Shown here: positions 1-59,758 of the stretch, piece after piece | Layout of the letters: every line of letters begins with the position of its first letter | Position numbering within the stretch: the stretch's first letter is position 1 | From: a virus | Lineage: Duplodnaviria > Caudoviricetes | Strand: one strand, 5' to 3' | Virus record (IMG/VR): IMGVR_UViG_3300033550_000005 | Span: 1-59,758 of that record | DNA length: 59,758 bases | Position numbers and translations under genes: made by a program | The notes under the pieces: model-generated | What the model was told of the DNA's origin: nothing | Databases searched by the model: none | What the model saw: only the letters and a program-made list of their open reading frames with translations

Positions 1-179
1 CTACTACTCTCTCTTTATATATATATATTGTGTTATTCTGTATTAATACTCCTAAACCTATGATCTATAAGACCTAACAGAAAAACACAATTCGAAAATA
101 ATCTGTATTTTCTGTTTCAACTCTTTTGCGGCGGAATCACACCCACCCGAAGTGCCGCGCGTGTTAGGATCGCGAGCAA

Positions 180-245
180 AGAGCCTGGCGCTTCGTACCA
201 AGTCCTTCTGACGGTGGGCGAGGGTCGTGGCGCTAGGTTCTTCCA
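180..245 (+). ncRNA. Putative tRNA-like minihelix RNA ending in UCCA
   Basis: AGAGCCTGGCGC (180-191) pairs with GCGCTAGGTTCT (230-241), with G-U wobbles favouring the + strand. Followed by T-CCA-AC, the same junction seen after tRNA-Ser. Confidence 0.5.
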
Positions 246-247
246 AC

Positions 248-324
248 GCGGACGTAGCTCAACTGGACAGAGCACGTGACTTCTAATCTCGATGTTGTGA
301 GTTCGAGTCTCACCGTTCGTTCCA
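248..324 (+). tRNA. tRNA-Arg (anticodon UCU)
   Basis: Cloverleaf: acceptor GCGGACG/CGTTCGT, D arm GCTC..GAGC, anticodon loop CTTCTAA, T loop TTCGAGT, encoded CCA. Confidence 0.93.
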
Positions 325-328
325 ACAA

Positions 329-418
329 GGAGGCGTGGCAGAGTGGTTGATTGCAACAGTCTTGAAAACTGTCGACGCTTCGCGGCGCCCGTGAGTTCGA
401 ATCTCACCGCCTCCTCCA
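329..418 (+). tRNA. tRNA-Ser (anticodon UGA)
   Basis: Acceptor GGAGGCG/CGCCTCC, anticodon loop CTTGAAA, long variable arm, TTCGAAT T loop, CCA. Confidence 0.95.
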
Positions 419-420
419 AC

Positions 421-496
421 GCTGGCATAGCTCAGTTGGTAGAGCAGTTGCCTTGTAAGCATCAGGTCGTGGGTTCGATCCCTGCTGCCAGCACCA
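421..496 (+). tRNA. tRNA-Thr (anticodon UGU)
   Basis: Acceptor GCTGGCA/TGCCAGC, D loop AGTTGGTA, anticodon loop CTTGTAA, TTCGATC T loop, ACCA end. Confidence 0.95.
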
Positions 497-518
497 TCAC
501 CTAACACGGAGACACACC

Positions 519-902
519 ATGAGCTGTTCAGTCGAGTCAGAGATCCAAGCGCTTGGCCGCAACGCGCCTCGCATCACGCCGATGGACATCGAGAAGAACA
601 TCGTACAAGAGTGGTACTTCACGGCTGAGGAAGGCGTAGCGGGTTCCGCTGGCGGACCTGCCCAGCTCTCGGCACTGATCCGCGATGGTCACGTTGGTGA
701 ACCATCTTCACACCTCAGCCGCGTCACCTTCTGTGTGCTGGTCCTCACCAACGGGTTCGTAGTGACTGGATCTTCGGCCGCTGTCTCGCTCGAAGGCTTT
801 GACAAGGACATCGGCAGACAGGTAGCACGTAACAACGCGATCGATCAGGTCTGGCCGCTCATGGGCTACGCGCTACGAGAACAGCTCCACAACCAAGACT
901 AA
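519..902 (+). CDS. Phage Gp49/66-family protein (possible nucleotide-signal sponge, Acb4-like)
   Basis: Motifs APRITPMDIE, TFCVLVLTNGFVVTGSSA, FDKDIGRQVARNNAIDQVWPLMGY recognised as typical of the family; GGAG RBS. Confidence 0.75.
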   Translation: MSCSVESEIQALGRNAPRITPMDIEKNIVQEWYFTAEEGVAGSAGGPAQLSALIRDGHVGEPSSHLSRVTFCVLVLTNGFVVTGSSAAVSLEGFDKDIGRQVARNNAIDQVWPLMGYALREQLHNQD

Positions 903-903
903 C

Positions 904-1368
904 ATGACACGCAAGACGCCCACCAAGGAACAGACAGCCAAGAAGTCCTCATCCGACTTCAGGCCAGCACTCACCCAGGCCGCTGAGGTCGAAGAGGCTG
1001 CGCTCTCTGTTACCAAGGACGTCTACGACGAGACCTTCCTCCAGTTCGTTGAGTCACAAGCAGGCCTTGGTCTCGACCCGCTGTCTGATGAAGCCGTCCA
1101 ACTTCAGGCTCAGTACGCGGTGCTTGGCACTCACCCGTTCGATGTGCTCAAGCGGATCGTGGCAAACCCGTTCTGCTCGCCACGTGACAGGATCTCGGCC
1201 TCCAAGCTCTTGCTTGAGTACTCGGCACGCAAGGTACCTGCTCAGCTTGAGGTCACAGGTAAGAATGGATCTCCACTCAAGCTCGACGCCTCTCAGCTCT
1301 CACGGCTGAGCGACAAGGACCTTGATACCTTGGAGCGTCTGCTACAGAAGGCACAGGTCGCAGAGTGA
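904..1368 (+). CDS. Putative terminase small subunit
   Basis: Directly upstream of and overlapping TerL; C-terminal EVTGKNGSPL...LSDKDL motif common in TerS. Confidence 0.6.
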   Translation: MTRKTPTKEQTAKKSSSDFRPALTQAAEVEEAALSVTKDVYDETFLQFVESQAGLGLDPLSDEAVQLQAQYAVLGTHPFDVLKRIVANPFCSPRDRISASKLLLEYSARKVPAQLEVTGKNGSPLKLDASQLSRLSDKDLDTLERLLQKAQVAE

Positions 1369-2939
1369 ACGCGCCCGTCTCACCCACCTTCCTGCTCGAT
1401 GCGATCAAGAGCGAGCGCGAGAAGCGGAGAGCTGAGGAATCCTTCGCTGAGTTCGCCAAGCAAGCATGGCACATCCTCGAACCTGCTACTGAGCTGAAGT
1501 GGGGATGGGGACTCGACGCTATCTGTGAACACCTTGAGGCTGTGCACGATGGTGAGATCACACGGCTCCTCATGAACGTGCCGCCAGGCTCGATGAAGTC
1601 TCTGCTCACCAACGTCCTCTTCCCAGCATGGGAGTGGGGACCGGCGAACGCACCACACCTCCGCTTCCTTGCCACTGCGCACAAGGAACCACTCGCTGTG
1701 CGCGACAACCTCAAGTGCCGTCGCCTCATCCAGTCTGACTGGTACCAAGATCGATGGCCTGTGAAGTTGGTCGGAGATCAGAACGCGAAGTCTAAGTTCG
1801 AGAACGACAAGACGGGGTTCCGCGAGGCAATGCCATTCAAGTCGATGACAGGATCTCGCGGTGATCGCGTCACGCTCGATGACCCGCTCTCAGTGGACGG
1901 AGCGCGAAGTGATGCGGACATCGAGGCTTGTGCCAACACGTTCCGCGAAGCGCTGCCCACTCGCGTGAACAACGACAAGTCAGCCATCATCGTGATCATG
2001 CAGCGGCTCCACGAGCGTGACACGTCGGGCATCATCCTCGCTGAGAAGCTGCCATACGTCCACCTCTGTCTGCCCATGCGCTTCGAGCCTGAGCGTCGTT
2101 GCATGACGTCGATCGGGTTCGTGGACCCACGCAAGAAGGCGGGTGAGCTCTTCTTCCCTGAGCGGTTCCCTGAGGAGTCAGTGGCCGAGCTCGAGAAGAT
2201 CCTTGGTAAGTACGCGACAGCTGGTCAGCTGCAGCAACGTCCTGATCCAGCTGAAGGCGGGATCTTGGACCCTGAGCTCTTCTCGCTGTGGCCTGCGAAG
2301 CGAGGTCTTCCCACCTTCGACTACGTGGTGCAGAGCTATGACACCGCGTTTGAGCCGAAGGAGCAGGCAGATCCATCCGCGTTCATGGCATGGGGTGTGT
2401 TCACCCATAAGGGGAAGCGTGGTGCCATGCTCTTGGATGTTTGGGCCGAGCACTTGGCTTACCCGGATCTACGCAAGAAGGTCTTGAAGGAGTGGCACAC
2501 ACGCTATGGCGTCGAGGACAACCGCACAGGTCGCAAGACAGACGTGGTGCTGGTTGAGAAGAAGGCATCAGGCCAGTCACTGCTGCAGGATCTCAAGGCT
2601 GGTAACGTGCCGACAGCTCAGTTCCCATTCAAGGGGATGGGTAACATCAGCAAGTCAGCACGCGCCCACCTTACCGCTCCGATCTTAGAGCTTGGCTGCT
2701 TGTACCTGCTTGAGTCCAGCAAGGAAGAAGGTGAGCCAGTCTTCTGGGCTCGCGACTTCCTTCGTCAGCTCCGCATGTTCCCGAACGGTGAGCACGACGA
2801 CATGGTTGACACATTTACGCAGGCCATGATATATTTACGCGACAACAACTGGTTCGAGCTGGACGCGGCAGACATAGACGAGGTCGAAGACCACGACTAC
2901 ACCGCGGACAAGAAGAAACAGAACCCATACCTGAGGTGA
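1365..2939 (+). CDS. terL: Terminase large subunit
   Basis: ATPase motifs NVPPGSMKS, TGSRGD..LDDP, IMQRLHERD; nuclease acidic motifs QSYDTAF, VEKKASG, FPNGEHDDMVD. Confidence 0.93.
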   Translation: MNAPVSPTFLLDAIKSEREKRRAEESFAEFAKQAWHILEPATELKWGWGLDAICEHLEAVHDGEITRLLMNVPPGSMKSLLTNVLFPAWEWGPANAPHLRFLATAHKEPLAVRDNLKCRRLIQSDWYQDRWPVKLVGDQNAKSKFENDKTGFREAMPFKSMTGSRGDRVTLDDPLSVDGARSDADIEACANTFREALPTRVNNDKSAIIVIMQRLHERDTSGIILAEKLPYVHLCLPMRFEPERRCMTSIGFVDPRKKAGELFFPERFPEESVAELEKILGKYATAGQLQQRPDPAEGGILDPELFSLWPAKRGLPTFDYVVQSYDTAFEPKEQADPSAFMAWGVFTHKGKRGAMLLDVWAEHLAYPDLRKKVLKEWHTRYGVEDNRTGRKTDVVLVEKKASGQSLLQDLKAGNVPTAQFPFKGMGNISKSARAHLTAPILELGCLYLLESSKEEGEPVFWARDFLRQLRMFPNGEHDDMVDTFTQAMIYLRDNNWFELDAADIDEVEDHDYTADKKKQNPYLR

Positions 2940-2943
2940 CAGC

Positions 2944-3627
2944 ATGGGAGCACTTGACCAACTCATCAGACGTATCCAACCCTCTAAGCTCTCACGTGCT
3001 CAGAAGGATGACTGGCGCTCGCTCACCAAGAAGGTGTACGTGCCTGAGATGCGAAGAGCTGAGGACCGCATGGCTCAGTTCCTTCGTGCGGCTGAGACTG
3101 CACCTGATGAGGGGACACGTGAGGCTCTGCTCCGTGCTGCTGACCGCGAGAAGTACAAGTCAGCCCGCTTCGCCATGATGGACTCCGCCGCTGCTACGAT
3201 CAGCTCGGCCATACCACGTGTGGACGACGGGCTTGAGACCATGTTCCTCACCGGTGGCGAAAAGGAGCTGCCGGTCGGCATCGCCAACTTCTACAAGCCG
3301 GGTCGCTACATGGCTGATGACCCAGAGCTGAACTCAGCGGGCTACCTCGAACAGCTGGCAGCAACGGGCGAAGTGCCTGGCACTGGGCGCTCACTCCTCT
3401 ACTCGATGGGCCAGGACATGCAGGAGGATCCCATCATGTGGTTGTCGCTCCCATATGCGGACACGATGGACTTCTACAAGTCGCGTGGTGCTGAGCTCTA
3501 CTCGCCGAAGGCAGGCTCACAGCTGACCGACCGCAACTACCCGGTGTTCCGCGTTGAGCGTGGTGACCTGATCAAGAAGAAGCGCGGAGGTCTAGTGCAG
3601 TACTGCGACAGGTGCAACCATGGCTGA
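2944..3627 (+). CDS. Putative GNAT-fold acetyltransferase-like protein
   Basis: YLEQLAA..VPGTGRSLL (motif A-like) and TMDFYKSRG (motif B-like); C-terminal KRGGLV motif. Confidence 0.45.
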   Translation: MGALDQLIRRIQPSKLSRAQKDDWRSLTKKVYVPEMRRAEDRMAQFLRAAETAPDEGTREALLRAADREKYKSARFAMMDSAAATISSAIPRVDDGLETMFLTGGEKELPVGIANFYKPGRYMADDPELNSAGYLEQLAATGEVPGTGRSLLYSMGQDMQEDPIMWLSLPYADTMDFYKSRGAELYSPKAGSQLTDRNYPVFRVERGDLIKKKRGGLVQYCDRCNHG

Positions 3628-3829
3628 TCGCTGGAAGAACCGCAGGTGGATGGCGTGGCTCGCTCTGCTCGGAGGCCTCGGCTTTCCGATCTTGGTCGTG
3701 CTGGCGAAGATGGAGCAGCTGTCGGCGATCGCGCCGCACTTCTACCTGTTCGTTGGCGCCGTGGTCGGCTGCTATGTGGGCTTCGCCACGATGGACGACA
3801 AGTGGACAGCACAAGAGGGTGGTAAGTGA
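3620..3829 (+). CDS. Small two-TM membrane protein (holin-like)
   Basis: Basic N-terminus and two hydrophobic segments in 69 aa. Confidence 0.55.
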   Translation: MADRWKNRRWMAWLALLGGLGFPILVVLAKMEQLSAIAPHFYLFVGAVVGCYVGFATMDDKWTAQEGGK

Positions 3830-4119
3830 TGGGCGACGTGCTGAGCTTTGCGAGGCCGGTTGAAGAGGTCATCCACCGGTCGGGCGCAGCTCACTGCCTC
3901 CACTGTCGGCACGAGTGGGTTGCGGTAGCACCTGTTGGTATCGTGTACGTCGAGTGTCCTGAGTGTCACTGTGACAAGGGCGTGTTCACAGGTGTGACGC
4001 TCCCACCTGTTGGCACTGAGCACTTCGTGTGCGGGTGTGGGAACGGTCTCTTTTCAGTGACACGGGACTACGTGCTGTGCGCTAACTGCGGTAGTTGGAA
4101 GTATTTTTCGGAGCTGTAG
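3826..4119 (+). CDS. Zn-ribbon protein
   Basis: CLHC, CPEC, CGCG, CANC cysteine pairs. Confidence 0.6.
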   Translation: MMGDVLSFARPVEEVIHRSGAAHCLHCRHEWVAVAPVGIVYVECPECHCDKGVFTGVTLPPVGTEHFVCGCGNGLFSVTRDYVLCANCGSWKYFSEL

Positions 4120-4124
4120 AGAAC

Positions 4125-6383
4125 ATGAACATCAACCAGCTACGCGACAAGATCGCAGAGATCGAGAAGATCGGACAGGACATGCACCGACGTCTCGAGG
4201 AGAAGGTGCGTCAGCTGCCTGGCAACGTGGACAAGGTGCGGCTGGGTGAGTACATCGACTCGGCCAAGCGGGACATTGACACGCGAGTGCTTGGCGCTAA
4301 GCGCGACATGTCACGTGAGCTGCTGAGCCGCAAGACCGCAGATCAGGCAACGGACAAGGACTACCTGCGTGGTGTGCCTGTCTCGACCCGTGCGCTGCTT
4401 GAACAGACGCTGCGCCAAGAGGGTCCGCGAGATCAGCTCCGTGAGTCGCCATCGGTGCCACGCCGCATGCTCTCGTCCTTCGCGGATGGGTACGAGTCGC
4501 TGGGTGGTTGGCTGAAGGACTATGACACATCGTCTGAGTCAGCACCTGAAGGCATCGCACGCTTCGCGGGTGAGCTGGCGTCTGATCCGCTGAACCTGAT
4601 CGGTGCCGGCGCCATGAAGGTCGCCCGTAAGGCTGCGCCCTACGCGCTTGGTGCTGCGGGCACAGGCTACGCACAGGACACTGAGGCAGGCGTGCTGCCC
4701 AGGTTCCTCCGACCCGCTGCGCGCTCAGCGCTGGGTGAGCTGGGTGAGAGCACGGTCGCTCCACGCGGTGCGCTCTCGGTGGTGAAGCCAAAGGGTGGGA
4801 ACTGGCTGAGCGGATCGGTGGAGGATGCGTTGAAGCCGTTGCGACAGTATGAAGATCCAGCTGTGAGAGCAGCGGCTATAAATACACCACATCTTGCTTC
4901 ACGCGTAGCCGTTAATGATTGGGTCCAAGGCCCACTCACCAAGTACGTGAAGAACCAGATGGCCACGCCCGAGGACCCGGTGCGTGCTCTTGCAGAGCAG
5001 GGGATCTTGCACATGCCGCCTATTGAGGGATTGGACTGGGTTCCGAATGAGGTAGTAGATCGCCGCAGATGGACTAAATTCCCAGAGGAGGGGATGGCTC
5101 AGAGCGATTTGGCCAAGCAGTGGGAGATTGCTTCTGACTACTCTGTTACTCCATACGCGGCAGGTGAGATAGCACAAAGCTCTATGGTACTTGATAATCC
5201 GTGGTCTACTAACTTGCCTCGTGCAGAGAAGGTATATCAGGCCTCTAAAGATCTAGGAACATACAGTGAACTAGGTCTGCCACACCTCACCGACGAGCTG
5301 AGAAACGCGACCCGAGCCGACAGCGATCTCCCCCGTCAGCTGCGTATCGAGCCCGAGAAGCTGAGCAAGATGAGCATGGACGCAGCCGTGCGCCACGTGG
5401 CGAAGATCAACGAGTGGAGAGCTAAGAACGCGGCTGAGGCCAACGCCGCGCTCGCCAACAACGCCGCCACTGCGCTGCACAAGGAGTACCCAGATCAGGG
5501 CTTTAGGTGGGTTGAGCTGCGTGCACCTGAAAAGACGGGCCGTAATATAAAGGTCCTTGCTGAGAGTGAAGACATGGCTGATGAGCTCAGTCCTGCTGCA
5601 CACGATGCCGCACGTGAGTATGGTCTTGAAGAGGGTACTGATGAGTTTGACGACTTTGTTGTCGACTGGTTAAATGAGAATGGCCACTATGCTACGACTG
5701 AGTTTGATATGGATGAGTCACATAAAGCTTTGCGCGACGCACTCAAGTACGAAGGCGACACGATGGGCCACTGTGTCGGTGGGTATTGTGACGACGTGCT
5801 GAGTGGTATGACCAAGATCTACTCACTCCGCGACGCGAAGGGTCAGCCGCACGTGACGGTGGAGGTGGCTCCACCCACAGATAATAAATACACTACAAGC
5901 TTGAAGTCTGAGTTTGGAGATGCCTGGGAAGATTACTACGACCCCACCATCGACGCTGGGTACGAACCGAGCGGTGCGCGCATCGTCCAGATCAAAGGCA
6001 AGGGCAACAAGAAGCCGAAGGATGAGTACCTACCCTTCGTTCAGGACTTCGTGCGCTCGGGCCAGTGGTCTGACGTCGGAGACCTAAGCAACACGGGGTT
6101 GCGTAAAATGGAATGGGGCCCAGACATTATTAAGGGTTTCAAAGAACATAATATCTCTCACCCCGAAGGTTACGGGACTTCAGAGGAGGTGAACGAGGCC
6201 ATCAACGCTCTGAACAAGGCACGGGGGTTCGCAAAGGGCGGAAGCGTTGTCGTTCAGCCGTGGCAAGAGACAGCGACTGTCGGTACACGCGGGTATAAAG
6301 TGAATACTATTTCGGACCTACAGGGTATAATCAACGCACTGACAGGAGGCACCAGAGATGCCGCTCAAGAAGTCACCCTCTAA
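4125..6383 (+). CDS. Large multidomain protein with C-terminal PcfJ-like domain
   Basis: LKYEGDTMGHCVGGY..IYSLRD..PHVTVEV..IVQIKGKGN motif; ATG at 4125 preferred to the ORF-track TTG start at 4095. Confidence 0.65.
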   Translation: MNINQLRDKIAEIEKIGQDMHRRLEEKVRQLPGNVDKVRLGEYIDSAKRDIDTRVLGAKRDMSRELLSRKTADQATDKDYLRGVPVSTRALLEQTLRQEGPRDQLRESPSVPRRMLSSFADGYESLGGWLKDYDTSSESAPEGIARFAGELASDPLNLIGAGAMKVARKAAPYALGAAGTGYAQDTEAGVLPRFLRPAARSALGELGESTVAPRGALSVVKPKGGNWLSGSVEDALKPLRQYEDPAVRAAAINTPHLASRVAVNDWVQGPLTKYVKNQMATPEDPVRALAEQGILHMPPIEGLDWVPNEVVDRRRWTKFPEEGMAQSDLAKQWEIASDYSVTPYAAGEIAQSSMVLDNPWSTNLPRAEKVYQASKDLGTYSELGLPHLTDELRNATRADSDLPRQLRIEPEKLSKMSMDAAVRHVAKINEWRAKNAAEANAALANNAATALHKEYPDQGFRWVELRAPEKTGRNIKVLAESEDMADELSPAAHDAAREYGLEEGTDEFDDFVVDWLNENGHYATTEFDMDESHKALRDALKYEGDTMGHCVGGYCDDVLSGMTKIYSLRDAKGQPHVTVEVAPPTDNKYTTSLKSEFGDAWEDYYDPTIDAGYEPSGARIVQIKGKGNKKPKDEYLPFVQDFVRSGQWSDVGDLSNTGLRKMEWGPDIIKGFKEHNISHPEGYGTSEEVNEAINALNKARGFAKGGSVVVQPWQETATVGTRGYKVNTISDLQGIINALTGGTRDAAQEVTL

Positions 6384-6489
6384 GAAAGCTGTCTCGGAGA
6401 ACATCAAGACCGAGATGAAAGCAGGTAAGCCTCAGAAGCAGGCAATCGCCATTGCGCTGAACGTTCAGCGAAGAGCAAAGAAGAAATGA
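6358..6489 (+). CDS. Small basic phage protein (MPLKKSPSKKAVSENIKTEMKAGKPQKQAIAIAL...)
   Basis: 43-aa ORF read by hand (below track cutoff); AGGAGG RBS upstream; type of small protein often seen before phage portals. Confidence 0.75.
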   Translation: MPLKKSPSKKAVSENIKTEMKAGKPQKQAIAIALNVQRRAKKK

Positions 6490-6514
6490 TGTCCGTACAA
6501 AAGGTGCAACGCTA

Positions 6515-9190
6515 ATGGACGAACCAACAGTAGACAGCCGCCAACTCTTCGAAGAGGACGCCGATCTTCAACTGACCGAGCAGGATGATGGTTCGGTAAT
6601 CGTCAATGACCTTGAGGCTGTTGATAAGTCAGAAATTGGCCAGGACTTCTTCGAGAACCTGGCGGTTTCTGTTGACAGCTTCGGTCTCAACGACCTCGCC
6701 TCAAACCTGCTAGACCTCATCGAGCGCGATGCTGAGGCCCGCAAGAAGCGGGATGAACAGTACGCCGAAGGCATCAAGCGCACAGGGCTCGGTGACGAAG
6801 CGCCTGGTGGTGCGGACTTCGAGGGTGCGTCCAAGGCCGTCCACCCTGTCCTCGCCGAGGGCTGTGTCGACTTCGCGGCCCGTACGACCAAGGAGCTGTT
6901 CCCGCCCAATGGCCCTGTCAAGATGAAGATCATCGGCAAGGCGGACGAGGAAAAGCTGGAGAAGGCTCGCCGCAAGCGCGACTTCCTCAACTGGACGCTG
7001 ACGACCAAGATCGCCGAGTACCGCGACGAGGAAGAGATCCTGCTCACACAGTTGCCACTCGGCGGCTCTCAGTACGAGAAGTTCTGGTTCGATCCTGCGC
7101 TCCGCCGTATCTGCATGGAGTTCGTGCCGATCGATAAGGTGCTGCTGCCATTCTCGGCCACGTCCTTCTACACCTCACAGCGCATCACACACGTCCAAGA
7201 GATCACCCAGGTGACGTTCGAGGACCGCGAGCGATCAGGGCTATATCGTAAGGTACCGATCACGAAGGAGGCGTCTCCTCAAGAGACACCGGCCAAGAAG
7301 GCGACTGATGCCGTCGAGGGCGTCGAGGAAGACGCGTACAACTCGGACGGGCTGCGCACGGTCTACGAGGTTGACTGCCGCATCTCGGTGAAGGACGACC
7401 CGCTCTCCAAGGGCGAGGACGGCTGGTACATCGTGCACGTCGACAAGGCGACGCGTGCTGTGCTGGGCCTGTACCGTAACTGGGAACCTGAGAAGAGCCT
7501 GCTCGACCGCATCGAGTGGTGGGTTGAGAAGAAGTTCATCCCGTGGCGTGGTGTGTACGGTATTGGACTACCACACCTGATCGGTTCGCTGAGTGGTGCG
7601 CTGACAGGTGCGCTCCGAGCTCTGCTTGACTCTGCACACATCAACAACGCGCCGGGTGCACTGAAGCTGAAGGGTGGTCGTGCCTCAGGTCAGAATACCG
7701 AGGTTGCGATCACAGAGGTCCGTGAGATCGACGCGCCGAGCGGCGTAGATGACATCCGCAAGGTCATCATGCCGATGCCGTTTAACCCGCCGTCGCCTGT
7801 GCTCTTCCAGCTCCTTGAGTGGATCACGAACCAGGCCAAGGGCGTGGTGGCGACGGCCGAAGAGCGGATCTCTGAGGCCTCAAACAACATGCCGGTTGGT
7901 ACGGCGATGGCGCTGATCGAACAAGGCTCGCAAGTCTTCAGCTCGATCCACGCCCGCCTGCATGAGTCACAGCGCCGTGCCCTGAAGATCATCTGCCGCC
8001 TAATCGTTCAGTACCCAGACGAGCACATGCAGGACCTGCAGCGCTTTGGGCTGACGCCGCAGGACTTCATGGAGAACGACGACATCGAGCCCGTCAGCGA
8101 CCCGCGGATCTTCAGCGAGGCCCAGCGGTTTGCACAGCTCCAAGAGACCTACAAGGTCGCACAGTCATTCCCACAGCTGCCGTGGAACTTCCACCAGCTG
8201 GCCAAGCGCTCGCTTGAGGCTCTGCGTGTAGACGGTATAGAGACGCTCCTACCCGATCCACCAAAGCCGGTGACCTCAGACCCAACGACTGAGAACTCGG
8301 CGGCGATGAGCGGACAGATGATAGCCGCGATCCTTGAGCAGGACCACCAGGCGCACATCACGTCACACCTGGCCTTTATCTTGTCACCTATCGGTAAGCT
8401 GGCACCGGTTGGTGCTGGACAGGCCTTGGGTGTGATCATGAACCACATCCAGCAGCACATCGTGCTCTTGTATCAGCAGCTGACCGAACAGATGCAGGTC
8501 ATGGTGATGAATGAGGCCATGATGATGGGAATACAGCCCTCACCTGATCAGCTCATGGCTGAGGCCGGCAATCGGGCACTGCAACAACTCGACCAGTTCC
8601 TCAGCCAGCTTGAGCAGCCGCTCCAAGAGGCTCAGGCCCTCGTTCAGTCGAAGATGCCACCACCACCGCCGGACCCAGCGGTTGACGCGACGTTCAAGGC
8701 CGCGATGGCTCAGATCGAAGCGCGCAAGGAAACGGACATGGCGCGGTTGAAGCTAGACCAAGGCAAGGCGATGAGCGACGAAGAGCACCGTCGCGTCGAG
8801 GCTTCGCTCAAACAGCGTTTGGAAGAGATTGTCGCAGAGAACAACCGCATGATCGAAATGATGCGTGAGGCCAACAAGCGCGAGATCGAGAGCCTCAAGC
8901 AGAACGTAGAGCTGCAGAAAAATGATGCTGACAACCGTCAGAAACAACAGACTGACCTACTACAGAATGCACAGGACAACCAGACTGCGATCATCATTGA
9001 GCGCATGCGCCAACAGCTTGAGAGAGCTGCTGAGCCGCCGTCACAAGAGGTGAAGATCCCAGACCTCTCTACATTCATGGAATCGTTCGCGAACCTGTTC
9101 GGTGAGATGCAGCGGTCGGGTGAAGAACGTCAGCGCCAGAACATGGAGCTGGTACAAAAGCTCTTGAGCGGGGGTGGTTTAGATGGCTGA
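6515..9190 (+). CDS. Portal protein
   Basis: 891 aa after TerL; FEGASKAVHPVLAEGCVDFAAR, YGIGLPHLIG, PVGTAMALIEQGS motifs; long C-terminal coiled coil (barrel-like). Confidence 0.85.
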   Translation: MDEPTVDSRQLFEEDADLQLTEQDDGSVIVNDLEAVDKSEIGQDFFENLAVSVDSFGLNDLASNLLDLIERDAEARKKRDEQYAEGIKRTGLGDEAPGGADFEGASKAVHPVLAEGCVDFAARTTKELFPPNGPVKMKIIGKADEEKLEKARRKRDFLNWTLTTKIAEYRDEEEILLTQLPLGGSQYEKFWFDPALRRICMEFVPIDKVLLPFSATSFYTSQRITHVQEITQVTFEDRERSGLYRKVPITKEASPQETPAKKATDAVEGVEEDAYNSDGLRTVYEVDCRISVKDDPLSKGEDGWYIVHVDKATRAVLGLYRNWEPEKSLLDRIEWWVEKKFIPWRGVYGIGLPHLIGSLSGALTGALRALLDSAHINNAPGALKLKGGRASGQNTEVAITEVREIDAPSGVDDIRKVIMPMPFNPPSPVLFQLLEWITNQAKGVVATAEERISEASNNMPVGTAMALIEQGSQVFSSIHARLHESQRRALKIICRLIVQYPDEHMQDLQRFGLTPQDFMENDDIEPVSDPRIFSEAQRFAQLQETYKVAQSFPQLPWNFHQLAKRSLEALRVDGIETLLPDPPKPVTSDPTTENSAAMSGQMIAAILEQDHQAHITSHLAFILSPIGKLAPVGAGQALGVIMNHIQQHIVLLYQQLTEQMQVMVMNEAMMMGIQPSPDQLMAEAGNRALQQLDQFLSQLEQPLQEAQALVQSKMPPPPPDPAVDATFKAAMAQIEARKETDMARLKLDQGKAMSDEEHRRVEASLKQRLEEIVAENNRMIEMMREANKREIESLKQNVELQKNDADNRQKQQTDLLQNAQDNQTAIIIERMRQQLERAAEPPSQEVKIPDLSTFMESFANLFGEMQRSGEERQRQNMELVQKLLSGGGLDG

Positions 9191-11027
9191 TTTCGTCCCG
9201 ATTACCCCAGGCGTTGGGGCTGACATTGCGGTTGACACCGTCAATGCAGAGAAGGTGCAGCGTGTCAAGCTGATGCTTGGCGCTGATGGCGTTGATGATG
9301 GAGACGTCTCAGCCACGAACCCGATGCCGGTTGAGGGTGACGTTACGATCTCAGGCAGTGTCAGCGTGACGGGTAGTTCGGTCACGGTGTCTAATTTCCC
9401 AGCAACACAACCGATCAGTGCGGCAGCTCTCCCGCTCCCCACTGGTGCTGCGACGGAGACAACGCTTGCTGCGATCAACACACGCTATCAAGACGAGGCG
9501 ATGGACCTCGTTGGTGGTGATCTGTACCCGTACACGAAGGTTGCGTTCGGTGCTGACGGTGCCATTGAGAAGGTTGACGGCAGCAACCCGCTTCCCGTGG
9601 CTGATGCCAACGTAGAAGCGCAGCTTGTCAGCATTGACGATAAGTTGCCTGTGCTTGGTACAGGGCTTGCCGATGAGGACGACAGCTACGTCCCAGTGGC
9701 ATCAATACCAGCACATCAGCTGCGGATTGGCTTTGACAGGGTTATTGCGAACAATGTAGACATCCGTCAGATGACCCTGCTGCAAACGGGTTCAGGCCAA
9801 ACGGTGAATCAGTCTGGCGGGTCTTTGGTGCTCACAGCGGGCACAACGGCCAATACAGAGACAATCATTCGTTCTGTGGAGTCTGTATCTGGCTCCGTGG
9901 CGCTGAGGTGGTCAACCACCCTCACACAACGCATTGCCAACAACAACTTTTACGTCGAGTTGGTTGATGTGATCGGTGACGGGTTGTCCTACACGTTGAA
10001 CAGCACAACGTCGATGACGGTGACGATTCCGAGCAATCCGTTCACCTCTCAGAACGTTGGGCAAGGTATGTGGGTGTCACCCACTACAGCAATCACAGCC
10101 GGAGCCCAGCGCGTTGTCATCGCATCGGTGTCTGGTAACAACGTCACGTTCACAGGCAGTGGTTGGCCGGCAGCGGGTTCCGGTACTTGCTTCGTCTACG
10201 GGTGGAACTACCACCAGAATCTGTACACGAGCACGGTCGCAACAACGATGAACTTCGATGCACAGCGTAATGGTTGGGCGTCAGGCACTACAGCGGCAAC
10301 GATCAACACGACAGCATCCGGCCACGTTCCGACATATACTGCCTCAGACGCCGAGGTCGCTGTGATGGACCAGACTGGTGCAAGCTCAACAGGCCTAGAA
10401 GTTGCCCAACGCGGCTCTCGCGTCCGCAATGTACCTGATTCGAATACACCGCTATACATTCAGATACGTGTACTGAACGGCACGACGAACCCAGCCTCTG
10501 GTACAACTTGGACGGTTGGTTTTGTGGATGTTCAATACGCGGCCACACAGCCAGTGTCTATTACGAACGTCTCTCCGATGTCGTCAAACACCGGGTTGCC
10601 AGTCACAGTCCTGAACCCGACGACTACGACCACGCTCAATGCGAGTAGCAATCTGATCGGCGACGTTTCTGTTCAGTACAGAAACAACTCCTCCGGTGCT
10701 GGATCACGAAGCCACATCGTTGCCGCCAACACGACAAATGCAACAGTTGTCAAGGCCTCGGCAGGCCGAGTTGTTGGTTGGCAGCTGCTGAACACAACCG
10801 CTGCTGCGGTGTACTTGAAGTTTCACAACCAGACAACAACACCGACAGCAGGTGCTTCAGTGTTTATGTCTGTAGGTATTCCTGCCAACGGTAAGAGCGA
10901 AATATCTTATGAGGGTGGCTTTGCGTTTTCAACAGGCATTGGTTTCACAACGGTGACAGGCGCAGCGGATACAGATACCACAGCAGTGGCAGCCAATGCA
11001 ATTGTCGGAGACATCCTCTTCGCTTAA
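9183..11027 (+). CDS. Thr/Ser/Gly-rich virion structural protein (head fibre/decoration-like)
   Basis: Beta-strand-rich composition; repeated GADG..V..xNPxPV units. Confidence 0.55.
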   Translation: MADFVPITPGVGADIAVDTVNAEKVQRVKLMLGADGVDDGDVSATNPMPVEGDVTISGSVSVTGSSVTVSNFPATQPISAAALPLPTGAATETTLAAINTRYQDEAMDLVGGDLYPYTKVAFGADGAIEKVDGSNPLPVADANVEAQLVSIDDKLPVLGTGLADEDDSYVPVASIPAHQLRIGFDRVIANNVDIRQMTLLQTGSGQTVNQSGGSLVLTAGTTANTETIIRSVESVSGSVALRWSTTLTQRIANNNFYVELVDVIGDGLSYTLNSTTSMTVTIPSNPFTSQNVGQGMWVSPTTAITAGAQRVVIASVSGNNVTFTGSGWPAAGSGTCFVYGWNYHQNLYTSTVATTMNFDAQRNGWASGTTAATINTTASGHVPTYTASDAEVAVMDQTGASSTGLEVAQRGSRVRNVPDSNTPLYIQIRVLNGTTNPASGTTWTVGFVDVQYAATQPVSITNVSPMSSNTGLPVTVLNPTTTTTLNASSNLIGDVSVQYRNNSSGAGSRSHIVAANTTNATVVKASAGRVVGWQLLNTTAAAVYLKFHNQTTTPTAGASVFMSVGIPANGKSEISYEGGFAFSTGIGFTTVTGAADTDTTAVAANAIVGDILFA

Positions 11028-11038
11028 AGGAAATAAAC

Positions 11039-11311
11039 ATGACCACAAAAAACGTAACAGTCGGGTATTGCCTCAGAGATCCGCAAACACAAGAGATCAA
11101 CACTGATTTCGAGACCACGGGGACAACAGAAGACGAAGGCATCACCTGCACGCTTCCTATTGGTTATCTTCCGGCAATCACTGAAGCTTTGCCGTCTGAT
11201 GTGCGCGTCCGCGTCCACCAGCCGGTTGTCGAGCTCTCGGTGGCTGAGGTTGTGTCTGTGACGCCCGATGAGATCGCTGGCACACAGACGATGGTGTTTG
11301 AGCTGATCTGA
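11039..11311 (+). CDS. Hypothetical protein
   Basis: AAGGA RBS, fills the operon. Confidence 0.6.
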   Translation: MTTKNVTVGYCLRDPQTQEINTDFETTGTTEDEGITCTLPIGYLPAITEALPSDVRVRVHQPVVELSVAEVVSVTPDEIAGTQTMVFELI

Positions 11312-11312
11312 C

Positions 11313-11801
11313 ATGTCGCTGCTGCTTCTTTTCCGTGGCGGAGGTGCTCCTCCAGTAAGTTCAGCCCAGTCAGGGATGAGACGTCTCTGGCTGCGCGAGT
11401 GGTTGATGCAGCTCTACGAGGCTGAGGCCAAGGACGCTGAGAAGACGAACATACAGCCGACGGTAGAAGCACCTGAGGTCGTCAAAGAGGCCGCCAAGAA
11501 GGCGGTAGCTAAGAAGCCACGCAAGAAGGCGGTTGCTAAGCCTAAAAAGCCTGTCCAAAGGGTCTTGGAGATCAGCGATCTGACACCTCTTGAGGTGTTT
11601 GATATTTTTGCTGAGCTGCACGCAATTCAACCACTCCCTGATGTAGGATACGAATTCAGAGCAAGTGGACACGCGCTGAAGGCAGGCTCGGTTGCACAGC
11701 TCATGGAGGCAAGGCAGACCTACCTCCATGAGCTTGAGGTTGTTCGTGACAGACAGCGACGTCGCCGCGCTGCTGCCGCGCTTGTTCTACTGGCGGCTTA
11801 A
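11313..11801 (+). CDS. Hypothetical protein with K/A-rich linker
   Basis: Operon packing; MSLLLLF start and hydrophobic C-terminal tail. Confidence 0.6.
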   Translation: MSLLLLFRGGGAPPVSSAQSGMRRLWLREWLMQLYEAEAKDAEKTNIQPTVEAPEVVKEAAKKAVAKKPRKKAVAKPKKPVQRVLEISDLTPLEVFDIFAELHAIQPLPDVGYEFRASGHALKAGSVAQLMEARQTYLHELEVVRDRQRRRRAAAALVLLAA

Positions 11802-11810
11802 GGAATTATC

Positions 11811-11975
11811 ATGGGAAAGTTGGCTAAGCAGCTTGGCGGTCAGAGCCAGGTCAAGGTATTCAAGGATGGCGGTGCCGTGCACAAAGACGAGAAGATGGAT
11901 AAGACCCTCGTCAAGAAGATGGTCAAAAAGGAAGCGCTCACTGGTAAGAAGGGCGGTGGAAAGGTGAAGTGCTGA
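11811..11975 (+). CDS. Small Lys-rich protein with FKDGGAV motif
   Basis: 54-aa ORF read by hand; TAAGGA RBS. Confidence 0.7.
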   Translation: MGKLAKQLGGQSQVKVFKDGGAVHKDEKMDKTLVKKMVKKEALTGKKGGGKVKC

Positions 11976-11976
11976 G

Positions 11977-12159
11977 ATGGCCGATGTATACGCGACCTTT
12001 GTAGCAAAGGTTAGAGAGAAAATGGCAGAAGTTGCGACAGCCAGCTGTGAGCGCCCGAAGTCGGAACCATTCGACCACGGCCAACAGGTCGGAAAATACC
12101 AAGGGCTTCAAGAGGCCGTTGAGATTTTCCAAGACATTATTCGCGACGTTGACAATTGA
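11977..12159 (+). CDS. Hypothetical protein
   Basis: Operon packing; VGKYQGL..A helix typical of the small gene preceding phage GroES-like genes. Confidence 0.65.
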   Translation: MADVYATFVAKVREKMAEVATASCERPKSEPFDHGQQVGKYQGLQEAVEIFQDIIRDVDN

Positions 12160-12169
12160 GAGGAAAATC

Positions 12170-12577
12170 GTGATCAGTAAAGAAGGTTACGTCAAACAGC
12201 ACTTCCCAGATGTAGATCCTGGTGTACGACCGTGTGGTAACCAGATCATCGTACAGCTGCGTACCATCAGAAACGCCACAGCAAGTGGTATTCTGTTGGC
12301 GGCAGACACGCAGGACTTTAACAAGCACAACACACAGGTGTCGCGTCTTGTAAAGGTCGGTCAGATCGCCTTCAAGGACCGCTCAAGTGGCGAGACTTGG
12401 AAGGAAGGTGCTTGGGCCGAAGTGGGTGACGTTGTGATTGCACCGAAGTACGGCGGTTTCCGCTTTGAGGTGCCAATCCCAGGACAGGATGAAACTGCCA
12501 TCTTCGCGGTCTTTAATGACTACGATGTCAAGATGGTTGTTGAGGCCAATTTCGAGACGTTTGATCGTCTACTGTAA
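12170..12577 (+). CDS. GroES/Cpn10-like co-chaperonin
   Basis: RPCGNQIIV, TASGILL mobile loop, VGDVVIAPKYGG; GTG start at 12170 with GAGG RBS. Confidence 0.8.
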   Translation: MISKEGYVKQHFPDVDPGVRPCGNQIIVQLRTIRNATASGILLAADTQDFNKHNTQVSRLVKVGQIAFKDRSSGETWKEGAWAEVGDVVIAPKYGGFRFEVPIPGQDETAIFAVFNDYDVKMVVEANFETFDRLL

Positions 12578-12595
12578 ATGCAAAGGAGCATTTAG

Positions 12596-13630
12596 ATGAG
12601 TACCGAAGACAAGAAGGATGATGACCTCTTAAAGGTCATCGAAAATGGTGATGGCAGCGTCACAGTCGGTGGTGATGAGGTCGTAACGACCTCTACTGAA
12701 GCCGCAGCTGACGACACCACGGCTGGCGAGCGCCAAGCAGCTGGTTCTGAAGACAACGAAGACTATGGTGAGCACGGTGATGACAATGCCGATGCCGGTC
12801 CTGCTGATGAGACCCCAGAGGCTCGGGCAGCTCGCCGTCGCGAAGAACGCAAGCAGTCGAAAGAGCGCCGCAAGAGCTACATAGATGGTCTCAAGAACGA
12901 GCTTGCGATGACCAAGCGTGCTATGCAGGAAATGCAACAGCGTGTAGAAGTCATCGATCGTCGCTCGACTGGTGCAGAGATCGCCCACCTCGAGAACTCC
13001 GAGCGCGAGGCGAAGATGTTGTATGAGCGCTTCAAGGACGAGCACTCGCGCGCCGTTGAGAGTGCGGATGGCGAGGCTGCTACTGAGGCGCAGGAGCGTA
13101 TGCTGGCCTGCCGTCAACGTCTGGCACAGATCAACAACATCAAGCAGAATTACCAGCGTTCACAGTCAACACCTCCGCCGCTCGATCCGCGTCTGAAGGG
13201 GCACGCCGAACGTTGGATGTCTGAGAACACCTGGTTCGATCCTGCAACTAATGACAATGATACGCGCATCACCCGTACACTGGACGACGGACTGGCCCAA
13301 GAGGGCTATGACCCGACCACCCAGGAGTATTGGGAAGAGCTCGATCGAAGGATCTCAAAATACTTGCCACACCGTACAAAATCGCGGTATAGTGGCACCA
13401 GAAATGGTTCCGGTAGTGAGGACACCCACCAGACAGGTGGACGTTCAACGGTGGCTGGTTCTGGTCGTGAGACGAGCAGCAACGGTGGCGGTGCAAATAC
13501 GGGTTATCGCCTCTCAGCAGAGCGTGTGAAAGCGCTCAAGGAAGCTGGGATGTGGGATGACCCGAAGCAACGTGCGTCGATGATTCGTCGTTATCAAGAA
13601 CAGGATCGCCAGCAAGCTGCTGGTAACTAA
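12596..13630 (+). CDS. Putative scaffolding protein
   Basis: Acidic disordered N-terminus, long coiled coil, position upstream of the capsid genes. Confidence 0.6.
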   Translation: MSTEDKKDDDLLKVIENGDGSVTVGGDEVVTTSTEAAADDTTAGERQAAGSEDNEDYGEHGDDNADAGPADETPEARAARRREERKQSKERRKSYIDGLKNELAMTKRAMQEMQQRVEVIDRRSTGAEIAHLENSEREAKMLYERFKDEHSRAVESADGEAATEAQERMLACRQRLAQINNIKQNYQRSQSTPPPLDPRLKGHAERWMSENTWFDPATNDNDTRITRTLDDGLAQEGYDPTTQEYWEELDRRISKYLPHRTKSRYSGTRNGSGSEDTHQTGGRSTVAGSGRETSSNGGGANTGYRLSAERVKALKEAGMWDDPKQRASMIRRYQEQDRQQAAGN

Positions 13631-13645
13631 TTCAGGAGAGTCAAA

Positions 13646-14221
13646 ATGTCAGGTAAGAATACTGGTGAAGATAAGTTCGGCGGCGACCGCGTTACCAAAG
13701 GCGGAAGCGCTGCTCACTCTCCAAGAGATTCGGCCGATGTTGGCCGTAAAAATGAGGATGGAGGTTATTTGGCTGCAGAGGAACGGCGTAGGCTGCTCCG
13801 CAATGAAGCCGTAGCTGAAATTCTCCCCACCCCGCCAAAGATTGATGGGTACCACTTCTGCTGGCTGTCGACAACCAACTCAAACGACCCGATTCATCGT
13901 CGCATGTCGGTTGGTTATCTGCCGGTGAAGGCCTCAGAACTCAATGGCTTTGACCAATACAAGATCGCTGACGGTTCTCAGTTCGAAGGTTGCATCGCCT
14001 GTAATGAGATGCTGTTGTTCAAGATCGAGGAAGTTCGCTACCAGGATTTGATGATGATCTATCATCATGACATTCCCCTCGAACAAGAACAAAGCATCCG
14101 AGATAAGGTTGTCAACGCAGCTAAGAATGAGAGAGATTCGGATGACAGGCAGATTGGCATCGTAGAGGGTGAATTTGAAAACCTGGGCCGACAGGTCCGG
14201 ACCCCCCACTTTGCATCGTAA
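13646..14221 (+). CDS. Hypothetical head-region protein
   Basis: AGGAG RBS; LPTPPKIDGYHFCW motif; position. Confidence 0.6.
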   Translation: MSGKNTGEDKFGGDRVTKGGSAAHSPRDSADVGRKNEDGGYLAAEERRRLLRNEAVAEILPTPPKIDGYHFCWLSTTNSNDPIHRRMSVGYLPVKASELNGFDQYKIADGSQFEGCIACNEMLLFKIEEVRYQDLMMIYHHDIPLEQEQSIRDKVVNAAKNERDSDDRQIGIVEGEFENLGRQVRTPHFAS

Positions 14222-14230
14222 GGAGTCTTT

Positions 14231-14800
14231 ATGGCTACAACTGCACAAGCTTACGGGCTGATCCCGATCTACCATCCGAGTGGTCAGAGCCGAGCAAACG
14301 CTTACACGATCGATGCTGCTTATAACACTGCAATCTACAAGGGCGATCCTGTTGCGCTTGTCACCGCTGGTACGATTACCATCGGCGACGGCACCTCAGA
14401 TGCTCTTGGCGTCTTTGCAGGCGTTGAGTATCTCGATTCAAATCAAAAACCCGTCTACCTGCCGTATTGGCCAGGTGCTGTTTCTGGCGCCACCAATATC
14501 GTTGCATGGGTCTACGACGACCAACAGAACGTCTACCGTGTGGGTGTGACCGCTAACGCGACCAACTTCACACAGGCCTCTGTCGGTGCTCAGGTTGACT
14601 TGACGATCGCCGCAGGTAATACCTTCAACGGCATCTCAGGTTCATCTGTTGCAGTCGCCCCAGCAGCCGGCGGTGCACAGGCATTCTTGCGCATCATCGG
14701 TTTCTTCGACGGTGCATATGACGCCACCAACAACCCCTTTCCGCAGCTGCGTGTGCAAATCGCACAACAACAGTTCACAGCGGACAAGGTGTCCATCTAA
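14231..14800 (+). CDS. Putative capsid decoration/minor head protein
   Basis: Directly upstream of MCP; IYKGDPV..GVFAGVEY beta-rich pattern. Confidence 0.6.
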   Translation: MATTAQAYGLIPIYHPSGQSRANAYTIDAAYNTAIYKGDPVALVTAGTITIGDGTSDALGVFAGVEYLDSNQKPVYLPYWPGAVSGATNIVAWVYDDQQNVYRVGVTANATNFTQASVGAQVDLTIAAGNTFNGISGSSVAVAPAAGGAQAFLRIIGFFDGAYDATNNPFPQLRVQIAQQQFTADKVSI

Positions 14801-14825
14801 CCACCCGCTATAAAGGAGAACTGCT

Positions 14826-15758
14826 ATGGCTGGTACACTCATGCGTAGTACCGACTTCCGTGCGGTGGTTGAGCCGATCTTGAACGAAACGTTCGATGGC
14901 GTCTACAACCAACGTGCGGATGAGTACAAGATGATCTTCCGCGAAGAGCAGGGCATCGCCCGTGCTTATCACGAAGAACCGATGCTGTACGGTCTTGGTG
15001 CGGCCCCCGAATTGCCTGACGGCATGCCGGTGACCTACGACCAAGGCGGTCAGCTGTTTGTGAAACGCTATCCCTACAAGGTCTTTGGTCTGGCTTTTGC
15101 CTTGACCAAGGTCCTGGTGGAAGACGGCGATCACATCCGCATCGGTTCGACGTATTCGCGCCACCTCGCACAATCAATGGTCGAGACCCTGGAAACCACA
15201 ACTGCCAACGTGCTGAATCGTGCCTTCAACGGCTCGTATGTCGGCGGCGATGGTGTGGCTCTGGTGGTCAACAACCACGTGTCTGCCAACGGTGCAGCAG
15301 CTGGCGCGGCTTCCCGCTCCAACCTGTTGACCACTTCGGCAGCTCTCAGCCAAACTTCTCTGGAACAGATGCTGATCCAGATTCGCTCGGCCGAGGATCC
15401 GCGAGGCAAGAAGATCCGTCTGACCCCGAAGAAGTTGGTTGTTGCCCCGGCAAACATGCTCACAGCTGAAGTTCTGGTGAAGAGCGTGCTACGCGCCGGT
15501 ACCAACAACAACGACCTGAACCCAGTCAAGTCGATGGGTCTTCTCTCAGATGTGGCTGTCATCAGCCGCCTGACGTCCAACACCGCATGGTTCGTGAAGA
15601 ACGACGTGCAGGATGGTCTGAAGGTGCTGTGGCGCCGCAAGATGGAGAAGGGCATGGAAGGCGACTTCGAAACCGACTCCGTCCGCTACAAGTCCACCAT
15701 GCGTTATGCTGATGGTTGGACCGACTGGCGCGACCTGTTCGGCACACCGGGTACCTAA
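14826..15758 (+). CDS. Major capsid protein (HK97 fold, Mu gpT-like)
   Basis: 310 aa; GGDGVAL, PKKLVVAP, AWFV, DFETDSVRYK..RYADGWTDWR.FG motifs; strong AAGGAG RBS; followed by a terminator. Confidence 0.88.
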   Translation: MAGTLMRSTDFRAVVEPILNETFDGVYNQRADEYKMIFREEQGIARAYHEEPMLYGLGAAPELPDGMPVTYDQGGQLFVKRYPYKVFGLAFALTKVLVEDGDHIRIGSTYSRHLAQSMVETLETTTANVLNRAFNGSYVGGDGVALVVNNHVSANGAAAGAASRSNLLTTSAALSQTSLEQMLIQIRSAEDPRGKKIRLTPKKLVVAPANMLTAEVLVKSVLRAGTNNNDLNPVKSMGLLSDVAVISRLTSNTAWFVKNDVQDGLKVLWRRKMEKGMEGDFETDSVRYKSTMRYADGWTDWRDLFGTPGT

Positions 15759-15771
15759 AGAGACCTCGTTC

Positions 15772-15801
15772 TGCCCCGGCTTCGGTCGGGGCACCTTTTT
15801 C
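15772..15801 (+). terminator. Rho-independent terminator after MCP
   Basis: TGCCCCGGC-TTCG-GTCGGGGCA stem with cUUCGg loop followed by a T run. Confidence 0.8.
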
Positions 15802-15817
15802 ATAGAGAGGAAAGAGC

Positions 15818-16261
15818 ATGGCTACTTACATGCAAGGTGCCTTGAAAACAGGCATCACCCCGAGCGAGTCGACAAACTTTGGGTATGCAGTCTTCAGCCA
15901 ATCGACGACAGCAACAACTACGTCGGATGGCCTGGCTGTATCCGCAACTCTGACACTACAGGCCGGCTCACAGATCATCTCGTACTTTGTAGATACGGTG
16001 CAAGATGAAGCAGTGGGCGGTGGTACCATGACAACGATCCCGATCACGGTTGGTATCGCTGCTGCTGGCACAGAGTATATGTCATCGACCAACATGGTTG
16101 CAGGCGGTCGTGCTGCTCCTACGTTGACAACAGCACAGTTGGCCGCCATGGCCGACATCGGTAGCAATACCAGTGTTGTGATGACAGTGGATCCCAACGG
16201 AACGATCCTGACGACACAAGGCATCTACCGCCTGACTGTCATCTACTCGCCCAAGTCGTAA
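15818..16261 (+). CDS. Structural protein (hypothetical)
   Basis: Thr-rich beta protein after MCP. Confidence 0.6.
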   Translation: MATYMQGALKTGITPSESTNFGYAVFSQSTTATTTSDGLAVSATLTLQAGSQIISYFVDTVQDEAVGGGTMTTIPITVGIAAAGTEYMSSTNMVAGGRAAPTLTTAQLAAMADIGSNTSVVMTVDPNGTILTTQGIYRLTVIYSPKS

Positions 16262-16268
16262 AACAAAT

Positions 16269-16290
16269 CCCAGGGCCTTACGGTCCTGGG
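16269..16290 (+). promoter_or_regulatory. Intergenic hairpin (processing/stability or weak terminator)
   Basis: CCCAGGGCC-TTAC-GGTCCTGGG, no long U tract. Confidence 0.45.
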
Positions 16291-16311
16291 TCTCCATTGG
16301 AGACAAGAATT

Positions 16312-16587
16312 ATGAGTATGATCGCTCCTAAATTAGGTTATGTCAGCCAAGGCGTCACGGCAGGTGCACAGATCAAAACTGGTCCTGCTGGATTGTACGC
16401 AGTTACCTCCACCATCACTGGTGGGTTGGTGACCATATATGACGGCACCTCCACAAGTGGCACGATCATCTACACCAAGTCTCTCACGCTTGGTGAGGTG
16501 GTTCATTTTGGTGGAAACGGTATTGCGGCGAAGAACGGCCTGTTTATCGTGGTCGCAGCTGGAACCGTAGTAGTGATGTACACGTGA
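16312..16587 (+). CDS. Small beta-sandwich structural protein
   Basis: GGAG upstream of ATG 16312; resembles the C-terminal domain of 9183..11027. Confidence 0.55.
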   Translation: MSMIAPKLGYVSQGVTAGAQIKTGPAGLYAVTSTITGGLVTIYDGTSTSGTIIYTKSLTLGEVVHFGGNGIAAKNGLFIVVAAGTVVVMYT

Positions 16588-16590
16588 GTC

Positions 16591-17577
16591 ATGGCAACTT
16601 CTGGTACAACCGCACGCACCACGATTGACGTTGCAAAGCTGTTAGAGCACGTCTTTCGACGGACTGGTCGACAACCGTCAGAGCAGACGCCTCAGACGGT
16701 ACAGCTGTGCAAGGACATCTTGTATCTTGTCCTGACAAGTCTGACAAACCGCGGGATAAACCTGTGGTGCGTCAGCACATTCTTTGTTGGTGTAGAAGAC
16801 GGCCGTCAGGTGTATGAGACACCGACTGGCACAATTGACGTCTTGAACGTTATCTACACACAACCGAGCACAAGTGAGCCTGTGACGTCTACACCAGGCG
16901 CAAACAACATTGTGAATGAGTATGATACTGAAATAGTTGGTATCAGGTTCGGTGTCAAGATGACATCAGTGACCGCCACCAATACCCTAACAATTGAGTC
17001 ATCGCCTGACGGTGTGACTTGGTCAGTTGCGCGTGTTGAGACACGTGACGATTGGATACCAGATGTCTGGTATTGGAGTGACTTCACAGTACAGCAAACT
17101 GGTATGTTTTTCCGTGCCACTTTTTCAACAACAGCTGTATTCAGTGAGCTCTACATCGCGACCGATGTCTACGATCTTCCAGTAACACAATGGAACCGAG
17201 ACACGTGGTATGCAATCAACGATAAGGCTCAGAAGGGACGCCCGTCTACAAGCTACTACTTTGAGAAGCTGTTGACACCACGCCTAACCCTCTGGCCTGT
17301 CCCAAATAACGACTACGACCACTTGACACTGGCTATTCACAGACAGCCACAAGACGTGGGAACACTGACAAATACGTTGGATGTTCCGCAGCGTTGGTTG
17401 GAGTCAATAATCTGGCAGACAGCTGCTCGTTTCTGTTACGAGATGCCTGATACACCAGAACCTGTTTTTGTACGCGTTCAAGCCATGGCTGATCGCTATC
17501 TACTTGAGGCCGAGGACGAAGAGTCCGACGGAGCCCCAATCTATCTTCAGCCTATGATCTCTGCTTACACCAAGTAA
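16591..17577 (+). CDS. Putative head-tail connector/neck protein
   Basis: MATSGTT start, NRGINLW, KGRPSTSYY..LWPVP motifs typical of adaptor-like proteins in such phages. Confidence 0.6.
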   Translation: MATSGTTARTTIDVAKLLEHVFRRTGRQPSEQTPQTVQLCKDILYLVLTSLTNRGINLWCVSTFFVGVEDGRQVYETPTGTIDVLNVIYTQPSTSEPVTSTPGANNIVNEYDTEIVGIRFGVKMTSVTATNTLTIESSPDGVTWSVARVETRDDWIPDVWYWSDFTVQQTGMFFRATFSTTAVFSELYIATDVYDLPVTQWNRDTWYAINDKAQKGRPSTSYYFEKLLTPRLTLWPVPNNDYDHLTLAIHRQPQDVGTLTNTLDVPQRWLESIIWQTAARFCYEMPDTPEPVFVRVQAMADRYLLEAEDEESDGAPIYLQPMISAYTK

Positions 17578-17587
17578 GGAGAAGAGC

Positions 17588-17812
17588 ATGCCACTGTACC
17601 TACCTGTAAACCTGGACGGAAACAAGGTTTCCATCGCCATTTGTCCGCGCTGCTGTATGAAGATACAGTACGATGACCTAAGGCAGGATCCCAACAACCT
17701 AAACTGGTACTGCGCAGAGTGCGTTGACCTTTACGATCCGTGGAGACTACCGGCCCGTAAGACAGAAGACATTTCACTACGTCACCCGCGCCCAGATACG
17801 GAGCTTGAATAA
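17588..17812 (+). CDS. Small Zn-finger virion-region protein
   Basis: AICPRC, CAEC, LRHPRPD. Confidence 0.65.
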   Translation: MPLYLPVNLDGNKVSIAICPRCCMKIQYDDLRQDPNNLNWYCAECVDLYDPWRLPARKTEDISLRHPRPDTELE

Positions 17813-18435
17813 TGCCAGTTGCAATGACCTACAGCAGTTTGTTGGACGACATCGAATCTTGGTGTGAACGCCACTCCGCTGACTTTGTCGAGAAGATTCC
17901 GACGTTCGTCATGTTGGCTGAGAATCGTATCGCGTCTGAGGCCGACGGGCTTGGCTACTTACAGGCGATTAACGGTGTCTTGAACGGTCCAACGCTCCCG
18001 AAACCTGAGCGTTGGCGGCAGACGAAGAGCTTTTCAATATTGGTGGGTGGAGAGATGTTGTTTCTACAGTCTCGCTCATACCAGTATTGTCGCGCTTTTT
18101 GGCCTGATAGTACCGTCACAGGTGTTCCACGATACTATGCTGATTACACCTATGAGCAGTTTTTGATAGTGGGTACTCCTGATGAGAACTACGAGATGGA
18201 GCTGCTCTACCATGAACGACCTGAGCCGCTGAGTGAGGCGAACGAAACTAATTGGACCACCCAATACGCACCACAGCTTTTGTTGTACGCATCACTGCTT
18301 GAGGCGATGCCATTCTTGAAGAACACTGGACGAGTTGCTGAGTTTCAAGGTCTGTATGATCGGGCACTTGCCGCACTGGCCAGTGAAGATGCAAAACGCA
18401 GAGCTCCTGATTCGGCTGGTTTGAGGAACTATTGA
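17812..18435 (+). CDS. Putative tail adaptor (tail tubular protein A-like)
   Basis: TYSSL..FVMLAENRI, GVPRYYA, TNWTT..APQLLLYASLLEA..FLKN. Confidence 0.6.
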   Translation: MPVAMTYSSLLDDIESWCERHSADFVEKIPTFVMLAENRIASEADGLGYLQAINGVLNGPTLPKPERWRQTKSFSILVGGEMLFLQSRSYQYCRAFWPDSTVTGVPRYYADYTYEQFLIVGTPDENYEMELLYHERPEPLSEANETNWTTQYAPQLLLYASLLEAMPFLKNTGRVAEFQGLYDRALAALASEDAKRRAPDSAGLRNY

Positions 18436-18436
18436 C

Positions 18437-20992
18437 ATGACAAACTTCACAAAAGTCTTCGGCGACCAGACAATTCCACCGTCTGGTACGAGCTACTCGG
18501 AGATCACGCTTACAGAGAGCATCACGCTGATCTGGCCATACAACACGGTCGGTGACTACCCGCTGACGAACATCATCGATTTTGACACTGATATTGCGAG
18601 TCTTGTCGTGACGTTGCCAGGCGCAAACGAAGTCTCCGTGGGTGAAGACTTCTTGTTCCGCAATCTCGGTTCAGAGGCGATTGACATCGTTGACGCGATA
18701 GGCGGCGCGGTGAAGACCATCCAGCCAGGTTTTGCGGTGTACATCTACGTTGCTGACAACAGCACTGTTGCCGGGCTTTTCCGCACGATTGACTTTGGTG
18801 TCGGATCCTCATCCGTTGACGCCGCTGCACTCGCTGGGATGGGTCTCGTTGCTATCGGCGGGACGCTGAACACAGAACACGCGGTCTACACAACAGCCAG
18901 TGCTGATACAGTTGTGGAGAGCATGCGCGCCCAGCTGTACAACTACACAGGTGGCGCTGCCACACTTCCACTGAGCCCGGCAAGCACCCTCGGCGACGGG
19001 TTCTTTGTTATGGTGCACAACTCTGGCACAGGTACACTGACAATCAACCCAGATGGTGCGGAGACCATTGACGGCGTCGTCAGTGTACAGCTCCAACCGA
19101 ATGAGGCTGCTTTTGTCGTATGCACAGGGGCCGCGTTTCTGACTGTTGGGCTCGGTCGTTCGCTCTACTACAACTTCACACAGCTTGTCTTCGACGTCTC
19201 GGCAGGTGGTTCATTCACGCTGACGTCTGCACAAGCTTCTAACAAACTTCTGACCTTCGTTGGGAATCCGGCCTCTGCCGTCACGGTGATCGTGCCTAAC
19301 GTCGTGTCTGTGTACTACGTCCTATCGCAGCTCTCAACAGCGCAGTCAGTGACGGTCAAGACCCTAGCCGGGACTGGTGTTGCAGTTCCGCAAGGTGAGC
19401 GTGTGATTGCGATCTGTGACGCAACGAACGTCTACAGTGCTCAGTCGGTCGCCGTGTCTTCGGTTCTGAGCATGCTCGACGGTTCGGCCGCGATGCCGGC
19501 ACTGAATTTTGCGTCGCAGACAAATACAGGCTTGTATAAGTATTCCCCCGACGGGCTTGGTATTGCTGTCGCCGGCTCTTCTGTGCTCGGGCTGCTCACC
19601 ACAGGCGCCGATTGGACTATAGATCAGAACGTCACAAAGGCGACACCGACTGTCACATATGAGGACACAGACACAACGCTAACTGACGGCCAAGAAGTCT
19701 TTGTGATGAATGTCCAACAGTCGGATACGAACAACCCCGGTATCAGTGCGAAGTTCCGTGCGCTTGCCGACGGTACTGCTGGACTACTTCGTCTCGTGTT
19801 TTCTGCTGGGCTTCCCAGTGCACTCGTGAACATGCTCGGTATCAAGAGCACAGGCGTTACAGTTGGCACCACCACACTACCAACCGATTCGACATTCGTC
19901 GTGGATGCAAAGCTGGGTTCGAGCACGATCCCGACTGTCCCCACAGGTGGAGCTGTGGCTGTGCTTGCAAATGCTTCTGCCGCTGGCGACACAGCCAATT
20001 TGAGCGTGATCAGTGGTACGACAGGAAACGCATCTCTTTGGCTTGGTGATACTGCGTCTTCTTCACGTGGCGGCGTACTCTACAACAACTCGAATGACTC
20101 AATCGCACTCTACACTGCTGGAAATTTTCGGCTGAACATAGACAGTAGTGGCCGCGTCAAGACAGCAAGTTCGAGCGTCGTTGGCGCTTCAGGCGGTGCA
20201 TTGACCGTTAGCACAACTACGGTGGCGTCACCTCCGACACCCAATATAGGTGCTGATGACCTGATAATTGAGTCCACCAGCCCAGGTATGACGTTCATGG
20301 GAACGACTTCAGGCTCATCGACTGAGATTGCTTTTACCTACGGTGGGGCTGGTACTGGATCCGTGGCAGCCATAACGTACACAGGTTCTTCTAGCGCGTT
20401 CACCATACAGCCGCTCACCGCCTCAACTGCTGGCGTCGTGGTCATGGACAACCAGTTCACCATAGGTCCTGTCGTTCCCTCTGTTGCCGACGACAGCTTT
20501 CTTGCTGTGAAGGGCCGGATACAGTCCGACGACACCTACACAACGACAACCGCCTCTGCAGCAAATGTGTTTATCTCATCTGCAGCGACGTTTGCGCGTT
20601 CAACGTCCTCAGCAGCATTCAAGACGGATGTGGAAGACATGGAGCTTAGTCGTGCGCGTGCTCTGGTACAAAGCTTCCGCGCCGTTTGGTATCGTTCAAC
20701 TTGCGCTGAAGATCGCGCCGACTGGTCCTGGTATGGTGCCATCGCAGAAGAAGTGGCAGAAATCGACCCACGTTTTGTATCCTATGGATACGCTCCTGAA
20801 GACTACGAAGCCGTTGAGAGAAATGGTAAGATGCTCAAGATGCCGAAGAAGGATGCGGTTATGCGCCCTGATGGGTTGATGTACGAACGTTTTACTGCCC
20901 CGTTGATGATGGTTTGTCAAGACTATGAGAAGCGGGTATCGGTACTAGAGCAGAAGTTGGCAGCGCTTGAGGCACAGATTTCAACACAATAA
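18437..20992 (+). CDS. Tail fibre with C-terminal intramolecular chaperone (peptidase S74-like)
   Basis: DGSAAMPALNFASQTNTGLY fibre motif; SSAAFKTDVEDM, YGAIAEEV, LMYERF and terminal coiled coil. Confidence 0.8.
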   Translation: MTNFTKVFGDQTIPPSGTSYSEITLTESITLIWPYNTVGDYPLTNIIDFDTDIASLVVTLPGANEVSVGEDFLFRNLGSEAIDIVDAIGGAVKTIQPGFAVYIYVADNSTVAGLFRTIDFGVGSSSVDAAALAGMGLVAIGGTLNTEHAVYTTASADTVVESMRAQLYNYTGGAATLPLSPASTLGDGFFVMVHNSGTGTLTINPDGAETIDGVVSVQLQPNEAAFVVCTGAAFLTVGLGRSLYYNFTQLVFDVSAGGSFTLTSAQASNKLLTFVGNPASAVTVIVPNVVSVYYVLSQLSTAQSVTVKTLAGTGVAVPQGERVIAICDATNVYSAQSVAVSSVLSMLDGSAAMPALNFASQTNTGLYKYSPDGLGIAVAGSSVLGLLTTGADWTIDQNVTKATPTVTYEDTDTTLTDGQEVFVMNVQQSDTNNPGISAKFRALADGTAGLLRLVFSAGLPSALVNMLGIKSTGVTVGTTTLPTDSTFVVDAKLGSSTIPTVPTGGAVAVLANASAAGDTANLSVISGTTGNASLWLGDTASSSRGGVLYNNSNDSIALYTAGNFRLNIDSSGRVKTASSSVVGASGGALTVSTTTVASPPTPNIGADDLIIESTSPGMTFMGTTSGSSTEIAFTYGGAGTGSVAAITYTGSSSAFTIQPLTASTAGVVVMDNQFTIGPVVPSVADDSFLAVKGRIQSDDTYTTTTASAANVFISSAATFARSTSSAAFKTDVEDMELSRARALVQSFRAVWYRSTCAEDRADWSWYGAIAEEVAEIDPRFVSYGYAPEDYEAVERNGKMLKMPKKDAVMRPDGLMYERFTAPLMMVCQDYEKRVSVLEQKLAALEAQISTQ

Positions 20993-21007
20993 GAGGGGTG
21001 AAAAAAG

Positions 21008-21373
21008 ATGGGGGCGAACATAGCGGAGTGGCTTGGATACCTGGTCGCTGGTGGCGCTGCCGCCTACAGCGTTTGGAAGAAGTTTATTCGCTCTGACAAA
21101 GAGGCTGATGCACGATCTGAGCTGGCCACTCGAACTGATGAAGTACAGCTCACGGTGATCGAGATGATGCGCGGTGAGCTAGAGCGTATGAACAACGTGA
21201 ACGAGGAACTTGCAAAAAAGGTCAATGCATTTCAGCTGGAGAACATCACCCTGCGGGCTGAAATAGCTCATCTGACCCGTCAGATTGTAGAGTTTAAAGA
21301 GCAGAACCAAGAACTGAGGGTTGAGGTTGAAAAACTTAACAACAGTTTAGAAAACTTGAAAGGCAGACTGTAA
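21008..21373 (+). CDS. Putative holin-like protein (N-terminal TM plus coiled coil)
   Basis: Hydrophobic N-terminus, directly upstream of the endolysin. Confidence 0.5.
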   Translation: MGANIAEWLGYLVAGGAAAYSVWKKFIRSDKEADARSELATRTDEVQLTVIEMMRGELERMNNVNEELAKKVNAFQLENITLRAEIAHLTRQIVEFKEQNQELRVEVEKLNNSLENLKGRL

Positions 21374-21792
21374 TGGAGCGCAACTGGGTTTTGCAGCGTG
21401 ACACGTTTGGAGAGGATTTCACGCTTGGTATCTTGTTTGACGAAAACGGTAAGCGCCTGGCTGATGTCTGCGAAGACCTCGACCGTAAACTTGAGTCTGG
21501 CGGTGTTAAGGTCAAAGGAAAGACTGCGATACCTAGGGGACGCTATAAACTTGAGATGCAGTACTCCAGCCGCTTTAAACGTGAGCTGCCAGAATTTTTA
21601 GATGTACCAGGTTTTTCAGAGGTAAAGTTTCATGGGGGCAATACCAGTGAAGACACAGAAGGGTGCCCGCTTGTAGGGGCGAAGAGAAAACCCAATGGGG
21701 TGTCTAACTGCGCCGGTGTTCTCAACCAGATCATAGCTTTGTGTTTGGCTGCTGAGAGTATCGGTGATGTCATCTTTGTAGAGGTGAGTTGA
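21373..21792 (+). CDS. Putative endolysin (DUF5675-like)
   Basis: KTAIPRGRY, VPGFSEVKFHGGNTSEDTEGCPLVG (H..C pair); lysis-cassette position. Confidence 0.75.
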   Translation: MERNWVLQRDTFGEDFTLGILFDENGKRLADVCEDLDRKLESGGVKVKGKTAIPRGRYKLEMQYSSRFKRELPEFLDVPGFSEVKFHGGNTSEDTEGCPLVGAKRKPNGVSNCAGVLNQIIALCLAAESIGDVIFVEVS

Positions 21793-22289
21793 TCATGCTT
21801 GGAAGCCAATTATCCATACATACTGTCGTAGGTGCTGGTGCAATTCTTGCCGTTATTACGTTACTTGGAGCAACATACTACGGTGGTCGTAACACCATGC
21901 GTAAAGAGCTTGAGAACACACAACTGAAGGAGGCATATAATGCCGTTCGAGAATCTGCGAGGAAGACTGACGAACTACAGCGGCGACAAGATGAGCGTGA
22001 AAAAGAGTCTCAGAAAAAGATCGCTGCTATTGAGTCTGAGCGCATTGCTGCTGTCAAGCGCCTGCGCCAACTTACAGAAGCCAGACCTGTCCGTGTGCCC
22101 TCGGCCTCCAGAAGTGACTGCCCCCCAGCCACTGGAGCGGACTTATCTAGAGAGGACACAAGAGTTCTTACAGAATTTTTTACAGGGGAAGCTGCCCTCG
22201 CAGACTCCAGAGAAGTGAAATTCAGAGAATCGTTAGATGCGCAAGAAGACTATCGTAATTCGCTAGGAGTGTCTCGTGGCACTCAATGA
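21789..22289 (+). CDS. Rz-like inner-membrane spanin
   Basis: N-terminal TM, periplasmic coiled coil, follows the endolysin. Confidence 0.7.
   Translation: MIMLGSQLSIHTVVGAGAILAVITLLGATYYGGRNTMRKELENTQLKEAYNAVRESARKTDELQRRQDEREKESQKKIAAIESERIAAVKRLRQLTEARPVRVPSASRSDCPPATGADLSREDTRVLTEFFTGEAALADSREVKFRESLDAQEDYRNSLGVSRGTQ
21991..22218 (+). CDS. Rz1-like outer-membrane spanin, embedded in the +1 frame
   Basis: MSVKKSLRKRSLLLSLSALLLSSAC lipoprotein-type signal, Pro-rich mature part, fully nested in the Rz-like gene. Confidence 0.7.
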   Translation: MSVKKSLRKRSLLLSLSALLLSSACANLQKPDLSVCPRPPEVTAPQPLERTYLERTQEFLQNFLQGKLPSQTPEK

Positions 22290-22659
22290 ACAAGACCAAG
22301 CTGAGCTTGTGAATGGTGGTGATACACGCCTCCACTACCACAACTCAGACAGGGTTCCAACACATGACACGTTGGAGGGTCTTGCTGCTGTTGAAAATAT
22401 TCGTTCTGTTGATGCTAGCTACGTGTCGAACTATCAGGATGACTTTATCCTTGTTGACTCTACAGCCGGCGCTGTTACAATAGACATACCGAAACCATTA
22501 ACCAATCGTGTCACTGTGTTGCGTGTGGCTGGTGCAAATAATGTGACGGTACAAAGCGTTGGATATACAGTAAACGGCGCAGCGTCTGCCATAATATCGT
22601 CCAACTATACGCCTTTGCGACTCAAGGCCTTGAAAGACATCGGATACTTCAACTGCTGA
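22276..22659 (+). CDS. Hypothetical tail-associated protein
   Basis: AGGAG RBS and GTG start; ILVDSTAGAVTI fibre-like motif. Confidence 0.55.
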   Translation: MALNEQDQAELVNGGDTRLHYHNSDRVPTHDTLEGLAAVENIRSVDASYVSNYQDDFILVDSTAGAVTIDIPKPLTNRVTVLRVAGANNVTVQSVGYTVNGAASAIISSNYTPLRLKALKDIGYFNC

Positions 22660-22660
22660 T

Positions 22661-24400
22661 ATGGGCGATATTACCAAAACTTCACAGCTACCTATCCTTC
22701 CTGGTGTAAAACGTGACGGGACGGATCTCGACAGCCAACACTACTCCGATGCACAGTGGGTGCGTTTTCAACGCGGTCGTCCGCGCAAGATGGGTGGGTA
22801 TCGTCAGATCACAAACCAACTCGCTGGCCCAATTCGCAATGTACTTGTGTGGTCACGCTCATCACTGAACGCGCTGTACATGTTTTCAGTGTTTGGCATT
22901 GAGATGTTATTGGTAGATCAGAATGGCCTTGGTGCGTCCACCACTAATCGCACGCCTGTGGGCTTTACACCGAACGACGACTACGTGTGGTCATCCGCAA
23001 CGCAATACGATGACGCTGTTGGCTCACAGGGGACGGTTGTGCTCGCCCACGCTGCGACGTCACTTACCAACATCGATGACGCCACTGGCTTTCAGCCATA
23101 TCTCGGCCTAGCCAATGGTACGGGCGTATTCACCGTGATCACGGATGCGCCGTCAGTGTCCGGTGGTATATTCTCCATCCCACCCTACACTGTGTGCCAT
23201 GGTTCTGACGGACAGGTCGAGTGGTCAGATGCGAACCAGCCTCAGGTTTGGCGGACATCGGCAGGAAATATCGGTGATGCTGGTGCTGACCGAGTCACCG
23301 GGGCTAAGATCGTAAAGGGTATGCAACTGCGGTCAGGTAGCGGCCCGGCAGCGCTGCTCTGGTCTTTGGATTCGGTGATCCGTATGGATTGGGTCGGCGG
23401 TAGCGCTATCTTCAGGTTCACACACATATCATCACAGTCATCTATCCTATCTCAGAGCAGCGTTATCGAGTACGACGGTGTGTACTACTGGGCTGGTATC
23501 GACCGTTTCATGACTTGTGACGGTAACAGAACTGCTGAGCTTCCCAACAATATGAATCTGAACTGGTTCTACGACAACTTGAACTACGCCGCAAGGCAGA
23601 AAGTTTGGGTTACGAAAAACTCCAAGTTCGGTGAGATCATCTGGCATTTCCCGTTTGGGGATGCAGAAGAATGTTCCCATTGTGTGATTTACAACGTCCG
23701 TGAACAGGTTTGGTACGACAACCAGATAACCCGAGGCGCAGGGTATTTCCCGCAGGTTTTCAGGTATCCTGTGCTTACGGATTCACTGCCAAACGCTCTT
23801 GTCATCTTGACTCTATCAGCTATCGCTGGTACAATCTCTGTTGGTGATAGCGTGACTGGTGTCTCATCAGGCGTAAGTGGTTTGGTTGAGCAGATTAGTG
23901 GTTCCAACTATTACGTGTCTGGTATGGTTGAAGACTTTATCGTAGGCGAAGGGCTCGTCGACAACACAAGTGGCGCAACGGCTACGATCTCAGACACGTT
24001 TAACACTTACAGTGCATACGCGCATGAGGTTGGTACTGACCGCGTCATATTGGATAACCAGACTGCAATTGAGAGCTATGTGCAGACAAGCAATTTTGGC
24101 TATGCGACTGGTGGCGTGCAGAGTCAAGTTGAAGGTGAAGATGTTTGGACACGGATCGTACGCATAGAGCCTGACTTCGTACAATCTGGTGAGATGACCG
24201 TTGAAGTCATAGGGCAGCGTTTTGCAAATTCAGAAGTAACTGTTGGTGATGTGTTGGTATTTGATGACACGACGGAATATGTCGACATGCAGACTCAAGA
24301 GCGCATTATCAGTTTGAAGTTTTCCTCTAACGTCGCCGGTGGTGATTTTCAGATGGGTCGGGTGTTGGTCCACATAGGTCCCGGAGATAACAGGAACTAA
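22661..24400 (+). CDS. Putative tail nozzle/DNA stabilisation protein
   Basis: PGVKRDGT..WVRFQRGRPRKMGG start; beta-propeller-like Trp/Asp pattern; position before ejection genes. Confidence 0.65.
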   Translation: MGDITKTSQLPILPGVKRDGTDLDSQHYSDAQWVRFQRGRPRKMGGYRQITNQLAGPIRNVLVWSRSSLNALYMFSVFGIEMLLVDQNGLGASTTNRTPVGFTPNDDYVWSSATQYDDAVGSQGTVVLAHAATSLTNIDDATGFQPYLGLANGTGVFTVITDAPSVSGGIFSIPPYTVCHGSDGQVEWSDANQPQVWRTSAGNIGDAGADRVTGAKIVKGMQLRSGSGPAALLWSLDSVIRMDWVGGSAIFRFTHISSQSSILSQSSVIEYDGVYYWAGIDRFMTCDGNRTAELPNNMNLNWFYDNLNYAARQKVWVTKNSKFGEIIWHFPFGDAEECSHCVIYNVREQVWYDNQITRGAGYFPQVFRYPVLTDSLPNALVILTLSAIAGTISVGDSVTGVSSGVSGLVEQISGSNYYVSGMVEDFIVGEGLVDNTSGATATISDTFNTYSAYAHEVGTDRVILDNQTAIESYVQTSNFGYATGGVQSQVEGEDVWTRIVRIEPDFVQSGEMTVEVIGQRFANSEVTVGDVLVFDDTTEYVDMQTQERIISLKFSSNVAGGDFQMGRVLVHIGPGDNRN

Positions 24401-24404
24401 TACT

Positions 24405-25460
24405 ATGTCTAGTGAAGATACTTTTGCACAGAAGCAAAGACGCGCCGCTGAGAAGTTGCGTCAGCAAGAAGAGAAACGGAAACAGGGTAACATCTTCGAC
24501 GCGTCAACGATGCAGTGGTTCGACCCCGTCTCTGGCCGCCCTGTCAGCAAAGCAAAGTGGCGTGATCTCGCTGGCACAAAGAACGAAGATCTTTTGTACG
24601 GTGCGTGGTACTCTACACCGCTTTCTGTGCGCCGCGCCAGTGGAGAGCGTGGTGGCCAGAAAGGTGATCTGGTCGGCGGACTTCAGCAGAACGTCGGTGC
24701 GTCGTACATGCATGGCATACGCGGTGACGCAACCAAGCAGAACGTGTCGTACACACGCAAGCTGCTCTCGCAAATGTATCCCGATGCTAATGATGACCAG
24801 CTAGACCTGGCGGCAGCAAAGGCGTTCAGAGACCGTCTGTCGGATCGCGGAACAGGTTGGATTGAAACATCGGATCCCAACGACATCGCTGCCTCTATTG
24901 GCCGCTATATGCCTGGAGGTCTTGGGGAGCACCAACAGAGAATCGTTGACGCCTACGACCCTTACTTCAGTGATCGCCGTAAGAACATCAAGAAGCAGCG
25001 GAATGCTGCCGATGATGCGAGCGGCAACGGTTTCGGCAGCTTTGCAGGTATTTTGGCGGGAGGACTCGGTACGTTGGTTGGCGGTCCGATCTTAGGTGGT
25101 GCTCTCGGTACTCTTGTCAGCACAGGCGACGTCAAGAAAGCTGCGTTGGGTGGTTTGGGCGGTTATCTGGGTGGACAGTTCGGTGGGATGATAAGCGACA
25201 AGATACCGAGTCTGCCCAGTTTTGCCGCAAATAAGTTGGGCGATATTGGAGCTGACTTCTTGACTGACGCTGTAGCTGGAAAGCCTGATCGACCAGACAT
25301 GCCGCGTCGCGCAAGCAGTTTCCAACCACAGTTTGCGTCTCAACTTGGTGGTCTAGCACAGTACATGCAGCCGCCTAATGAACAGCCAACGGGGTATAAT
25401 GTTGGATATATGGGTAACCCATATGGAAATCCCTTTGGTGGAGGGTATTATAATGTTTGA
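24405..25460 (+). CDS. Putative internal virion/ejection protein
   Basis: Gly-rich hydrophobic GxxxG segment; position. Confidence 0.5.
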   Translation: MSSEDTFAQKQRRAAEKLRQQEEKRKQGNIFDASTMQWFDPVSGRPVSKAKWRDLAGTKNEDLLYGAWYSTPLSVRRASGERGGQKGDLVGGLQQNVGASYMHGIRGDATKQNVSYTRKLLSQMYPDANDDQLDLAAAKAFRDRLSDRGTGWIETSDPNDIAASIGRYMPGGLGEHQQRIVDAYDPYFSDRRKNIKKQRNAADDASGNGFGSFAGILAGGLGTLVGGPILGGALGTLVSTGDVKKAALGGLGGYLGGQFGGMISDKIPSLPSFAANKLGDIGADFLTDAVAGKPDRPDMPRRASSFQPQFASQLGGLAQYMQPPNEQPTGYNVGYMGNPYGNPFGGGYYNV

Positions 25461-26178
25461 TGACTTTGACTTCACTGACATGTTTGATCTGGGTTCTACT
25501 GGCTCATTCAATGATTTTGGATCGAGTATGTACGACCTGGGTTCTACAGGATCATATTTGGACGTTGGTGATACATCGTCATGGTATCCCTCCGAAAGTT
25601 TCGACCTATCGAAGCTACTAGAAAAAGACGGATCTCTTGACAAACTGCTCGGGTCGAATGCTTTCAAGGTGGGCGTCTCTGGCGTCGGTGGTCTTCTCTC
25701 CTATCTGGATGCCAAGAAGAGCAAGGACGCATACGCGAAGTACAGCGACGCTCAGAAAAAGATGATGGTAGCCGATGCCGCGCGAAGAGCGATGTATGAC
25801 ACACCGGCTAACTTCAAGAATTTGCGTGAACAAGTCAAGAAGCCAGCTGTCGGAAGCGGCAGCGCCGAAGCGTTGTTCTTCAAGAACAATTCGCTGGGTT
25901 CATCAGGTATGAAGAAGATGGCTGACGGCGGCCTGGCTCGGTACTTCGGTGGATCAACAGGTGGACAGGATGATTTGATTGACGCACGCCTCTCTGATGG
26001 TGAATACGTTTTCGACGCTGATATAGTTGCTGCACTAGGTGATGGAAATAATGCTGCCGGTGCTGCAATACTGGACGAGATGCGCGAGAATATCCGTAAG
26101 CACAAGCGTTCGGCAAAACCTAACAAAATTCCGCCGAAGGCTAAACGCCCAGAGCAGTACATGAAGAGAGGAAAGTGA
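25453..26178 (+). CDS. Putative internal virion protein
   Basis: Likely start at 25453; MADGG motif; GQDDLIDARLSDGEYVFDADIVAALGDGNN motif. Confidence 0.6.
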   Translation: MFDDFDFTDMFDLGSTGSFNDFGSSMYDLGSTGSYLDVGDTSSWYPSESFDLSKLLEKDGSLDKLLGSNAFKVGVSGVGGLLSYLDAKKSKDAYAKYSDAQKKMMVADAARRAMYDTPANFKNLREQVKKPAVGSGSAEALFFKNNSLGSSGMKKMADGGLARYFGGSTGGQDDLIDARLSDGEYVFDADIVAALGDGNNAAGAAILDEMRENIRKHKRSAKPNKIPPKAKRPEQYMKRGK

Positions 26179-26179
26179 C

Positions 26180-27022
26180 ATGGCAACCACTCCGACAATG
26201 AACTACCAGTCCTCCACTTCGACTATTCCAGGTTGGCTTGAGAGCGCCACCCGCAATCTGGTCGGGCAGGGACAAACTGCCGCCAACACTGCATATCAGC
26301 CGTACGCGCCTCCGAAGAACGTAGGAACTTATGGCGTTGGTAGTCGTATCGCCGGCTTCAACCCGACGCAACAGTCGGCATTCCAACAGATACAAGCCAA
26401 CCAAGGAACTTGGAAGCCGTTTACGGACGAGGCTCAGCAGAACGTGCACCAAGTCGTCGGCGACTACATGAACCCGTATACACAACAGGTTGTCGATAAC
26501 GTGGCGACGTTGGGCCAGCGAAACCTGACGGAGAATTTGTTGCCTCAGGTGAATTCGACATTCACAGGAGCCGGTCAGTTCGGCTCCTCGCGTAATGCCG
26601 ACTTCACAAACAGAGCCCTCCGTGATACGAACGAGTCGGTGATGCGTCAACAAGGCGAGCTGATGCGGTCTGGTTACGGTGACGCGTCTCAACTGGCTCT
26701 TCAAGACCTTCAACGTATCGGTGGTCTTGGCCAGGTTGTTTCACAGCTCGGTTATACAGACGCGATGATGCAATCCGGTGTCGGCCAACAGCAGCAGGAT
26801 CAGACTCAGAAGTCGCTTGATATGGCCTACGGTGACTTCACAGGTCAACGTGATTACCAGCAAAATCAACTCAACTGGCTCTCATCCTTGCTCCGCGGTA
26901 TGCCTGCTCCAACCAGTACATCGACGACACAATCGACCAACCCATACGCTGGCACAGGCGGTATCAGCCCGCTCATGAGTGCATGGCAGGGAGCATCGGG
27001 CGCTTACTCCGCTCTCAGTTAA
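26180..27022 (+). CDS. Putative DNA ejection/pilot protein
   Basis: Gln-rich; YMNPYTQQVV, GQFGSSR, GQQQQ..Q..LD.AY.DF motifs. Confidence 0.6.
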   Translation: MATTPTMNYQSSTSTIPGWLESATRNLVGQGQTAANTAYQPYAPPKNVGTYGVGSRIAGFNPTQQSAFQQIQANQGTWKPFTDEAQQNVHQVVGDYMNPYTQQVVDNVATLGQRNLTENLLPQVNSTFTGAGQFGSSRNADFTNRALRDTNESVMRQQGELMRSGYGDASQLALQDLQRIGGLGQVVSQLGYTDAMMQSGVGQQQQDQTQKSLDMAYGDFTGQRDYQQNQLNWLSSLLRGMPAPTSTSTTQSTNPYAGTGGISPLMSAWQGASGAYSALS

Positions 27023-27032
27023 GGAGAATCAA

Positions 27033-28580
27033 ATGGCAGGTCCAATTGATCCGGTCGGTAACCCGATGGGTGCGCTTCAACAACTGGCGCAGGAGCGGGC
27101 GCAGCAGCAAGGTGCTTACCGCACACAACAGCAGGGCGCTTACGCAGACCAGATGCAGCAGCTCCGTGCTGCTATAGAGCAGGAAAATGCTCGTGACAAC
27201 GACTATGCTTGGGGTGACGCAGCGCTGGGTGCAGCTTCGGTAGAACCGCGCGTTGGTAACTTCGGCCAGATGCTTGCCAATACCGGTGCAGCCGTTTCGC
27301 GCGGGCGCCAGGGTCGCGCGCAACAGAACATCAAGAATCTTGGGGATGTGGCCCGGATGCAGAGCGCTGACCTGCGCGCGCTTGAGTCGAACGACATTCT
27401 AATGCGTTCACTGGGCGGTCGTGGTGGTGCTATCGGCTTTGAGTTCCGCCGCAATGCAGATGGCACCACAACCGTGTTCAGCAGAGGTTCAGGCGCACCT
27501 GTAGCGACGTACGGTCCGAAGTCGATGACTGATCTCAACAGGATGACTGAGACACTCGCCAAGAAGTACATCGAGGCAGGTGATTACAAGACGATGGAAG
27601 AGGCTACTGCTGCAGCCCAGGCCGAAGCACTACGAATCCTTGCTCAGAATGCAGAGTCAGTGGGTAGTCCTAATATTCCTCCGACAGGCACCGCAGCTAT
27701 GTCAGGTGGAATTCCTCCTGCTGCGCCGCAGGGCGGCATCTCTTCCGTGGAAACTCCAGTTGGTCAGGCCGGCCCGCGTCCGTCGTTGCGCATGCAAGGT
27801 CCTGATGGTAAGACTTCGTCCACAGAGGGCGTAGACCTACCGCCTGAGGTTCAAGATGAGGTCGCTCGGCTGATCCGTCGCTTAGAGGCTAACCCAGGCA
27901 ACCCGGATCTGCACACGAACACTGTGAACAGGTTGAATCAGATCGCTCAAGAGTACGGTGCCCCGTTCGGCCTGCAGAAGAAGGACGAAGTTAAGCGCGA
28001 GTTCCAAAAGGAAGGCGCCAAGACTACCGGGAAGGCCTTGGCTGAAGAGGCGATCGATCTTCAAGGCGCGGCCGCAGCGTCGTCACAGCTTGTCAGTCAG
28101 TTGGATCTCCTCAAGCGCCTGTATCAGACGCCGAACATGCCTGAGGGCGAGCAAGCTGAGAAGATTCAAGGTATCCGCTCTTCTCTCAAGTCCCTCGGTA
28201 TCGACACAGGCGACGCGACGGACGCTGCCAACCTAGCCGGCTCGATCGCTGGCAAGATGGCGTTGCTGACCCGCACGGCCGACGGTAAAAACCTTTTGCC
28301 GGGTGCGATGTCTGACTACGAAAACAAGATCCTACGCGGTCTTGTTCCAGGTCTTCAAGCTACGGCCGAGGGCCGCGCCGCGCTGATTGACCTCATGTCG
28401 GCCATGGCGAACAGTCGCATCCGTTTCGCCAAGGAGATCAACAACTACATGGACCCGCAGACTGGTGTAGTATCCCCAGAGTGGAATGCTCGCAAGCAAC
28501 GACTCATGAAAGAAGAGATGGCCAAGATGGCTACGTTGAACAAACAAGTGGCTGGTCGCTTTAACATCGGAGCACAATAA
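27033..28580 (+). CDS. Putative internal virion/ejection protein
   Basis: AAGGAG RBS before ATG 27033; helical Ala/Gln-rich; PGAMSDYE motif. Confidence 0.55.
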   Translation: MAGPIDPVGNPMGALQQLAQERAQQQGAYRTQQQGAYADQMQQLRAAIEQENARDNDYAWGDAALGAASVEPRVGNFGQMLANTGAAVSRGRQGRAQQNIKNLGDVARMQSADLRALESNDILMRSLGGRGGAIGFEFRRNADGTTTVFSRGSGAPVATYGPKSMTDLNRMTETLAKKYIEAGDYKTMEEATAAAQAEALRILAQNAESVGSPNIPPTGTAAMSGGIPPAAPQGGISSVETPVGQAGPRPSLRMQGPDGKTSSTEGVDLPPEVQDEVARLIRRLEANPGNPDLHTNTVNRLNQIAQEYGAPFGLQKKDEVKREFQKEGAKTTGKALAEEAIDLQGAAAASSQLVSQLDLLKRLYQTPNMPEGEQAEKIQGIRSSLKSLGIDTGDATDAANLAGSIAGKMALLTRTADGKNLLPGAMSDYENKILRGLVPGLQATAEGRAALIDLMSAMANSRIRFAKEINNYMDPQTGVVSPEWNARKQRLMKEEMAKMATLNKQVAGRFNIGAQ

Positions 28581-30397
28581 TGGCCGAGATCAACTACGAA
28601 GAGCTGAGTGACGAAGACCTGGACCGGATGATTGCCGGTGACGTGGTACCACCACCGAAAGCTCCTGGTGGCTTCAATACTGCTCCGACGCAAGCGCGGA
28701 ATGAGGCAACTCGTCGCAAGGGTATCTCAATCGCTGAAGAGATCGAGCCGTCATGGGTAAAGCGCGCGCTTGCCGGTTTCGGTGGTACGCTACAAGAACC
28801 GTTCGTATCTGGTGCTGAGAAATTTCAACTGGCGTTCCCAGGCCAAGGCGAAGCCGGGCAGCAACGCATTGCTGAGATCGGCAATGAACGCGCCCAGCGC
28901 CGCGGTGCACTTCGTCAGCTCCGTGAAACACCGGCTGGTCAAGTTGGTTCATTCGGTGCCGAGGTCATCCCATATGCCATCGCGCCTGCTACCATCCCAG
29001 CCCAGATGGCCACTGCCGGTGGTCTTGGCTTCTTGCGCGGAGGCCCTGATCGTCCCCGCGGCATCGGCCAAGAGCTTGCCACGTCGGCACTTGAGGGCGG
29101 CATTGATGCAGCCACAACGGGTCTCAGTCTCAAGGGTCTTGACTACGTCGGTCGAGGCTTAAACGCCGCGCGCGGTAAGTTTACACCGGCTGGTCAACGG
29201 TTATTGGACACTGACACAGCGGCCCAACGAGCAGGGCTCACAGGTGAGCTGCGTCCGACCATAGGCCAACTGGACGCATCATCTCCGATCGGTAACATGG
29301 AGCGGAACATGGCAAGCTATCCCGGTCGAGTTCAACGCCAGGCCGAGAAGCTGAAGGAGAGCCTTGACGCGACCCGCCAAGTGCCTGTACCCGGTGGAGG
29401 TATGGCTGAACAGGTTGTGCCTGGTGGTAACCTCTCACAAGAGTTGAAGGCTTCGATCGGTGAGCGCTACAAACAGGCTCGTGATATGTACCAAGCTGTT
29501 GATGACCTGGCGCTGCAGAAAGGCGTCGGCAACGTCACACCCATCTACTCCGTGCCACAGCTGTTGAGCATGCAGAAGAAGGCTGTGGGTGGTGATGAGG
29601 CCGCTGAGCTCGCTGTGAATCTGGTCAACAACTACGATGACAAGGCGCTAACCTGGATAGGTGATGCGTTGCAGAAGGGTGCGTCTCAGAAGGACATCAA
29701 AGCAGCAGGGATCCCGATGACGACATACCACGACATGCGTGTTGCTGTCAACAAGGCCATCGGTTCACTCGACCGAGTTCAACCTGCTAACAAGACGGCA
29801 GCTCAGTCGCGCGCCCAACAGCTGCTCCAAGATCTGCGCTCAGGTCTCGACAATGAGGTCGAGCGTTGGGCCTCTACAAACTCTGGCACCCGTGAGGTCG
29901 TTGATCAGTACAAGCGTGCCAAGCAGTTCTACTCAGACGTCGTAGCACCAGCTGTGGTCCAGAACCCGTTTGCGCGGAAGGTAGGCTCTCGGAACCGTCC
30001 GTTTAACTCGGCTGAAGAGCTGTATGGTGCGATCCACAACCCACGCAACCAGGAGCTGATTGAGCGTCTAGAGCCCACGATGAGCGGTGACACCCGCGCG
30101 ATGATGGCAACACTCAAGGATCTACCAGAGGTAGCACAGACCCTGGCTACTCGTCAGGCGCCTCAGATGCGCGGAACTGGTCCGCTGTCTTTGGCAATGG
30201 CTGCAGCAGCGCACCCTGGTGCGGCCGCGTCCTTGGCGCCTGGTGTGTCTCAGCTGTCGAGGACGGGAATGGCCAAGCGGCTGTACGCCGCAGAACCTCC
30301 GCTGCGTGGTCCACTAGGACGAGCGCTTGCTCCAGCTGCTCAGTATCCTCAAGAAGATCTCGAAAACGCGGCTCGAAGAATTCTGGACCTGCGCTAG
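28580..30397 (+). CDS. Putative internal virion/ejection protein
   Basis: Last gene of the + arm; helical Ala/Gly-rich. Confidence 0.55.
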   Translation: MAEINYEELSDEDLDRMIAGDVVPPPKAPGGFNTAPTQARNEATRRKGISIAEEIEPSWVKRALAGFGGTLQEPFVSGAEKFQLAFPGQGEAGQQRIAEIGNERAQRRGALRQLRETPAGQVGSFGAEVIPYAIAPATIPAQMATAGGLGFLRGGPDRPRGIGQELATSALEGGIDAATTGLSLKGLDYVGRGLNAARGKFTPAGQRLLDTDTAAQRAGLTGELRPTIGQLDASSPIGNMERNMASYPGRVQRQAEKLKESLDATRQVPVPGGGMAEQVVPGGNLSQELKASIGERYKQARDMYQAVDDLALQKGVGNVTPIYSVPQLLSMQKKAVGGDEAAELAVNLVNNYDDKALTWIGDALQKGASQKDIKAAGIPMTTYHDMRVAVNKAIGSLDRVQPANKTAAQSRAQQLLQDLRSGLDNEVERWASTNSGTREVVDQYKRAKQFYSDVVAPAVVQNPFARKVGSRNRPFNSAEELYGAIHNPRNQELIERLEPTMSGDTRAMMATLKDLPEVAQTLATRQAPQMRGTGPLSLAMAAAAHPGAAASLAPGVSQLSRTGMAKRLYAAEPPLRGPLGRALAPAAQYPQEDLENAARRILDLR

Positions 30398-30417
30398 GGT
30401 CATCCCACTCAGGGAGG

Positions 30418-31245
30418 TCAAAGGGTTGTCTTGACATTCTGCCCCTTGGCGATGGCATCAATGGCAGCATCAAGTTCATCACTACTGCATATTGTGTTCC
30501 AAGATACGGTATCGAACTCAGACACACTTATTGGAGCAATCATGTGGTTATTGCAGCAGCGGCTTAGAACGCGATAACGTAGAGCATCCCTCCTATCCCC
30601 ACATTGGGCGATGGCTTGACGGGCGTAGGCTTCAATTTGTGAAACGATCTTTTCGGCTTCCAACCGCTGCCGCAAACGATCTGGCACAACAAAACTGCAT
30701 AGGCTCTCAATGTCTGCCTTTAATTGACCCTGTAACGCCGGCAGCTCTCCACTCCCCGTAGCCTTTTCAACCATTTCGAGGTTGTGCTCGATATGGTCTG
30801 CTCCCTGATTGGCGGGTGGGTGGGCGGCCATTCGACGGGCAAACGATTCACGGAACTTGATGACGCTAATTGCTAGGTTTGTACCCTCTATACGGACAGC
30901 ATCGCCTATCGCGTTAAAAGTCTCATGGTACGGAAATGCCTCCCCGTCCCGCTTGCTGGCAAGGTGGGCAATGATGGCGCGGGCGAAATTACGCGGGCCA
31001 ACAACATTAGCACTGCTTTCCGTGTCGTAGAGGTCTAGGAGATACGTTAAGTCATCAATCTCCGCATCCGTCATCCCTTCGGCTGCTGGCTGCTCGGCTG
31101 GCGGGGTGCTGCTAAGATGACGCTGAATCCAATCAACAGCACCCTCGCAAGCTGCTGGTAACTCACCGTTAAGGATTGCGGCTTGCAGAGCGTCAATCAG
31201 TTCTTCCTGTGTGGTGTTGGTCAGTCCTTCGGTGTTTGGTGTCAT
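30418..31245 (-). CDS. Mosaic accessory protein (Eaa/Ea22-like)
   Basis: PAEQPAAEG, GMTDAEID, FARAIIA, RRDALRYR..ELDAAIDA modules typical of temperate-phage accessory ORFs. Confidence 0.55.
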   Translation of the reverse strand: MTPNTEGLTNTTQEELIDALQAAILNGELPAACEGAVDWIQRHLSSTPPAEQPAAEGMTDAEIDDLTYLLDLYDTESSANVVGPRNFARAIIAHLASKRDGEAFPYHETFNAIGDAVRIEGTNLAISVIKFRESFARRMAAHPPANQGADHIEHNLEMVEKATGSGELPALQGQLKADIESLCSFVVPDRLRQRLEAEKIVSQIEAYARQAIAQCGDRRDALRYRVLSRCCNNHMIAPISVSEFDTVSWNTICSSDELDAAIDAIAKGQNVKTTL

Positions 31246-31406
31246 TTCTTGTTTCTCCGGTCTGCGAGGTTGTGCAGGGCTTTCGGGTTGTTGTATTTGA
31301 TCGTCAGGCTGTGCGGCCTTTTTCGATGTTGCCGCTTATGTACCAGCCGACCGACAAAGCCTTCAGTGCGGCAAATCTCGCACTCCCTGGTGCGTAGAAA
31401 CTTCAC
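31242..31406 (-). CDS. Small basic hypothetical protein
   Basis: 54-aa GTG ORF read by hand, overlapping both neighbours by 4 nt. Confidence 0.45.
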   Translation of the reverse strand: MKFLRTRECEICRTEGFVGRLVHKRQHRKRPHSLTIKYNNPKALHNLADRRNKK

Positions 31407-31630
31407 TTCCCGCCCTCCCCATCAGCGTGTTGCGGTTGGTCGGGTGCGTGCTCAATGCGTAAATTCACCCGCTGACCTTCCTTGTCTGATTCATCTATGC
31501 ACCAGATGACCTCTGTGACTGTCCCGTACTTTTCGCCAGCGAAACGTAGGGTGTCGCCAAGTCTAGGCAGGTGTTCCATCCGCCAGTTGATGACCCTTTT
31601 GTTATTGAGGAAGCCGTGTACCTTAAACAT
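31403..31630 (-). CDS. Hypothetical protein
   Basis: AAGGAG RBS; overlap coupling. Confidence 0.55.
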   Translation of the reverse strand: MFKVHGFLNNKRVINWRMEHLPRLGDTLRFAGEKYGTVTEVIWCIDESDKEGQRVNLRIEHAPDQPQHADGEGGK

Positions 31631-32531
31631 GCTTCCGCTCCTTATCCGTCTCTGATTGGGGCGGGGCGGTGTCGGGCTGCTTCATGCGCTCCGGGTGAGC
31701 TTCTGCGAAGTCATCGAAGTCCTTGGTGCGATGACGTACAGCATGCCAATGCGTGTTCTGTGTTGGGTCTGGGTTAATCGGCAACCGATTCAAATACGCA
31801 TCCAGCGCATGAACTGCATAGCGGTCGCGAGCCCGGAATATAAAGATCGGCTCATCGTGCGGGATCGGTTCGCCGCTGGCGCGGTTGATGATGTGATTGC
31901 CGTCCGTCGTGTATTTCGGCTCCTGTGAAACAGGCAAGCCCTGCGCTACGGTAAGCGGTGCTGGGGCGGCGGAACTCTCGTAAGCCGCTTCCAATTCAAG
32001 CCACAGATCGCAAGGGAGAATCCAAGCCAATTCGCCATTTATTTCAAGGCTTACATAATGGCCGCCCTTGGTCTTATAGGTGGTCAGGCGATCATCAATT
32101 ACCTTTTTAACGGCAGAGAACAACCGTTCGGATGCGCTGCGCTGCGGCTTGGCGTATAGCTTAGTGTGTGGAGCAAGGTCTTCCCAGCGCGGGTTATAAA
32201 GAATGCGATGATCAAGCCCCACAACACCAACATGCTCATCCGGCACCTTAGCGGCCTGCGCTTGGGTGAGTTGCTTGAAGTGCTCGGTGTTTTCCATTTC
32301 ACAGATGACCTGCTGCTTGGTGAATTCGAGCTGTTCTTTCAGTTCGGCCACTTCCTTTTGCAGCGCCTCGACAGAGGGAGGGGCGGTGTAGAGCTTCGTG
32401 CCGTCCATAACTCTCACACCGGGTAGCAAATTACATAGCTGCGTCCCGATATTCCGATTGTCACCGTTGTAGTGAATTCGCACTACCTCAGCAACCGGCT
32501 CCCTGCATGCATCATTGTTTGTGGTGTTCAT
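31623..32531 (-). CDS. Mosaic accessory protein
   Basis: EPVA / TKLYTAPP repeats; C-terminal DEPIFIFRARD domain. Confidence 0.55.
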   Translation of the reverse strand: MNTTNNDACREPVAEVVRIHYNGDNRNIGTQLCNLLPGVRVMDGTKLYTAPPSVEALQKEVAELKEQLEFTKQQVICEMENTEHFKQLTQAQAAKVPDEHVGVVGLDHRILYNPRWEDLAPHTKLYAKPQRSASERLFSAVKKVIDDRLTTYKTKGGHYVSLEINGELAWILPCDLWLELEAAYESSAAPAPLTVAQGLPVSQEPKYTTDGNHIINRASGEPIPHDEPIFIFRARDRYAVHALDAYLNRLPINPDPTQNTHWHAVRHRTKDFDDFAEAHPERMKQPDTAPPQSETDKERKHV

Positions 32532-32534
32532 GGT

Positions 32535-32723
32535 TTAGTCCTTCCAACAAGACAAAGCTGCGCCGTCAGCAGTAACCATAGCTGCGCAAGTGATGCCGGG
32601 CTTTGGCTGGTGCATGGTGATAGGCGTTGTTGCGTTGCTGAATAAACGCGCTGCATACATTCCGCCAGCCATGACCGCGAGTATCGTGATAATTCCTATA
32701 GCGATAACAAGAAAGTCTTTCAT
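32535..32723 (-). CDS. Small membrane protein
   Basis: N-terminal TM, Cys pair. Confidence 0.55.
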   Translation of the reverse strand: MKDFLVIAIGIITILAVMAGGMYAARLFSNATTPITMHQPKPGITCAAMVTADGAALSCWKD

Positions 32724-32733
32724 ATCATTTTCC

Positions 32734-32919
32734 TTAGCTGTCGCCGTCTTGATGAAATGGGATTACGATCTTGCATGCCAGCCCGACAGCAAAACTTCCT
32801 GTGACGATCAACAGAAGCAATGGGAATAGTTGAACATCCCGGAATAGCGCTGTAACGACACCTACACATAAAGCCCCGAAAGCGGCCGTGATTGCATAAC
32901 GTGTGCTGTGGAATTTCAT
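32734..32919 (-). CDS. Small two-TM protein
   Basis: Two hydrophobic segments; AAGGAG RBS. Confidence 0.55.
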   Translation of the reverse strand: MKFHSTRYAITAAFGALCVGVVTALFRDVQLFPLLLLIVTGSFAVGLACKIVIPFHQDGDS

Positions 32920-32930
32920 CTCACTTCTCC

Positions 32931-33260
32931 TTAACTATTAGCCTTGTCGTGGGCGGCTAGGGCTTCACTGGCCTTGATTGATGCTTGAGAGGCTTTCTCT
33001 GCGTTTTCTGCTGCGTCCATGTTGCAAGACATACAAACCGCCTCTCTGCATTTAAGGCCGTTACACGCCACTTCCTGAGTCACAACCCAAGGGAGTACAT
33101 TACGCAGCTCGTTCGCCAGCCTCTCTACATCCTCGCGGGAGGATTGGAGTTGCTTTTTCATTACTTCTACATATTCCTTTACATTGAAAGCACCTACAGT
33201 CGATTTACCGAACGTCCTCAACATCTGGTCAAAGGCTAGATCAAACTCTTGTTCACTCAT
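32931..33260 (-). CDS. Hypothetical protein with Cys cluster
   Basis: ACNGLKCREAVCMSC. Confidence 0.55.
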   Translation of the reverse strand: MSEQEFDLAFDQMLRTFGKSTVGAFNVKEYVEVMKKQLQSSREDVERLANELRNVLPWVVTQEVACNGLKCREAVCMSCNMDAAENAEKASQASIKASEALAAHDKANS

Positions 33261-33631
33261 TTCTTCTCTCCAAGGGCGCGGACACTATCAGCAGCTTCAC
33301 CTGCACCATCCGCCATACGTCCGTAAGTATCTGGATCATTGAGTGCGCGCAATTCAGCTTCCTTCGCTTCGCAAACCTTCCAACACTCATCAATCGTCTC
33401 CGCTCTTACTTGTTCTGCGTGGGCACTCATTGCCTTAGTTACAAGACTCTTAAATTCGTAGAAATCCTCAGAACCAGACGCCCACCAGTCATGTAATTCA
33501 TCAGGAATATCAACAACCTCCAGCCCCTTCGGCTGCTCTGGGGTGGCACGCTGGTATGGAAAAGTTGTGTTGCATGCATGCACCATGTCTCCAGTTCCGT
33601 TGTCGCTGTATCCGCATTTAGGGCAGTTCAT
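33257..33631 (-). CDS. Hypothetical protein
   Basis: N-terminal CPKC; overlap coupling. Confidence 0.55.
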   Translation of the reverse strand: MNCPKCGYSDNGTGDMVHACNTTFPYQRATPEQPKGLEVVDIPDELHDWWASGSEDFYEFKSLVTKAMSAHAEQVRAETIDECWKVCEAKEAELRALNDPDTYGRMADGAGEAADSVRALGEKK

Positions 33632-33635
33632 TCAC

Positions 33636-33884
33636 TCACTCCTTCTTCGAGTACGTACGCTCAATCTCTTTGTACAGCTCACCAGGCCCGACGACCCAGC
33701 CACCTATGATCTGATAACCGATGTCCGAAGAGCGAACAACTAATGGCAAAGAGGTACGTCGGCAGACGGTGACGTCATCACCTGTGTAGTACACCACGCC
33801 ACCAGCGCTGTGCTCTTGAAGCTTGGGCAGCAGCAGGCGCTCAAGCAGCTCCTCTGCCCTGAAGTAGATCGCGTCTGAGTTCAT
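33636..33884 (-). CDS. Hypothetical protein
   Basis: AAGGAG RBS. Confidence 0.55.
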   Translation of the reverse strand: MNSDAIYFRAEELLERLLLPKLQEHSAGGVVYYTGDDVTVCRRTSLPLVVRSSDIGYQIIGGWVVGPGELYKEIERTYSKKE

Positions 33885-34354
33885 TTGAACTTCTCCTTCA
33901 GCTCTTCAAGCCTAACCTGATACACCTTCTTCTCTGCAGCCGTTGCGCGGCGGATAGTGACTTCATGGCCGTTTCTGAGATCACGCTGCACAAAGCCCCA
34001 GTCATAGCGTTGGCCGTCCTCTGTGTAGATCGGGCTCATCATGGAGCGGCTTTCACTGTAGAAGTGATCACCGATGTAGATGAGCTTAGTTGGCAACAGC
34101 TCAGGCTTCCGCACGATGTAGCCTTCCGGCACTGAGTCGATGGTCTCCATCTTGGAGAGCTCTTCAACAGCCTTGGCGCGGTCTTCAAAGCAGTAGCGGA
34201 AAGCGTATCCAGTTTCCATAACGTCAACAAGGATGGCCGTTGTGTAGAGCATCTTTCCAAGACATACCCACGTGTCATCGTCCAGCTTCCGCCAGTGTGA
34301 ATAGTCACCAAGCCCATTCTCTACCCACCACTCATCAGATGGAAACTCAGCCAT
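33881..34354 (-). CDS. Hypothetical two-domain protein
   Basis: GAGGAG RBS; overlap coupling. Confidence 0.55.
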   Translation of the reverse strand: MAEFPSDEWWVENGLGDYSHWRKLDDDTWVCLGKMLYTTAILVDVMETGYAFRYCFEDRAKAVEELSKMETIDSVPEGYIVRKPELLPTKLIYIGDHFYSESRSMMSPIYTEDGQRYDWGFVQRDLRNGHEVTIRRATAAEKKVYQVRLEELKEKFK

Positions 34355-34562
34355 GGCGTGTGCTCCTCAGGTTGTGGTAGATGGTAAAGCGCTCAAGCTG
34401 TTCCTCTAGCTCGCTTATGTTTGCCTCGATGTCATCGAGCACCTTGTCCGATGCTCCGTGCGACAGAATGACATACGTCGCCCACAGATAGCGGATCCAC
34501 GCACGTAGGCACAACGCGTAGAGCTCAGCGCCTCCCTTCTGAAGCCTGCTGATCATGGCCAC
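34347..34562 (-). CDS. Hypothetical protein
   Basis: Operon packing. Confidence 0.45.
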   Translation of the reverse strand: MAMISRLQKGGAELYALCLRAWIRYLWATYVILSHGASDKVLDDIEANISELEEQLERFTIYHNLRSTRHG

Positions 34563-34659
34563 AGTGTTACCACAAGGTAGACCGCTAATGCACAGAGGGA
34601 GGTCCAGAAGACCAGTCCGTCTCTGTGTTCGTGGAACTTCTGCATCGTCTTACGCATGT

Positions 34660-34962
34660 TCATGGTTCTCTCCTAAACAAAACAGCGATGCCGCGCTTGG
34701 TGTTCTCGGCATGGGTAACTTCTTCAAGGTGGTGCGGGTTTACGCAGCACCTCGTCCTACACGTGTGGTCAAGTACGTGGGTCTTGGCGTTTCGCAACAA
34801 CCTGCCAACCACGACCCACACAGCCCTGTGGGCCACCATCCGCTTACCGCCTGGCATCGTCAGGATCCCGTAGCCGTTGCGGTTCAGCTCACCGACCCAC
34901 AACCAACACCCTGTCTCTGTCACGCGGACAATCTTGTCCTCGACCTTCTGAGGCAGCTCCAC
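34660..34962 (-). CDS. HNH endonuclease
   Basis: GCWLW.G..NGYG, AHRAVW, LDHTCRTRCCVNPHHLEEVTHAEN. Confidence 0.85.
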   Translation of the reverse strand: MELPQKVEDKIVRVTETGCWLWVGELNRNGYGILTMPGGKRMVAHRAVWVVVGRLLRNAKTHVLDHTCRTRCCVNPHHLEEVTHAENTKRGIAVLFRREP

Positions 34963-34983
34963 AACCCTCTCCTATTTAGAGTA

Positions 34984-35460
34984 TTATACCATTAATTCTC
35001 CATGATTTACCCAACCGGTTGGACCCTTGATGGATACCCACAGGTCACGTGCTTCTGGGTGTGGATACTCCTCTAGGAACACGATCCGCTCGCATGAGGT
35101 GTTGAGGAGAAGCTTGATGCAGGTGATGCAGGGCGACGCGGTGCAGTAGACAGTGTGGATGTCCCACGGGTCTCGGCACTGCAATAGCATGTTCTGCTCA
35201 GCATGGATCGCATGACAGCCGTCGAGAGCAGTACCACTGGCCGCATTCGCCGCGGTGCACGCGTGCGGAAAACCAGTCTCGTGGAACTGGTCGTGGTCGT
35301 TACAGTGCGACACGCCCATCGGCACGCCGTTGTACCCAGTGGCAAGCACGTGGCCGCGCGCGTTGACGGCCACAGCGCCTACATTCCGCCGTAGACACGT
35401 GGAGCGTCGTGCCACGAGGCTCGCCATGTCGGCGAAGTATTGATCACGCGTCGGGCGCAT
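34984..35460 (-). CDS. dCMP deaminase
   Basis: RSTCLRRNVGAV, TGYNG, HAEQN, SPCITC Zn-deaminase motifs. Confidence 0.9.
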   Translation of the reverse strand: MRPTRDQYFADMASLVARRSTCLRRNVGAVAVNARGHVLATGYNGVPMGVSHCNDHDQFHETGFPHACTAANAASGTALDGCHAIHAEQNMLLQCRDPWDIHTVYCTASPCITCIKLLLNTSCERIVFLEEYPHPEARDLWVSIKGPTGWVNHGELMV

Positions 35461-36247
35461 AGCAGTCTACCAACCAGCTCTGAAACAGCCCACCTACTGT
35501 GTCAAACTTACCAGCCCGCATATCATCTACCTCACTGGCGCTTGAGATCCTCGGTGCCTCGACGTATATCTGCTCTTCCTTCACCAGCTTGTCGAGGAGG
35601 TCGAAGTGCCGCTCATAGGCGTGGAACGAGTCCACCTTGACCGTCAACGTGCCCATCTGTAGGTCTGGGTACACGCGTTGCAGATATTTGAGCACCATTT
35701 CCTGTACGATAGAGAAGAAGGGCACATCGTTCCCCATGCCAAACACGGCGTCTTGCGACCGCATGTGGACTGAGCAGTGGAGGAACGTGCCACGGATGTG
35801 GAAGGCGAGGAGCGAGGTGCATGGTACATCCTTGTTCTGTAGGAACAAGTGGTCATCGGCCAGGATGGTGATGACAGCTCGGCGTGAGTCTTTGTCGTGT
35901 GTCAAGCAGTCAACGACGTAGTCGATGCCGCCCTCCTTGAAGATGTAGTACCCATAGTTCGAGTGCAGCTTCCCATAGGTTACACAGTCCGCCCAGATCT
36001 TCGCGTGGTCACAGATGGACAGATCCTCGAGGTCACCCTTCAAATACCACAGCGTCTCTGCCTTGATGTAGTCCAGATTCAACTTGCGGCTCGGGAAGGC
36101 TGGGAAGCGGTCGAACGGCGCCAGCGTATACTGGTAATCCAACAGCTCGATCGTCAGCTGACCGCGTGGCCGACTGGGCAGTCCGGTGTTGTTGAGGTCT
36201 TCGTATATCTTGCGGAATGAGGTGATCCTATGGGCGTTCGAGGACAC
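35444..36247 (-). CDS. Thymidylate-synthase-fold enzyme, probably dCMP-directed (methyl/hydroxymethyl-transferase)
   Basis: AETLWY, DSRRA, DVPCT catalytic Cys, MRSQDAVFGMGND, SFHAY; Asp at the specificity position. Confidence 0.8.
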   Translation of the reverse strand: MSSNAHRITSFRKIYEDLNNTGLPSRPRGQLTIELLDYQYTLAPFDRFPAFPSRKLNLDYIKAETLWYLKGDLEDLSICDHAKIWADCVTYGKLHSNYGYYIFKEGGIDYVVDCLTHDKDSRRAVITILADDHLFLQNKDVPCTSLLAFHIRGTFLHCSVHMRSQDAVFGMGNDVPFFSIVQEMVLKYLQRVYPDLQMGTLTVKVDSFHAYERHFDLLDKLVKEEQIYVEAPRISSASEVDDMRAGKFDTVGGLFQSWLVDCYAPDA

Positions 36248-37121
36248 GTTTGAGCTCCTTGATGAGTGGATATTCGCGGCTGAAGTAGAACCGCTTGTGG
36301 TACTGCGGGTGCGGGCAGACTTGGTGGGTCACGCCATATTTACGACACCACGTGCTGGCATAGTTGCCAAGGGCAATGACCTCACCGCCGGGGATGAGGA
36401 GGTCTGTATCATTGTCCTTTCCGTCGTGTGTGAACGCGTTGGCCCAGTTGAGGTTGTACTCGCTGATCCCAGCATCGTCTAGTTGAGCGGCTAACCACTC
36501 AGAACAGCCAGCGCCTGTGAACGAGACGAATGGGACCTGGAGCGCCTCTTGGACGTGGGTGCGTACGTTCGGCCGGTCGCCCAAGAGCGTGACCTTGATA
36601 TGTGCACGCCGCTCCAACACAGCTGCCTCGATCCACATCATGAGTTGGTCGATCGACTCGGTCGTGTAGTCGAACTCAACGACTGGGAGGTGGGTATCTA
36701 GCAGCTGGTAGCCGTCGTAGACCCGCTTCAGTTGACCTGAGTCCTTCAACATCTCCTCGGCTAGGCGGCCGCGGAATGTTTGTAGACATCTCTCAAACGG
36801 TGGTCTACACAGCACAACAACGCCGTCACAGCGCAGAGCTGCGCGCTCAAGCATGCGTCGACTGACTGAGGAGATGCGTGACGGCTCATTGCGGAAGACG
36901 TCAGCGTAGATGGGCTCTGAGAGCCAGGAACGGTCCATGATCGTGTGGGCGCCACCAAGAGCTGAGCGCAGTGATGCCATATACGCTACGCTCAGCTCTT
37001 GGGGACCGAGCCCCTTATACGAACCGTGGTGGACGGTGACGGCACCGGGTAGCCGTTCTGCCAAGAGCTTGGCAGTTGTGGACTTCCCCGACCCGTCACA
37101 ACCTTCCAACAGGATTAACAT
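36228..37121 (-). CDS. Thymidylate-kinase-like P-loop kinase fused to a uracil-DNA-glycosylase-like domain
   Basis: LEGCDGSGKST, DRSWLSEPIY; C-terminal LLGDRPN..PF..G, VIALG, HPQY. Confidence 0.7.
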   Translation of the reverse strand: MLILLEGCDGSGKSTTAKLLAERLPGAVTVHHGSYKGLGPQELSVAYMASLRSALGGAHTIMDRSWLSEPIYADVFRNEPSRISSVSRRMLERAALRCDGVVVLCRPPFERCLQTFRGRLAEEMLKDSGQLKRVYDGYQLLDTHLPVVEFDYTTESIDQLMMWIEAAVLERRAHIKVTLLGDRPNVRTHVQEALQVPFVSFTGAGCSEWLAAQLDDAGISEYNLNWANAFTHDGKDNDTDLLIPGGEVIALGNYASTWCRKYGVTHQVCPHPQYHKRFYFSREYPLIKELKRVLERP

Positions 37122-37132
37122 AGTCGGCCTCC

Positions 37133-37876
37133 TTACTTGAGCAGGCCGTCTTTCTTCAACTTCGAGCGGTTCCAGCTGACATCTGCCGGACCTGCCTTCG
37201 AATCCGGAAACTGCTTCTTCACCGCTTCCAAGATCGCGTCAGACTCCTTGCCTGCGAGGATCAGCTCACGGATCAGAGCACCAGCACCTGGCTTGCGGCC
37301 GCGGGTCTCGCCACTGTCTTCCTTGTTGGGCTTGGCCTGTAGCTTCTCAGCCTTCTTGGCGGATGCCGTTACGACCTTCTCGGCTACCTTCTTTGCGGCT
37401 GCTGCCTTGGCTACCGGCTTAGCGGCCGGCTTCTTTGCTGCGGGTTTCTTTGCTGCTGTTGCCATATCTTCTGACTCCTTTGGTCGCTCAGTGGTAGGGA
37501 AATAGTCGAGCGGCGTAACTGAGCGAATACGCTTCCCGTCTTTTGAAAAAATGGTGACGACCATGCGTTTGAGCTCGCCAAGGGTGACGTGCTCAGGCAT
37601 GAGGTGATTGGTGGTTAGCTTCCGGAGCTCTCTGAAGGTGGCCATGTCGAACGGCCGGCGGGTCGTCTCGGCACAATAGTGCCCTGCCGCGCGCTTCACA
37701 GGAAAGTCGGTGGTGTGATACTCTTTGAAGAACTTCTTGGTGGTCTCGACGACGCCCTTCAGGGTATCGATCGGAACGTAGAGGACGGTGTCATCGGCCT
37801 CATTGTACGAGAGCACAATGGCTGATGCTGCCTTGGTCTGCGAGACGCAGACGAACGGGGGTAGTGAGAACATCAA
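37133..37876 (-). CDS. Protein with histone-like K/A-rich linker and C-terminal helical putative DNA-binding domain
   Basis: AAKKPAAKK repeats; internal ATG at 37465 with AAGGAG RBS. Confidence 0.6.
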   Translation of the reverse strand: MMFSLPPFVCVSQTKAASAIVLSYNEADDTVLYVPIDTLKGVVETTKKFFKEYHTTDFPVKRAAGHYCAETTRRPFDMATFRELRKLTTNHLMPEHVTLGELKRMVVTIFSKDGKRIRSVTPLDYFPTTERPKESEDMATAAKKPAAKKPAAKPVAKAAAAKKVAEKVVTASAKKAEKLQAKPNKEDSGETRGRKPGAGALIRELILAGKESDAILEAVKKQFPDSKAGPADVSWNRSKLKKDGLLK

Positions 37877-37923
37877 ACACTCCTTAACAAGATCAATGAA
37901 GCAACACCTATTCTCTCAGATTT

Positions 37924-39312
37924 TCAACTCTCTGTGTTCCAATATCTACGCAGCGCATCGAAGAAGTTCCGCTGGGTCTTACCCTTCGCCCGCACCATTC
38001 CCAAGACAGCTCTGTCTACGGTCCCCTTGGCGATGATGTGGGCCACGAGGACGCGTTCTCGCTGACCCGAGCGCTGTAGCCGTCTGATCAGCTGAAAGTA
38101 GTCGTCGTAGTTGTAGGTGAGTGAGTGCCAGATAACAGCACGGCCGGCTTCCTGCAACCCATCGACACCGTGTGCCATCGACTGCGCGTTGACAATGATG
38201 TAGGGGATTCTACCTCTGTTCCACTCATTGATGAGCTCGGGCATCTTTGCCGGCTTGACACCACCACGGCCGATGAAGGGCGTGTCTTTACCCAATGCCT
38301 TCTGCAGCCGTTCGAGGTCATGTCGGTACTCATACACGACGAGCGCCGGCGCACCGCTCAGCTCTTCGATGAGATCAACCACGGCCTCGGTCTTGGCGTC
38401 GTGGATCTGTTGCCACTTGTTCTCAGAGGCATCGATGAACACGCCTCCGTTGGCGATCTGACGACACTTGCCTGTTGCCACAGCGGCATTCGAAGCATTG
38501 ATCCGACCCTCCTTGAAGTCGAGCCGCAGTGTGTCCTCCATCTGTAGGTAAGCCGCCATTGCCTTGGGTGGGAGCTCGATCTCGATGTCTTTCTCAAGGA
38601 TGGGAGGCAGCTTCAACCAGTCGTCGTCGTGGGCATAGAAGCACGTCGGCGCCGTCATCTCTTGGATCGCCTCCTCAGTGCCCTCCTTGGGCGCCCAGGT
38701 GAAACCACCGAACCCTGTTGGGTAGAAGAAGCGGTTGCGCCAGTGGGTGATGTAGGCACCGAACGTCTGACCCATGTCCATCACGTAGATCTGGCCGAAG
38801 ATGTCGATGAGGTGGTTAGCCATCGGTGTGCCGGTAAGGATCACGCGGCGCTTGAACTTCTTGAGGTGCGGCTTTAGCAGCTTGAAGCGCTTGGAGGAGA
38901 TGTTCTTGAGCTTGGTGCTCTCATCGACGACGAGCATGTCAAACGGCCAGCGCTTAGCACCAAGCGCTCCGAACAGCCACTCCAGCCCCTCGTAGTTGAT
39001 GAGGTACACGTCGTGCTTCTCCGCTAGGACCTTGTCCTTCTTGGGCCCGTGTAGGATCCCGACCGACAGATGCTCAAACTCCTTCCACTTCTTCACCTCA
39101 CGTGGCCACGATGTGTGGATCACGCGGAGTGGTGCGATGACGAGAAGACCTCCGACCATCTTGATGTCACGGAGGATGTCATAGGCGGCGAGCGTGATGC
39201 TGGTCTTCCGCATCCCCGGTTTGAGAAATAAACCAGCGTGTGCGTTCTCAAGCAGGTGCTGTACCGCCCGCTCCATGTAGGGGAGCGGTTCCCAGTTCTC
39301 AGCTATTGGCAA
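37924..39312 (-). CDS. SNF2-like superfamily 2 helicase
   Basis: LKPGMRKT, VVDEST, LTGTP, HGVDGLQ, RLQRSGQ motifs. Confidence 0.9.
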   Translation of the reverse strand: MPIAENWEPLPYMERAVQHLLENAHAGLFLKPGMRKTSITLAAYDILRDIKMVGGLLVIAPLRVIHTSWPREVKKWKEFEHLSVGILHGPKKDKVLAEKHDVYLINYEGLEWLFGALGAKRWPFDMLVVDESTKLKNISSKRFKLLKPHLKKFKRRVILTGTPMANHLIDIFGQIYVMDMGQTFGAYITHWRNRFFYPTGFGGFTWAPKEGTEEAIQEMTAPTCFYAHDDDWLKLPPILEKDIEIELPPKAMAAYLQMEDTLRLDFKEGRINASNAAVATGKCRQIANGGVFIDASENKWQQIHDAKTEAVVDLIEELSGAPALVVYEYRHDLERLQKALGKDTPFIGRGGVKPAKMPELINEWNRGRIPYIIVNAQSMAHGVDGLQEAGRAVIWHSLTYNYDDYFQLIRRLQRSGQRERVLVAHIIAKGTVDRAVLGMVRAKGKTQRNFFDALRRYWNTES

Positions 39313-39623
39313 AGGATGTGAGCCTTTAGTTGGTCTTCGACGAACTTGGCGGCGGCGAAGCCGTCAGTGAAGATGGGAACGCCGTGACCCCAGGCCTCGA
39401 GCTCCTCAAAGAGGTCTGCCTGGCCTGGAGAGAGCTTGCCGATGTCAGGGCGCTTGAACTCGATCCACTGAAAGAAGCTGAACGGCCCCACCACTAGGCG
39501 GTCAGGCCACGAGGCGTAGCCAAGTCCGTTCATCTTCCTAAGCTTGACGGGCAGCTTGAGGCGCTTACACTCCTTCACGAAGTCAGCCTCGATCGTCTTC
39601 TCAAGCTTTGGTTTTGAGCGCAT
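39303..39623 (-). CDS. VRR-NUC domain nuclease
   Basis: EKTIE, WPDRLV, WIEFKRP..LSPGQ. Confidence 0.85.
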   Translation of the reverse strand: MRSKPKLEKTIEADFVKECKRLKLPVKLRKMNGLGYASWPDRLVVGPFSFFQWIEFKRPDIGKLSPGQADLFEELEAWGHGVPIFTDGFAAAKFVEDQLKAHILCQ

Positions 39624-40167
39624 TCAGTAGCTCCACAGCGTGTTCAGCTTGTGAGATCGCATCGTCAAGCGCGTTGTGATAGACGCCGCTTCTTGACAAC
39701 TTGATGTCTCGCCGTAAATTCTTTAGCGTCCTATAACAACGGCCATTGTAATTACTCCATGGAGTCTCCATGTTGACGGCCCTGTAGGCAGCATCTAGGA
39801 GCACGTTGTCGAAGTCTGAGCCGTTGCCCCACACCTTGACCTTCTGCGGCTTCTCTGCGGCGCCAATGAACTCACTGAAGCGTACCAACACGTCGGTCAA
39901 TGGGTTCACATACGACGGGTCACAGGCCTTGAAGAGCGTGCCGAGCGCCTCAGGCTTCTGCTTGTTCCACCACTCGATCGTGTCCTTGCTCTCCGTCAGC
40001 CCGTAGCCGCGACACGAGTCACGTGAGATAATCTCGTGGAACGTAGGGCCAAGCACTTGAAGCTCGGCGTTGAAGTACACGGCTCCGATCGATAAGAGCA
40101 CGGCGCCCGGCTTTGTGTCGAGCGTCTCCAGGTCCAACATCACATCATTAAATCCATCAATAAGCAC
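39601..40167 (-). CDS. DEDDh 3'-5' exonuclease
   Basis: MLDLETL, WGNGSDFD, HNALDDA. Confidence 0.85.
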   Translation of the reverse strand: MLIDGFNDVMLDLETLDTKPGAVLLSIGAVYFNAELQVLGPTFHEIISRDSCRGYGLTESKDTIEWWNKQKPEALGTLFKACDPSYVNPLTDVLVRFSEFIGAAEKPQKVKVWGNGSDFDNVLLDAAYRAVNMETPWSNYNGRCYRTLKNLRRDIKLSRSGVYHNALDDAISQAEHAVELLNALKTKA

Positions 40168-40864
40168 AGGGGCCTCCCTTTGATCTGCTGAAGTTACACC
40201 ACCGACAACCGTTGCCTGGCTTCGGTTTAAACACCGTGTCTGCCAGCATCTTCTTGGTCCGCATCTCCCACCGCTTCTTCAGGTCCTTCACGTCCTTCTG
40301 GGTGAAGACCTCCTCACTCACCACCGTGCGGCCATGGTCGATGAACACGAGCGAAGAGCGTGCCTGTTCAGCGGCCTGGTAAGTCAACAGGCCCGCCAAG
40401 CTGTAGAGCTCAGTCTGTAGTGGATATTCAGACTTGTAGACGACGGTGTCTGTCTTGGCGTCGAGCTTGGCGCCGCTCTTGAAGTCGTGGACCTCAACCG
40501 TCGGCGGCTCGTCATCGAGCAGCGGTGGGATGGTCACGTCAGCCTTTACACGGCACCACGCCGACCTGTCGAACCAGCTGACTGGCTGCCACTCGCGGTT
40601 GAAGGCGAACTCAGCCTCAGGCAGCGCGCCGCGTTTGCGGAAGTCTTTGAGCTCGGTCGAGATCTTGGTGACGTCCTTCGGCACCGTCTTCTTGATGCCA
40701 CGGAGGTAGTGCTCACAGAGTGTGTGGAGTGCCTCACCGCGGGCAAGCGCTTCGCCCTGGGGCTCTGGCAGCTTATCGATGAACTTGTACTTGGCCTTAG
40801 CCGGACACTCTTCATATGCTGCCCAGCGGCTGAATGACCACGCTGTGATCTTAGTGACTGCCAT
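40157..40864 (-). CDS. Cas4-like PD-(D/E)XK exonuclease
   Basis: WSFSR..CP, KAD, DFKSG, Q..LY, CRWC..C Fe-S cysteines. Confidence 0.85.
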   Translation of the reverse strand: MAVTKITAWSFSRWAAYEECPAKAKYKFIDKLPEPQGEALARGEALHTLCEHYLRGIKKTVPKDVTKISTELKDFRKRGALPEAEFAFNREWQPVSWFDRSAWCRVKADVTIPPLLDDEPPTVEVHDFKSGAKLDAKTDTVVYKSEYPLQTELYSLAGLLTYQAAEQARSSLVFIDHGRTVVSEEVFTQKDVKDLKKRWEMRTKKMLADTVFKPKPGNGCRWCNFSRSKGGPCAY

Positions 40865-41111
40865 CAGTCTTCTCCTCTTCAAGGGCAATCAGCTGCTGCT
40901 CCATGCCCATCTTGGCGAGTGCCAAGCGCCCAGCAACTTCGCCGGCGTCTTCGAACGCTACCTTCATCTGCATGTAGGCTCGGGTGAACTTCACACGGTC
41001 CTCCTCATCGATGATTTGCGTGATGGCCTCTATCTCGGCCAAGTCTCTCTTTGTCTGGTTGATCTGCGCATCGACGTGCGTAGGAGAACCTACCATAAAC
41101 GGTGTTGCCAT
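40851..41111 (-). CDS. Hypothetical protein
   Basis: AGGAG RBS; coupled to the polymerase stop. Confidence 0.55.
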   Translation of the reverse strand: MATPFMVGSPTHVDAQINQTKRDLAEIEAITQIIDEEDRVKFTRAYMQMKVAFEDAGEVAGRLALAKMGMEQQLIALEEEKTDGSH

Positions 41112-42973
41112 CAGTCACACTCCTGTAGTTCAGTCCAACGATAGCCATATTCACCATCTGAGCGCATGGGTGCGCCGAGTGGGATGTCATTCATGGCTTC
41201 CTTTAACAACTTCATCTCACTCTTCCACGCCTTTGTGGGGCAACAGCCGAGCACTTCATCATGCACCGTCAACAACATCCTTCCATGCTTCTTCATCGCA
41301 TCGTACCTGATCAAAGCCTCCTTTGTATAGTCGGCAGATGAGCCTTGGATGAGGTAGTTGAACAACTTGTAATCAAACGTCCGCAGCCGGCCATCGATGA
41401 CCTTGGGTGGCTCACAGTAGTAGCGACGACCTCCCCAGGTAAACATGGGCTCATTGTTCTCAGCACGCTCCTTGAGGACCTTTTGAATGTCCTTGATCCC
41501 ACTAAAGCGGCTGAGGTACTTGGTGCGATAACCCCTGGCATTATTGACGTCTGTACCCATCGTTTCTGCAAGACTACCAAGCCCCATCCCATACAAGATG
41601 CCGAAGGCGATGTTCTTTGTTGTCTTGCGGTTCTCAGGCGTGGCCTCACCAAACAAGACCTCAGCGGCGAAGTTGTGTAGGTCCAACGCTGGGTTATCAA
41701 TGAACGCCTGCATCATCTCATCATCTTCGAAGTGGGCGAGCACGCGCAGCTCCTGCTGTGAGAAGTCGCGGTCGAGGATGACGTGCTTGTCCGAATCTGC
41801 TATGATGTAGCTGCGCACCGATGGAAGTGGTGGAAGACCTTTTTTCTTGAGGTGCTGCTCCCACAGCTGGATGGCACGCTTAAACTTAGGCGACTTGAGC
41901 GTCGGGATGTTCTGGAAGTTGGGCGATGATGAGAAGCGCCCAGAGCGAGCACCTCCGCCCTCAGACTGTGCCACGCTGTTCCACTGTGTGTGGATCCACC
42001 CCTTGGTCTTCAGCGCCGTCTCAAGCCACGGCTCCATGAAATTCCGCATACACGTGACCACTGAGGCACGGTAGTGGAATAGGGCGAGGAGCAGAGGAGG
42101 CAGCTGTGCTGTATCAAAGACCTCATTCAGCGCGTCCTTAGACGTCGAGCGGGCACCTTTGGGCGTCAGTGGCCAGTCGATGCCTGAGTACTTGGCGTCT
42201 AGTGCGTTTGCAAGATCCTCACCCGCGTCCATGTTAAACTCACAACCCAGCATCTTGAAGATCTGCTGCTCAGCCTTCTGGATGGCGACGCGATAGACCT
42301 GAACGTCTTCGAAGAGTGAGACCTCGTCTACGCGGACACCGTGGCGCTCATTCTCAAGGAGGATGGGGATCAGACGGCGCTCACGCTCATACGCGCCCAC
42401 CATGCCTGCCTCTTGGACCTCTGGCAGCAGCGACTCGAAGATGAGCTTGGTGCGGTCTGTGTCACCCTCGGCGTACAGGCCGACGATGTCACCAGGCGCC
42501 TTTGAGATGTGCGCGCCCCAGCTCTTCTTGTTGGCACGGCTCACGATGCCGGCGTTGATCAACCACTCACGCACAGCATCTCGTTCCTCTGGGTCTATAC
42601 CTAGGCGACTCTGTGCGAGCTCCTTGAGGCCGATCTCCTTAGCGTGTGGGTCGATCAGGAACGCAAGTACCATCGTGTCGTGGATGCGGTGCCACGGCAG
42701 CATAGGGAGACCTAGGTGGGTCTCAGCCACATCTGTATCGAACTTACCGTTATGGAAGCTGATCTCGATGTTGGGATCGTCCCACACCTCACGCAGCGCT
42801 GCGATCGCCTGTTCACGTGTGCAGTTGTTGCCTGTTGGGTGGCCCCAGGCATAGTACCGGCTCTTCTTGGCACCAGGTTTTCGGATGGCGACGCCGACGG
42901 GCTTCGGTGGATACTCAGGCCGTGGCTTGATCTCCTCCGTCTCAAAGTCAACGAACCCGACTTTTTTAGCCAC
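41111..42973 (-). CDS. DNA polymerase family A with 3'-5' exonuclease domain
   Basis: DFET, HNGKFD, YAEGD exo motifs; SGRFSSSPNFQNIP, DFSQQELR, RKTTKNIAFGILYG, TVHDE. Confidence 0.95.
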   Translation of the reverse strand: MAKKVGFVDFETEEIKPRPEYPPKPVGVAIRKPGAKKSRYYAWGHPTGNNCTREQAIAALREVWDDPNIEISFHNGKFDTDVAETHLGLPMLPWHRIHDTMVLAFLIDPHAKEIGLKELAQSRLGIDPEERDAVREWLINAGIVSRANKKSWGAHISKAPGDIVGLYAEGDTDRTKLIFESLLPEVQEAGMVGAYERERRLIPILLENERHGVRVDEVSLFEDVQVYRVAIQKAEQQIFKMLGCEFNMDAGEDLANALDAKYSGIDWPLTPKGARSTSKDALNEVFDTAQLPPLLLALFHYRASVVTCMRNFMEPWLETALKTKGWIHTQWNSVAQSEGGGARSGRFSSSPNFQNIPTLKSPKFKRAIQLWEQHLKKKGLPPLPSVRSYIIADSDKHVILDRDFSQQELRVLAHFEDDEMMQAFIDNPALDLHNFAAEVLFGEATPENRKTTKNIAFGILYGMGLGSLAETMGTDVNNARGYRTKYLSRFSGIKDIQKVLKERAENNEPMFTWGGRRYYCEPPKVIDGRLRTFDYKLFNYLIQGSSADYTKEALIRYDAMKKHGRMLLTVHDEVLGCCPTKAWKSEMKLLKEAMNDIPLGAPMRSDGEYGYRWTELQECD

Positions 42974-43172
42974 GCGCGCACCCTGCCAGCTCAGCCTTCT
43001 CACGGATCCCGCGGAGCTTGGAGTAACGGTGGTAGAGGCGAACCATGACGCGGAGACGTGCTTGGCTCTTTCTCTCAGCCTCGATCAGCTTCTTGAGGTC
43101 TTCCTCACTGAACAGCATGAGGTCTTTGTTGAGCTGATTCCAGCCCTTTGATAGAATTTCTTTTGTGGTCAT
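42966..43172 (-). CDS. Hypothetical protein
   Basis: Small helical ORF coupled to the polymerase. Confidence 0.55.
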   Translation of the reverse strand: MTTKEILSKGWNQLNKDLMLFSEEDLKKLIEAERKSQARLRVMVRLYHRYSKLRGIREKAELAGCARG

Positions 43173-43191
43173 CTTTCAAGTCCAGCAGGTT

Positions 43192-43220
43192 AGGACCCAG
43201 CCCAATTGCTGGGTCCTTTT
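43192..43220. terminator. Intergenic stem-loop (T tail on the + side)
   Basis: AGGACCCAGC-CCAATT-GCTGGGTCCT-TTT. Confidence 0.5.
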
Positions 43221-43231
43221 ACTACAGGGCT

Positions 43232-44026
43232 TTAGTACTTGCGGGTCTTGGCTGCGACCGCCTTCTTACCGCCACGCGCCGGTGGGGGAGGAGCTTCGCG
43301 TGGTTCTGGGTAGGGGAAGCCGATGGTCTCGGTCTCAGCCTCGTGGCGCTTGATGATGAGGGCGAGGATGTCGTCATCGTCGATCATGGCGGCGTCTTCG
43401 AACGTGACCTTGAACTGCGTCTTGCTGTCGACCTGGGTCGCGATCTGAGTGACGAAGGCGAACGGCGGGAGCTCGAACGCGGCGTCGAGGCGCTTCACAT
43501 ACTGTGAGTAGGCCTTGACGGACGTGACGGGGAGCTTCGCGTAGGCGACATCACCACGCTCGACAGCTTCCTCGGTGAGCGGCTTGCCCGGCAGGAGTGC
43601 TAGGCGGACTACGTTCTTACAGGCCTTGCCCTTACCCTTCTCGGCCGAGCCGAACTCGTTGTGCGGACAGCCCTTGCACGAGCTGTGCTGCGGTTCAGCA
43701 GACTTCTCATGTGGCGCCATGTCATCCAGCTTGTCGCCGAAGGCATAGCACAGAGGGGGTTGCGGGTTGTCTGAGTCATAGTCGCCGCCATAGTAGGCGT
43801 TCTCGAGCGTGGACGCCACCACGATGACGTCAAGTTTGTTGCCAGCGACTGCTGCGCCTGCGACGGTGATCTGACCTGCCTTGAAGGAAACGAAGCTGCC
43901 ACCAGGACCTGTCTCATTTGCGACCTCGACGGCTTGTTTGGCATAGCCCTTGAGCTTGTCCTTCAGACTTACGACTGCGGTGCTTTTGCCAGAAGCTTTA
44001 GTTACGGCGGTTTTTGTAGTTGCCAT
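43232..44026 (-). CDS. Putative ssDNA-binding/annealing protein
   Basis: CKGCPHNEFGS..GKGKACKN motif; position among replication genes. Confidence 0.6.
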   Translation of the reverse strand: MATTKTAVTKASGKSTAVVSLKDKLKGYAKQAVEVANETGPGGSFVSFKAGQITVAGAAVAGNKLDVIVVASTLENAYYGGDYDSDNPQPPLCYAFGDKLDDMAPHEKSAEPQHSSCKGCPHNEFGSAEKGKGKACKNVVRLALLPGKPLTEEAVERGDVAYAKLPVTSVKAYSQYVKRLDAAFELPPFAFVTQIATQVDSKTQFKVTFEDAAMIDDDDILALIIKRHEAETETIGFPYPEPREAPPPPARGGKKAVAAKTRKY

Positions 44027-44036
44027 GTGTATCCTC

Positions 44037-44073
44037 AGTTATCGGTAGGGGTTGGTTGCCCTTACCGATAACT
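44037..44073 (-). promoter_or_regulatory. Long leader hairpin upstream of the SSB-like gene
   Basis: AGTTATCGGTAGGG..CCCTTACCGATAACT inverted repeat abutting the RBS; TATAGT -10-like hexamer at its upstream edge on the - strand. Confidence 0.5.
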
Positions 44074-44102
44074 ATACACACTTTTATATCTTGAGAATAG
44101 TG

Positions 44103-44273
44103 CTAGTTTTTCCGGTTGGATTCAGCCAGATCTAGTTTCTTGTTACGCCACACCTCTGCCACGAATCCAGTCGGAAACATGGTAGGCGTGCGATGGTAGG
44201 CACGCTTGAACTTCCGATACTGCTCTCTGCTGTCAGATATTACACGCAGAGCCTTAGCCACTTTTCCACGCAT
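44103..44273 (-). CDS. Small basic hypothetical protein
   Basis: GGAGG RBS before MRGKVAK. Confidence 0.5.
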   Translation of the reverse strand: MRGKVAKALRVISDSREQYRKFKRAYHRTPTMFPTGFVAEVWRNKKLDLAESNRKN

Positions 44274-45184
44274 CACTTCACCTCCTTCCACGCCGGCTCA
44301 TAGTCGCCGTCTTTCAAGTCATTCAGCTGGGAGAGCAGGCACTTTTTGAGATCCTCCACCTGTGCCGTCTTCTTGCCGACGAACGGGCGACTGACGAGGT
44401 AGTTCTGCACCACGAGGGCATCAGTGCCGTAGATCCCCAGGCCGCGATAGCTCACCTTCTTGAGCGCGTACGGCTGCTGCGGTGCGTAGTCGAACGGGGC
44501 GAGTGTGAGACCGTCGGCCGACGTCAGTTTGTTGACGGCACCGTGGATGCTTGCACCACTGATCGTGAACGCCGCCATGATCTTGCCCGCCTTGACAGCC
44601 GCAAAGGCCTCGTCGTCCTTGCCGAAGTCGAAGATCTGCATGCCCATGTTGTACGTCTCGTTCAGCTTGCGCACCTGTAGCGATGTGGAGCCCACTAGGC
44701 CAACCGGCAGACCCTTCAGCTCAGAGAACTTGGTGACGCGAACCACCTTGTTCTCCTTCTTGAGGCCGAAGTACTTGCTGTCTCCGACGACTGTCGTGCC
44801 GGCAGCACTGACCACGATGTGCAGATAGCTCATGTTGAGCGGGAGCACGGTGCGAAGGGCTCGGATGTTCTCGTCCGAGTTGCCCATGATCTTGAGCGAG
44901 TCCTCCATGGCGAAGGCGACGTCGACCTTGTTGATGGCCAACAGGCTGACATTGTCCAGCGCGCCGTCTGAGTTGACCTCACAGATGTTGACCTTGGCAC
45001 CGCAGACATCAGCCACGTCGGTGTAGAGCTTCGAGAAGCCCTTGCCCTTGGGTCCGGTGCCGACCTTGAGGCCGTCACACTTGGCAGGCGGTGGGTCTGC
45101 CGCCAGTGATTGTTGTGCTACAAAAAAACCTGCGAACACGGCCAGGACAAAGGCGCAGTAGACGCGTGGGATGGTGAGCTTCAT
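44273..45184 (-). CDS. TAXI-family (TRAP-associated) periplasmic solute-binding protein-like
   Basis: Signal peptide; GTGPKGKGF, SDGALDNVSLL..VDVAF..D, LHIVV, SELKGLPVGLVG. Confidence 0.75.
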   Translation of the reverse strand: MKLTIPRVYCAFVLAVFAGFFVAQQSLAADPPPAKCDGLKVGTGPKGKGFSKLYTDVADVCGAKVNICEVNSDGALDNVSLLAINKVDVAFAMEDSLKIMGNSDENIRALRTVLPLNMSYLHIVVSAAGTTVVGDSKYFGLKKENKVVRVTKFSELKGLPVGLVGSTSLQVRKLNETYNMGMQIFDFGKDDEAFAAVKAGKIMAAFTISGASIHGAVNKLTSADGLTLAPFDYAPQQPYALKKVSYRGLGIYGTDALVVQNYLVSRPFVGKKTAQVEDLKKCLLSQLNDLKDGDYEPAWKEVK

Positions 45185-45195
45185 GGTGGACTCCT

Positions 45196-45348
45196 TTATC
45201 TAATAACAAACTGCGGGTTAACACACTCAGTAATTCGGACGATGAAGACACCGCCCTTCTCCTCACAACTCCTCTTCATCACATGAAGAACTAACACCAC
45301 AGCCGTGAGGATGGCTGCCGCAATTGCCAAGTGTATAGGTATCTTCAT
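45196..45348 (-). CDS. Small single-TM protein
   Basis: 50-aa ORF read by hand (MKIPIHLAIAAAILTAVVLV..CEEKGG..C). Confidence 0.5.
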   Translation of the reverse strand: MKIPIHLAIAAAILTAVVLVLHVMKRSCEEKGGVFIVRITECVNPQFVIR

Positions 45349-45350
45349 GA

Positions 45351-45500
45351 TTAGAAGTTGAACGACTTTTGATTAACATAGACAGGTGGCTGTGAGGCTG
45401 ATACCTGTACATCAGTGGGCGACGTCACGATGATGACGACACAGGTCAAGGCAACAGCGGCCACTGCACCGATGATGCCGAGAAGTTTCCAGAAGCTCAC
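45351..45500 (-). CDS. Small single-TM protein
   Basis: 49-aa GTG ORF read by hand, overlapping the upstream stop; GGAG RBS. Confidence 0.5.
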   Translation of the reverse strand: MSFWKLLGIIGAVAAVALTCVVIIVTSPTDVQVSASQPPVYVNQKSFNF

Positions 45501-46243
45501 TGTGTGTCTCCCGCAACGAGGTTGATGTCCTTGAGGTCAAGGTACATCCCACCAAAATCCATGCGGTCTGTCACGGTGAGCTGTTTGGCGTCGAGCTCCA
45601 GCTCCGCGAACACGGTGTTGAAGTTGTCGAGCACGGCCTTGTTCGCCTCGTCTGCCAACATGTCCTTGATCAGGTCCTCTGCCGACGCCGAGTTAAGCGC
45701 CGCGATCGCCGACTGACCGGCCTGTGCGAACTCGTGCTTGAACCGCTGCTCATCGATCGCGTCCTTCAGCTCGTTCAGCGCGATCTCGCCCTTCTCATAG
45801 CGCACCTTGAGGACGAAGTGAGCACCCTCCATCGCCTTGATCGCCTTCTCCTGCTCGGTGGGGTCGTACCCGGGCTTGGTCTTCTTGCGCTCAGCCACCA
45901 TGTCCTTCAGCCGACGGATCTGGGCGTCGATCTTGATGACGGCAGACCTGAACTGGTTGAGGCGGTCGCGCTTGTCGATGAAGAACTGTTCCAGCTGCTC
46001 GATCGGGTTCTTGCGCGCCTCGCTCTTCCGCAGCATGAGCAGGCGGTTTTCAAGCACCTGTCCCAGCAGCGGGAGCGATGAGAAGAGCCCGAAGCCCACG
46101 AGACCGATGACGACGAGCCCGATGAGCGCGACGCCTGCCTTGGCCGCTGCGAACAGCAGGGTTGACATGAGAGCCAACCCAGCGATCGCAGCACCTACCA
46201 CCACGGCCCTGAAGGCCCACAACCTCACCTGGTTTTTCTCCAC
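45497..46243 (-). CDS. Membrane-anchored PspA-like coiled-coil protein
   Basis: Two N-terminal TM segments, then NPIEQLE and a long helical hairpin. Confidence 0.5.
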   Translation of the reverse strand: MEKNQVRLWAFRAVVVGAAIAGLALMSTLLFAAAKAGVALIGLVVIGLVGFGLFSSLPLLGQVLENRLLMLRKSEARKNPIEQLEQFFIDKRDRLNQFRSAVIKIDAQIRRLKDMVAERKKTKPGYDPTEQEKAIKAMEGAHFVLKVRYEKGEIALNELKDAIDEQRFKHEFAQAGQSAIAALNSASAEDLIKDMLADEANKAVLDNFNTVFAELELDAKQLTVTDRMDFGGMYLDLKDINLVAGDTQ

Positions 46244-46271
46244 GTTAGTCTCCTCTGACCCGGTGGGCCGT

Positions 46272-46559
46272 TTAGTTGGTCGGGAAGAGCTCGGAGATGA
46301 GCTGCTTGATCTGCTTCAGCTTGCGCTCGAGAAGATCGTACTCGTTCATCTTGCCGACGATGACGTCGAAGTCGAGCTCCTTGTTGGCACAGAGCTTGTT
46401 GATTTCACCTTCCAGCGAGATCAGCTTCTCCTCGATCTTGGCCTGTTCGAGGTCGGCCTTGGCCTTGATGCCACGAGCACGGACAGGTGCCAGCAGCTCA
46501 TCGACCTTCTCGCTGGTGAGTGCCAAGAGTGCAGCAAGCGGTTTTACGGTAAATGCCAT
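46272..46559 (-). CDS. Coiled-coil hypothetical protein
   Basis: AAGGAG RBS; heptad pattern. Confidence 0.6.
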   Translation of the reverse strand: MAFTVKPLAALLALTSEKVDELLAPVRARGIKAKADLEQAKIEEKLISLEGEINKLCANKELDFDVIVGKMNEYDLLERKLKQIKQLISELFPTN

Positions 46560-46571
46560 GGTTACTTCTCC

Positions 46572-46832
46572 TTAGAGTAAGAGCAAGAGCTCTTGGTTGG
46601 TTGGGTGCTTCTTATCTACTGCCTTCTTTTTCTGCTGCGGTGACTTATTCATGTCGCCATTCCAGGCGGCATCTGGGTGAAACTGTGGGTGGTATCCCAT
46701 CGCATAGAGCTCGGCCTCTTTATTTCGACACATGAGCTCTTTCTGAAGTTCATGGTGATGCCTAAGCTTCATCTCATCATCCCAACCATACATATACCCA
46801 AAAACGTTGGCGTTTCGCGGATCAGAGGCCAT
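46572..46832 (-). CDS. Hypothetical protein ending ELLLLL
   Basis: GAGG RBS. Confidence 0.55.
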   Translation of the reverse strand: MASDPRNANVFGYMYGWDDEMKLRHHHELQKELMCRNKEAELYAMGYHPQFHPDAAWNGDMNKSPQQKKKAVDKKHPTNQELLLLL

Positions 46833-46835
46833 ACC

Positions 46836-47063
46836 TCACCCTCCTGTACAGAGCAGCAAGAGCTCATCAGCACGTTGACACTCGACCAATACCCGAGCCT
46901 CTTCTGCCTCACGCTTCATCGCATCAACACGATCATCCATGTATTCAACAAACCCGGTGTCGACTCCACTAGAGTAGTTCCAGAGCATGTTGTGGTTAAT
47001 GTCATTCTGTGTATGAGAGATTGTGTCTGTGAGACCGTCTGGCCAAAATATCTTACCAGCCAT
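46836..47063 (-). CDS. Hypothetical protein ending ELLLLCTGG
   Basis: GGAGG RBS before ATG 47063. Confidence 0.55.
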   Translation of the reverse strand: MAGKIFWPDGLTDTISHTQNDINHNMLWNYSSGVDTGFVEYMDDRVDAMKREAEEARVLVECQRADELLLLCTGG

Positions 47064-47067
47064 GCTC

Positions 47068-48594
47068 TCAACCTCCAAGACCCTGTTCGTGCTGGGCGAT
47101 GTAGTCCAGCACCGACTCACTGAAGCCGTCGATGTGGAGCCACTTTCTGTATCCGATGCCATTGCGGTGCGTCGCCACGTTCACCATGTAGTTGTGTGCG
47201 CCCAACATCTTGGCGTGTTCCGGCTTCAGCTTCGTGTCGCAGTCCTGCTCGTCGGTGAACACGATGACGCGATCAAACGGCTCCTTCTCTTTGCTGGCGA
47301 TGTATTCCATGCACTGCGTCAAGAAGATCCCGCCACCGCCTATCTTGCTACGCACCTCTTGGCCCGAGATGTAGTCAGACAGCGCGAAGCCACGGCGCGG
47401 TGGGATGAGCATGGTCGAGTGTACACGCGTACCATCATTGCCGGCGGTACAGTAGATGGTCGGGTCTTCACAGAGCTCACGGGCGAGGATGGCCAGAGCG
47501 GCTGCGGCCTTGAGACGAGTGAGCTCGGACTTCTCGCTGAGCGCTGCGCCCATGGAACCTGAGGTGTCGAACACAAAGAGCGAACGACCTGGCAGCTTCT
47601 TGACGCCTTCGAGACACTTGAGCATCCAACGTTCGAGCCAGGGCTCCAACTGCGGCACAACTTGGGCAGCGGCGATGAAGCGGAACGGGAGCACACGGCC
47701 CCACTTGCGCGTGTCACCATAGGCCACGATGTCATCCATCGAGACGCCGGCGTTGACCATGTTGCGGAGGTTACGCAGGAAGGCGAGGTCGCCTAGCTTC
47801 CCCTCGGCCATGAGGCGCTTGAACGTCTCAGCCTTGTCCTTACCCGCTGAGAGCTCGGTCTCCCAGGTGTCGGGTGTCTTCAGTTGGTCATAGACCAGCT
47901 TGCCGTAGAGTAGCTCGCCGTTAGAAAAACCTTCCGGACGATGATCAGCTACGTGCTTATCAGCGTATCCGCGTCCCATCTCACGCTCAATGCGAGCATA
48001 GTGTTCACGAGTTTGGCGATCCCACGGCATGGCGTCTTTTGTGACGTCCTTCGGCTTTGAGTGGCAGAGGAACAGCACGTCGCGCAGCTTGACGTCCTTA
48101 TCGCGGTTGTAGCGCGCCAGCTGGAACTCGTCAAACTTGCTGAAGGCCTTCGCGAGGCCCAGCTTCACCTGCTTAGAGAGTGGCTGCTTGCCGTCCTTCC
48201 AGTAGATCGCGAGGAACTCGGACAGCTCGTCTGCACGTTGGATGACGTGGGCGAGCGTCTGGCTGATGTAGCCAGTGTAGTTACGGGACTTATCGTCCTC
48301 GCAACGATTTGGGTGGCGTGCCATCTCACGCACGATCAGCAGCGGCACGTGGCGCAGCTTCATGTTGTCGCGGGCCTCGATCGCGACCTGGGCAGCCTCC
48401 TGCAGTGTCACCGTGTGAACCAGCGCCTTGATACGGTCTGCTGCCGACACACCGCTCTCATAGAAGTTGTCCTCCCACAACATACAGGCCATGGTGAGGC
48501 GGATGAGCTCCTGCAGCGGTGTGATCTTAACTGCCTGCGCACCGCCACCGGTGAAGATCGGTTCGGACTTGGTTGCCTTGTTCGTCGAGGCCAT
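47068..48594 (-). CDS. Ro60/Rsr-like TROVE-domain RNA-binding protein with C-terminal vWA domain
   Basis: LWEDNFYESG, QRADEL, FDEFQLARY, TWETELS, LRNLRN, VLPFRFIAA; MIDAS DTSGSM and VIVFTDEQ. Confidence 0.9.
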   Translation of the reverse strand: MASTNKATKSEPIFTGGGAQAVKITPLQELIRLTMACMLWEDNFYESGVSAADRIKALVHTVTLQEAAQVAIEARDNMKLRHVPLLIVREMARHPNRCEDDKSRNYTGYISQTLAHVIQRADELSEFLAIYWKDGKQPLSKQVKLGLAKAFSKFDEFQLARYNRDKDVKLRDVLFLCHSKPKDVTKDAMPWDRQTREHYARIEREMGRGYADKHVADHRPEGFSNGELLYGKLVYDQLKTPDTWETELSAGKDKAETFKRLMAEGKLGDLAFLRNLRNMVNAGVSMDDIVAYGDTRKWGRVLPFRFIAAAQVVPQLEPWLERWMLKCLEGVKKLPGRSLFVFDTSGSMGAALSEKSELTRLKAAAALAILARELCEDPTIYCTAGNDGTRVHSTMLIPPRRGFALSDYISGQEVRSKIGGGGIFLTQCMEYIASKEKEPFDRVIVFTDEQDCDTKLKPEHAKMLGAHNYMVNVATHRNGIGYRKWLHIDGFSESVLDYIAQHEQGLGG

Positions 48595-48615
48595 CTAGAT
48601 TCTCCTTGGTTAAAC

Positions 48616-48642
48616 AGGGAGGAGCCACACGGCGCCTCCCTG
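48616..48642 (-). promoter_or_regulatory. Hairpin between the AAA+ and TROVE genes
   Basis: CAGGGAGG..CCTCCCTG inverted repeat. Confidence 0.5.
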
Positions 48643-48671
48643 GGTTACGCTTACAACTTCAAACTACCTGC

Positions 48672-50153
48672 TCAGTGGCGGACGACTGCCTCGTGCACCT
48701 GCTTAGCGTGCTTGGAGACCGGCGAGCCTTCGACTGCGCGCTGCATGATGTCGTGCAGCGAGTCCTCGATCGAGCGTGGCTTCTCGGCAGCTTCACGGTA
48801 CAGCAGATCCAGCTGCGACTGCATGGTCTTAGCAGCCTCGGCCAACGCCATGCTCGAGATCTTGGTGACAGGTACACCGGCCGGCTGCAGCGACAGCTGC
48901 GACAGCTTGGCACGCTTGACGACCTCGGCGATCACGGCTGGGATGCGACCGTTCAGCAGCTCGCCCACTTGGGTGAGATCCTCGTCGGCGTCGATCGCGG
49001 TACCGCCATACAGGCGCAACAGCTTGCCAACAGCAACGGCGTCGGGCGGCAGCACGTCGATGACGGCGTCCAGACGACCCGGGCGCAACATGGCCGGGTT
49101 GATGCCTTCCAGGTTGTTGGTCGTGAGGATGACCATGATGTTGGAGGACTTGGTGTCGATGCCATCGATGATGTTGAGGATGTCATCCATCTTCTCGGTG
49201 CGCTCACCGTTCATCTCGCGGTCGATGTCTTCACAGAAGATCACGCAGCCGGGGTTGTTGTACTGCTTGGCAAACGCGATCGCCTCGGCCAGCTCATCAG
49301 CACGGGTCACGTAGAGGTACGTGATGCCCTGAGTCACGGCCTTCTTAGCAGCGACCTTGGCGCAGAGGGTCTTGCCGGTGCCGAAGGTGCCGCCCAGCAG
49401 CACGCCGCGCTTGAACGGGATGCCGTTGGCCGCGCAGTCCTTGACACGCTCGATCGGCGTGAAGAGGTTGGTGCGGACAGCAGCCATCACGTCGTCGGAG
49501 TAGATGAGGTGGTTTTCATCGACATCGGCCACGTTGAGGAACTTGGGCTCAGGCATTTCCAGCTTGTCGCCGGCATCATTGTAGAAGCGGATCTTGAAGG
49601 CCTTGCCACGATAGATGCTGTTGGAGGCGATATAGGCGCGCAGGTCTTGGAACAGGCCTTCAATCGTCGGTTCATCACGACGCTTGACGCTGGCAACCAG
49701 CTCGAAGCAGATGCGGCCGTCGATGGTGTCGGCAGTGCATTGGATGAAGCCGGTGATGCCCGGGATGGACATGCGGCCCCATGGCACCTTACGCTTCTGG
49801 TCGTGGTCGATGTCGACCGTGAGGATCTGCGGAGGCGTAGGACCGAAGAAGCCCGGGGTGGCTTCAGCAGCGACCCAGCCGTAGCGGTTGGTGAGCACGG
49901 TGTCGAGTGCCACGGCGCCGTCCCACGGGAAGACGTCGAACTTCTCGCGCACGACCGTGTCCTCGTCGAGGAAGGCCTTGCGACGGATCAGGGTCTCGAT
50001 GGCCGCGTCGACAGACATGTCAACTGGCAGCGTGATGGCGTTGCCTTGGTTGACGATCTGCACGGCGTGGACGGCCGTCTGCATGTTATGCGCCAGCGTT
50101 TGGTTGTTGGCGGTGTTGGGGATTGCTGGGGTTGTGGGCTTGTTGACAGACAT
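48672..50153 (-). CDS. Classical-clade AAA+ ATPase
   Basis: Walker A GTFGTGKT, Walker B IFCEDID, second region of homology TTNN..INPAMLRPGRLD. Confidence 0.9.
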   Translation of the reverse strand: MSVNKPTTPAIPNTANNQTLAHNMQTAVHAVQIVNQGNAITLPVDMSVDAAIETLIRRKAFLDEDTVVREKFDVFPWDGAVALDTVLTNRYGWVAAEATPGFFGPTPPQILTVDIDHDQKRKVPWGRMSIPGITGFIQCTADTIDGRICFELVASVKRRDEPTIEGLFQDLRAYIASNSIYRGKAFKIRFYNDAGDKLEMPEPKFLNVADVDENHLIYSDDVMAAVRTNLFTPIERVKDCAANGIPFKRGVLLGGTFGTGKTLCAKVAAKKAVTQGITYLYVTRADELAEAIAFAKQYNNPGCVIFCEDIDREMNGERTEKMDDILNIIDGIDTKSSNIMVILTTNNLEGINPAMLRPGRLDAVIDVLPPDAVAVGKLLRLYGGTAIDADEDLTQVGELLNGRIPAVIAEVVKRAKLSQLSLQPAGVPVTKISSMALAEAAKTMQSQLDLLYREAAEKPRSIEDSLHDIMQRAVEGSPVSKHAKQVHEAVVRH

Positions 50154-50186
50154 TGTTTGCTCTCCTTGAGCGTGGTGGGAAACTGG

Positions 50187-50957
50187 TTAGTGAAGCGTGG
50201 AGGGTTGTGGCTCTTCGATGCCGAGCGCGCTTAGGGCGTTCTCAACACGCACTGCGGCAAAGACTTCCTTTGGCAGACCTGTGGCCTTCTCAAGCTGTTC
50301 GAGCAGCTCGGGGCTGAGGTCATCGGCCTCGATGCGACCGTTGGCCGTGATGCGCTGGAGCTCAGCGGCGAGCTCTGGCGACATGTTGCGGGTGTCGAAC
50401 GCGATGCAGTTGTCACCGATCGGGATCCCGACACCGGCCGCTGGAGTTGCCTTGCCGGCGAGGGCCTCGATAAGCTTGTGAAGGCCACTAGGCGCGGGTG
50501 CCTTACCGCTGAGAACTGCCTCGACAAAGGCTTCGTCGGCATACTTCTCGTTGAAGGTGCCGTAGTGCTTGGTGAACTTGGTGAGGTTCTGCTTGACCAC
50601 GCCGTAGTCGGTGGCAACGAGCGGGCCCAGGTCGTCGCCCATGAGCCACACCAGTGCCTCACAGTTGCACATGGCGCCGTACATCGACTGCGGGTGAAAC
50701 TTCCAGTAATGTGCCCAGACGCGGGGTGAGAACATCTTGATCTCACCCATGAGGCTGTCGTGGTCGCGCGGCTTGTTAACGTCGTTCTCAGCAAGTTCCT
50801 TCGTCTGCACGAGGTCGGCCGGAACACGGTGCCAAGGCAGGCGTGCGGCGAGCACCAAGGCAGCGACGCGCCCGTAGTCTTGGTTGGTAGCACGCAGGTA
50901 ATCGATGCGTGCAATGATCTCCTCGTCAGTGCGAGGTGTGAATGCTTGTTGCTCCAT
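50187..50957 (-). CDS. Hypothetical protein
   Basis: AAGGAG RBS; lies between the RNA array and the AAA+ gene. Confidence 0.65.
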   Translation of the reverse strand: MEQQAFTPRTDEEIIARIDYLRATNQDYGRVAALVLAARLPWHRVPADLVQTKELAENDVNKPRDHDSLMGEIKMFSPRVWAHYWKFHPQSMYGAMCNCEALVWLMGDDLGPLVATDYGVVKQNLTKFTKHYGTFNEKYADEAFVEAVLSGKAPAPSGLHKLIEALAGKATPAAGVGIPIGDNCIAFDTRNMSPELAAELQRITANGRIEADDLSPELLEQLEKATGLPKEVFAAVRVENALSALGIEEPQPSTLH

Positions 50958-50988
50958 ATTACTCTCTCCTTAACAAGTACATCAAAAA

Positions 50989-51128
50989 TTGCGGGGAACA
51001 TGTCGCTAGACGTTCAATGCTCGCGCTCTACCAACTGAGCTACGTCACCGGGATCCCCCAGCAACGGTTGGGCTCTAACCAACGACCTCAAGCTCCGGAA
51101 GAAGTATGCCTAACTGCCGCCACCGCAA
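50989..51128 (-). ncRNA. YrlA-like Y RNA 1 (circularly permuted tRNA mimic)
   Basis: Terminal stem GCGGTGGCG..TGTTCCCCGC with TACTTC; then T arm GTTGG-TTAGAGC-CCAAC, loop-closed acceptor-like stem, D arm GCTC-AGTTGGTA-GAGC. Confidence 0.8.
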
Positions 51129-51130
51129 AA

Positions 51131-51232
51131 CTCTCACAAGGGAGACCCGACGCGCATCGCGGTCGGAGCAACCGGGAGGAGGAACCGTGACACCCAGAAA
51201 GGGGAACTGGTGTCGGGTCTCTCTTGTGAGAG
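51131..51232. ncRNA. Structured hairpin RNA A (folds best on + strand)
   Basis: 21-bp inverted repeat CTCTCACAAGGGAGACCCGAC/GTCGGGTCTCTCTTGTGAGAG with internal stems. Confidence 0.5.
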
Positions 51233-51256
51233 CTCACTACAACTTCAAAATAAGGC

Positions 51257-51393
51257 GTGCACCGGGAACAGATCGGGCCAGCGACAAGGTGCTCTAACCA
51301 GCTGAGCTACCCGAGCCGAAACTCGAGGCTGGATTCGAACCAGCGACCACCCTCTTAGCAGGAGAAGTATCTGAACCTATCGCCACGGCGCAC
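51257..51393 (-). ncRNA. YrlA-like Y RNA 2 (circularly permuted tRNA mimic)
   Basis: Terminal stem GTGCGCCGTGGCG..TGTTCCCGGTGCAC with TACTTC; canonical T arm GCTGG-TTCGAAT-CCAGC, loop-closed acceptor CTCGAG/CTCGGG, D arm GCTC-AGCTGGTTA-GAGC. Confidence 0.85.
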
Positions 51394-51490
51394 TGTTTGA
51401 GACTTAGCAGCGGGACTCTTGCGTCGCTTGACACAGTCCGGAACTGTCGCGACCCCGACCTCACCCGCTTCACACCCTAAGTCTCAAACA
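51394..51490. ncRNA. Structured hairpin RNA B
   Basis: Perfect 14-bp TGTTTGAGACTTAG/CTAAGTCTCAAACA plus nested AGCGGG/CCCGCT, GTCGC/GCGAC, ACAGT/ACTGT. Confidence 0.5.
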
Positions 51491-51510
51491 CTACGTCGTA
51501 CCGCACTACC

Positions 51511-51577
51511 TAGCGGGGAACAAAACGCAACGGGGAGATTTCACCAAAAGAAGTACCCGTTACAAACGCCACCGCTA
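51511..51577 (-). ncRNA. Minimal Y RNA 3 (conserved stem only, no tRNA module)
   Basis: TAGCGGTGGCG-TTTGTAACGGG-TACTTC..CCCGTTGCG-TTTTGTTCCCCGCTA; same motifs as Y1 and Y2. Confidence 0.7.
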
Positions 51578-51596
51578 AACTCCAAAGAACGCTCTA

Positions 51597-51678
51597 GGTG
51601 CGGCCCCTGTCGAGAACCTGTCAGCTGCGACGAAGCCCACGACACCCCACCCGACTGAGCCCCGCAGGGACCGCAGCC
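51597..51678 (-). ncRNA. Structured hairpin RNA C
   Basis: TGCGGTCCCTG/CAGGGGCCGCA and GTCGG/CTGAC stems with G-U pairs on the - strand. Confidence 0.4.
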
Positions 51679-51698
51679 GAAGCGCTCTCAACATGGTT

Positions 51699-52253
51699 CT
51701 ATTCTGCCACACCCAAAGACTGCTGCATACCAGCACTCTCCAGCAGATCACCCTCCGGCTGGGCTCGTACAGCGTCCACAAACCAGACAGGAACAGGCCT
51801 GTGGGTCCAGCGCGCCTTGGGCCCTCGTGTCCGCACATAGAACTCACGCCACGCGGTCACACACTCCTCTGTCCCCTTCGTGCTGCCCATACCGTCTGGG
51901 AACACCCACACGAGAGGATCTCGCTTAATGTACTGAGATGCGATCCGCAGCTCACTTGGTAGGTGCAACAGGTCGCTCAGCACTGAGCTCTCGGCCCCGA
52001 AGCGGCGGCGAGTCTCTGCAGCTACCTCAAGCGCCAGCTTGTACAGCCACATCCAGTTGATCGGGTGCGTCGCCCACTGCACCTCAGCGCTCTTGATAAC
52101 CCATGATGATGTGCTCCCACCAGTTCCGCGGTTGTTGAGCCGCGCCGCCGTGGCAAGGATCTCAGCCAGCTGCGGACCACACCGTAGGATGTCGCTGTCA
52201 CAGTGGGCGTGTGCGCACTCAACCGGCCGGCTGTCAAGCACGAGGACCTTCAC
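51699..52253 (-). CDS. Diverged pyrimidine-dimer DNA glycosylase (DenV-like) family protein
   Basis: VLVLDSRPVECAHAHCD, NWMWLYKLA..RRFG, VTAWREFY, ARWTHRPVPVWF; GTG start with AAGGAG RBS. Confidence 0.6.
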   Translation of the reverse strand: MKVLVLDSRPVECAHAHCDSDILRCGPQLAEILATAARLNNRGTGGSTSSWVIKSAEVQWATHPINWMWLYKLALEVAAETRRRFGAESSVLSDLLHLPSELRIASQYIKRDPLVWVFPDGMGSTKGTEECVTAWREFYVRTRGPKARWTHRPVPVWFVDAVRAQPEGDLLESAGMQQSLGVAE

Positions 52254-52465
52254 GACTTCTCCTTCAGCAGCCAGGTCGCCAAGAGGTGACCCGCCCAGAA
52301 CTGAACCCCAAGCGCTGAGACCAGCAGGACCCAGGTCGCGAACGACGGGAAGCGGAGCGCCACCACAGCCGCAAACAGGTATGGGATCGTACACATGATG
52401 ATCACGTGCAACAGGCCGTTGCCTAGCTTCTTAAGTTTTTCCTTCAACATGCTCAGATCCTCCAA
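52250..52465 (-). CDS. Small two-TM protein
   Basis: Hydrophobic segments. Confidence 0.5.
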   Translation of the reverse strand: MEDLSMLKEKLKKLGNGLLHVIIMCTIPYLFAAVVALRFPSFATWVLLVSALGVQFWAGHLLATWLLKEKS

Positions 52466-52644
52466 CCTTGTGCGGCCGCGTAGCCGCGAGCCCTTCGCTC
52501 TTGCTCAAGGGTCACCTTCTCATACCGACACCTAAAGAGCACGGCCGCCACGGCCTTCGCTCCGTTGACCGCCGTCCCGTCGGGGTTCACGGCCTGGGCA
52601 TAGTCCTCTAGCGTCGCCTCTTCTAGCTTATCTTCAGTCGACAT
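52453..52644 (-). CDS. Hypothetical protein
   Basis: Start MSTEDK overlapping the upstream stop. Confidence 0.45.
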   Translation of the reverse strand: MSTEDKLEEATLEDYAQAVNPDGTAVNGAKAVAAVLFRCRYEKVTLEQERRARGYAAAQGWRI

Positions 52645-53500
52645 CGGCTTTTCCCGTGTTGGCCCACGTGCGCACACGACCTGCAAGGTCGCCTACCCCA
52701 CCGTTGGCATAGCAGATGGGCACGCTCAGCTTCTTGGCCTCGGCCTGTTGCGAGTGACTGCAGAACTTGGACCAGATCACGATCATCTCGCAGCTGCTAG
52801 CACGCTTACGGATGTCACCTGTCTTGCCTGGGTCACAGAACCGCAGGTCGAAGTCGGCCAACAGCTTCTCGATCTCACGCACCTGAGTAGCAAGGCCTCC
52901 GATGATAAACACCCGCTTCTTAGGCAGCGGCAGCTTAACCGGCTCGCGCTCTTGCGTAACCTGTTGTGACGGGCCGGCACCGTAGACCTTCTGTACAGGT
53001 GCTGGGCGAGTGACGGCATCAGTCAGCTCGGTGACCTCCTTGCGGAGCACGGTCAGCTCCTGTTGGAGCGGAGCTACGATCTGAAGGATCGCCGCGTTGA
53101 TGAACTCGTTGACAGCAATCTGGAGGATGTGCCACGGAAGGCCCGGCATCTCCTTGATCGCGGCCGCCCGCTTAGCGATAACGTCCTCGACGAGCTCAAG
53201 GCCAGACGACGCGCTCGTTGGCGGCGCGTAGGGCTCGATCACCTTCCGGTCGTTCGCGCTCTTCTCAGCCGCGAGCTGTTGGTGCATGTGGAACTTGAGG
53301 TTCTTGCGGTCCACCTTGCTGCCCATCGAGCCCACGCTCGTCGCACGCCAGCGCTCACGAGGGATGTGGGTGGCCTGGACCTCCCGCATCAGCGGGCCCA
53401 GTCCTCGCCACAGCTCCACGTCCTCAGGCTTGAGACCTCTGTTCAACGCAACGCGCGCGACCGCGTTCCAGTCCGAGCTCAACCATCTTTCCTTGCGCAT
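52634..53500 (-). CDS. Hypothetical protein with C-terminal DUF2325-like domain
   Basis: RVFIIGG..IVIWSKFCSH..ICYANGG. Confidence 0.55.
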   Translation of the reverse strand: MRKERWLSSDWNAVARVALNRGLKPEDVELWRGLGPLMREVQATHIPRERWRATSVGSMGSKVDRKNLKFHMHQQLAAEKSANDRKVIEPYAPPTSASSGLELVEDVIAKRAAAIKEMPGLPWHILQIAVNEFINAAILQIVAPLQQELTVLRKEVTELTDAVTRPAPVQKVYGAGPSQQVTQEREPVKLPLPKKRVFIIGGLATQVREIEKLLADFDLRFCDPGKTGDIRKRASSCEMIVIWSKFCSHSQQAEAKKLSVPICYANGGVGDLAGRVRTWANTGKADVD

Positions 53501-53517
53501 GATAACTCCCCTCCCAG

Positions 53518-53910
53518 TTAACGCTTCTTAGCAGACAACTTCTTGACGGTAAAGCTCTCAATGCCCGGCACCTCGACCCCGTTGTTCCAGAGCTCACGGA
53601 CGCCCTCGGTCGAGACAGATCTCGACAACAAGTGCCAGAACTTCTTCTTGACAATCCAGGCGAGTGTCTTGTCGAAATCCTTCACAGCTGGGACCTTCGA
53701 CTCACTGATCGCGCCCGTCGCCAGCTCGCCCCGAGCCCCTGAGATCTCCTGCTTAGTGAACGAGTTGATGATGTGGTCGGCAAGCGCCGACTCCTCCACC
53801 TTCAGCGCGTCTACCACCTTCTGCGCCGCCAAGCGCTCAGCGCGCCGCGTGTAGAAGAGATCTACCGCCTCACCGATCTTGGCCGGGAACTTCTGCTTCC
53901 TAGTTGCCAC
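53518..53910 (-). CDS. Phage coiled-coil protein
   Basis: VKDFD..W..LLSRSVS..VPGI motif; AAGGAGG RBS. Confidence 0.65.
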   Translation of the reverse strand: MATRKQKFPAKIGEAVDLFYTRRAERLAAQKVVDALKVEESALADHIINSFTKQEISGARGELATGAISESKVPAVKDFDKTLAWIVKKKFWHLLSRSVSTEGVRELWNNGVEVPGIESFTVKKLSAKKR

Positions 53911-53964
53911 CGTCTCTACCTCCTTAGAATATGGTGTATAGTACCCTACGGGCTTACAACCGAG

Positions 53965-54396
53965 TCAAAAGTCCAGAGACTTTGGCTTCGAGCGCCCGAA
54001 GAGGGTGAGGAGCGGGTAGAGCACGAAGACCCTGAGGAGAAGGCGCAGGTAGTAGGACGTGCAGATGACCGCGTATGTCGGACCCCACTCCCAGCCTTGG
54101 CGCTCAGGCAGCATGAGCTCGATGCTGATGATCATCCGTGCGGCCTGCTCCTTGGTGACCATACACGGGAACTGGATGTCTCTGTCGCCGACCAGCAGCT
54201 TACGCTGGCGCTCCATGTCCTCGATCACGGTGTAGTCTCTCGGCCCCACGCGCTCCATCAGGAGAACACCGACGCGGATGTCCTCAGGCTCACCGCCCAC
54301 GTTGTAGAGGGTGAGGCTGATCAGGCGCTTGTTCCGTAGTCTGATCACCGCGCACTCGGTCGTCTCGTTCGGGCTTATTCTTCTCAAGATCTTCAT
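53965..54396 (-). CDS. Hypothetical protein
   Basis: AAGGAG RBS; overlap coupling. Confidence 0.5.
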   Translation of the reverse strand: MKILRRISPNETTECAVIRLRNKRLISLTLYNVGGEPEDIRVGVLLMERVGPRDYTVIEDMERQRKLLVGDRDIQFPCMVTKEQAARMIISIELMLPERQGWEWGPTYAVICTSYYLRLLLRVFVLYPLLTLFGRSKPKSLDF

Positions 54397-54650
54397 GGCT
54401 TCAGCTCCTTTTCTCTCTGTGCATCACTCTCGGCGGTCTCACCCATCGGGAACAGGTCGTTCAGTGTCTGAACAGCGGCGAGGTGGACGTTGGCCGCGTC
54501 GTCGAACAACTTGGTAATCTCTTCTTGGCCGTCCTTCCTGAAGTAGTTGGCCTTGGCACGATTGTCAAGTAATTCCCTCCAGTGCCACAGGCGCAGCGCG
54601 CGCAGCTGGACGAGCGTCTCAGCTGGGACAATCAAGTATGAGTTGCTCAT
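54393..54650 (-). CDS. Hypothetical protein
   Basis: Overlap coupling; AVQTLNDLFP.G.TAE.D motif. Confidence 0.55.
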   Translation of the reverse strand: MSNSYLIVPAETLVQLRALRLWHWRELLDNRAKANYFRKDGQEEITKLFDDAANVHLAAVQTLNDLFPMGETAESDAQREKELKP

Positions 54651-54910
54651 TTCCGTCTCCAGCGTACCTGGCCATTGTTACCGGTCGGGATCTTCTCGAT
54701 CTCCTTCTTGCCCTGCATGCGTGCGAGGCAGTCGTACAGCTGCTTCTTCTTGAGCCCGGTGGCCTGCACCAGCTGCTCGGTCGTCGGCCCGTCCTCTGGA
54801 AATAAGCACAAAGCCTCTTGCACCTGCTCGGTGATGAGACCTAGCTTCTCAGCCGCCGGTGTCTTGGGTTTCTTCGGCTTCTCAGCCACTAGATAAAGAT
54901 CTTGCCACAT
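54647..54910 (-). CDS. Winged-helix DNA-binding protein-like
   Basis: PTTEQLVQATGLKKKQLYDCLARM..IEK; ATG at 54910. Confidence 0.55.
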   Translation of the reverse strand: MWQDLYLVAEKPKKPKTPAAEKLGLITEQVQEALCLFPEDGPTTEQLVQATGLKKKQLYDCLARMQGKKEIEKIPTGNNGQVRWRRK

Positions 54911-54911
54911 G

Positions 54912-55289
54912 TTAGAACTCCGAGTCGTGGTCGCAGACCCGTGCAGAGACCACTCGGCCGTCTGTATGGTCCACGGTGTAGGAGATGATGCCCAAGAGCG
55001 CGCCGTGCTTGCGTGAGTCATTCCGTTCGTAGGCATCCTTGTACGAGAGCTCAGGATCTTTCTGATGCACCCACCAACTGCCTGTCGAGTGGATCGACGC
55101 GAAGAAGGTGTTGACCTTGCGCTCCTCATCCACAGGCTTCACGCGGTAGGTGGTGTTGAGATCCCACTTCGGATTATGGTCTGACACCCATTTAGGGATA
55201 CCACCAAACATCGAACACACCTTGCGCTCGATGTCCTTGCCATCCGCCCAGGCCTTGATGATGGCGGCGTGTTTGTGTGGGATTGTCAT
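54912..55289 (-). CDS. Hypothetical protein
   Basis: HKHAAIIKAWADGKDIE..PKW....YRVKP motif common in phage early genes. Confidence 0.6.
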   Translation of the reverse strand: MTIPHKHAAIIKAWADGKDIERKVCSMFGGIPKWVSDHNPKWDLNTTYRVKPVDEERKVNTFFASIHSTGSWWVHQKDPELSYKDAYERNDSRKHGALLGIISYTVDHTDGRVVSARVCDHDSEF

Positions 55290-55834
55290 GCTCTGCTGTC
55301 CACATACATGACGAGGTCCTTGATGTCCTCATTTAACTTGTTGATCTTCGCCGAGAGCTTTATGGGACGGTGGATGATTAAGCTAAGTGTCTCGACCTCC
55401 TTCTCAAGCTTGGCGATCAGTTGGAAGATGTCGTCGTCGGTCATCTGCGCGGCGTTTTGACCTTGGATCATAGTGACGTTTTCGATGTTTGCGTTGCTGA
55501 TGCTCATTTGATTCTCCTTTTGGGATGTGGGTGCTACATTGTCGCCGACTACAACTACGTTGGCGATTTTGCCTGTGAAATGTGGTTCGGTTATATATCG
55601 CCAGTCGCCGCTGGAATCTTGCGTCACGAGCCCGCGCTCCTTCAGTTTCATAAGAACACCCAGGACTGTTCGTTCAAGCTTGGCGCAAATAGAACCAACA
55701 CCGTAACCTTGCGCAAAAAGATTAACCAGCTTCACCAGTTCATCCGTTGTCCACAGCTTTCCGGCGTTTTGGGCGTAGGGTCGTGAAGCGTCGAGCTGCT
55801 TAAATCGCACCGTGGAACAAAATAATTCGGCCAT
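55286..55834 (-). CDS. HTH-containing hypothetical protein
   Basis: NAGKLWTTDE..L..ICAKLERT; GGAGG RBS; possible internal start at MSISN. Confidence 0.55.
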   Translation of the reverse strand: MAELFCSTVRFKQLDASRPYAQNAGKLWTTDELVKLVNLFAQGYGVGSICAKLERTVLGVLMKLKERGLVTQDSSGDWRYITEPHFTGKIANVVVVGDNVAPTSQKENQMSISNANIENVTMIQGQNAAQMTDDDIFQLIAKLEKEVETLSLIIHRPIKLSAKINKLNEDIKDLVMYVDSRA

Positions 55835-56019
55835 CACTCTCCTCCCTCCATTGCCTCGATGTCGCCCTGAGTCAGGAGCGCACCGCAGTTGTTGCACTTG
55901 TACATCCCGTTCGGGGCGTAGCTGCACGAGGTGTGCTCACACTTCTTCGCCGGCTTCGGCTGACGCTTCCAGGCGTAACGCTCGTGGGCGAGCGGATCTT
56001 GTTTGACGGTGTCGTTCAC
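55834..56019 (-). CDS. Small Zn-ribbon protein
   Basis: CEH..C..CNNCG. Confidence 0.45.
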   Translation of the reverse strand: MNDTVKQDPLAHERYAWKRQPKPAKKCEHTSCSYAPNGMYKCNNCGALLTQGDIEAMEGGE

Positions 56020-56375
56020 AGCTGCTCTTCGATCGCGTCGGCGATCTTCTTGAAAGACACGCCACTGTCGTTGTGGCTGGCGAGTGAACCCCATATACCA
56101 TCAATCTTGACAAGTGGCAGCGTGTCTTCAAAGCCAGCCCACTCCTCGACGAACTTCGGAGGCATGTTGGCATTACCGCCATACCTAGTCTTGTTAATCT
56201 GCCCCCGTGCATACTCGGGGTGCTCAAGCGCGTGGAGGTTGCAGAGCACGCCCAGGCAGCAGAATGCATTGTCCGGTGTCCGCAGCTGTCCAGTCGCCTG
56301 CTTGTACTTGCGACTCCTTAGCGCCTTGACCCACTTCGCCTTGACGGCGGGCTTCAGTTTCAGTTCGTCCATCAC
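56016..56375 (-). CDS. Hypothetical protein, paralog 1
   Basis: KWVKALRS..FCCLGVLC..HND..F..IADAIEEQL. Confidence 0.7.
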   Translation of the reverse strand: MMDELKLKPAVKAKWVKALRSRKYKQATGQLRTPDNAFCCLGVLCNLHALEHPEYARGQINKTRYGGNANMPPKFVEEWAGFEDTLPLVKIDGIWGSLASHNDSGVSFKKIADAIEEQL

Positions 56376-56761
56376 AGCTGCTCCTCGATCGCGTCGGCGA
56401 TCTCTTCAAAGGTGCGGCCCCACTTATCGTTGTGCTGCGCAGGTGAACAGACAAGATCCTTGATCTTCAGGTCAATATCAGGCCACACTGACCAACTGAA
56501 GGCCCAACGCGCAACTGAATCAGGAGGTATGCCACTGTGGCCGTCATACATGTGCGCACCGCCACCGCCTTCAAATGGCTGACATCTCGCTGCATAGTCC
56601 GCGTCTTCCTCCTTGTAGATTTCACACAGGACACCCAGACAACAGAAGCCGCGCTCATCCGCAAGTCGCCCTTCTGTCTGTTTGAACTTGCCGCTGCGCA
56701 GCGCCGCGACCCACTTCGCCTTGACCTCAGGCACCAGCTTTGGTTGATCTGTCTCCATCAC
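56372..56761 (-). CDS. Hypothetical protein, paralog 2
   Basis: KWVAALRSG..FCCLGVLC..HND..FEEIADAIEEQL. Confidence 0.7.
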   Translation of the reverse strand: MMETDQPKLVPEVKAKWVAALRSGKFKQTEGRLADERGFCCLGVLCEIYKEEDADYAARCQPFEGGGGAHMYDGHSGIPPDSVARWAFSWSVWPDIDLKIKDLVCSPAQHNDKWGRTFEEIADAIEEQL

Positions 56762-57192
56762 ACGCTCTCCTTGGGTGCGTCAGGCTTACCAGGCAACTTG
56801 TCACCGCGTTCGATGTACGCCATCAGCGCGCTGTGCTCTTGTGCCGCGCCGTGAGGTACGAGCCCAGTGCCGGCAAGACCTGCGATGGCCGTGCCCATGC
56901 TCTTCAGGAGCTCGTACAGCCGCGGCGAGGCCGTGATCACACGCTTGTCCATCTTGGTGGTATCACCATAGAAGTCGCAGATACAATCATCTTCTGCGTC
57001 TCGCACGTCATTGCCATCAGCGTTGTAGCGCCACGGCTGCGGGCTCAGTTGGTTTATCATCTCTTCCTCCTCTACTACCTGGTTTAAACTTCCATAGATG
57101 ACCGTACGCAAACCATCACAGTTGGTGAGGGCCTTCATCATGTCATCAATGATCTTTCGCATACTAGGTGGTACATCGTCACTCACGCCCAT
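56758..57192 (-). CDS. Hypothetical protein
   Basis: SPQPW..ITASPRLYELL motif common in phage early proteins. Confidence 0.55.
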   Translation of the reverse strand: MGVSDDVPPSMRKIIDDMMKALTNCDGLRTVIYGSLNQVVEEEEMINQLSPQPWRYNADGNDVRDAEDDCICDFYGDTTKMDKRVITASPRLYELLKSMGTAIAGLAGTGLVPHGAAQEHSALMAYIERGDKLPGKPDAPKESV

Positions 57193-57461
57193 TTTAACCT
57201 CCGCGCCGCGGCTGAGCTCATGCGCAGGCGCAAACGCCCTGATGACACATAGGTACGGAACGGGGCAGCAAGCCGATAGCCCAGACCACCAGGCCCTGGG
57301 CGCACCTTCGCGCGACGGCTCCGGCGACCGCGCCAGTATGTGTGGCGGATCGTCTCGGCCTTCGCCACGAACTTGGCAAGCACCGAGCGCTTAGGGCGCT
57401 GGCGTGAGCACTTGATGTGGTCATCACCGAATGTGTCTTTGTAGTGGGTGTACATGGTCAC
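57183..57461 (-). CDS. Arg-rich hypothetical protein
   Basis: AAGGAG RBS. Confidence 0.45.
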   Translation of the reverse strand: MTMYTHYKDTFGDDHIKCSRQRPKRSVLAKFVAKAETIRHTYWRGRRSRRAKVRPGPGGLGYRLAAPFRTYVSSGRLRLRMSSAAARRLKWA

Positions 57462-57670
57462 TCCTTAGCAATTCTGCCTTCCGGCACATAACCACCCATC
57501 CCTCGTACCCAGTCCACATCCTTCTGGGTCGCGTTACGGATAAGCGCGACGTTGGCAGTACCCTCACGCTTGAGGATGTTCGCTTCACTATCCGTCGAGA
57601 GCCCACAGCCTCTGCCGGATAGTTCAATGTACTTGATGATGGGTTTCGAGCTCACGGCGCGTCCTTCCAC
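57458..57670 (-). CDS. Hypothetical protein
   Basis: ATQKDVDWVRGMGGYVP; likely GTG start at 57655. Confidence 0.5.
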   Translation of the reverse strand: MEGRAVSSKPIIKYIELSGRGCGLSTDSEANILKREGTANVALIRNATQKDVDWVRGMGGYVPEGRIAKE

Positions 57671-57957
57671 TCTTCAATGAGCCAGTCGATCCAGCGGAGG
57701 CGGGCATCTCGCATAAGTTTGATCCGCTTTTCATGAGAATGTCTGTAGTATTCATAACCGCCGACCTGGAGCACCATCCAAAAATCAAGTGTACTGTTAC
57801 CATTGAGTAACATGTTGATGTGGTTCTTTATCTCGCGAGATGCCTTGAATGTTTGGCGTGTAGAAACGGCGTCCAATGCATAGCAGATGAGCGTGTTCTC
57901 ACCGCTGACGATGCGCGCACGGGCCGCACTCAACACCGTGACATGAACGTTGCTCAC
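57652..57957 (-). CDS. Hypothetical protein
   Basis: ICYAL..RLRWIDWLI; overlap coupling. Confidence 0.55.
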   Translation of the reverse strand: MSNVHVTVLSAARARIVSGENTLICYALDAVSTRQTFKASREIKNHINMLLNGNSTLDFWMVLQVGGYEYYRHSHEKRIKLMRDARLRWIDWLIEEWKDAP

Positions 57958-58364
57958 TCCCCACCTCCCTCACACGCAACACGGACACAGGCGAGCGTCG
58001 CGTCCATCCATGTTGGATAACGCCCGTATGCCGGATGCTCAACACCATCGGTGCCTGAGAGACGCCAACCCAGGCGTTCAAGCTCCTCCACGACCTCGCG
58101 ACGAAACTTGGCGTCCCAAGGCATCTGTGCGTACAACAGATCGCCGTACATGAGGTTCCGGAGCATAGGAGACGTCGACCACTTCACCGTGATCTGACCG
58201 CTACCATCTTGGCTCGGGGCCACTTCGCCCACAGGCGGACACGTCTCACCGTGGACGACGTATTCGTTGATCGCCTTCCTTACCAGTTCGATCGCGTATT
58301 GGTGGTGCGCACTGCTTGGATTTTTCAGAGATGCCAACACGAGTCTCAGGTTCTCGAGGTTCAT
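57954..58364 (-). CDS. Hypothetical protein
   Basis: Overlap coupling. Confidence 0.5.
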   Translation of the reverse strand: MNLENLRLVLASLKNPSSAHHQYAIELVRKAINEYVVHGETCPPVGEVAPSQDGSGQITVKWSTSPMLRNLMYGDLLYAQMPWDAKFRREVVEELERLGWRLSGTDGVEHPAYGRYPTWMDATLACVRVACEGGGE

Positions 58365-58558
58365 AGCAGGTCCACCGCAGCGATGCGCGTACTGCTAGTT
58401 TCATACCGTGTACAGGTCACTGAGTAGCCCTCACTCTCAGGAAATTTGCTGTAGAGGGTGTGTGCAAGCTGTTTTGCCTTACTGGAGTCTTGACAACTCC
58501 GCTCCGCAGTGGCAAACAGGTGTCGTCCACCCAATGAGACATTGAATTCGTAGTACAT
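58361..58558 (-). CDS. Hypothetical protein
   Basis: YEFNVSLGGRHLFATAERS..KFPESEGY; GGAG RBS before ATG 58558. Confidence 0.6.
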   Translation of the reverse strand: MYYEFNVSLGGRHLFATAERSCQDSSKAKQLAHTLYSKFPESEGYSVTCTRYETSSTRIAAVDLL

Positions 58559-58559
58559 A

Positions 58560-58763
58560 TCAACTCCCCTTCTTAACAATGACGAGATCTTCCTCGTTCC
58601 AGTATTGACAACCCCGCAGGTCACGGTCAAGCCTGAGCGCACCTTTAGCAAAATCAGGCATCAAGCACTTGACCTTTGCACGTGTGTTGTTCTCACGCCC
58701 TTCCGGACAGTTAAAGACAACTCCGGCCTTGAGCCTCACAAGGTCTCCGACTTCAATGCTCAC
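58560..58763 (-). CDS. SH3-like small hypothetical protein
   Basis: IEVGDLVRLK..YWNEEDL. Confidence 0.55.
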   Translation of the reverse strand: MSIEVGDLVRLKAGVVFNCPEGRENNTRAKVKCLMPDFAKGALRLDRDLRGCQYWNEEDLVIVKKGS

Positions 58764-59251
58764 GCTGCAGACCCCGCGTAAAGCTTCAATGCCTCATCAA
58801 CCGGCAGCAGGTTCAACACCTTGTCCGCCTTCAACTTCGTCACGAGCGCGGGATCTTTAAGGTAAGCCTGCAGCACGACCTTATCAAATGACTTGGTCTG
58901 CATCACGGCCCCATCTCGGGTGAATAGGATCCGCTTCGCGATCGCGCGCTTGAAGTCCTTCTCCACCAACCACGCAGAGAACAGATCACCGATCAAGGTG
59001 TCTGCGTCTTGCTCGTACTCAATCGGGTTCCCTTCCTTATCATTGAAACCCGCAACAATCTTTGGAAGCGTCTTCGCGTACCCACTCAACGTCTTTTCCA
59101 ACGTATTAGGGTGATATGAGTTACACCCACCGAAGCCCTCGTTGCTCACGGTGCCCGACTTCACGCCATTGATGTAGACGGTTGCGGTGAAACAGTCGGT
59201 CTCTTGCGACGCGAAGGCCGCATGTTGTACGTTCTTAAGCTCAATCTTCAT
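58760..59251 (-). CDS. Hypothetical protein
   Basis: MKIELKNV..SQETDCFTATVYING..NEGFGG; GAGGAG RBS. Confidence 0.65.
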   Translation of the reverse strand: MKIELKNVQHAAFASQETDCFTATVYINGVKSGTVSNEGFGGCNSYHPNTLEKTLSGYAKTLPKIVAGFNDKEGNPIEYEQDADTLIGDLFSAWLVEKDFKRAIAKRILFTRDGAVMQTKSFDKVVLQAYLKDPALVTKLKADKVLNLLPVDEALKLYAGSAA

Positions 59252-59338
59252 GATACACCCCTCCTCTGCCAAAGACCCACCCCGGGCCCTTAGGAGAGGA
59301 GCCTCTCGTGTGAGAGGCCCCGGTTCCACCGACACGCT

Positions 59339-59680
59339 TTAGGCGCTCTTCAGCATCTCGCCTTGTTCACGCAGCTTGTTGGCGTGCCATGCGACGTCCT
59401 TCTCGGTCGCGCGGGAGGTGGGGAAGGTCTTTTTGACGAGCTCGACGATCACGGCATACTTGCCGTAACCACCCGCACGCAGCTTCTCGCGGATGAACTC
59501 GCCGGAACCAACGCGCGGACGCGAACCGGCACCAGACGATGCCTTGGGCAGCACACCGATCACCTTAGCGATGGCAGCTTCCTTGGAACCAGAGAACTTC
59601 TTGATGGGCTTAGCGGCATGCTTGTTGTAGATGCCGGTGAGCTCGACGAGGGACATGGCTTGCAGTTCAGACTTTTTCAT
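59339..59680 (-). CDS. Small basic putative DNA-binding protein
   Basis: AAGGAG RBS; C-terminal domain paralogous to that of 37133..37876. Confidence 0.65.
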   Translation of the reverse strand: MKKSELQAMSLVELTGIYNKHAAKPIKKFSGSKEAAIAKVIGVLPKASSGAGSRPRVGSGEFIREKLRAGGYGKYAVIVELVKKTFPTSRATEKDVAWHANKLREQGEMLKSA

Positions 59681-59758
59681 GGTAAATCTCCTTAACAGGT
59701 TTAGGTGAACACTTGACTTCAGAACTTCACGCTGTTTGATCAGCGCATGAGCCCATTC

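Follow-up and report, generated by a model that had tools for sequence, protein, structure and literature searches.

Immediately upstream of a three-tRNA cluster in a phage genome, we observed a rod-like hairpin (positions 180-241, + strand) that is followed by an encoded, unpaired UCCA and is separated from the first tRNA by two further bases. This hairpin is a real, non-random feature at the RNA level, and its ends are of the tRNA type. The reading that we prefer, which judging from the anatomy of the element seems to us about evenly poised between right and wrong, is that the hairpin would be a mimic of the tRNA acceptor arm released as an RNA of approximately 63-66 nt.

Genome organization around the hairpin

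The window, by which we mean the whole stretch of 59,758 nt that was analyzed, is a complete IMG/VR virus record (CheckV completeness of 100%; ends classed as "linear"), and all six sequencing runs with matching DNA were soil metagenomes. Genes on the + strand span position 519 to approximately 30.4 kb, ~30 kb in all, and begin with a Phage_gp49_66 protein, a 154-aa ORF without assignment and the large terminase (TerL), so that the rightward unit runs into the packaging genes. Genes on the - strand occupy approximately 30.4-59.7 kb and include DNA polymerase A, an SNF2 helicase, thymidylate synthase and dCMP deaminase. Also on this strand (39601-40167), a 188-aa protein with an Rv2179c-like 3'-5' exoribonuclease domain (E = 1e-47) is encoded between a PD-(D/E)XK nuclease and the SNF2 helicase, close to DNA polymerase A. 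The nearest named terminases are those of Paracoccus, Rhizobium and Roseobacter phages (43-57% identity), and an alphaproteobacterial host is therefore likely.

The record opens in a (TA)n run (window 1-28), and its ends are probably assembly breaks of a circular or permuted genome. A contig from one sequencing run (X3) reaches 41 nt to the left of window base 1; the assembly thus probably broke at the (TA)n run, and base 1 would not be a physical genome end. If so, the hairpin would lie within a divergent control region, between a leftward gene (start at 59,680) and the rightward unit. The features of this region are as follows.

1-120, + strand: AT-rich non-coding stretch with (TA)n at 16-28 (26% G+C, compared with 56% window-wide); presumed promoter region of the tRNA and structural-gene unit
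127-159, + strand: leader hairpin (7-bp stem, C-rich loop; minimum free energy fold of 100-330)
180-241, + strand: rod-like hairpin (RNA folding, pair probabilities and opposite-strand control)
242-245, + strand: U242 in the discriminator position and encoded CCA at 243-245 (sequence; fold ensemble)
246-247, + strand: AC spacer, the same as the Ser-Thr spacer at 419-420 and as the first two bases past tRNA-Arg
248-324, + strand: tRNA-Arg(TCT) with encoded CCA (ARAGORN and Rfam; 60.6 bits)
329-418, + strand: tRNA-Ser(TGA) with encoded CCA (ARAGORN and Rfam; 57.8 bits)
421-496, + strand: tRNA-Thr(TGT) with encoded CCA (ARAGORN and Rfam; 66.7 bits)

The first protein-coding gene of the unit (ORF 519-902, Phage_gp49_66) begins 22 nt past tRNA-Thr, and no terminator was predicted in the gap. 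Upstream of the hairpin, a single weak sigma-70-like match was present at 74-102 (0.4 expected), and no promoter motif was found to be repeated between positions 1-250 and the remainder of the window. The tRNA-Ser/tRNA-Thr pair (329-496) showed approximately 74% identity and similar spacing to the adjacent Ser-Thr pair of T4-like phages. By eye, the CCCACC in the loop of the leader hairpin (142-147) has a complement, GGUGGG (213-218), in the inner part of the 3' strand of the main hairpin; the two could form a kissing interaction or an alternative pairing, and six pairs are within chance.

Structure of the hairpin and its junction with the tRNA cluster

The basal stem consists of 13 uninterrupted pairs (180-192/229-241, from A180-U241 to U192-G229), of which three are G-U pairs (G183-U238, G187-U234 and U192-G229), and A179-U242 is a possible 14th pair. 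A first-pass annotation of this DNA had reported an uninterrupted stem of approximately 12-13 bp, about the length of a coaxial acceptor plus T stem, and the 13 pairs bear this out. Above the stem, the rod continues through a 1x1 U-U loop, 2 bp, a 2x2 loop, 2 bp, a second 2x2 loop and 4 bp (202-205/216-219) to an apical loop of 10 nt, UUCUGACGGU (206-215).

The 66-mer spanning 180-245 folded at -36.8 kcal/mol (z = -5.22), and none of 200 shuffled sequences was as good. Pair probabilities were 1.0 for 181-191/230-240, 0.75 for A180-U241 and near 1 for most of the rod, and the hairpin was kept when the wider context (100-330) was folded. None of the 25 suboptimal folds within 3 kcal/mol paired any of positions 242-245. 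As at the end of a tRNA, paired 5' and 3' ends are thus followed by an unpaired N73 (U242) and CCA.

The reverse complement of the hairpin folded at only -17.9 kcal/mol (z = -0.59), with 55 of 200 shuffled sequences as good. The strong fold on the + strand, as opposed to the shuffle-like fold on the - strand, indicates an RNA-level feature of the tRNA strand and not a DNA palindrome. It is therefore extremely improbable that the hairpin is a palindrome that arose by chance or acts at the DNA level, for instance as an attachment site with a tRNA 3' fragment, or as a packaging signal. Its position near the terminase genes and the end of the record would suit such an element, but that end is probably an assembly break, the G-U pairs of the stem become A-C mismatches on the other strand, and the 3' arm of the hairpin has no tRNA homology. 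Neither an integrase nor a resolvase was found in the window, which makes an attachment site unlikely.

The hexamer TCCAAC was found at the end of the hairpin (242-247), of tRNA-Arg (321-326) and of tRNA-Ser (415-420). The gap between the CCA of the hairpin and the start of tRNA-Arg at 248 is only 2 nt. The earlier description of a U-CCA followed by the AC spacer that separates tRNA-Ser from tRNA-Thr was accurate, since 242-247 and 415-420 are the same.

Stem length alone is not above chance: the window has 25 hairpins with at least 12 uninterrupted pairs on its + strand and another 18 on its - strand. The hexamer TCCAAC occurred 48 times over both strands (about 4e-4 per position, or ~once per 2,500 nt of strand), and in the present case it occupies exactly the six bases from the non-coding hairpin to the first tRNA. 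Taken together, the features do exceed chance: the fold is strong and strand-asymmetric, the site is non-coding, and T-CCA-AC joins the hairpin to a tRNA in register.

Comparison with tRNAs and other RNA families

The hairpin matched none of the 4,227 Rfam families when positions 1-600 were searched at E ≤ 10 (tRNA RF00005, tRNA-Sec, tmRNA and SRP included), so the Rfam scan that had been proposed as a check left 180-247 without a family even at this threshold. ARAGORN in its standard, relaxed (-ps, -ps80), intron and mitochondrial modes returned the three tRNAs only and nothing at the hairpin, which upholds, together with the Rfam result, the earlier statement that D, T and anticodon consensus loops are absent. 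With the -m option, ARAGORN reported 0 tmRNA genes in 1-700, and there was no Rfam tmRNA match at the hairpin. Like a canonical tRNA, the hairpin has a 3' NCCA, a spacer, the strand and a position in the cluster; unlike one, it has no cloverleaf and no D or T loops. A tRNA identity was rejected (no cloverleaf, D arm, anticodon arm or T arm was detected). Also rejected was an intrinsic terminator: the tail is UCCAAC and not a U run, and positions 1-1000 of the + strand gave no terminator-like site.

An identity element of the AlaRS type (G3-U70) was considered and rejected, as a G-U pair falls at 3:70 only if the tail is read as UUCCA, one base too long. In the natural register the G-U pairs sit at 4:69 and 8:65. 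Aminoacylation is not arguable from the hairpin sequence and stays a conjecture.

Could the hairpin be what is left of a tRNA? We consider descent from a tRNA, through decay to a pseudogene or extreme reduction to an "armless" adaptor, quite improbable; in this reading the apical UUCUGAC would serve as an anticodon loop (U33, CUG, A37). The tRNA slot, the tRNA-type 3' end and the spacer speak for this, and by eye the 7-nt loop fits the pattern Y32-U33-NNN-R37. This pattern, however, has about a 1 in 16 chance, and a 7-nt loop would have just 2 pairs beneath it, whereas the ensemble favors a loop of 10 nt or 4 nt. The Rfam tRNA and tRNA-Sec models (E ≤ 10) and the relaxed and mitochondrial modes of ARAGORN gave no match, and decay is not expected to create 13-14 perfect pairs. 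Uninterrupted pairing of this length, together with a regularly paired distal rod, would not be expected from a simple tRNA remnant.

Predicted processing of the hairpin RNA

The element had been described as built to be processed like a tRNA. Its anatomy agrees with this description (helix length, single-stranded UCCA, TCCAAC and the 2-nt gap), and the processing itself is a prediction from that anatomy. We propose that transcription would start at a promoter within the upstream AT-rich stretch and would place the hairpin and the three tRNAs on one RNA. Maturation of tRNA-Arg requires an RNase P cut at its 5' end (G248), and the upstream RNA freed by this cut must therefore end in UCCAAC. Because UCCAAC carries the trailer that is also trimmed from tRNA-Ser, trimming of the hairpin RNA back to CCA is expected, presumably by the same 3' exonucleases that would remove the AC trailer of tRNA-Ser. 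As a long helix with a free UCCA constitutes a minimal bacterial RNase P substrate, a second RNase P cut at A180/G181 would follow and would detach the leader. What remains would be a stable hairpin RNA whose 3' end is tRNA-like but which has neither an elbow nor a cloverleaf; it may function through proteins that recognize the acceptor stem and the CCA end.

The T loop is normally used by RNase P to measure the helix of its substrate. Among the points that count against the acceptor-arm mimic are that the hairpin has no T loop and that the promoter search gave only the one weak match. The published description of hairpin substrates gives, as the requirements of RNase P, a helix of ~12 bp from the cleavage site and, at the 3' end, a free RCCA for pairing with the P15 loop of the enzyme; the hairpin has 13 bp and a free UCCA. 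Pairing of the leader with the RCCA is described as an anti-determinant of cleavage. Since A178 and A179 are unable to pair with C243 and C244, this anti-determinant is absent here, save for a possible A179-U242 pair, which could shift or slow cleavage.

It is possible, although we think it rather unlikely, that the hairpin is leader structure only, which stabilizes or organizes the precursor of the tRNAs and late genes and is discarded after the tRNA-Arg cut; the CCA would then be a docking aid for RNase P or a by-product. The hairpin does head a rightward unit that continues into the packaging genes, and it is itself preceded by a second hairpin. Stems this long are common in the window (43 over both strands), and both a homologue and a target were sought and not found. 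A stabilizer, however, could do without both the encoded CCA and the exact TCCAAC junction, and maturation of tRNA-Arg does not need an upstream helix. In addition, the whole 62-nt rod is well paired and strand-specific, which goes beyond the needs of a simple cap.

The same position at the head of the late operon would suit another cis-acting RNA signal, such as an RNase III processing site on the rod of roughly 26 layers, or a put-type two-hairpin element for processive antitermination. Two adjacent hairpins lie between the AT-rich promoter region and about 30 kb of + strand genes, and a rod with symmetric internal loops resembles, as we take it, the RNase III sites of phages. We nevertheless regard such a signal as very improbable: neither the RNase III nor the put idea explains the in-register TCCAAC, no Rfam family matches, and the closest TerL relative has no similar element.

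Comparison with characterized RNAs

A CCA-like 3' element is present in the C4 RNA of phages, an antisense RNA with loops complementary to a target farther down its own transcript. C4 (phages P1/P7) and M3 (phi80) are reported among the natural substrates of RNase P, which makes their 5' ends, and they resemble the window hairpin in being small hairpin RNAs of phages that are not tRNAs; unlike it, they sit outside tRNA clusters. The C4 family, in so far as it is included in Rfam release 15, gave no match on 180-247 at E ≤ 10. No antisense target of the hairpin of at least 11 nt was found within the window; there were nine 10-mers, about the chance level, and shorter loop pairings are possible.

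According to published work, E. coli RNase P RNA efficiently cuts model hairpins built like the acceptor stem, T stem and T loop of a tRNA, and in pre-4.5S RNA the T loop is replaced by a continuous helix. The window hairpin shares with the minihelix substrates and with pre-4.5S (SRP) RNA a continuous helix of approximately the length of the coaxial acceptor and T stems, a single-stranded 3' NCCA and a single-stranded 5' leader. It differs from the model minihelices, in which the T loop is kept, by continuing as an irregular rod, and its cleavage by RNase P is predicted only. It differs from 4.5S RNA, which has conserved SRP motifs, by matching no SRP model at E ≤ 10. We infer that the hairpin belongs with the phage hairpin RNAs shaped for RNase P; natural substrates of this enzyme other than tRNAs are few, and it would join them as a minimal example.

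Species 1 and 2 of phage T4 (rnaC and rnaD) are likewise encoded by non-tRNA genes in a phage tRNA unit, next to a tRNA-Arg, with a spacing of 1-6 nt in T4 and of 2 nt for the window hairpin. They are stable RNAs of unknown function and, at 139 and 119 nt, are longer than the window hairpin. T4 rnaC, unlike the hairpin, has a canonical T arm (CCGGG-UUCGAAU-CCCGG), a branched fold and no encoded CCA. No sequence similarity of the hairpin to rnaC or rnaD was found by blastn in a phage collection containing T4, and the folds differ. The resemblance is one of position, not of kind.

Searches for relatives

A blastn search with positions 120-250 against 50,697 phage records returned nothing at E ≤ 10. 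A gapped pattern of the hairpin had 0 matches in the genomes of 185,579 species, and the junction 21-mer likewise had 0 matches. When a covariance model of the hairpin was run against 91 sources (1.14 Mb), it matched itself alone; whole records of nearest relatives, five in all, gave no match, an empty result of a kind that carries little weight. A 17-mer of the 3' arm matched viral contigs twice, and both matches were rejected as chance, being in the coding DNA of unrelated AT-rich phages. In the literature, judged by titles and abstracts, nothing on point was found for a comparable phage element.

Relatives of the large terminase were present in 22 viral and 11 metagenome loci, with best identities of approximately 65-77% over part of the protein. 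tRNAs were absent from 20 of the 22 viral loci and from all 11 metagenome loci. The two exceptions (L013 and L015) are distant relatives with Trp/Pro tRNAs about 3.4-3.9 kb upstream of TerL, unlike the cluster of the window. The best TerL relative, a record that is 99% complete (G001), had no tRNA at all and no similar hairpin. Relatives of the gp49-like ORF were found at four distant loci, none with tRNAs. Among 52 loci with relatives of the Rsr protein (see below), the four closest records and L093 had no tRNA above the cut-off. A 22-mer of the tRNA-Arg D arm was found in 29 loci, where at most 60 of 77 positions were identical to the tRNA-Arg of the window. From these sequence comparisons, the tRNA cassette and hairpin look like a lineage-specific acquisition.

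Sequence variants within the hairpin were not found among the contigs of the sequencing runs. The only other contig that spans the whole hairpin (run X4, 47-469) is identical, run X3 covers bases 1-199 without a difference, and runs X5 and X6 contributed only cross-matching tRNA pieces from other organisms. With no homologue and a single, identical further contig, the hairpin has no support from covariation or conservation, and this lack of comparative evidence is the main weakness here. Because the hairpin is an orphan, its status as a gene and its function remain matters of inference.

CCA-tailed hairpins near tRNAs

We surveyed 125 loci (1.46 Mb; 352 distinct tRNA sequences), most of them from Rsr-encoding phages and often with large tRNA clusters, for hairpins followed by CCA at an offset of 0-1. 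CCA-tailed hairpins were not enriched near tRNAs (4/58, compared with 133/3974 elsewhere; Fisher P = 0.13), and the same comparison without the hairpin of the window gave 3/57 near tRNAs (P = 0.30). With a looser cut, the corresponding frequencies were 7/83 near tRNAs and 243/7055 elsewhere. A general enrichment of CCA-tailed hairpins beside tRNAs is absent in these 125 loci.

The nearest analogue of the window hairpin is an 11-bp hairpin with a 13-nt loop, located 4 nt past a tRNA-Met (L059 9069-9106, the same as 12466-12503 of the near-duplicate L098). It is followed by CCAATTT, a trailer that is found after the neighboring tRNAs too. A second candidate, in an 87-nt gap between tRNA-Arg and tRNA-Glu (L057 8289-8375), takes a cloverleaf fold in which both a T arm and a 3' CCA are present; it is probably an unusual tRNA, not called by ARAGORN. 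The remaining candidates were rejected, one for a competing terminator-like hairpin (L057 820-917) and the others (L058, L080 and L059 10387) as short and out of register.

Ro60 and YrlA-like genes and the possible function of the hairpin

The first-pass annotation had set the hairpin beside the Y RNAs, as a mirror image of RNAs that have the elbow but no CCA end. This comparison gains from the gene content of the window, which includes a TROVE/Ro60 protein and two YrlA-like RNAs, and loses from the hairpin itself, in which we found no sequence feature tying it to Rsr. The genes are the following.

47,068-48,594, - strand: TROVE/Ro60 (Rsr) protein, 508 aa
48672-50153, - strand: AAA ATPase (phrog_10440, E = 5e-205), preceding the Rsr gene
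51,025-51,087, - strand: YrlA-like RNA (23.9 bits; below the Rfam gathering score of 69)
51,265-51,374, - strand: YrlA-like RNA (43.8 bits, E = 2.4e-7; below the Rfam gathering score of 69)

The Rsr region (47068-51374, - strand) also holds a 256-aa ORF without a family, and in the order of the - strand the two YrlA-like RNAs precede the 256-aa ORF, the AAA ATPase and the Rsr genes. Neither RtcB nor a CCA-adding enzyme is encoded in the window. YrlA is described in the literature as a mimic of the D/T elbow that binds Rsr through a 5' GNCGAA motif, and in M. smegmatis it is reported to be cut by RNase P and CCA-tailed in vivo. The hairpin is like YrlA in that a non-tRNA mimics a tRNA, and unlike it in having neither the D/T elbow nor the GNCGAA motif; the published Rsr-binding motif, GNCGAA(N)G, is absent from its 5' strand. 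The YrlA model did not match the hairpin and, in this region, matched only the Ser/Thr tRNA junction (390-445).

Phage tRNA genes are now regarded partly as countermeasures to host enzymes that damage tRNAs. A natural phage minihelix gene would make it testable whether phages also carry RNA decoys alongside replacement tRNAs. A decoy role against toxins that target tRNA 3' ends, which had been raised for the hairpin, is a conjecture, made plausible only by papers in which several recently described antiphage effectors directed at the acceptor stem and CCA tail accept bare synthetic minihelices in vitro. The toxSAS enzymes are reported to pyrophosphorylate the CCA end, to read the first five acceptor pairs and to modify a synthetic minihelix; MenT is reported to add nucleotides to the CCA end; and Cas12a3 is reported to cleave CCA tails, with reporters that mimic an acceptor stem and tail serving as substrates.

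In its full form, the proposal is that the phage splits tRNA mimicry in two. The YrlA-like RNAs would copy the elbow, and the minihelix would copy only the acceptor stem and CCA. Expressed in large amounts as part of the tRNA operon, the minihelix would be a competing substrate that titrates host immune effectors directed at tRNA 3' ends (toxSAS pyrophosphokinases, nucleotidyltransferases of the MenT/AbiE type and Cas12a3). We hold this to be improbable, and a stoichiometric decoy would need very high expression. If the decoy reading were true, the hairpin would be the first natural RNA decoy against immunity that targets the tRNA tail. Even without a role of its own, it would be a compact natural example of the leader of a tRNA operon shaped for the tRNA-processing machinery.

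Rsr homologues were widespread among IMG/VR phages, with 52 viral contigs (L048-L099) at 36-59% identity. Many of them adjoin large same-strand tRNA clusters, the extreme being L057, where 34 tRNAs lie within 10 kb.

What the first reader, a model, noticed from the sequence alone, without database searches (positions are those of the whole stretch)
51257..51393. Y RNA 2: clean circularly permuted tRNA mimic
On the - strand the T arm (GCTGG-TTCGAAT-CCAGC) comes BEFORE the D arm (GCTC-AGCTGGTTA-GAGC). The acceptor-equivalent stem is closed by a loop, and the anticodon-equivalent stem opens into a long terminal stem carrying TGGCG / TACTTC / TGTTCCC. This is the YrlA architecture, not a decayed tRNA. 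It cannot be aminoacylated at a normal 3' end but would present a tRNA elbow.
Basis: partly seen in the sequence, partly recalled or inferred. Interest (0 to 1): 0.75.

Follow-up and report, generated by a model that had tools for sequence, protein, structure and literature searches.

The report
Phage Y RNA that mimics tRNA
A soil phage carries, upstream of its Ro60 gene, a small RNA gene shaped like a circularly permuted tRNA on a Ro60-binding stem; it is a new example of the already described YrlA class of Y RNAs.

Summary
On the minus strand at 51257-51393 a T arm comes first. A 7-bp hairpin with a TTCG loop follows in the acceptor position, then TA and a D arm, and a long stem closes the whole. 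ARAGORN and the Rfam tRNA model call no tRNA there. Rfam YrlA (RF02553) matches over its full length at 43.8 bits, E 5.5e-8, which is below its gathering score of 69. A TROVE/Ro60 gene lies 2.66 kb downstream on the same strand. A covariance model built only from Ro-adjacent RNAs of other phages finds this RNA at 92.9 bits, full length. Across 46 distinct homologues, 97.7% of cells pair and 22 of 24 pairs show double changes. It is the middle of three tandem Y RNAs: Y1 is short, and Y2 and Y3 are tRNA-like. The same module recurs upstream of Ro60 in 52 of 53 phage sources searched, in 15 of 16 bacterial or MAG loci, and in cultured Xanthomonas and Caulobacter phages. This architecture, phages included, was published in 2014, so this is a new member of a known kind. 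No expression data were obtained. Ro60 binding and function are inferred by homology.

The parts
51257..51393 (-). Y RNA 2, a YrlA-type Y RNA (covariance-model hit 51256-51394)
   Evidence: Rfam YrlA 43.8 bits, E 5.5e-8, model 1-114. R1 114.6 bits. Leave-window-out model R2 92.9 bits, E 6e-21.
51386..51393 (-). 5' strand of the closing stem; pairs with 51257-51264
   Evidence: Read and predicted in the MFE. The four modelled pairs nearest the conserved loop are 100% paired with double changes in all of them across 46 sequences (helix 1).
51257..51264 (-). 3' strand of the closing stem
51378..51385 (-). 5' half of the conserved internal loop (TGG CGATA): two G-C pairs plus a loop. Presumed Ro60 contact; a near match to the published GNCGAAN0-1G motif
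   Evidence: GTGG[CT]G is conserved in the alignments. The motif comes from Chen 2014. The exact motif is not met here.
51265..51274 (-). 3' half of the conserved internal loop (GATCTGTT CC)
   Evidence: TGTTCCC is invariant in the 12-sequence seed. TGTTCC is found in 67 of 147 model hits.
51371..51377 (-). Helix 2, 5' strand (GGTTCAG); pairs with 51275-51281 (CTGGCCC) with one T-C mismatch
   Evidence: Helix 2: 7 of 7 pairs with double changes, 93.5% of cells paired.
51275..51281 (-). Helix 2, 3' strand
51364..51369 (-). TACTTC motif in the junction after helix 2
   Evidence: The exact motif occurs in 102 of 147 model hits, both long and short forms.
51352..51364 (-). Small hairpin CTC-[CTGCTAA]-GAG with a 7-nt loop, extendable to 5 bp. 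Corresponds to the published 'V' stem-loop upstream of the T arm
   Evidence: 25 of 40 homologues have a hairpin with a 7-nt loop of form N-T-N-N-N-R-A, against 1.2 +/- 1.1 in shuffles. Chen 2014 describes a V stem-loop.
51345..51351 (-). GG (anticodon-stem equivalent; pairs with CC at 51288-51289, extendable to AGGG/CCTT) followed by the variable loop TGGTC
   Evidence: The trans pairing run averages 2.89 nt against 1.23 +/- 0.14 with permuted partners, 0 of 2000.
51328..51344 (-). T arm
   Evidence: helix 3, 99.1% paired
51310..51327 (-). Closed acceptor-stem equivalent, 7 bp with a TTCG loop
   Evidence: A hairpin occupies this position in 46 of 47 homologues, with unrelated sequences.
51291..51309 (-). 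TA dinucleotide plus the D arm
   Evidence: helix 5, 99.5% paired
51508..51580 (-). Y RNA 1: short Y RNA with the same Ro module and TACTTC but no tRNA-like domain (YrlB-like)
   Evidence: R1 51.2 bits; R2 44.8 bits
50986..51131 (-). Y RNA 3: second YrlA-type Y RNA, with a 5-bp anticodon-stem equivalent
   Evidence: Rfam YrlA partial hit 23.9 bits; R1 109.6 bits; R2 88.0 bits; trans stem of 5 bp
47068..48594 (-). Ro60 (TROVE) gene, 508 aa
   Evidence: Pfam TROVE E 7.3e-15. PHROG 850 RNA-binding protein E 9.7e-35. Thermus phage phiLo Ro60 structures 9L5Y/9KOP E 7.6e-14.

Best explanation
Window 51257-51393 (minus strand) encodes a YrlA-class Y RNA of a phage. Its 5' and 3' ends pair into a long stem. 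That stem carries a conserved asymmetric internal loop (TGGCGATA opposite GATCTGTTCC), which by homology is the docking site for the phage's own Ro60 protein. The distal part folds like a tRNA read in permuted order: small V hairpin, variable loop, T arm, acceptor stem closed by a loop, TA, D arm, and a short anticodon-stem equivalent. The RNA would therefore tether the Ro60 ring to whatever recognises a tRNA elbow, or to host PNPase, redirecting RNA decay or repair during infection. Shown here: the sequence anatomy, the covarying helices, the family membership by two independent models, and the linkage to Ro60. Inferred: transcription (probably as a Y1-Y2-Y3 precursor), Ro60 binding, the tRNA-like fold, and the partner.
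For: (1) Anatomy read directly. The T-then-D pattern occurs once in the window and in 0 of 100 shuffles. (2) No tRNA is called here. (3) Rfam YrlA hits at 43.8 bits, E 5.5e-8, over the whole model. In the whole 59.8-kb phage record only this RNA and Y3 match at E <= 0.001. (4) A Ro60/TROVE ORF lies 2662 nt downstream on the same strand. (5) Model R1 finds 147 matches in 53 sources. Every match in the 52 related loci is on the Ro60 strand, and 47 are full-length YrlA-type, spread over 37 of 53 sources. (6) On 46 distinct full-length sequences, 97.7% of cells pair and 22 of 24 pairs show double changes. No shuffle of 500 reaches these values, and slid controls give 38-46%. (7) Model R2, built without the window's sequences, scores Y2 at 92.9 bits, E 6e-21, positions 1-139 of 139. 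(8) The insert between the T and D arms is a hairpin in 46 of 47 homologues although its sequence differs. (9) The nucleotides that make tRNA tertiary contacts are all present: T8-A14, G15-C48, G18/G19 with T55/C56, T54-A58 and G53-C61 equivalents. This comes from reading against textbook tRNA numbering. (10) Published precedents: YrlA RNAs lie near Ro60 in 254 bacteria and 22 phages; the crystal structure of the S. Typhimurium YrlA domain is tRNA-like; and phage phiLo Ro60 binds its own Y-like RNAs and host PNPase in vitro.
Against: There is no evidence of transcription. The RNA-library contigs laid on the region cover only tRNA-like pieces or belong to a relative. The Rfam score is below the gathering threshold (43.8 against 69). 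The same model also gives E <= 0.001 hits in 6 of 14 control genomes, none over the cut-off, so that score alone would not suffice. The published Ro motif GNCGAAN0-1G is missed by one base (GGCGATAG); only 14 of 147 family members match it exactly. Folding energy is unremarkable (z = -1.0). No promoter-like site was found upstream of the array. Two ORFs absent from the 52 other Ro loci separate the Y RNAs from Ro60. Alignments A4 and A5 were fitted to the model, which inflates pair counts somewhat.
Confidence: 0.87

Rival explanations
1. The RNA is a Ro60-bound Y RNA but is not left intact. RNase P cuts the 7-bp acceptor hairpin and the CCA-adding enzyme tails the upstream piece. The result is a two-piece tRNA-like RNP that could engage, or act as a decoy for, tRNA-handling enzymes or tRNA-targeting host defences.
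For: The acceptor-equivalent stem of Y2 is 7 bp. Chen 2014 reports that M. smegmatis YrlA, the one with a 7-bp stem, is cleaved by RNase P and gains CCA in vivo. The V hairpin has an anticodon-loop-like 7-nt loop, and 25 of 40 relatives share the N-T-N-N-N-R-A form. In CcrColossus the same portion of a Y RNA was annotated as tRNA-Gln by the depositors.
Against: Chen 2014 saw no such cleavage for S. Typhimurium YrlA or D. radiodurans Yrn1. No processing data exist for this phage. Acceptor hairpin lengths vary across relatives, so 7 bp may not be under selection. ARAGORN does not accept the CcrColossus 'tRNA-Gln'.
Confidence: 0.12
2. It is a decayed remnant of two adjacent tRNA genes, the T arm of one and the D arm of the next, with no function of its own.
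For: Real tandem tRNAs give partial hits to the same models. The window's tRNA-Ser/tRNA-Thr junction scores 33.5 bits with R1 and 34.4 bits with R2. The field's hypothesis is that YrlA arose from dimeric tRNAs.
Against: The junction hit covers only the T-to-D core of the model, whereas Y2 matches end to end, including the Ro module. The sequence between the T and D arms is a perfect 7-bp hairpin abutting both arms, not two unrelated acceptor strands. The outer helices covary across 46 sequences. The element recurs next to Ro60 on the same strand in 52 of 53 phage sources searched.
Confidence: 0.02
3. It is a tRNA-derived phage attachment site, or a piece of a permuted (two-piece) tmRNA.
For: Phage attP sites often contain tRNA 3' halves. 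A related phage locus, L006, does carry a permuted tmRNA about 0.7 kb upstream of its Y RNA array.
Against: ARAGORN, which also looks for tmRNA, finds none here. No Rfam tmRNA family hits the window at its gathering score or 50500-52300 at E <= 10. An attP explanation does not account for three tandem copies sharing a covarying non-tRNA stem.
Confidence: 0.01

Closest known systems
YrlA of Salmonella Typhimurium (Rfam RF02553; crystal structure of the tRNA-like domain, Wang et al. 2018 preprint 10.1101/312249)
   Same: T arm, closed acceptor-equivalent hairpin, TA, D arm in that order. The conserved D/T loop nucleotides are present. The anticodon-equivalent stem leads to a Ro60-binding stem formed by the two ends. 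The gene lies near rsr on the same strand.
   Different: The score is below Rfam's gathering threshold (43.8 against 69). Rfam aligns only the tRNA-like core correctly. The Ro module here (TGGCGATA / GATCTGTTCC plus a second covarying helix and TACTTC) differs from the Rfam consensus. The acceptor hairpin is 7 bp rather than the 6 bp reported for Salmonella. Here it is encoded by a phage, 2.66 kb from Ro60.
YrlA/YrlB of Mycobacterium smegmatis (Chen et al. 2014, PMC4201824)
   Same: A 7-bp acceptor-equivalent stem. [quoted passage not shown] The published probe sequences (Methods), compared by eye, imply a V hairpin with a 7-nt loop followed by TGGTC in YrlA, and an ACTTC next to the GGCGA motif in YrlB, as here.
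   Different: It is bacterial, not phage. [quoted passage not shown]
Phage YrlA RNAs (22 bacteriophages in Chen 2014; mycobacteriophages, Caulobacter phage CcrColossus, Bacillus phage G as named in PMC12135203)
   Same: The setting is the same. Model R1 finds 8 matches upstream of the CcrColossus TROVE gene and 4 upstream of the Xanthomonas phage MET23-P3 TROVE gene, with the same GTGG[CT]G / TACTTC-like / TGTTCCC module.
   Different: The window's phage is an uncultured soil virus whose Ro60 is at most 59% identical to any relative found. I could not see the paper's supplementary tables, so I cannot say which individual phage RNAs were already listed.
Yrl1/Yrl2 of Thermus phage phiLo (PMC12135203)
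   Same: Phage-encoded Y-like RNAs just upstream of a phage Ro60. Binding to phage Ro60 and to host PNPase was shown in vitro.
   Different: From the passages read, those RNAs are described as stem-bulge-stem hairpins with a CGAA motif; no tRNA-like domain is mentioned (the term 'tRNA-like' occurs 0 times).
Yrn1 of Deinococcus radiodurans and metazoan Y RNAs
   Same: The ends pair into a bulged helix that binds Ro60, and a distal module recruits an effector (PNPase for Yrn1).
   Different: Metazoan Y RNAs lack a tRNA-like domain. Yrn1 has its T and D arms in a different orientation and is regarded as a separate lineage.

Membership tests
YrlA (Y RNA-like A; Rfam RF02553) | Encoded within about 4 kb of a Ro60/TROVE gene on the same strand (criterion of Chen 2014) | tested here: met
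   The 3' end of Y2 (51257) lies 2662 nt upstream of the start of the TROVE ORF (48594), both on the minus strand.
YrlA (Y RNA-like A; Rfam RF02553) | T-arm-like stem-loop, then a closed acceptor-equivalent hairpin, then TA and a D-arm-like stem-loop | tested here: met
   for the sequence; for the Rfam alignment; for covariation and for a hairpin in 46 of 47 relatives.
YrlA (Y RNA-like A; Rfam RF02553) | Conserved D-loop, T-loop, TA linker and last variable-loop pyrimidine, which make the tRNA tertiary contacts (Wang 2018) | tested here: met
   All are present in the sequence read: A14, G15, G18, G19, A21, T54, T55, C56, A58 and C48 equivalents, and TA at 51309-51308. The fold itself was not tested.
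YrlA (Y RNA-like A; Rfam RF02553) | GNCGAAN0-1G motif near the 5' end (presumed Rsr contact) | tested here: inconclusive
   Y2 has GGCGATAG, one base off. The exact motif occurs in only 14 of 147 family hits, and a relaxed form GNYGWWN0-1G in 110 of 147.
YrlA (Y RNA-like A; Rfam RF02553) | Score at or above Rfam's gathering threshold (69 bits) | tested here: not met
   43.8 bits, E 5.5e-8. The closest relatives are also below the threshold: 51.4, 42.1, 40.8, 38.1 and 34.5 bits.
YrlA (Y RNA-like A; Rfam RF02553) | Stable RNA bound by Ro60/Rsr in vivo; substrate of TruB and DusA | not testable with these tools
   No informative RNA reads. Needs Northern blotting, RIP and modification mapping.
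Y RNA in the broad sense | 5' and 3' ends pair into a helix with a conserved bulge or internal loop | tested here: met
   Helices 1 and 2: 13 of 13 pairs with double changes, 100% and 93.5% of cells paired. A conserved loop lies between them.
tRNA | Cloverleaf in canonical order with open acceptor ends | tested here: not met
   ARAGORN finds none here. The Rfam tRNA model has no hit, either at its gathering score or up to E = 10 in 50500-52300.
tmRNA (standard or permuted) | tRNA-like domain plus tag reading frame | tested here: not met
   ARAGORN and Rfam give no tmRNA hit in the window.

The most novel reading that the evidence does not exclude
Y2 would not be merely a passive tether. [quoted passage not shown] Its V hairpin would add an anticodon-loop-like CTGCTAA loop. 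The phage would use this RNP as a decoy or adaptor against host enzymes that cut or modify tRNAs, for example tRNA-targeting defence nucleases. The long hairpins between Y1, Y2 and Y3 would be the processing signals that release the three RNAs from one precursor.
Probability: 0.1. Interest if true: 0.7.

Novelty: new member of a known kind. Interest (0 to 1): 0.3.

Why it matters
The finding adds a well-supported Y RNA trio and a Ro60 gene to an uncultured soil phage. It also shows that the curated Rfam YrlA model misses this whole phage-centred branch at its gathering score. That branch contains dozens of loci with arrays of 2 to 17 Y-like RNAs, so routine annotation leaves them blank or, as in CcrColossus, labels a piece as a tRNA. 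The shared module (GTGG[CT]G, a covarying helix, TACTTC, TGTTCCC) gives a practical signature for finding phage Y RNAs. The cultured Xanthomonas and Caulobacter phages that share it offer a way to ask what phage Ro60-Y RNA particles do during infection, which is still unknown. The architecture itself is not new.

Tried and rejected
1. Single-sequence folding as evidence was uninformative. Y2 z = -1.0 and Y1 z = -0.94; a Y3 fragment cut too short gave z = +0.5.

2. DNA similarity search of the 0.9-kb region against GenBank phages found no match.

3. The promoter/terminator scan of 50800-52500 found nothing upstream of the array. One promoter-like site lies inside the next ORF's start region and one weak terminator-like site lies at 51802-51787; both counts are within what the region's shuffles give.

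4. Expression was not shown. The run search found the stretch only in soil DNA metagenomes, three of which may be the source. RNA libraries held 0.04 of the sampled words. Laying X4, X5, X7 and X21 showed cover only on the tRNA-like D and T pieces, from other organisms' tRNAs. Two RNA-library contigs (X7, X21) match 51327-51387 with 2 differences and then diverge; these come from a relative's Y RNA, not from this phage. This is no evidence for or against transcription.

5. Conserved partner genes: the AAA ATPase (48672-50153, PHROG 10440) and the 256-aa ORF between the Y RNAs and Ro60 have no tblastn match in any of the 52 related Ro loci, so I did not treat them as part of the system.

6. First alignment A1 included two RNAs (L021:5564-5702, L013:5190-5313) that lack a D arm, and a truncated Y3. 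I dropped the two and corrected Y3 for seed A2.

7. Cis versus trans pairing of the GAGGG segment is unresolved. Nearest-neighbour energies are -44.7 kcal/mol for the cis 5-bp hairpin and -42.6 for the trans 4-bp stem, which does not decide. Comparative data support both a 2-3 bp trans stem and a 3-5 bp hairpin.

8. Literature search for the TACTTC/UACUUC motif: with 'Y RNA' it returned 617 irrelevant papers. With 'Ro60' it returned 0 papers. The motif occurs 0 times in the main text of Chen 2014. Figures and supplements were not visible.

Full report
**What is in the sequence.** All coordinates here are on the minus strand, read.
- The T arm GCTGG-TTCGAAT-CCAGC (51344-51328) is followed without a gap by a hairpin of 7 bp with a TTCG loop (51327-51310).
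- Next come TA (51309-51308) and the D arm GCTC-AGCTGGTTA-GAGC (51307-51291).
- Upstream of the T arm lie a five-base variable loop TGGTC and a GAGGG segment. Downstream of the D arm lie one A and then CCTT.
- The two ends (51393-51386 and 51264-51257) pair into an 8-bp stem.
- Moving inward there is a bulged T, two G-C pairs, an asymmetric internal loop (CGATA opposite GATCTGTT) and a second 7-bp helix (GGTTCAG/CTGGCCC, one mismatch).

The limits of the finding are exactly the outer base pair. The T-then-D pattern occurs once in the window and in none of 100 shuffles. Folding energy alone is unremarkable (z = -1.0).

- ARAGORN finds only three ordinary tRNAs, at 248-496.
- Rfam at gathering scores finds only those three.
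- A permissive Rfam scan of 50500-52300 gives no tRNA hit up to E = 10. It does give YrlA (RF02553) at 51265-51374, 43.8 bits, E 5.5e-8, model positions 1-114 of 114. A second, partial YrlA hit lies at 51025-51087.
- Across the whole record, these are the only two places at E <= 0.001.
- The score is below Rfam's cut-off of 69. The same model also rings at E <= 0.001 in 6 of 14 control genomes, so I looked for independent evidence.

**Context.**
- The window is a complete 59,758-bp virus record. Its terminase is closest to those of Paracoccus, Rhizobium and Roseobacter phages. Its DNA is found in soil metagenomes.
- The minus-strand order is: a 231-aa ORF, Y1 (51580-51508), Y2, Y3 (51131-50986), a 256-aa ORF, an AAA ATPase (PHROG 10440) and a 508-aa TROVE/Ro60 protein.
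- The Ro60 protein matches phage TROVE proteins over 99% of its length and the solved Ro60 of Thermus phage phiLo.
- Y2 lies 2662 nt upstream of Ro60 on the same strand. That is within the published 4-kb, same-strand criterion.

**Relatives.**
- The Ro60 protein retrieved 52 loci from viral contigs. I built a 12-sequence seed (A2) after dropping two RNAs without a D arm and correcting a truncated Y3 from the first alignment.
- RNAalifold predicted 22 pairs on this seed, 15 of them with compensatory changes.
- Model R1 found 147 matches in the window plus 52 loci. Every match in the loci is on the Ro60 strand.
- Seven matches are local hits to the T-to-D core only, among them the window's own tRNA-Ser/tRNA-Thr junction.
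- Forty-seven matches are full-length YrlA-type RNAs, spread over 37 of 53 sources. Most of the rest are ~70-nt RNAs with the same closing module but no tRNA-like domain. One locus (L041) had no match.
- On the 46 distinct full-length sequences, 97.7% of cells pair and 22 of 24 pairs show changes on both sides. No shuffle of 500 reaches these values, and sliding the partners gives 38-46%. The caveat is that this alignment was fitted to the model.
- As a leave-out test I rebuilt the model from the 45 non-window sequences. It finds Y2 at 92.9 bits (E 6e-21, full length), Y3 at 88.0 and Y1 at 44.8. The tRNA junction is matched only over the core, at 34.4 bits.
- The family also occurs in cultured phages: 4 matches upstream of Ro60 in Xanthomonas phage MET23-P3 and 8 in Caulobacter phage CcrColossus. 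It occurs in 15 of 16 bacterial or MAG loci encoding a related Ro60.

**Finer anatomy.**
- The insert between the T and D arms folds into a hairpin in 46 of 47 sequences although its sequence is not conserved.
- The bases just before the variable loop pair with the bases just after the nucleotide that follows the D arm. The mean run is 2.89 against 1.23 +/- 0.14 with permuted partners (0 of 2000). The run is 4 in Y2 and 5 in Y3. This is the anticodon-stem equivalent, and it is short in Y2's subtype.
- In 25 of 40 sequences with a long 5' linker there is also a small hairpin with a 7-nt loop of the form N-T-N-N-N-R-A, against 1.2 +/- 1.1 in shuffles. In Y2 it is CTC[CTGCTAA]GAG, extendable to 5 bp.
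- This hairpin corresponds to the 'V' stem-loop that Chen et al. describe upstream of the T arm.
- The cis 5-bp form and the trans 4-bp form compete for GAGGG, and energies do not decide between them (-44.7 against -42.6 kcal/mol).
- TACTTC sits between helix 2 and this hairpin. The exact motif is found in 102 of 147 family members, including the short RNAs, so it is more than a stem strand. Its role is unknown. I found no mention of it in print, but figures and supplements were not visible.

**How it most likely works.** By homology, the closing stem with its conserved loop binds the phage Ro60. The tRNA-like domain offers an elbow to a tRNA-binding factor, or links Ro60 to host PNPase.
- Ro60-Y RNA-PNPase complexes are reported for D. 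radiodurans and S. Typhimurium.
- In vitro, phiLo Ro60 forms such complexes with its own Y-like RNAs and host PNPase.
- Co-transcription of Y1-Y3 is inferred from the tandem arrangement and from the precursors described for M. smegmatis and D. radiodurans.

None of these steps is shown for this phage.

[quoted passage not shown] So are YrlA-like RNAs in 22 phages. Y2 meets the structural and positional criteria. It misses the exact GNCGAAN0-1G motif by one base and falls below Rfam's threshold, as do its closest relatives. I therefore file it as a new member of a known kind, on a branch that the curated model under-detects. The boldest reading left open is RNase P/CCA processing of the 7-bp acceptor hairpin, as in M. 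smegmatis, with a decoy role toward tRNA-directed enzymes. I give that about 10%.

Noticed in passing
window 51395-51507 and 51132-51255 (minus strand): The two spacers between Y1, Y2 and Y3 each fold into a long hairpin of about 100 nt, with 13-19 bp basal stems. Z-scores are -2.4 (4 of 200 shuffles fold as well) and -4.6 (0 of 200). They could be processing signals (RNase III type) or further structured RNAs. No Rfam family matches them.
   Followed up: partly
L056 (Caulobacter phage CcrColossus JX100810.1) locus 2166-2336; annotated tRNA-Gln at 2173-2240: The GenBank 'tRNA-Gln' lies inside a Y RNA model hit (86.9 bits). It consists of the Ro-module 5' strand, the V hairpin read as an anticodon arm, and the T arm. 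ARAGORN calls no tRNA there. It is probably a misannotated Y RNA.
   Followed up: partly
L057 (10-kb contig of an Acidobacteriota MAG), locus 232-3510: Seventeen model hits lie in a row upstream of a Ro60 gene, the largest Y-like RNA array seen here. L054 has 9 hits and L008 and L056 have 8 each.
   Followed up: no
L006 4353-4739: A related phage carries a permuted tmRNA (Rfam tmRNA_permuted 130 bits, beta_tmRNA 94 bits) a few hundred bases upstream of its array of Y RNAs and Ro60.
   Followed up: no
window 48672-50957 (minus strand): An AAA ATPase (493 aa, PHROG 10440, E 5e-205, function unknown) and a 256-aa ORF without any family hit are inserted between the Y RNAs and Ro60. Neither occurs within 6 kb of Ro60 in the 52 related loci.
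   Followed up: partly
window 248-496 (plus strand): A cluster of three phage tRNA genes: Arg-TCT, Ser-TGA and Thr-TGT. The Ser/Thr junction gives a partial false-positive hit to Y RNA models, a useful negative control.
   Followed up: yes
window 51327-51387; RNA-library contigs in runs X7 and X21: Two metatranscriptome contigs from different wastewater studies match the 5' half of Y2 (Ro motif through T arm) with 2 differences in about 60 nt. They then diverge into a different acceptor-type hairpin. A close relative's Y RNA is therefore present in RNA libraries, though DNA carry-over cannot be excluded.
   Followed up: partly
short Y RNAs, e.g. window 51508-51580, L003 5485-5560, L005 5434-5510: The ~70-nt Y RNAs share a conserved apical loop beyond TACTTC/GTTCWTC, of the form TTTGG-NGA-NAAATC. 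This suggests a second recognition element of unknown partner.
   Followed up: no
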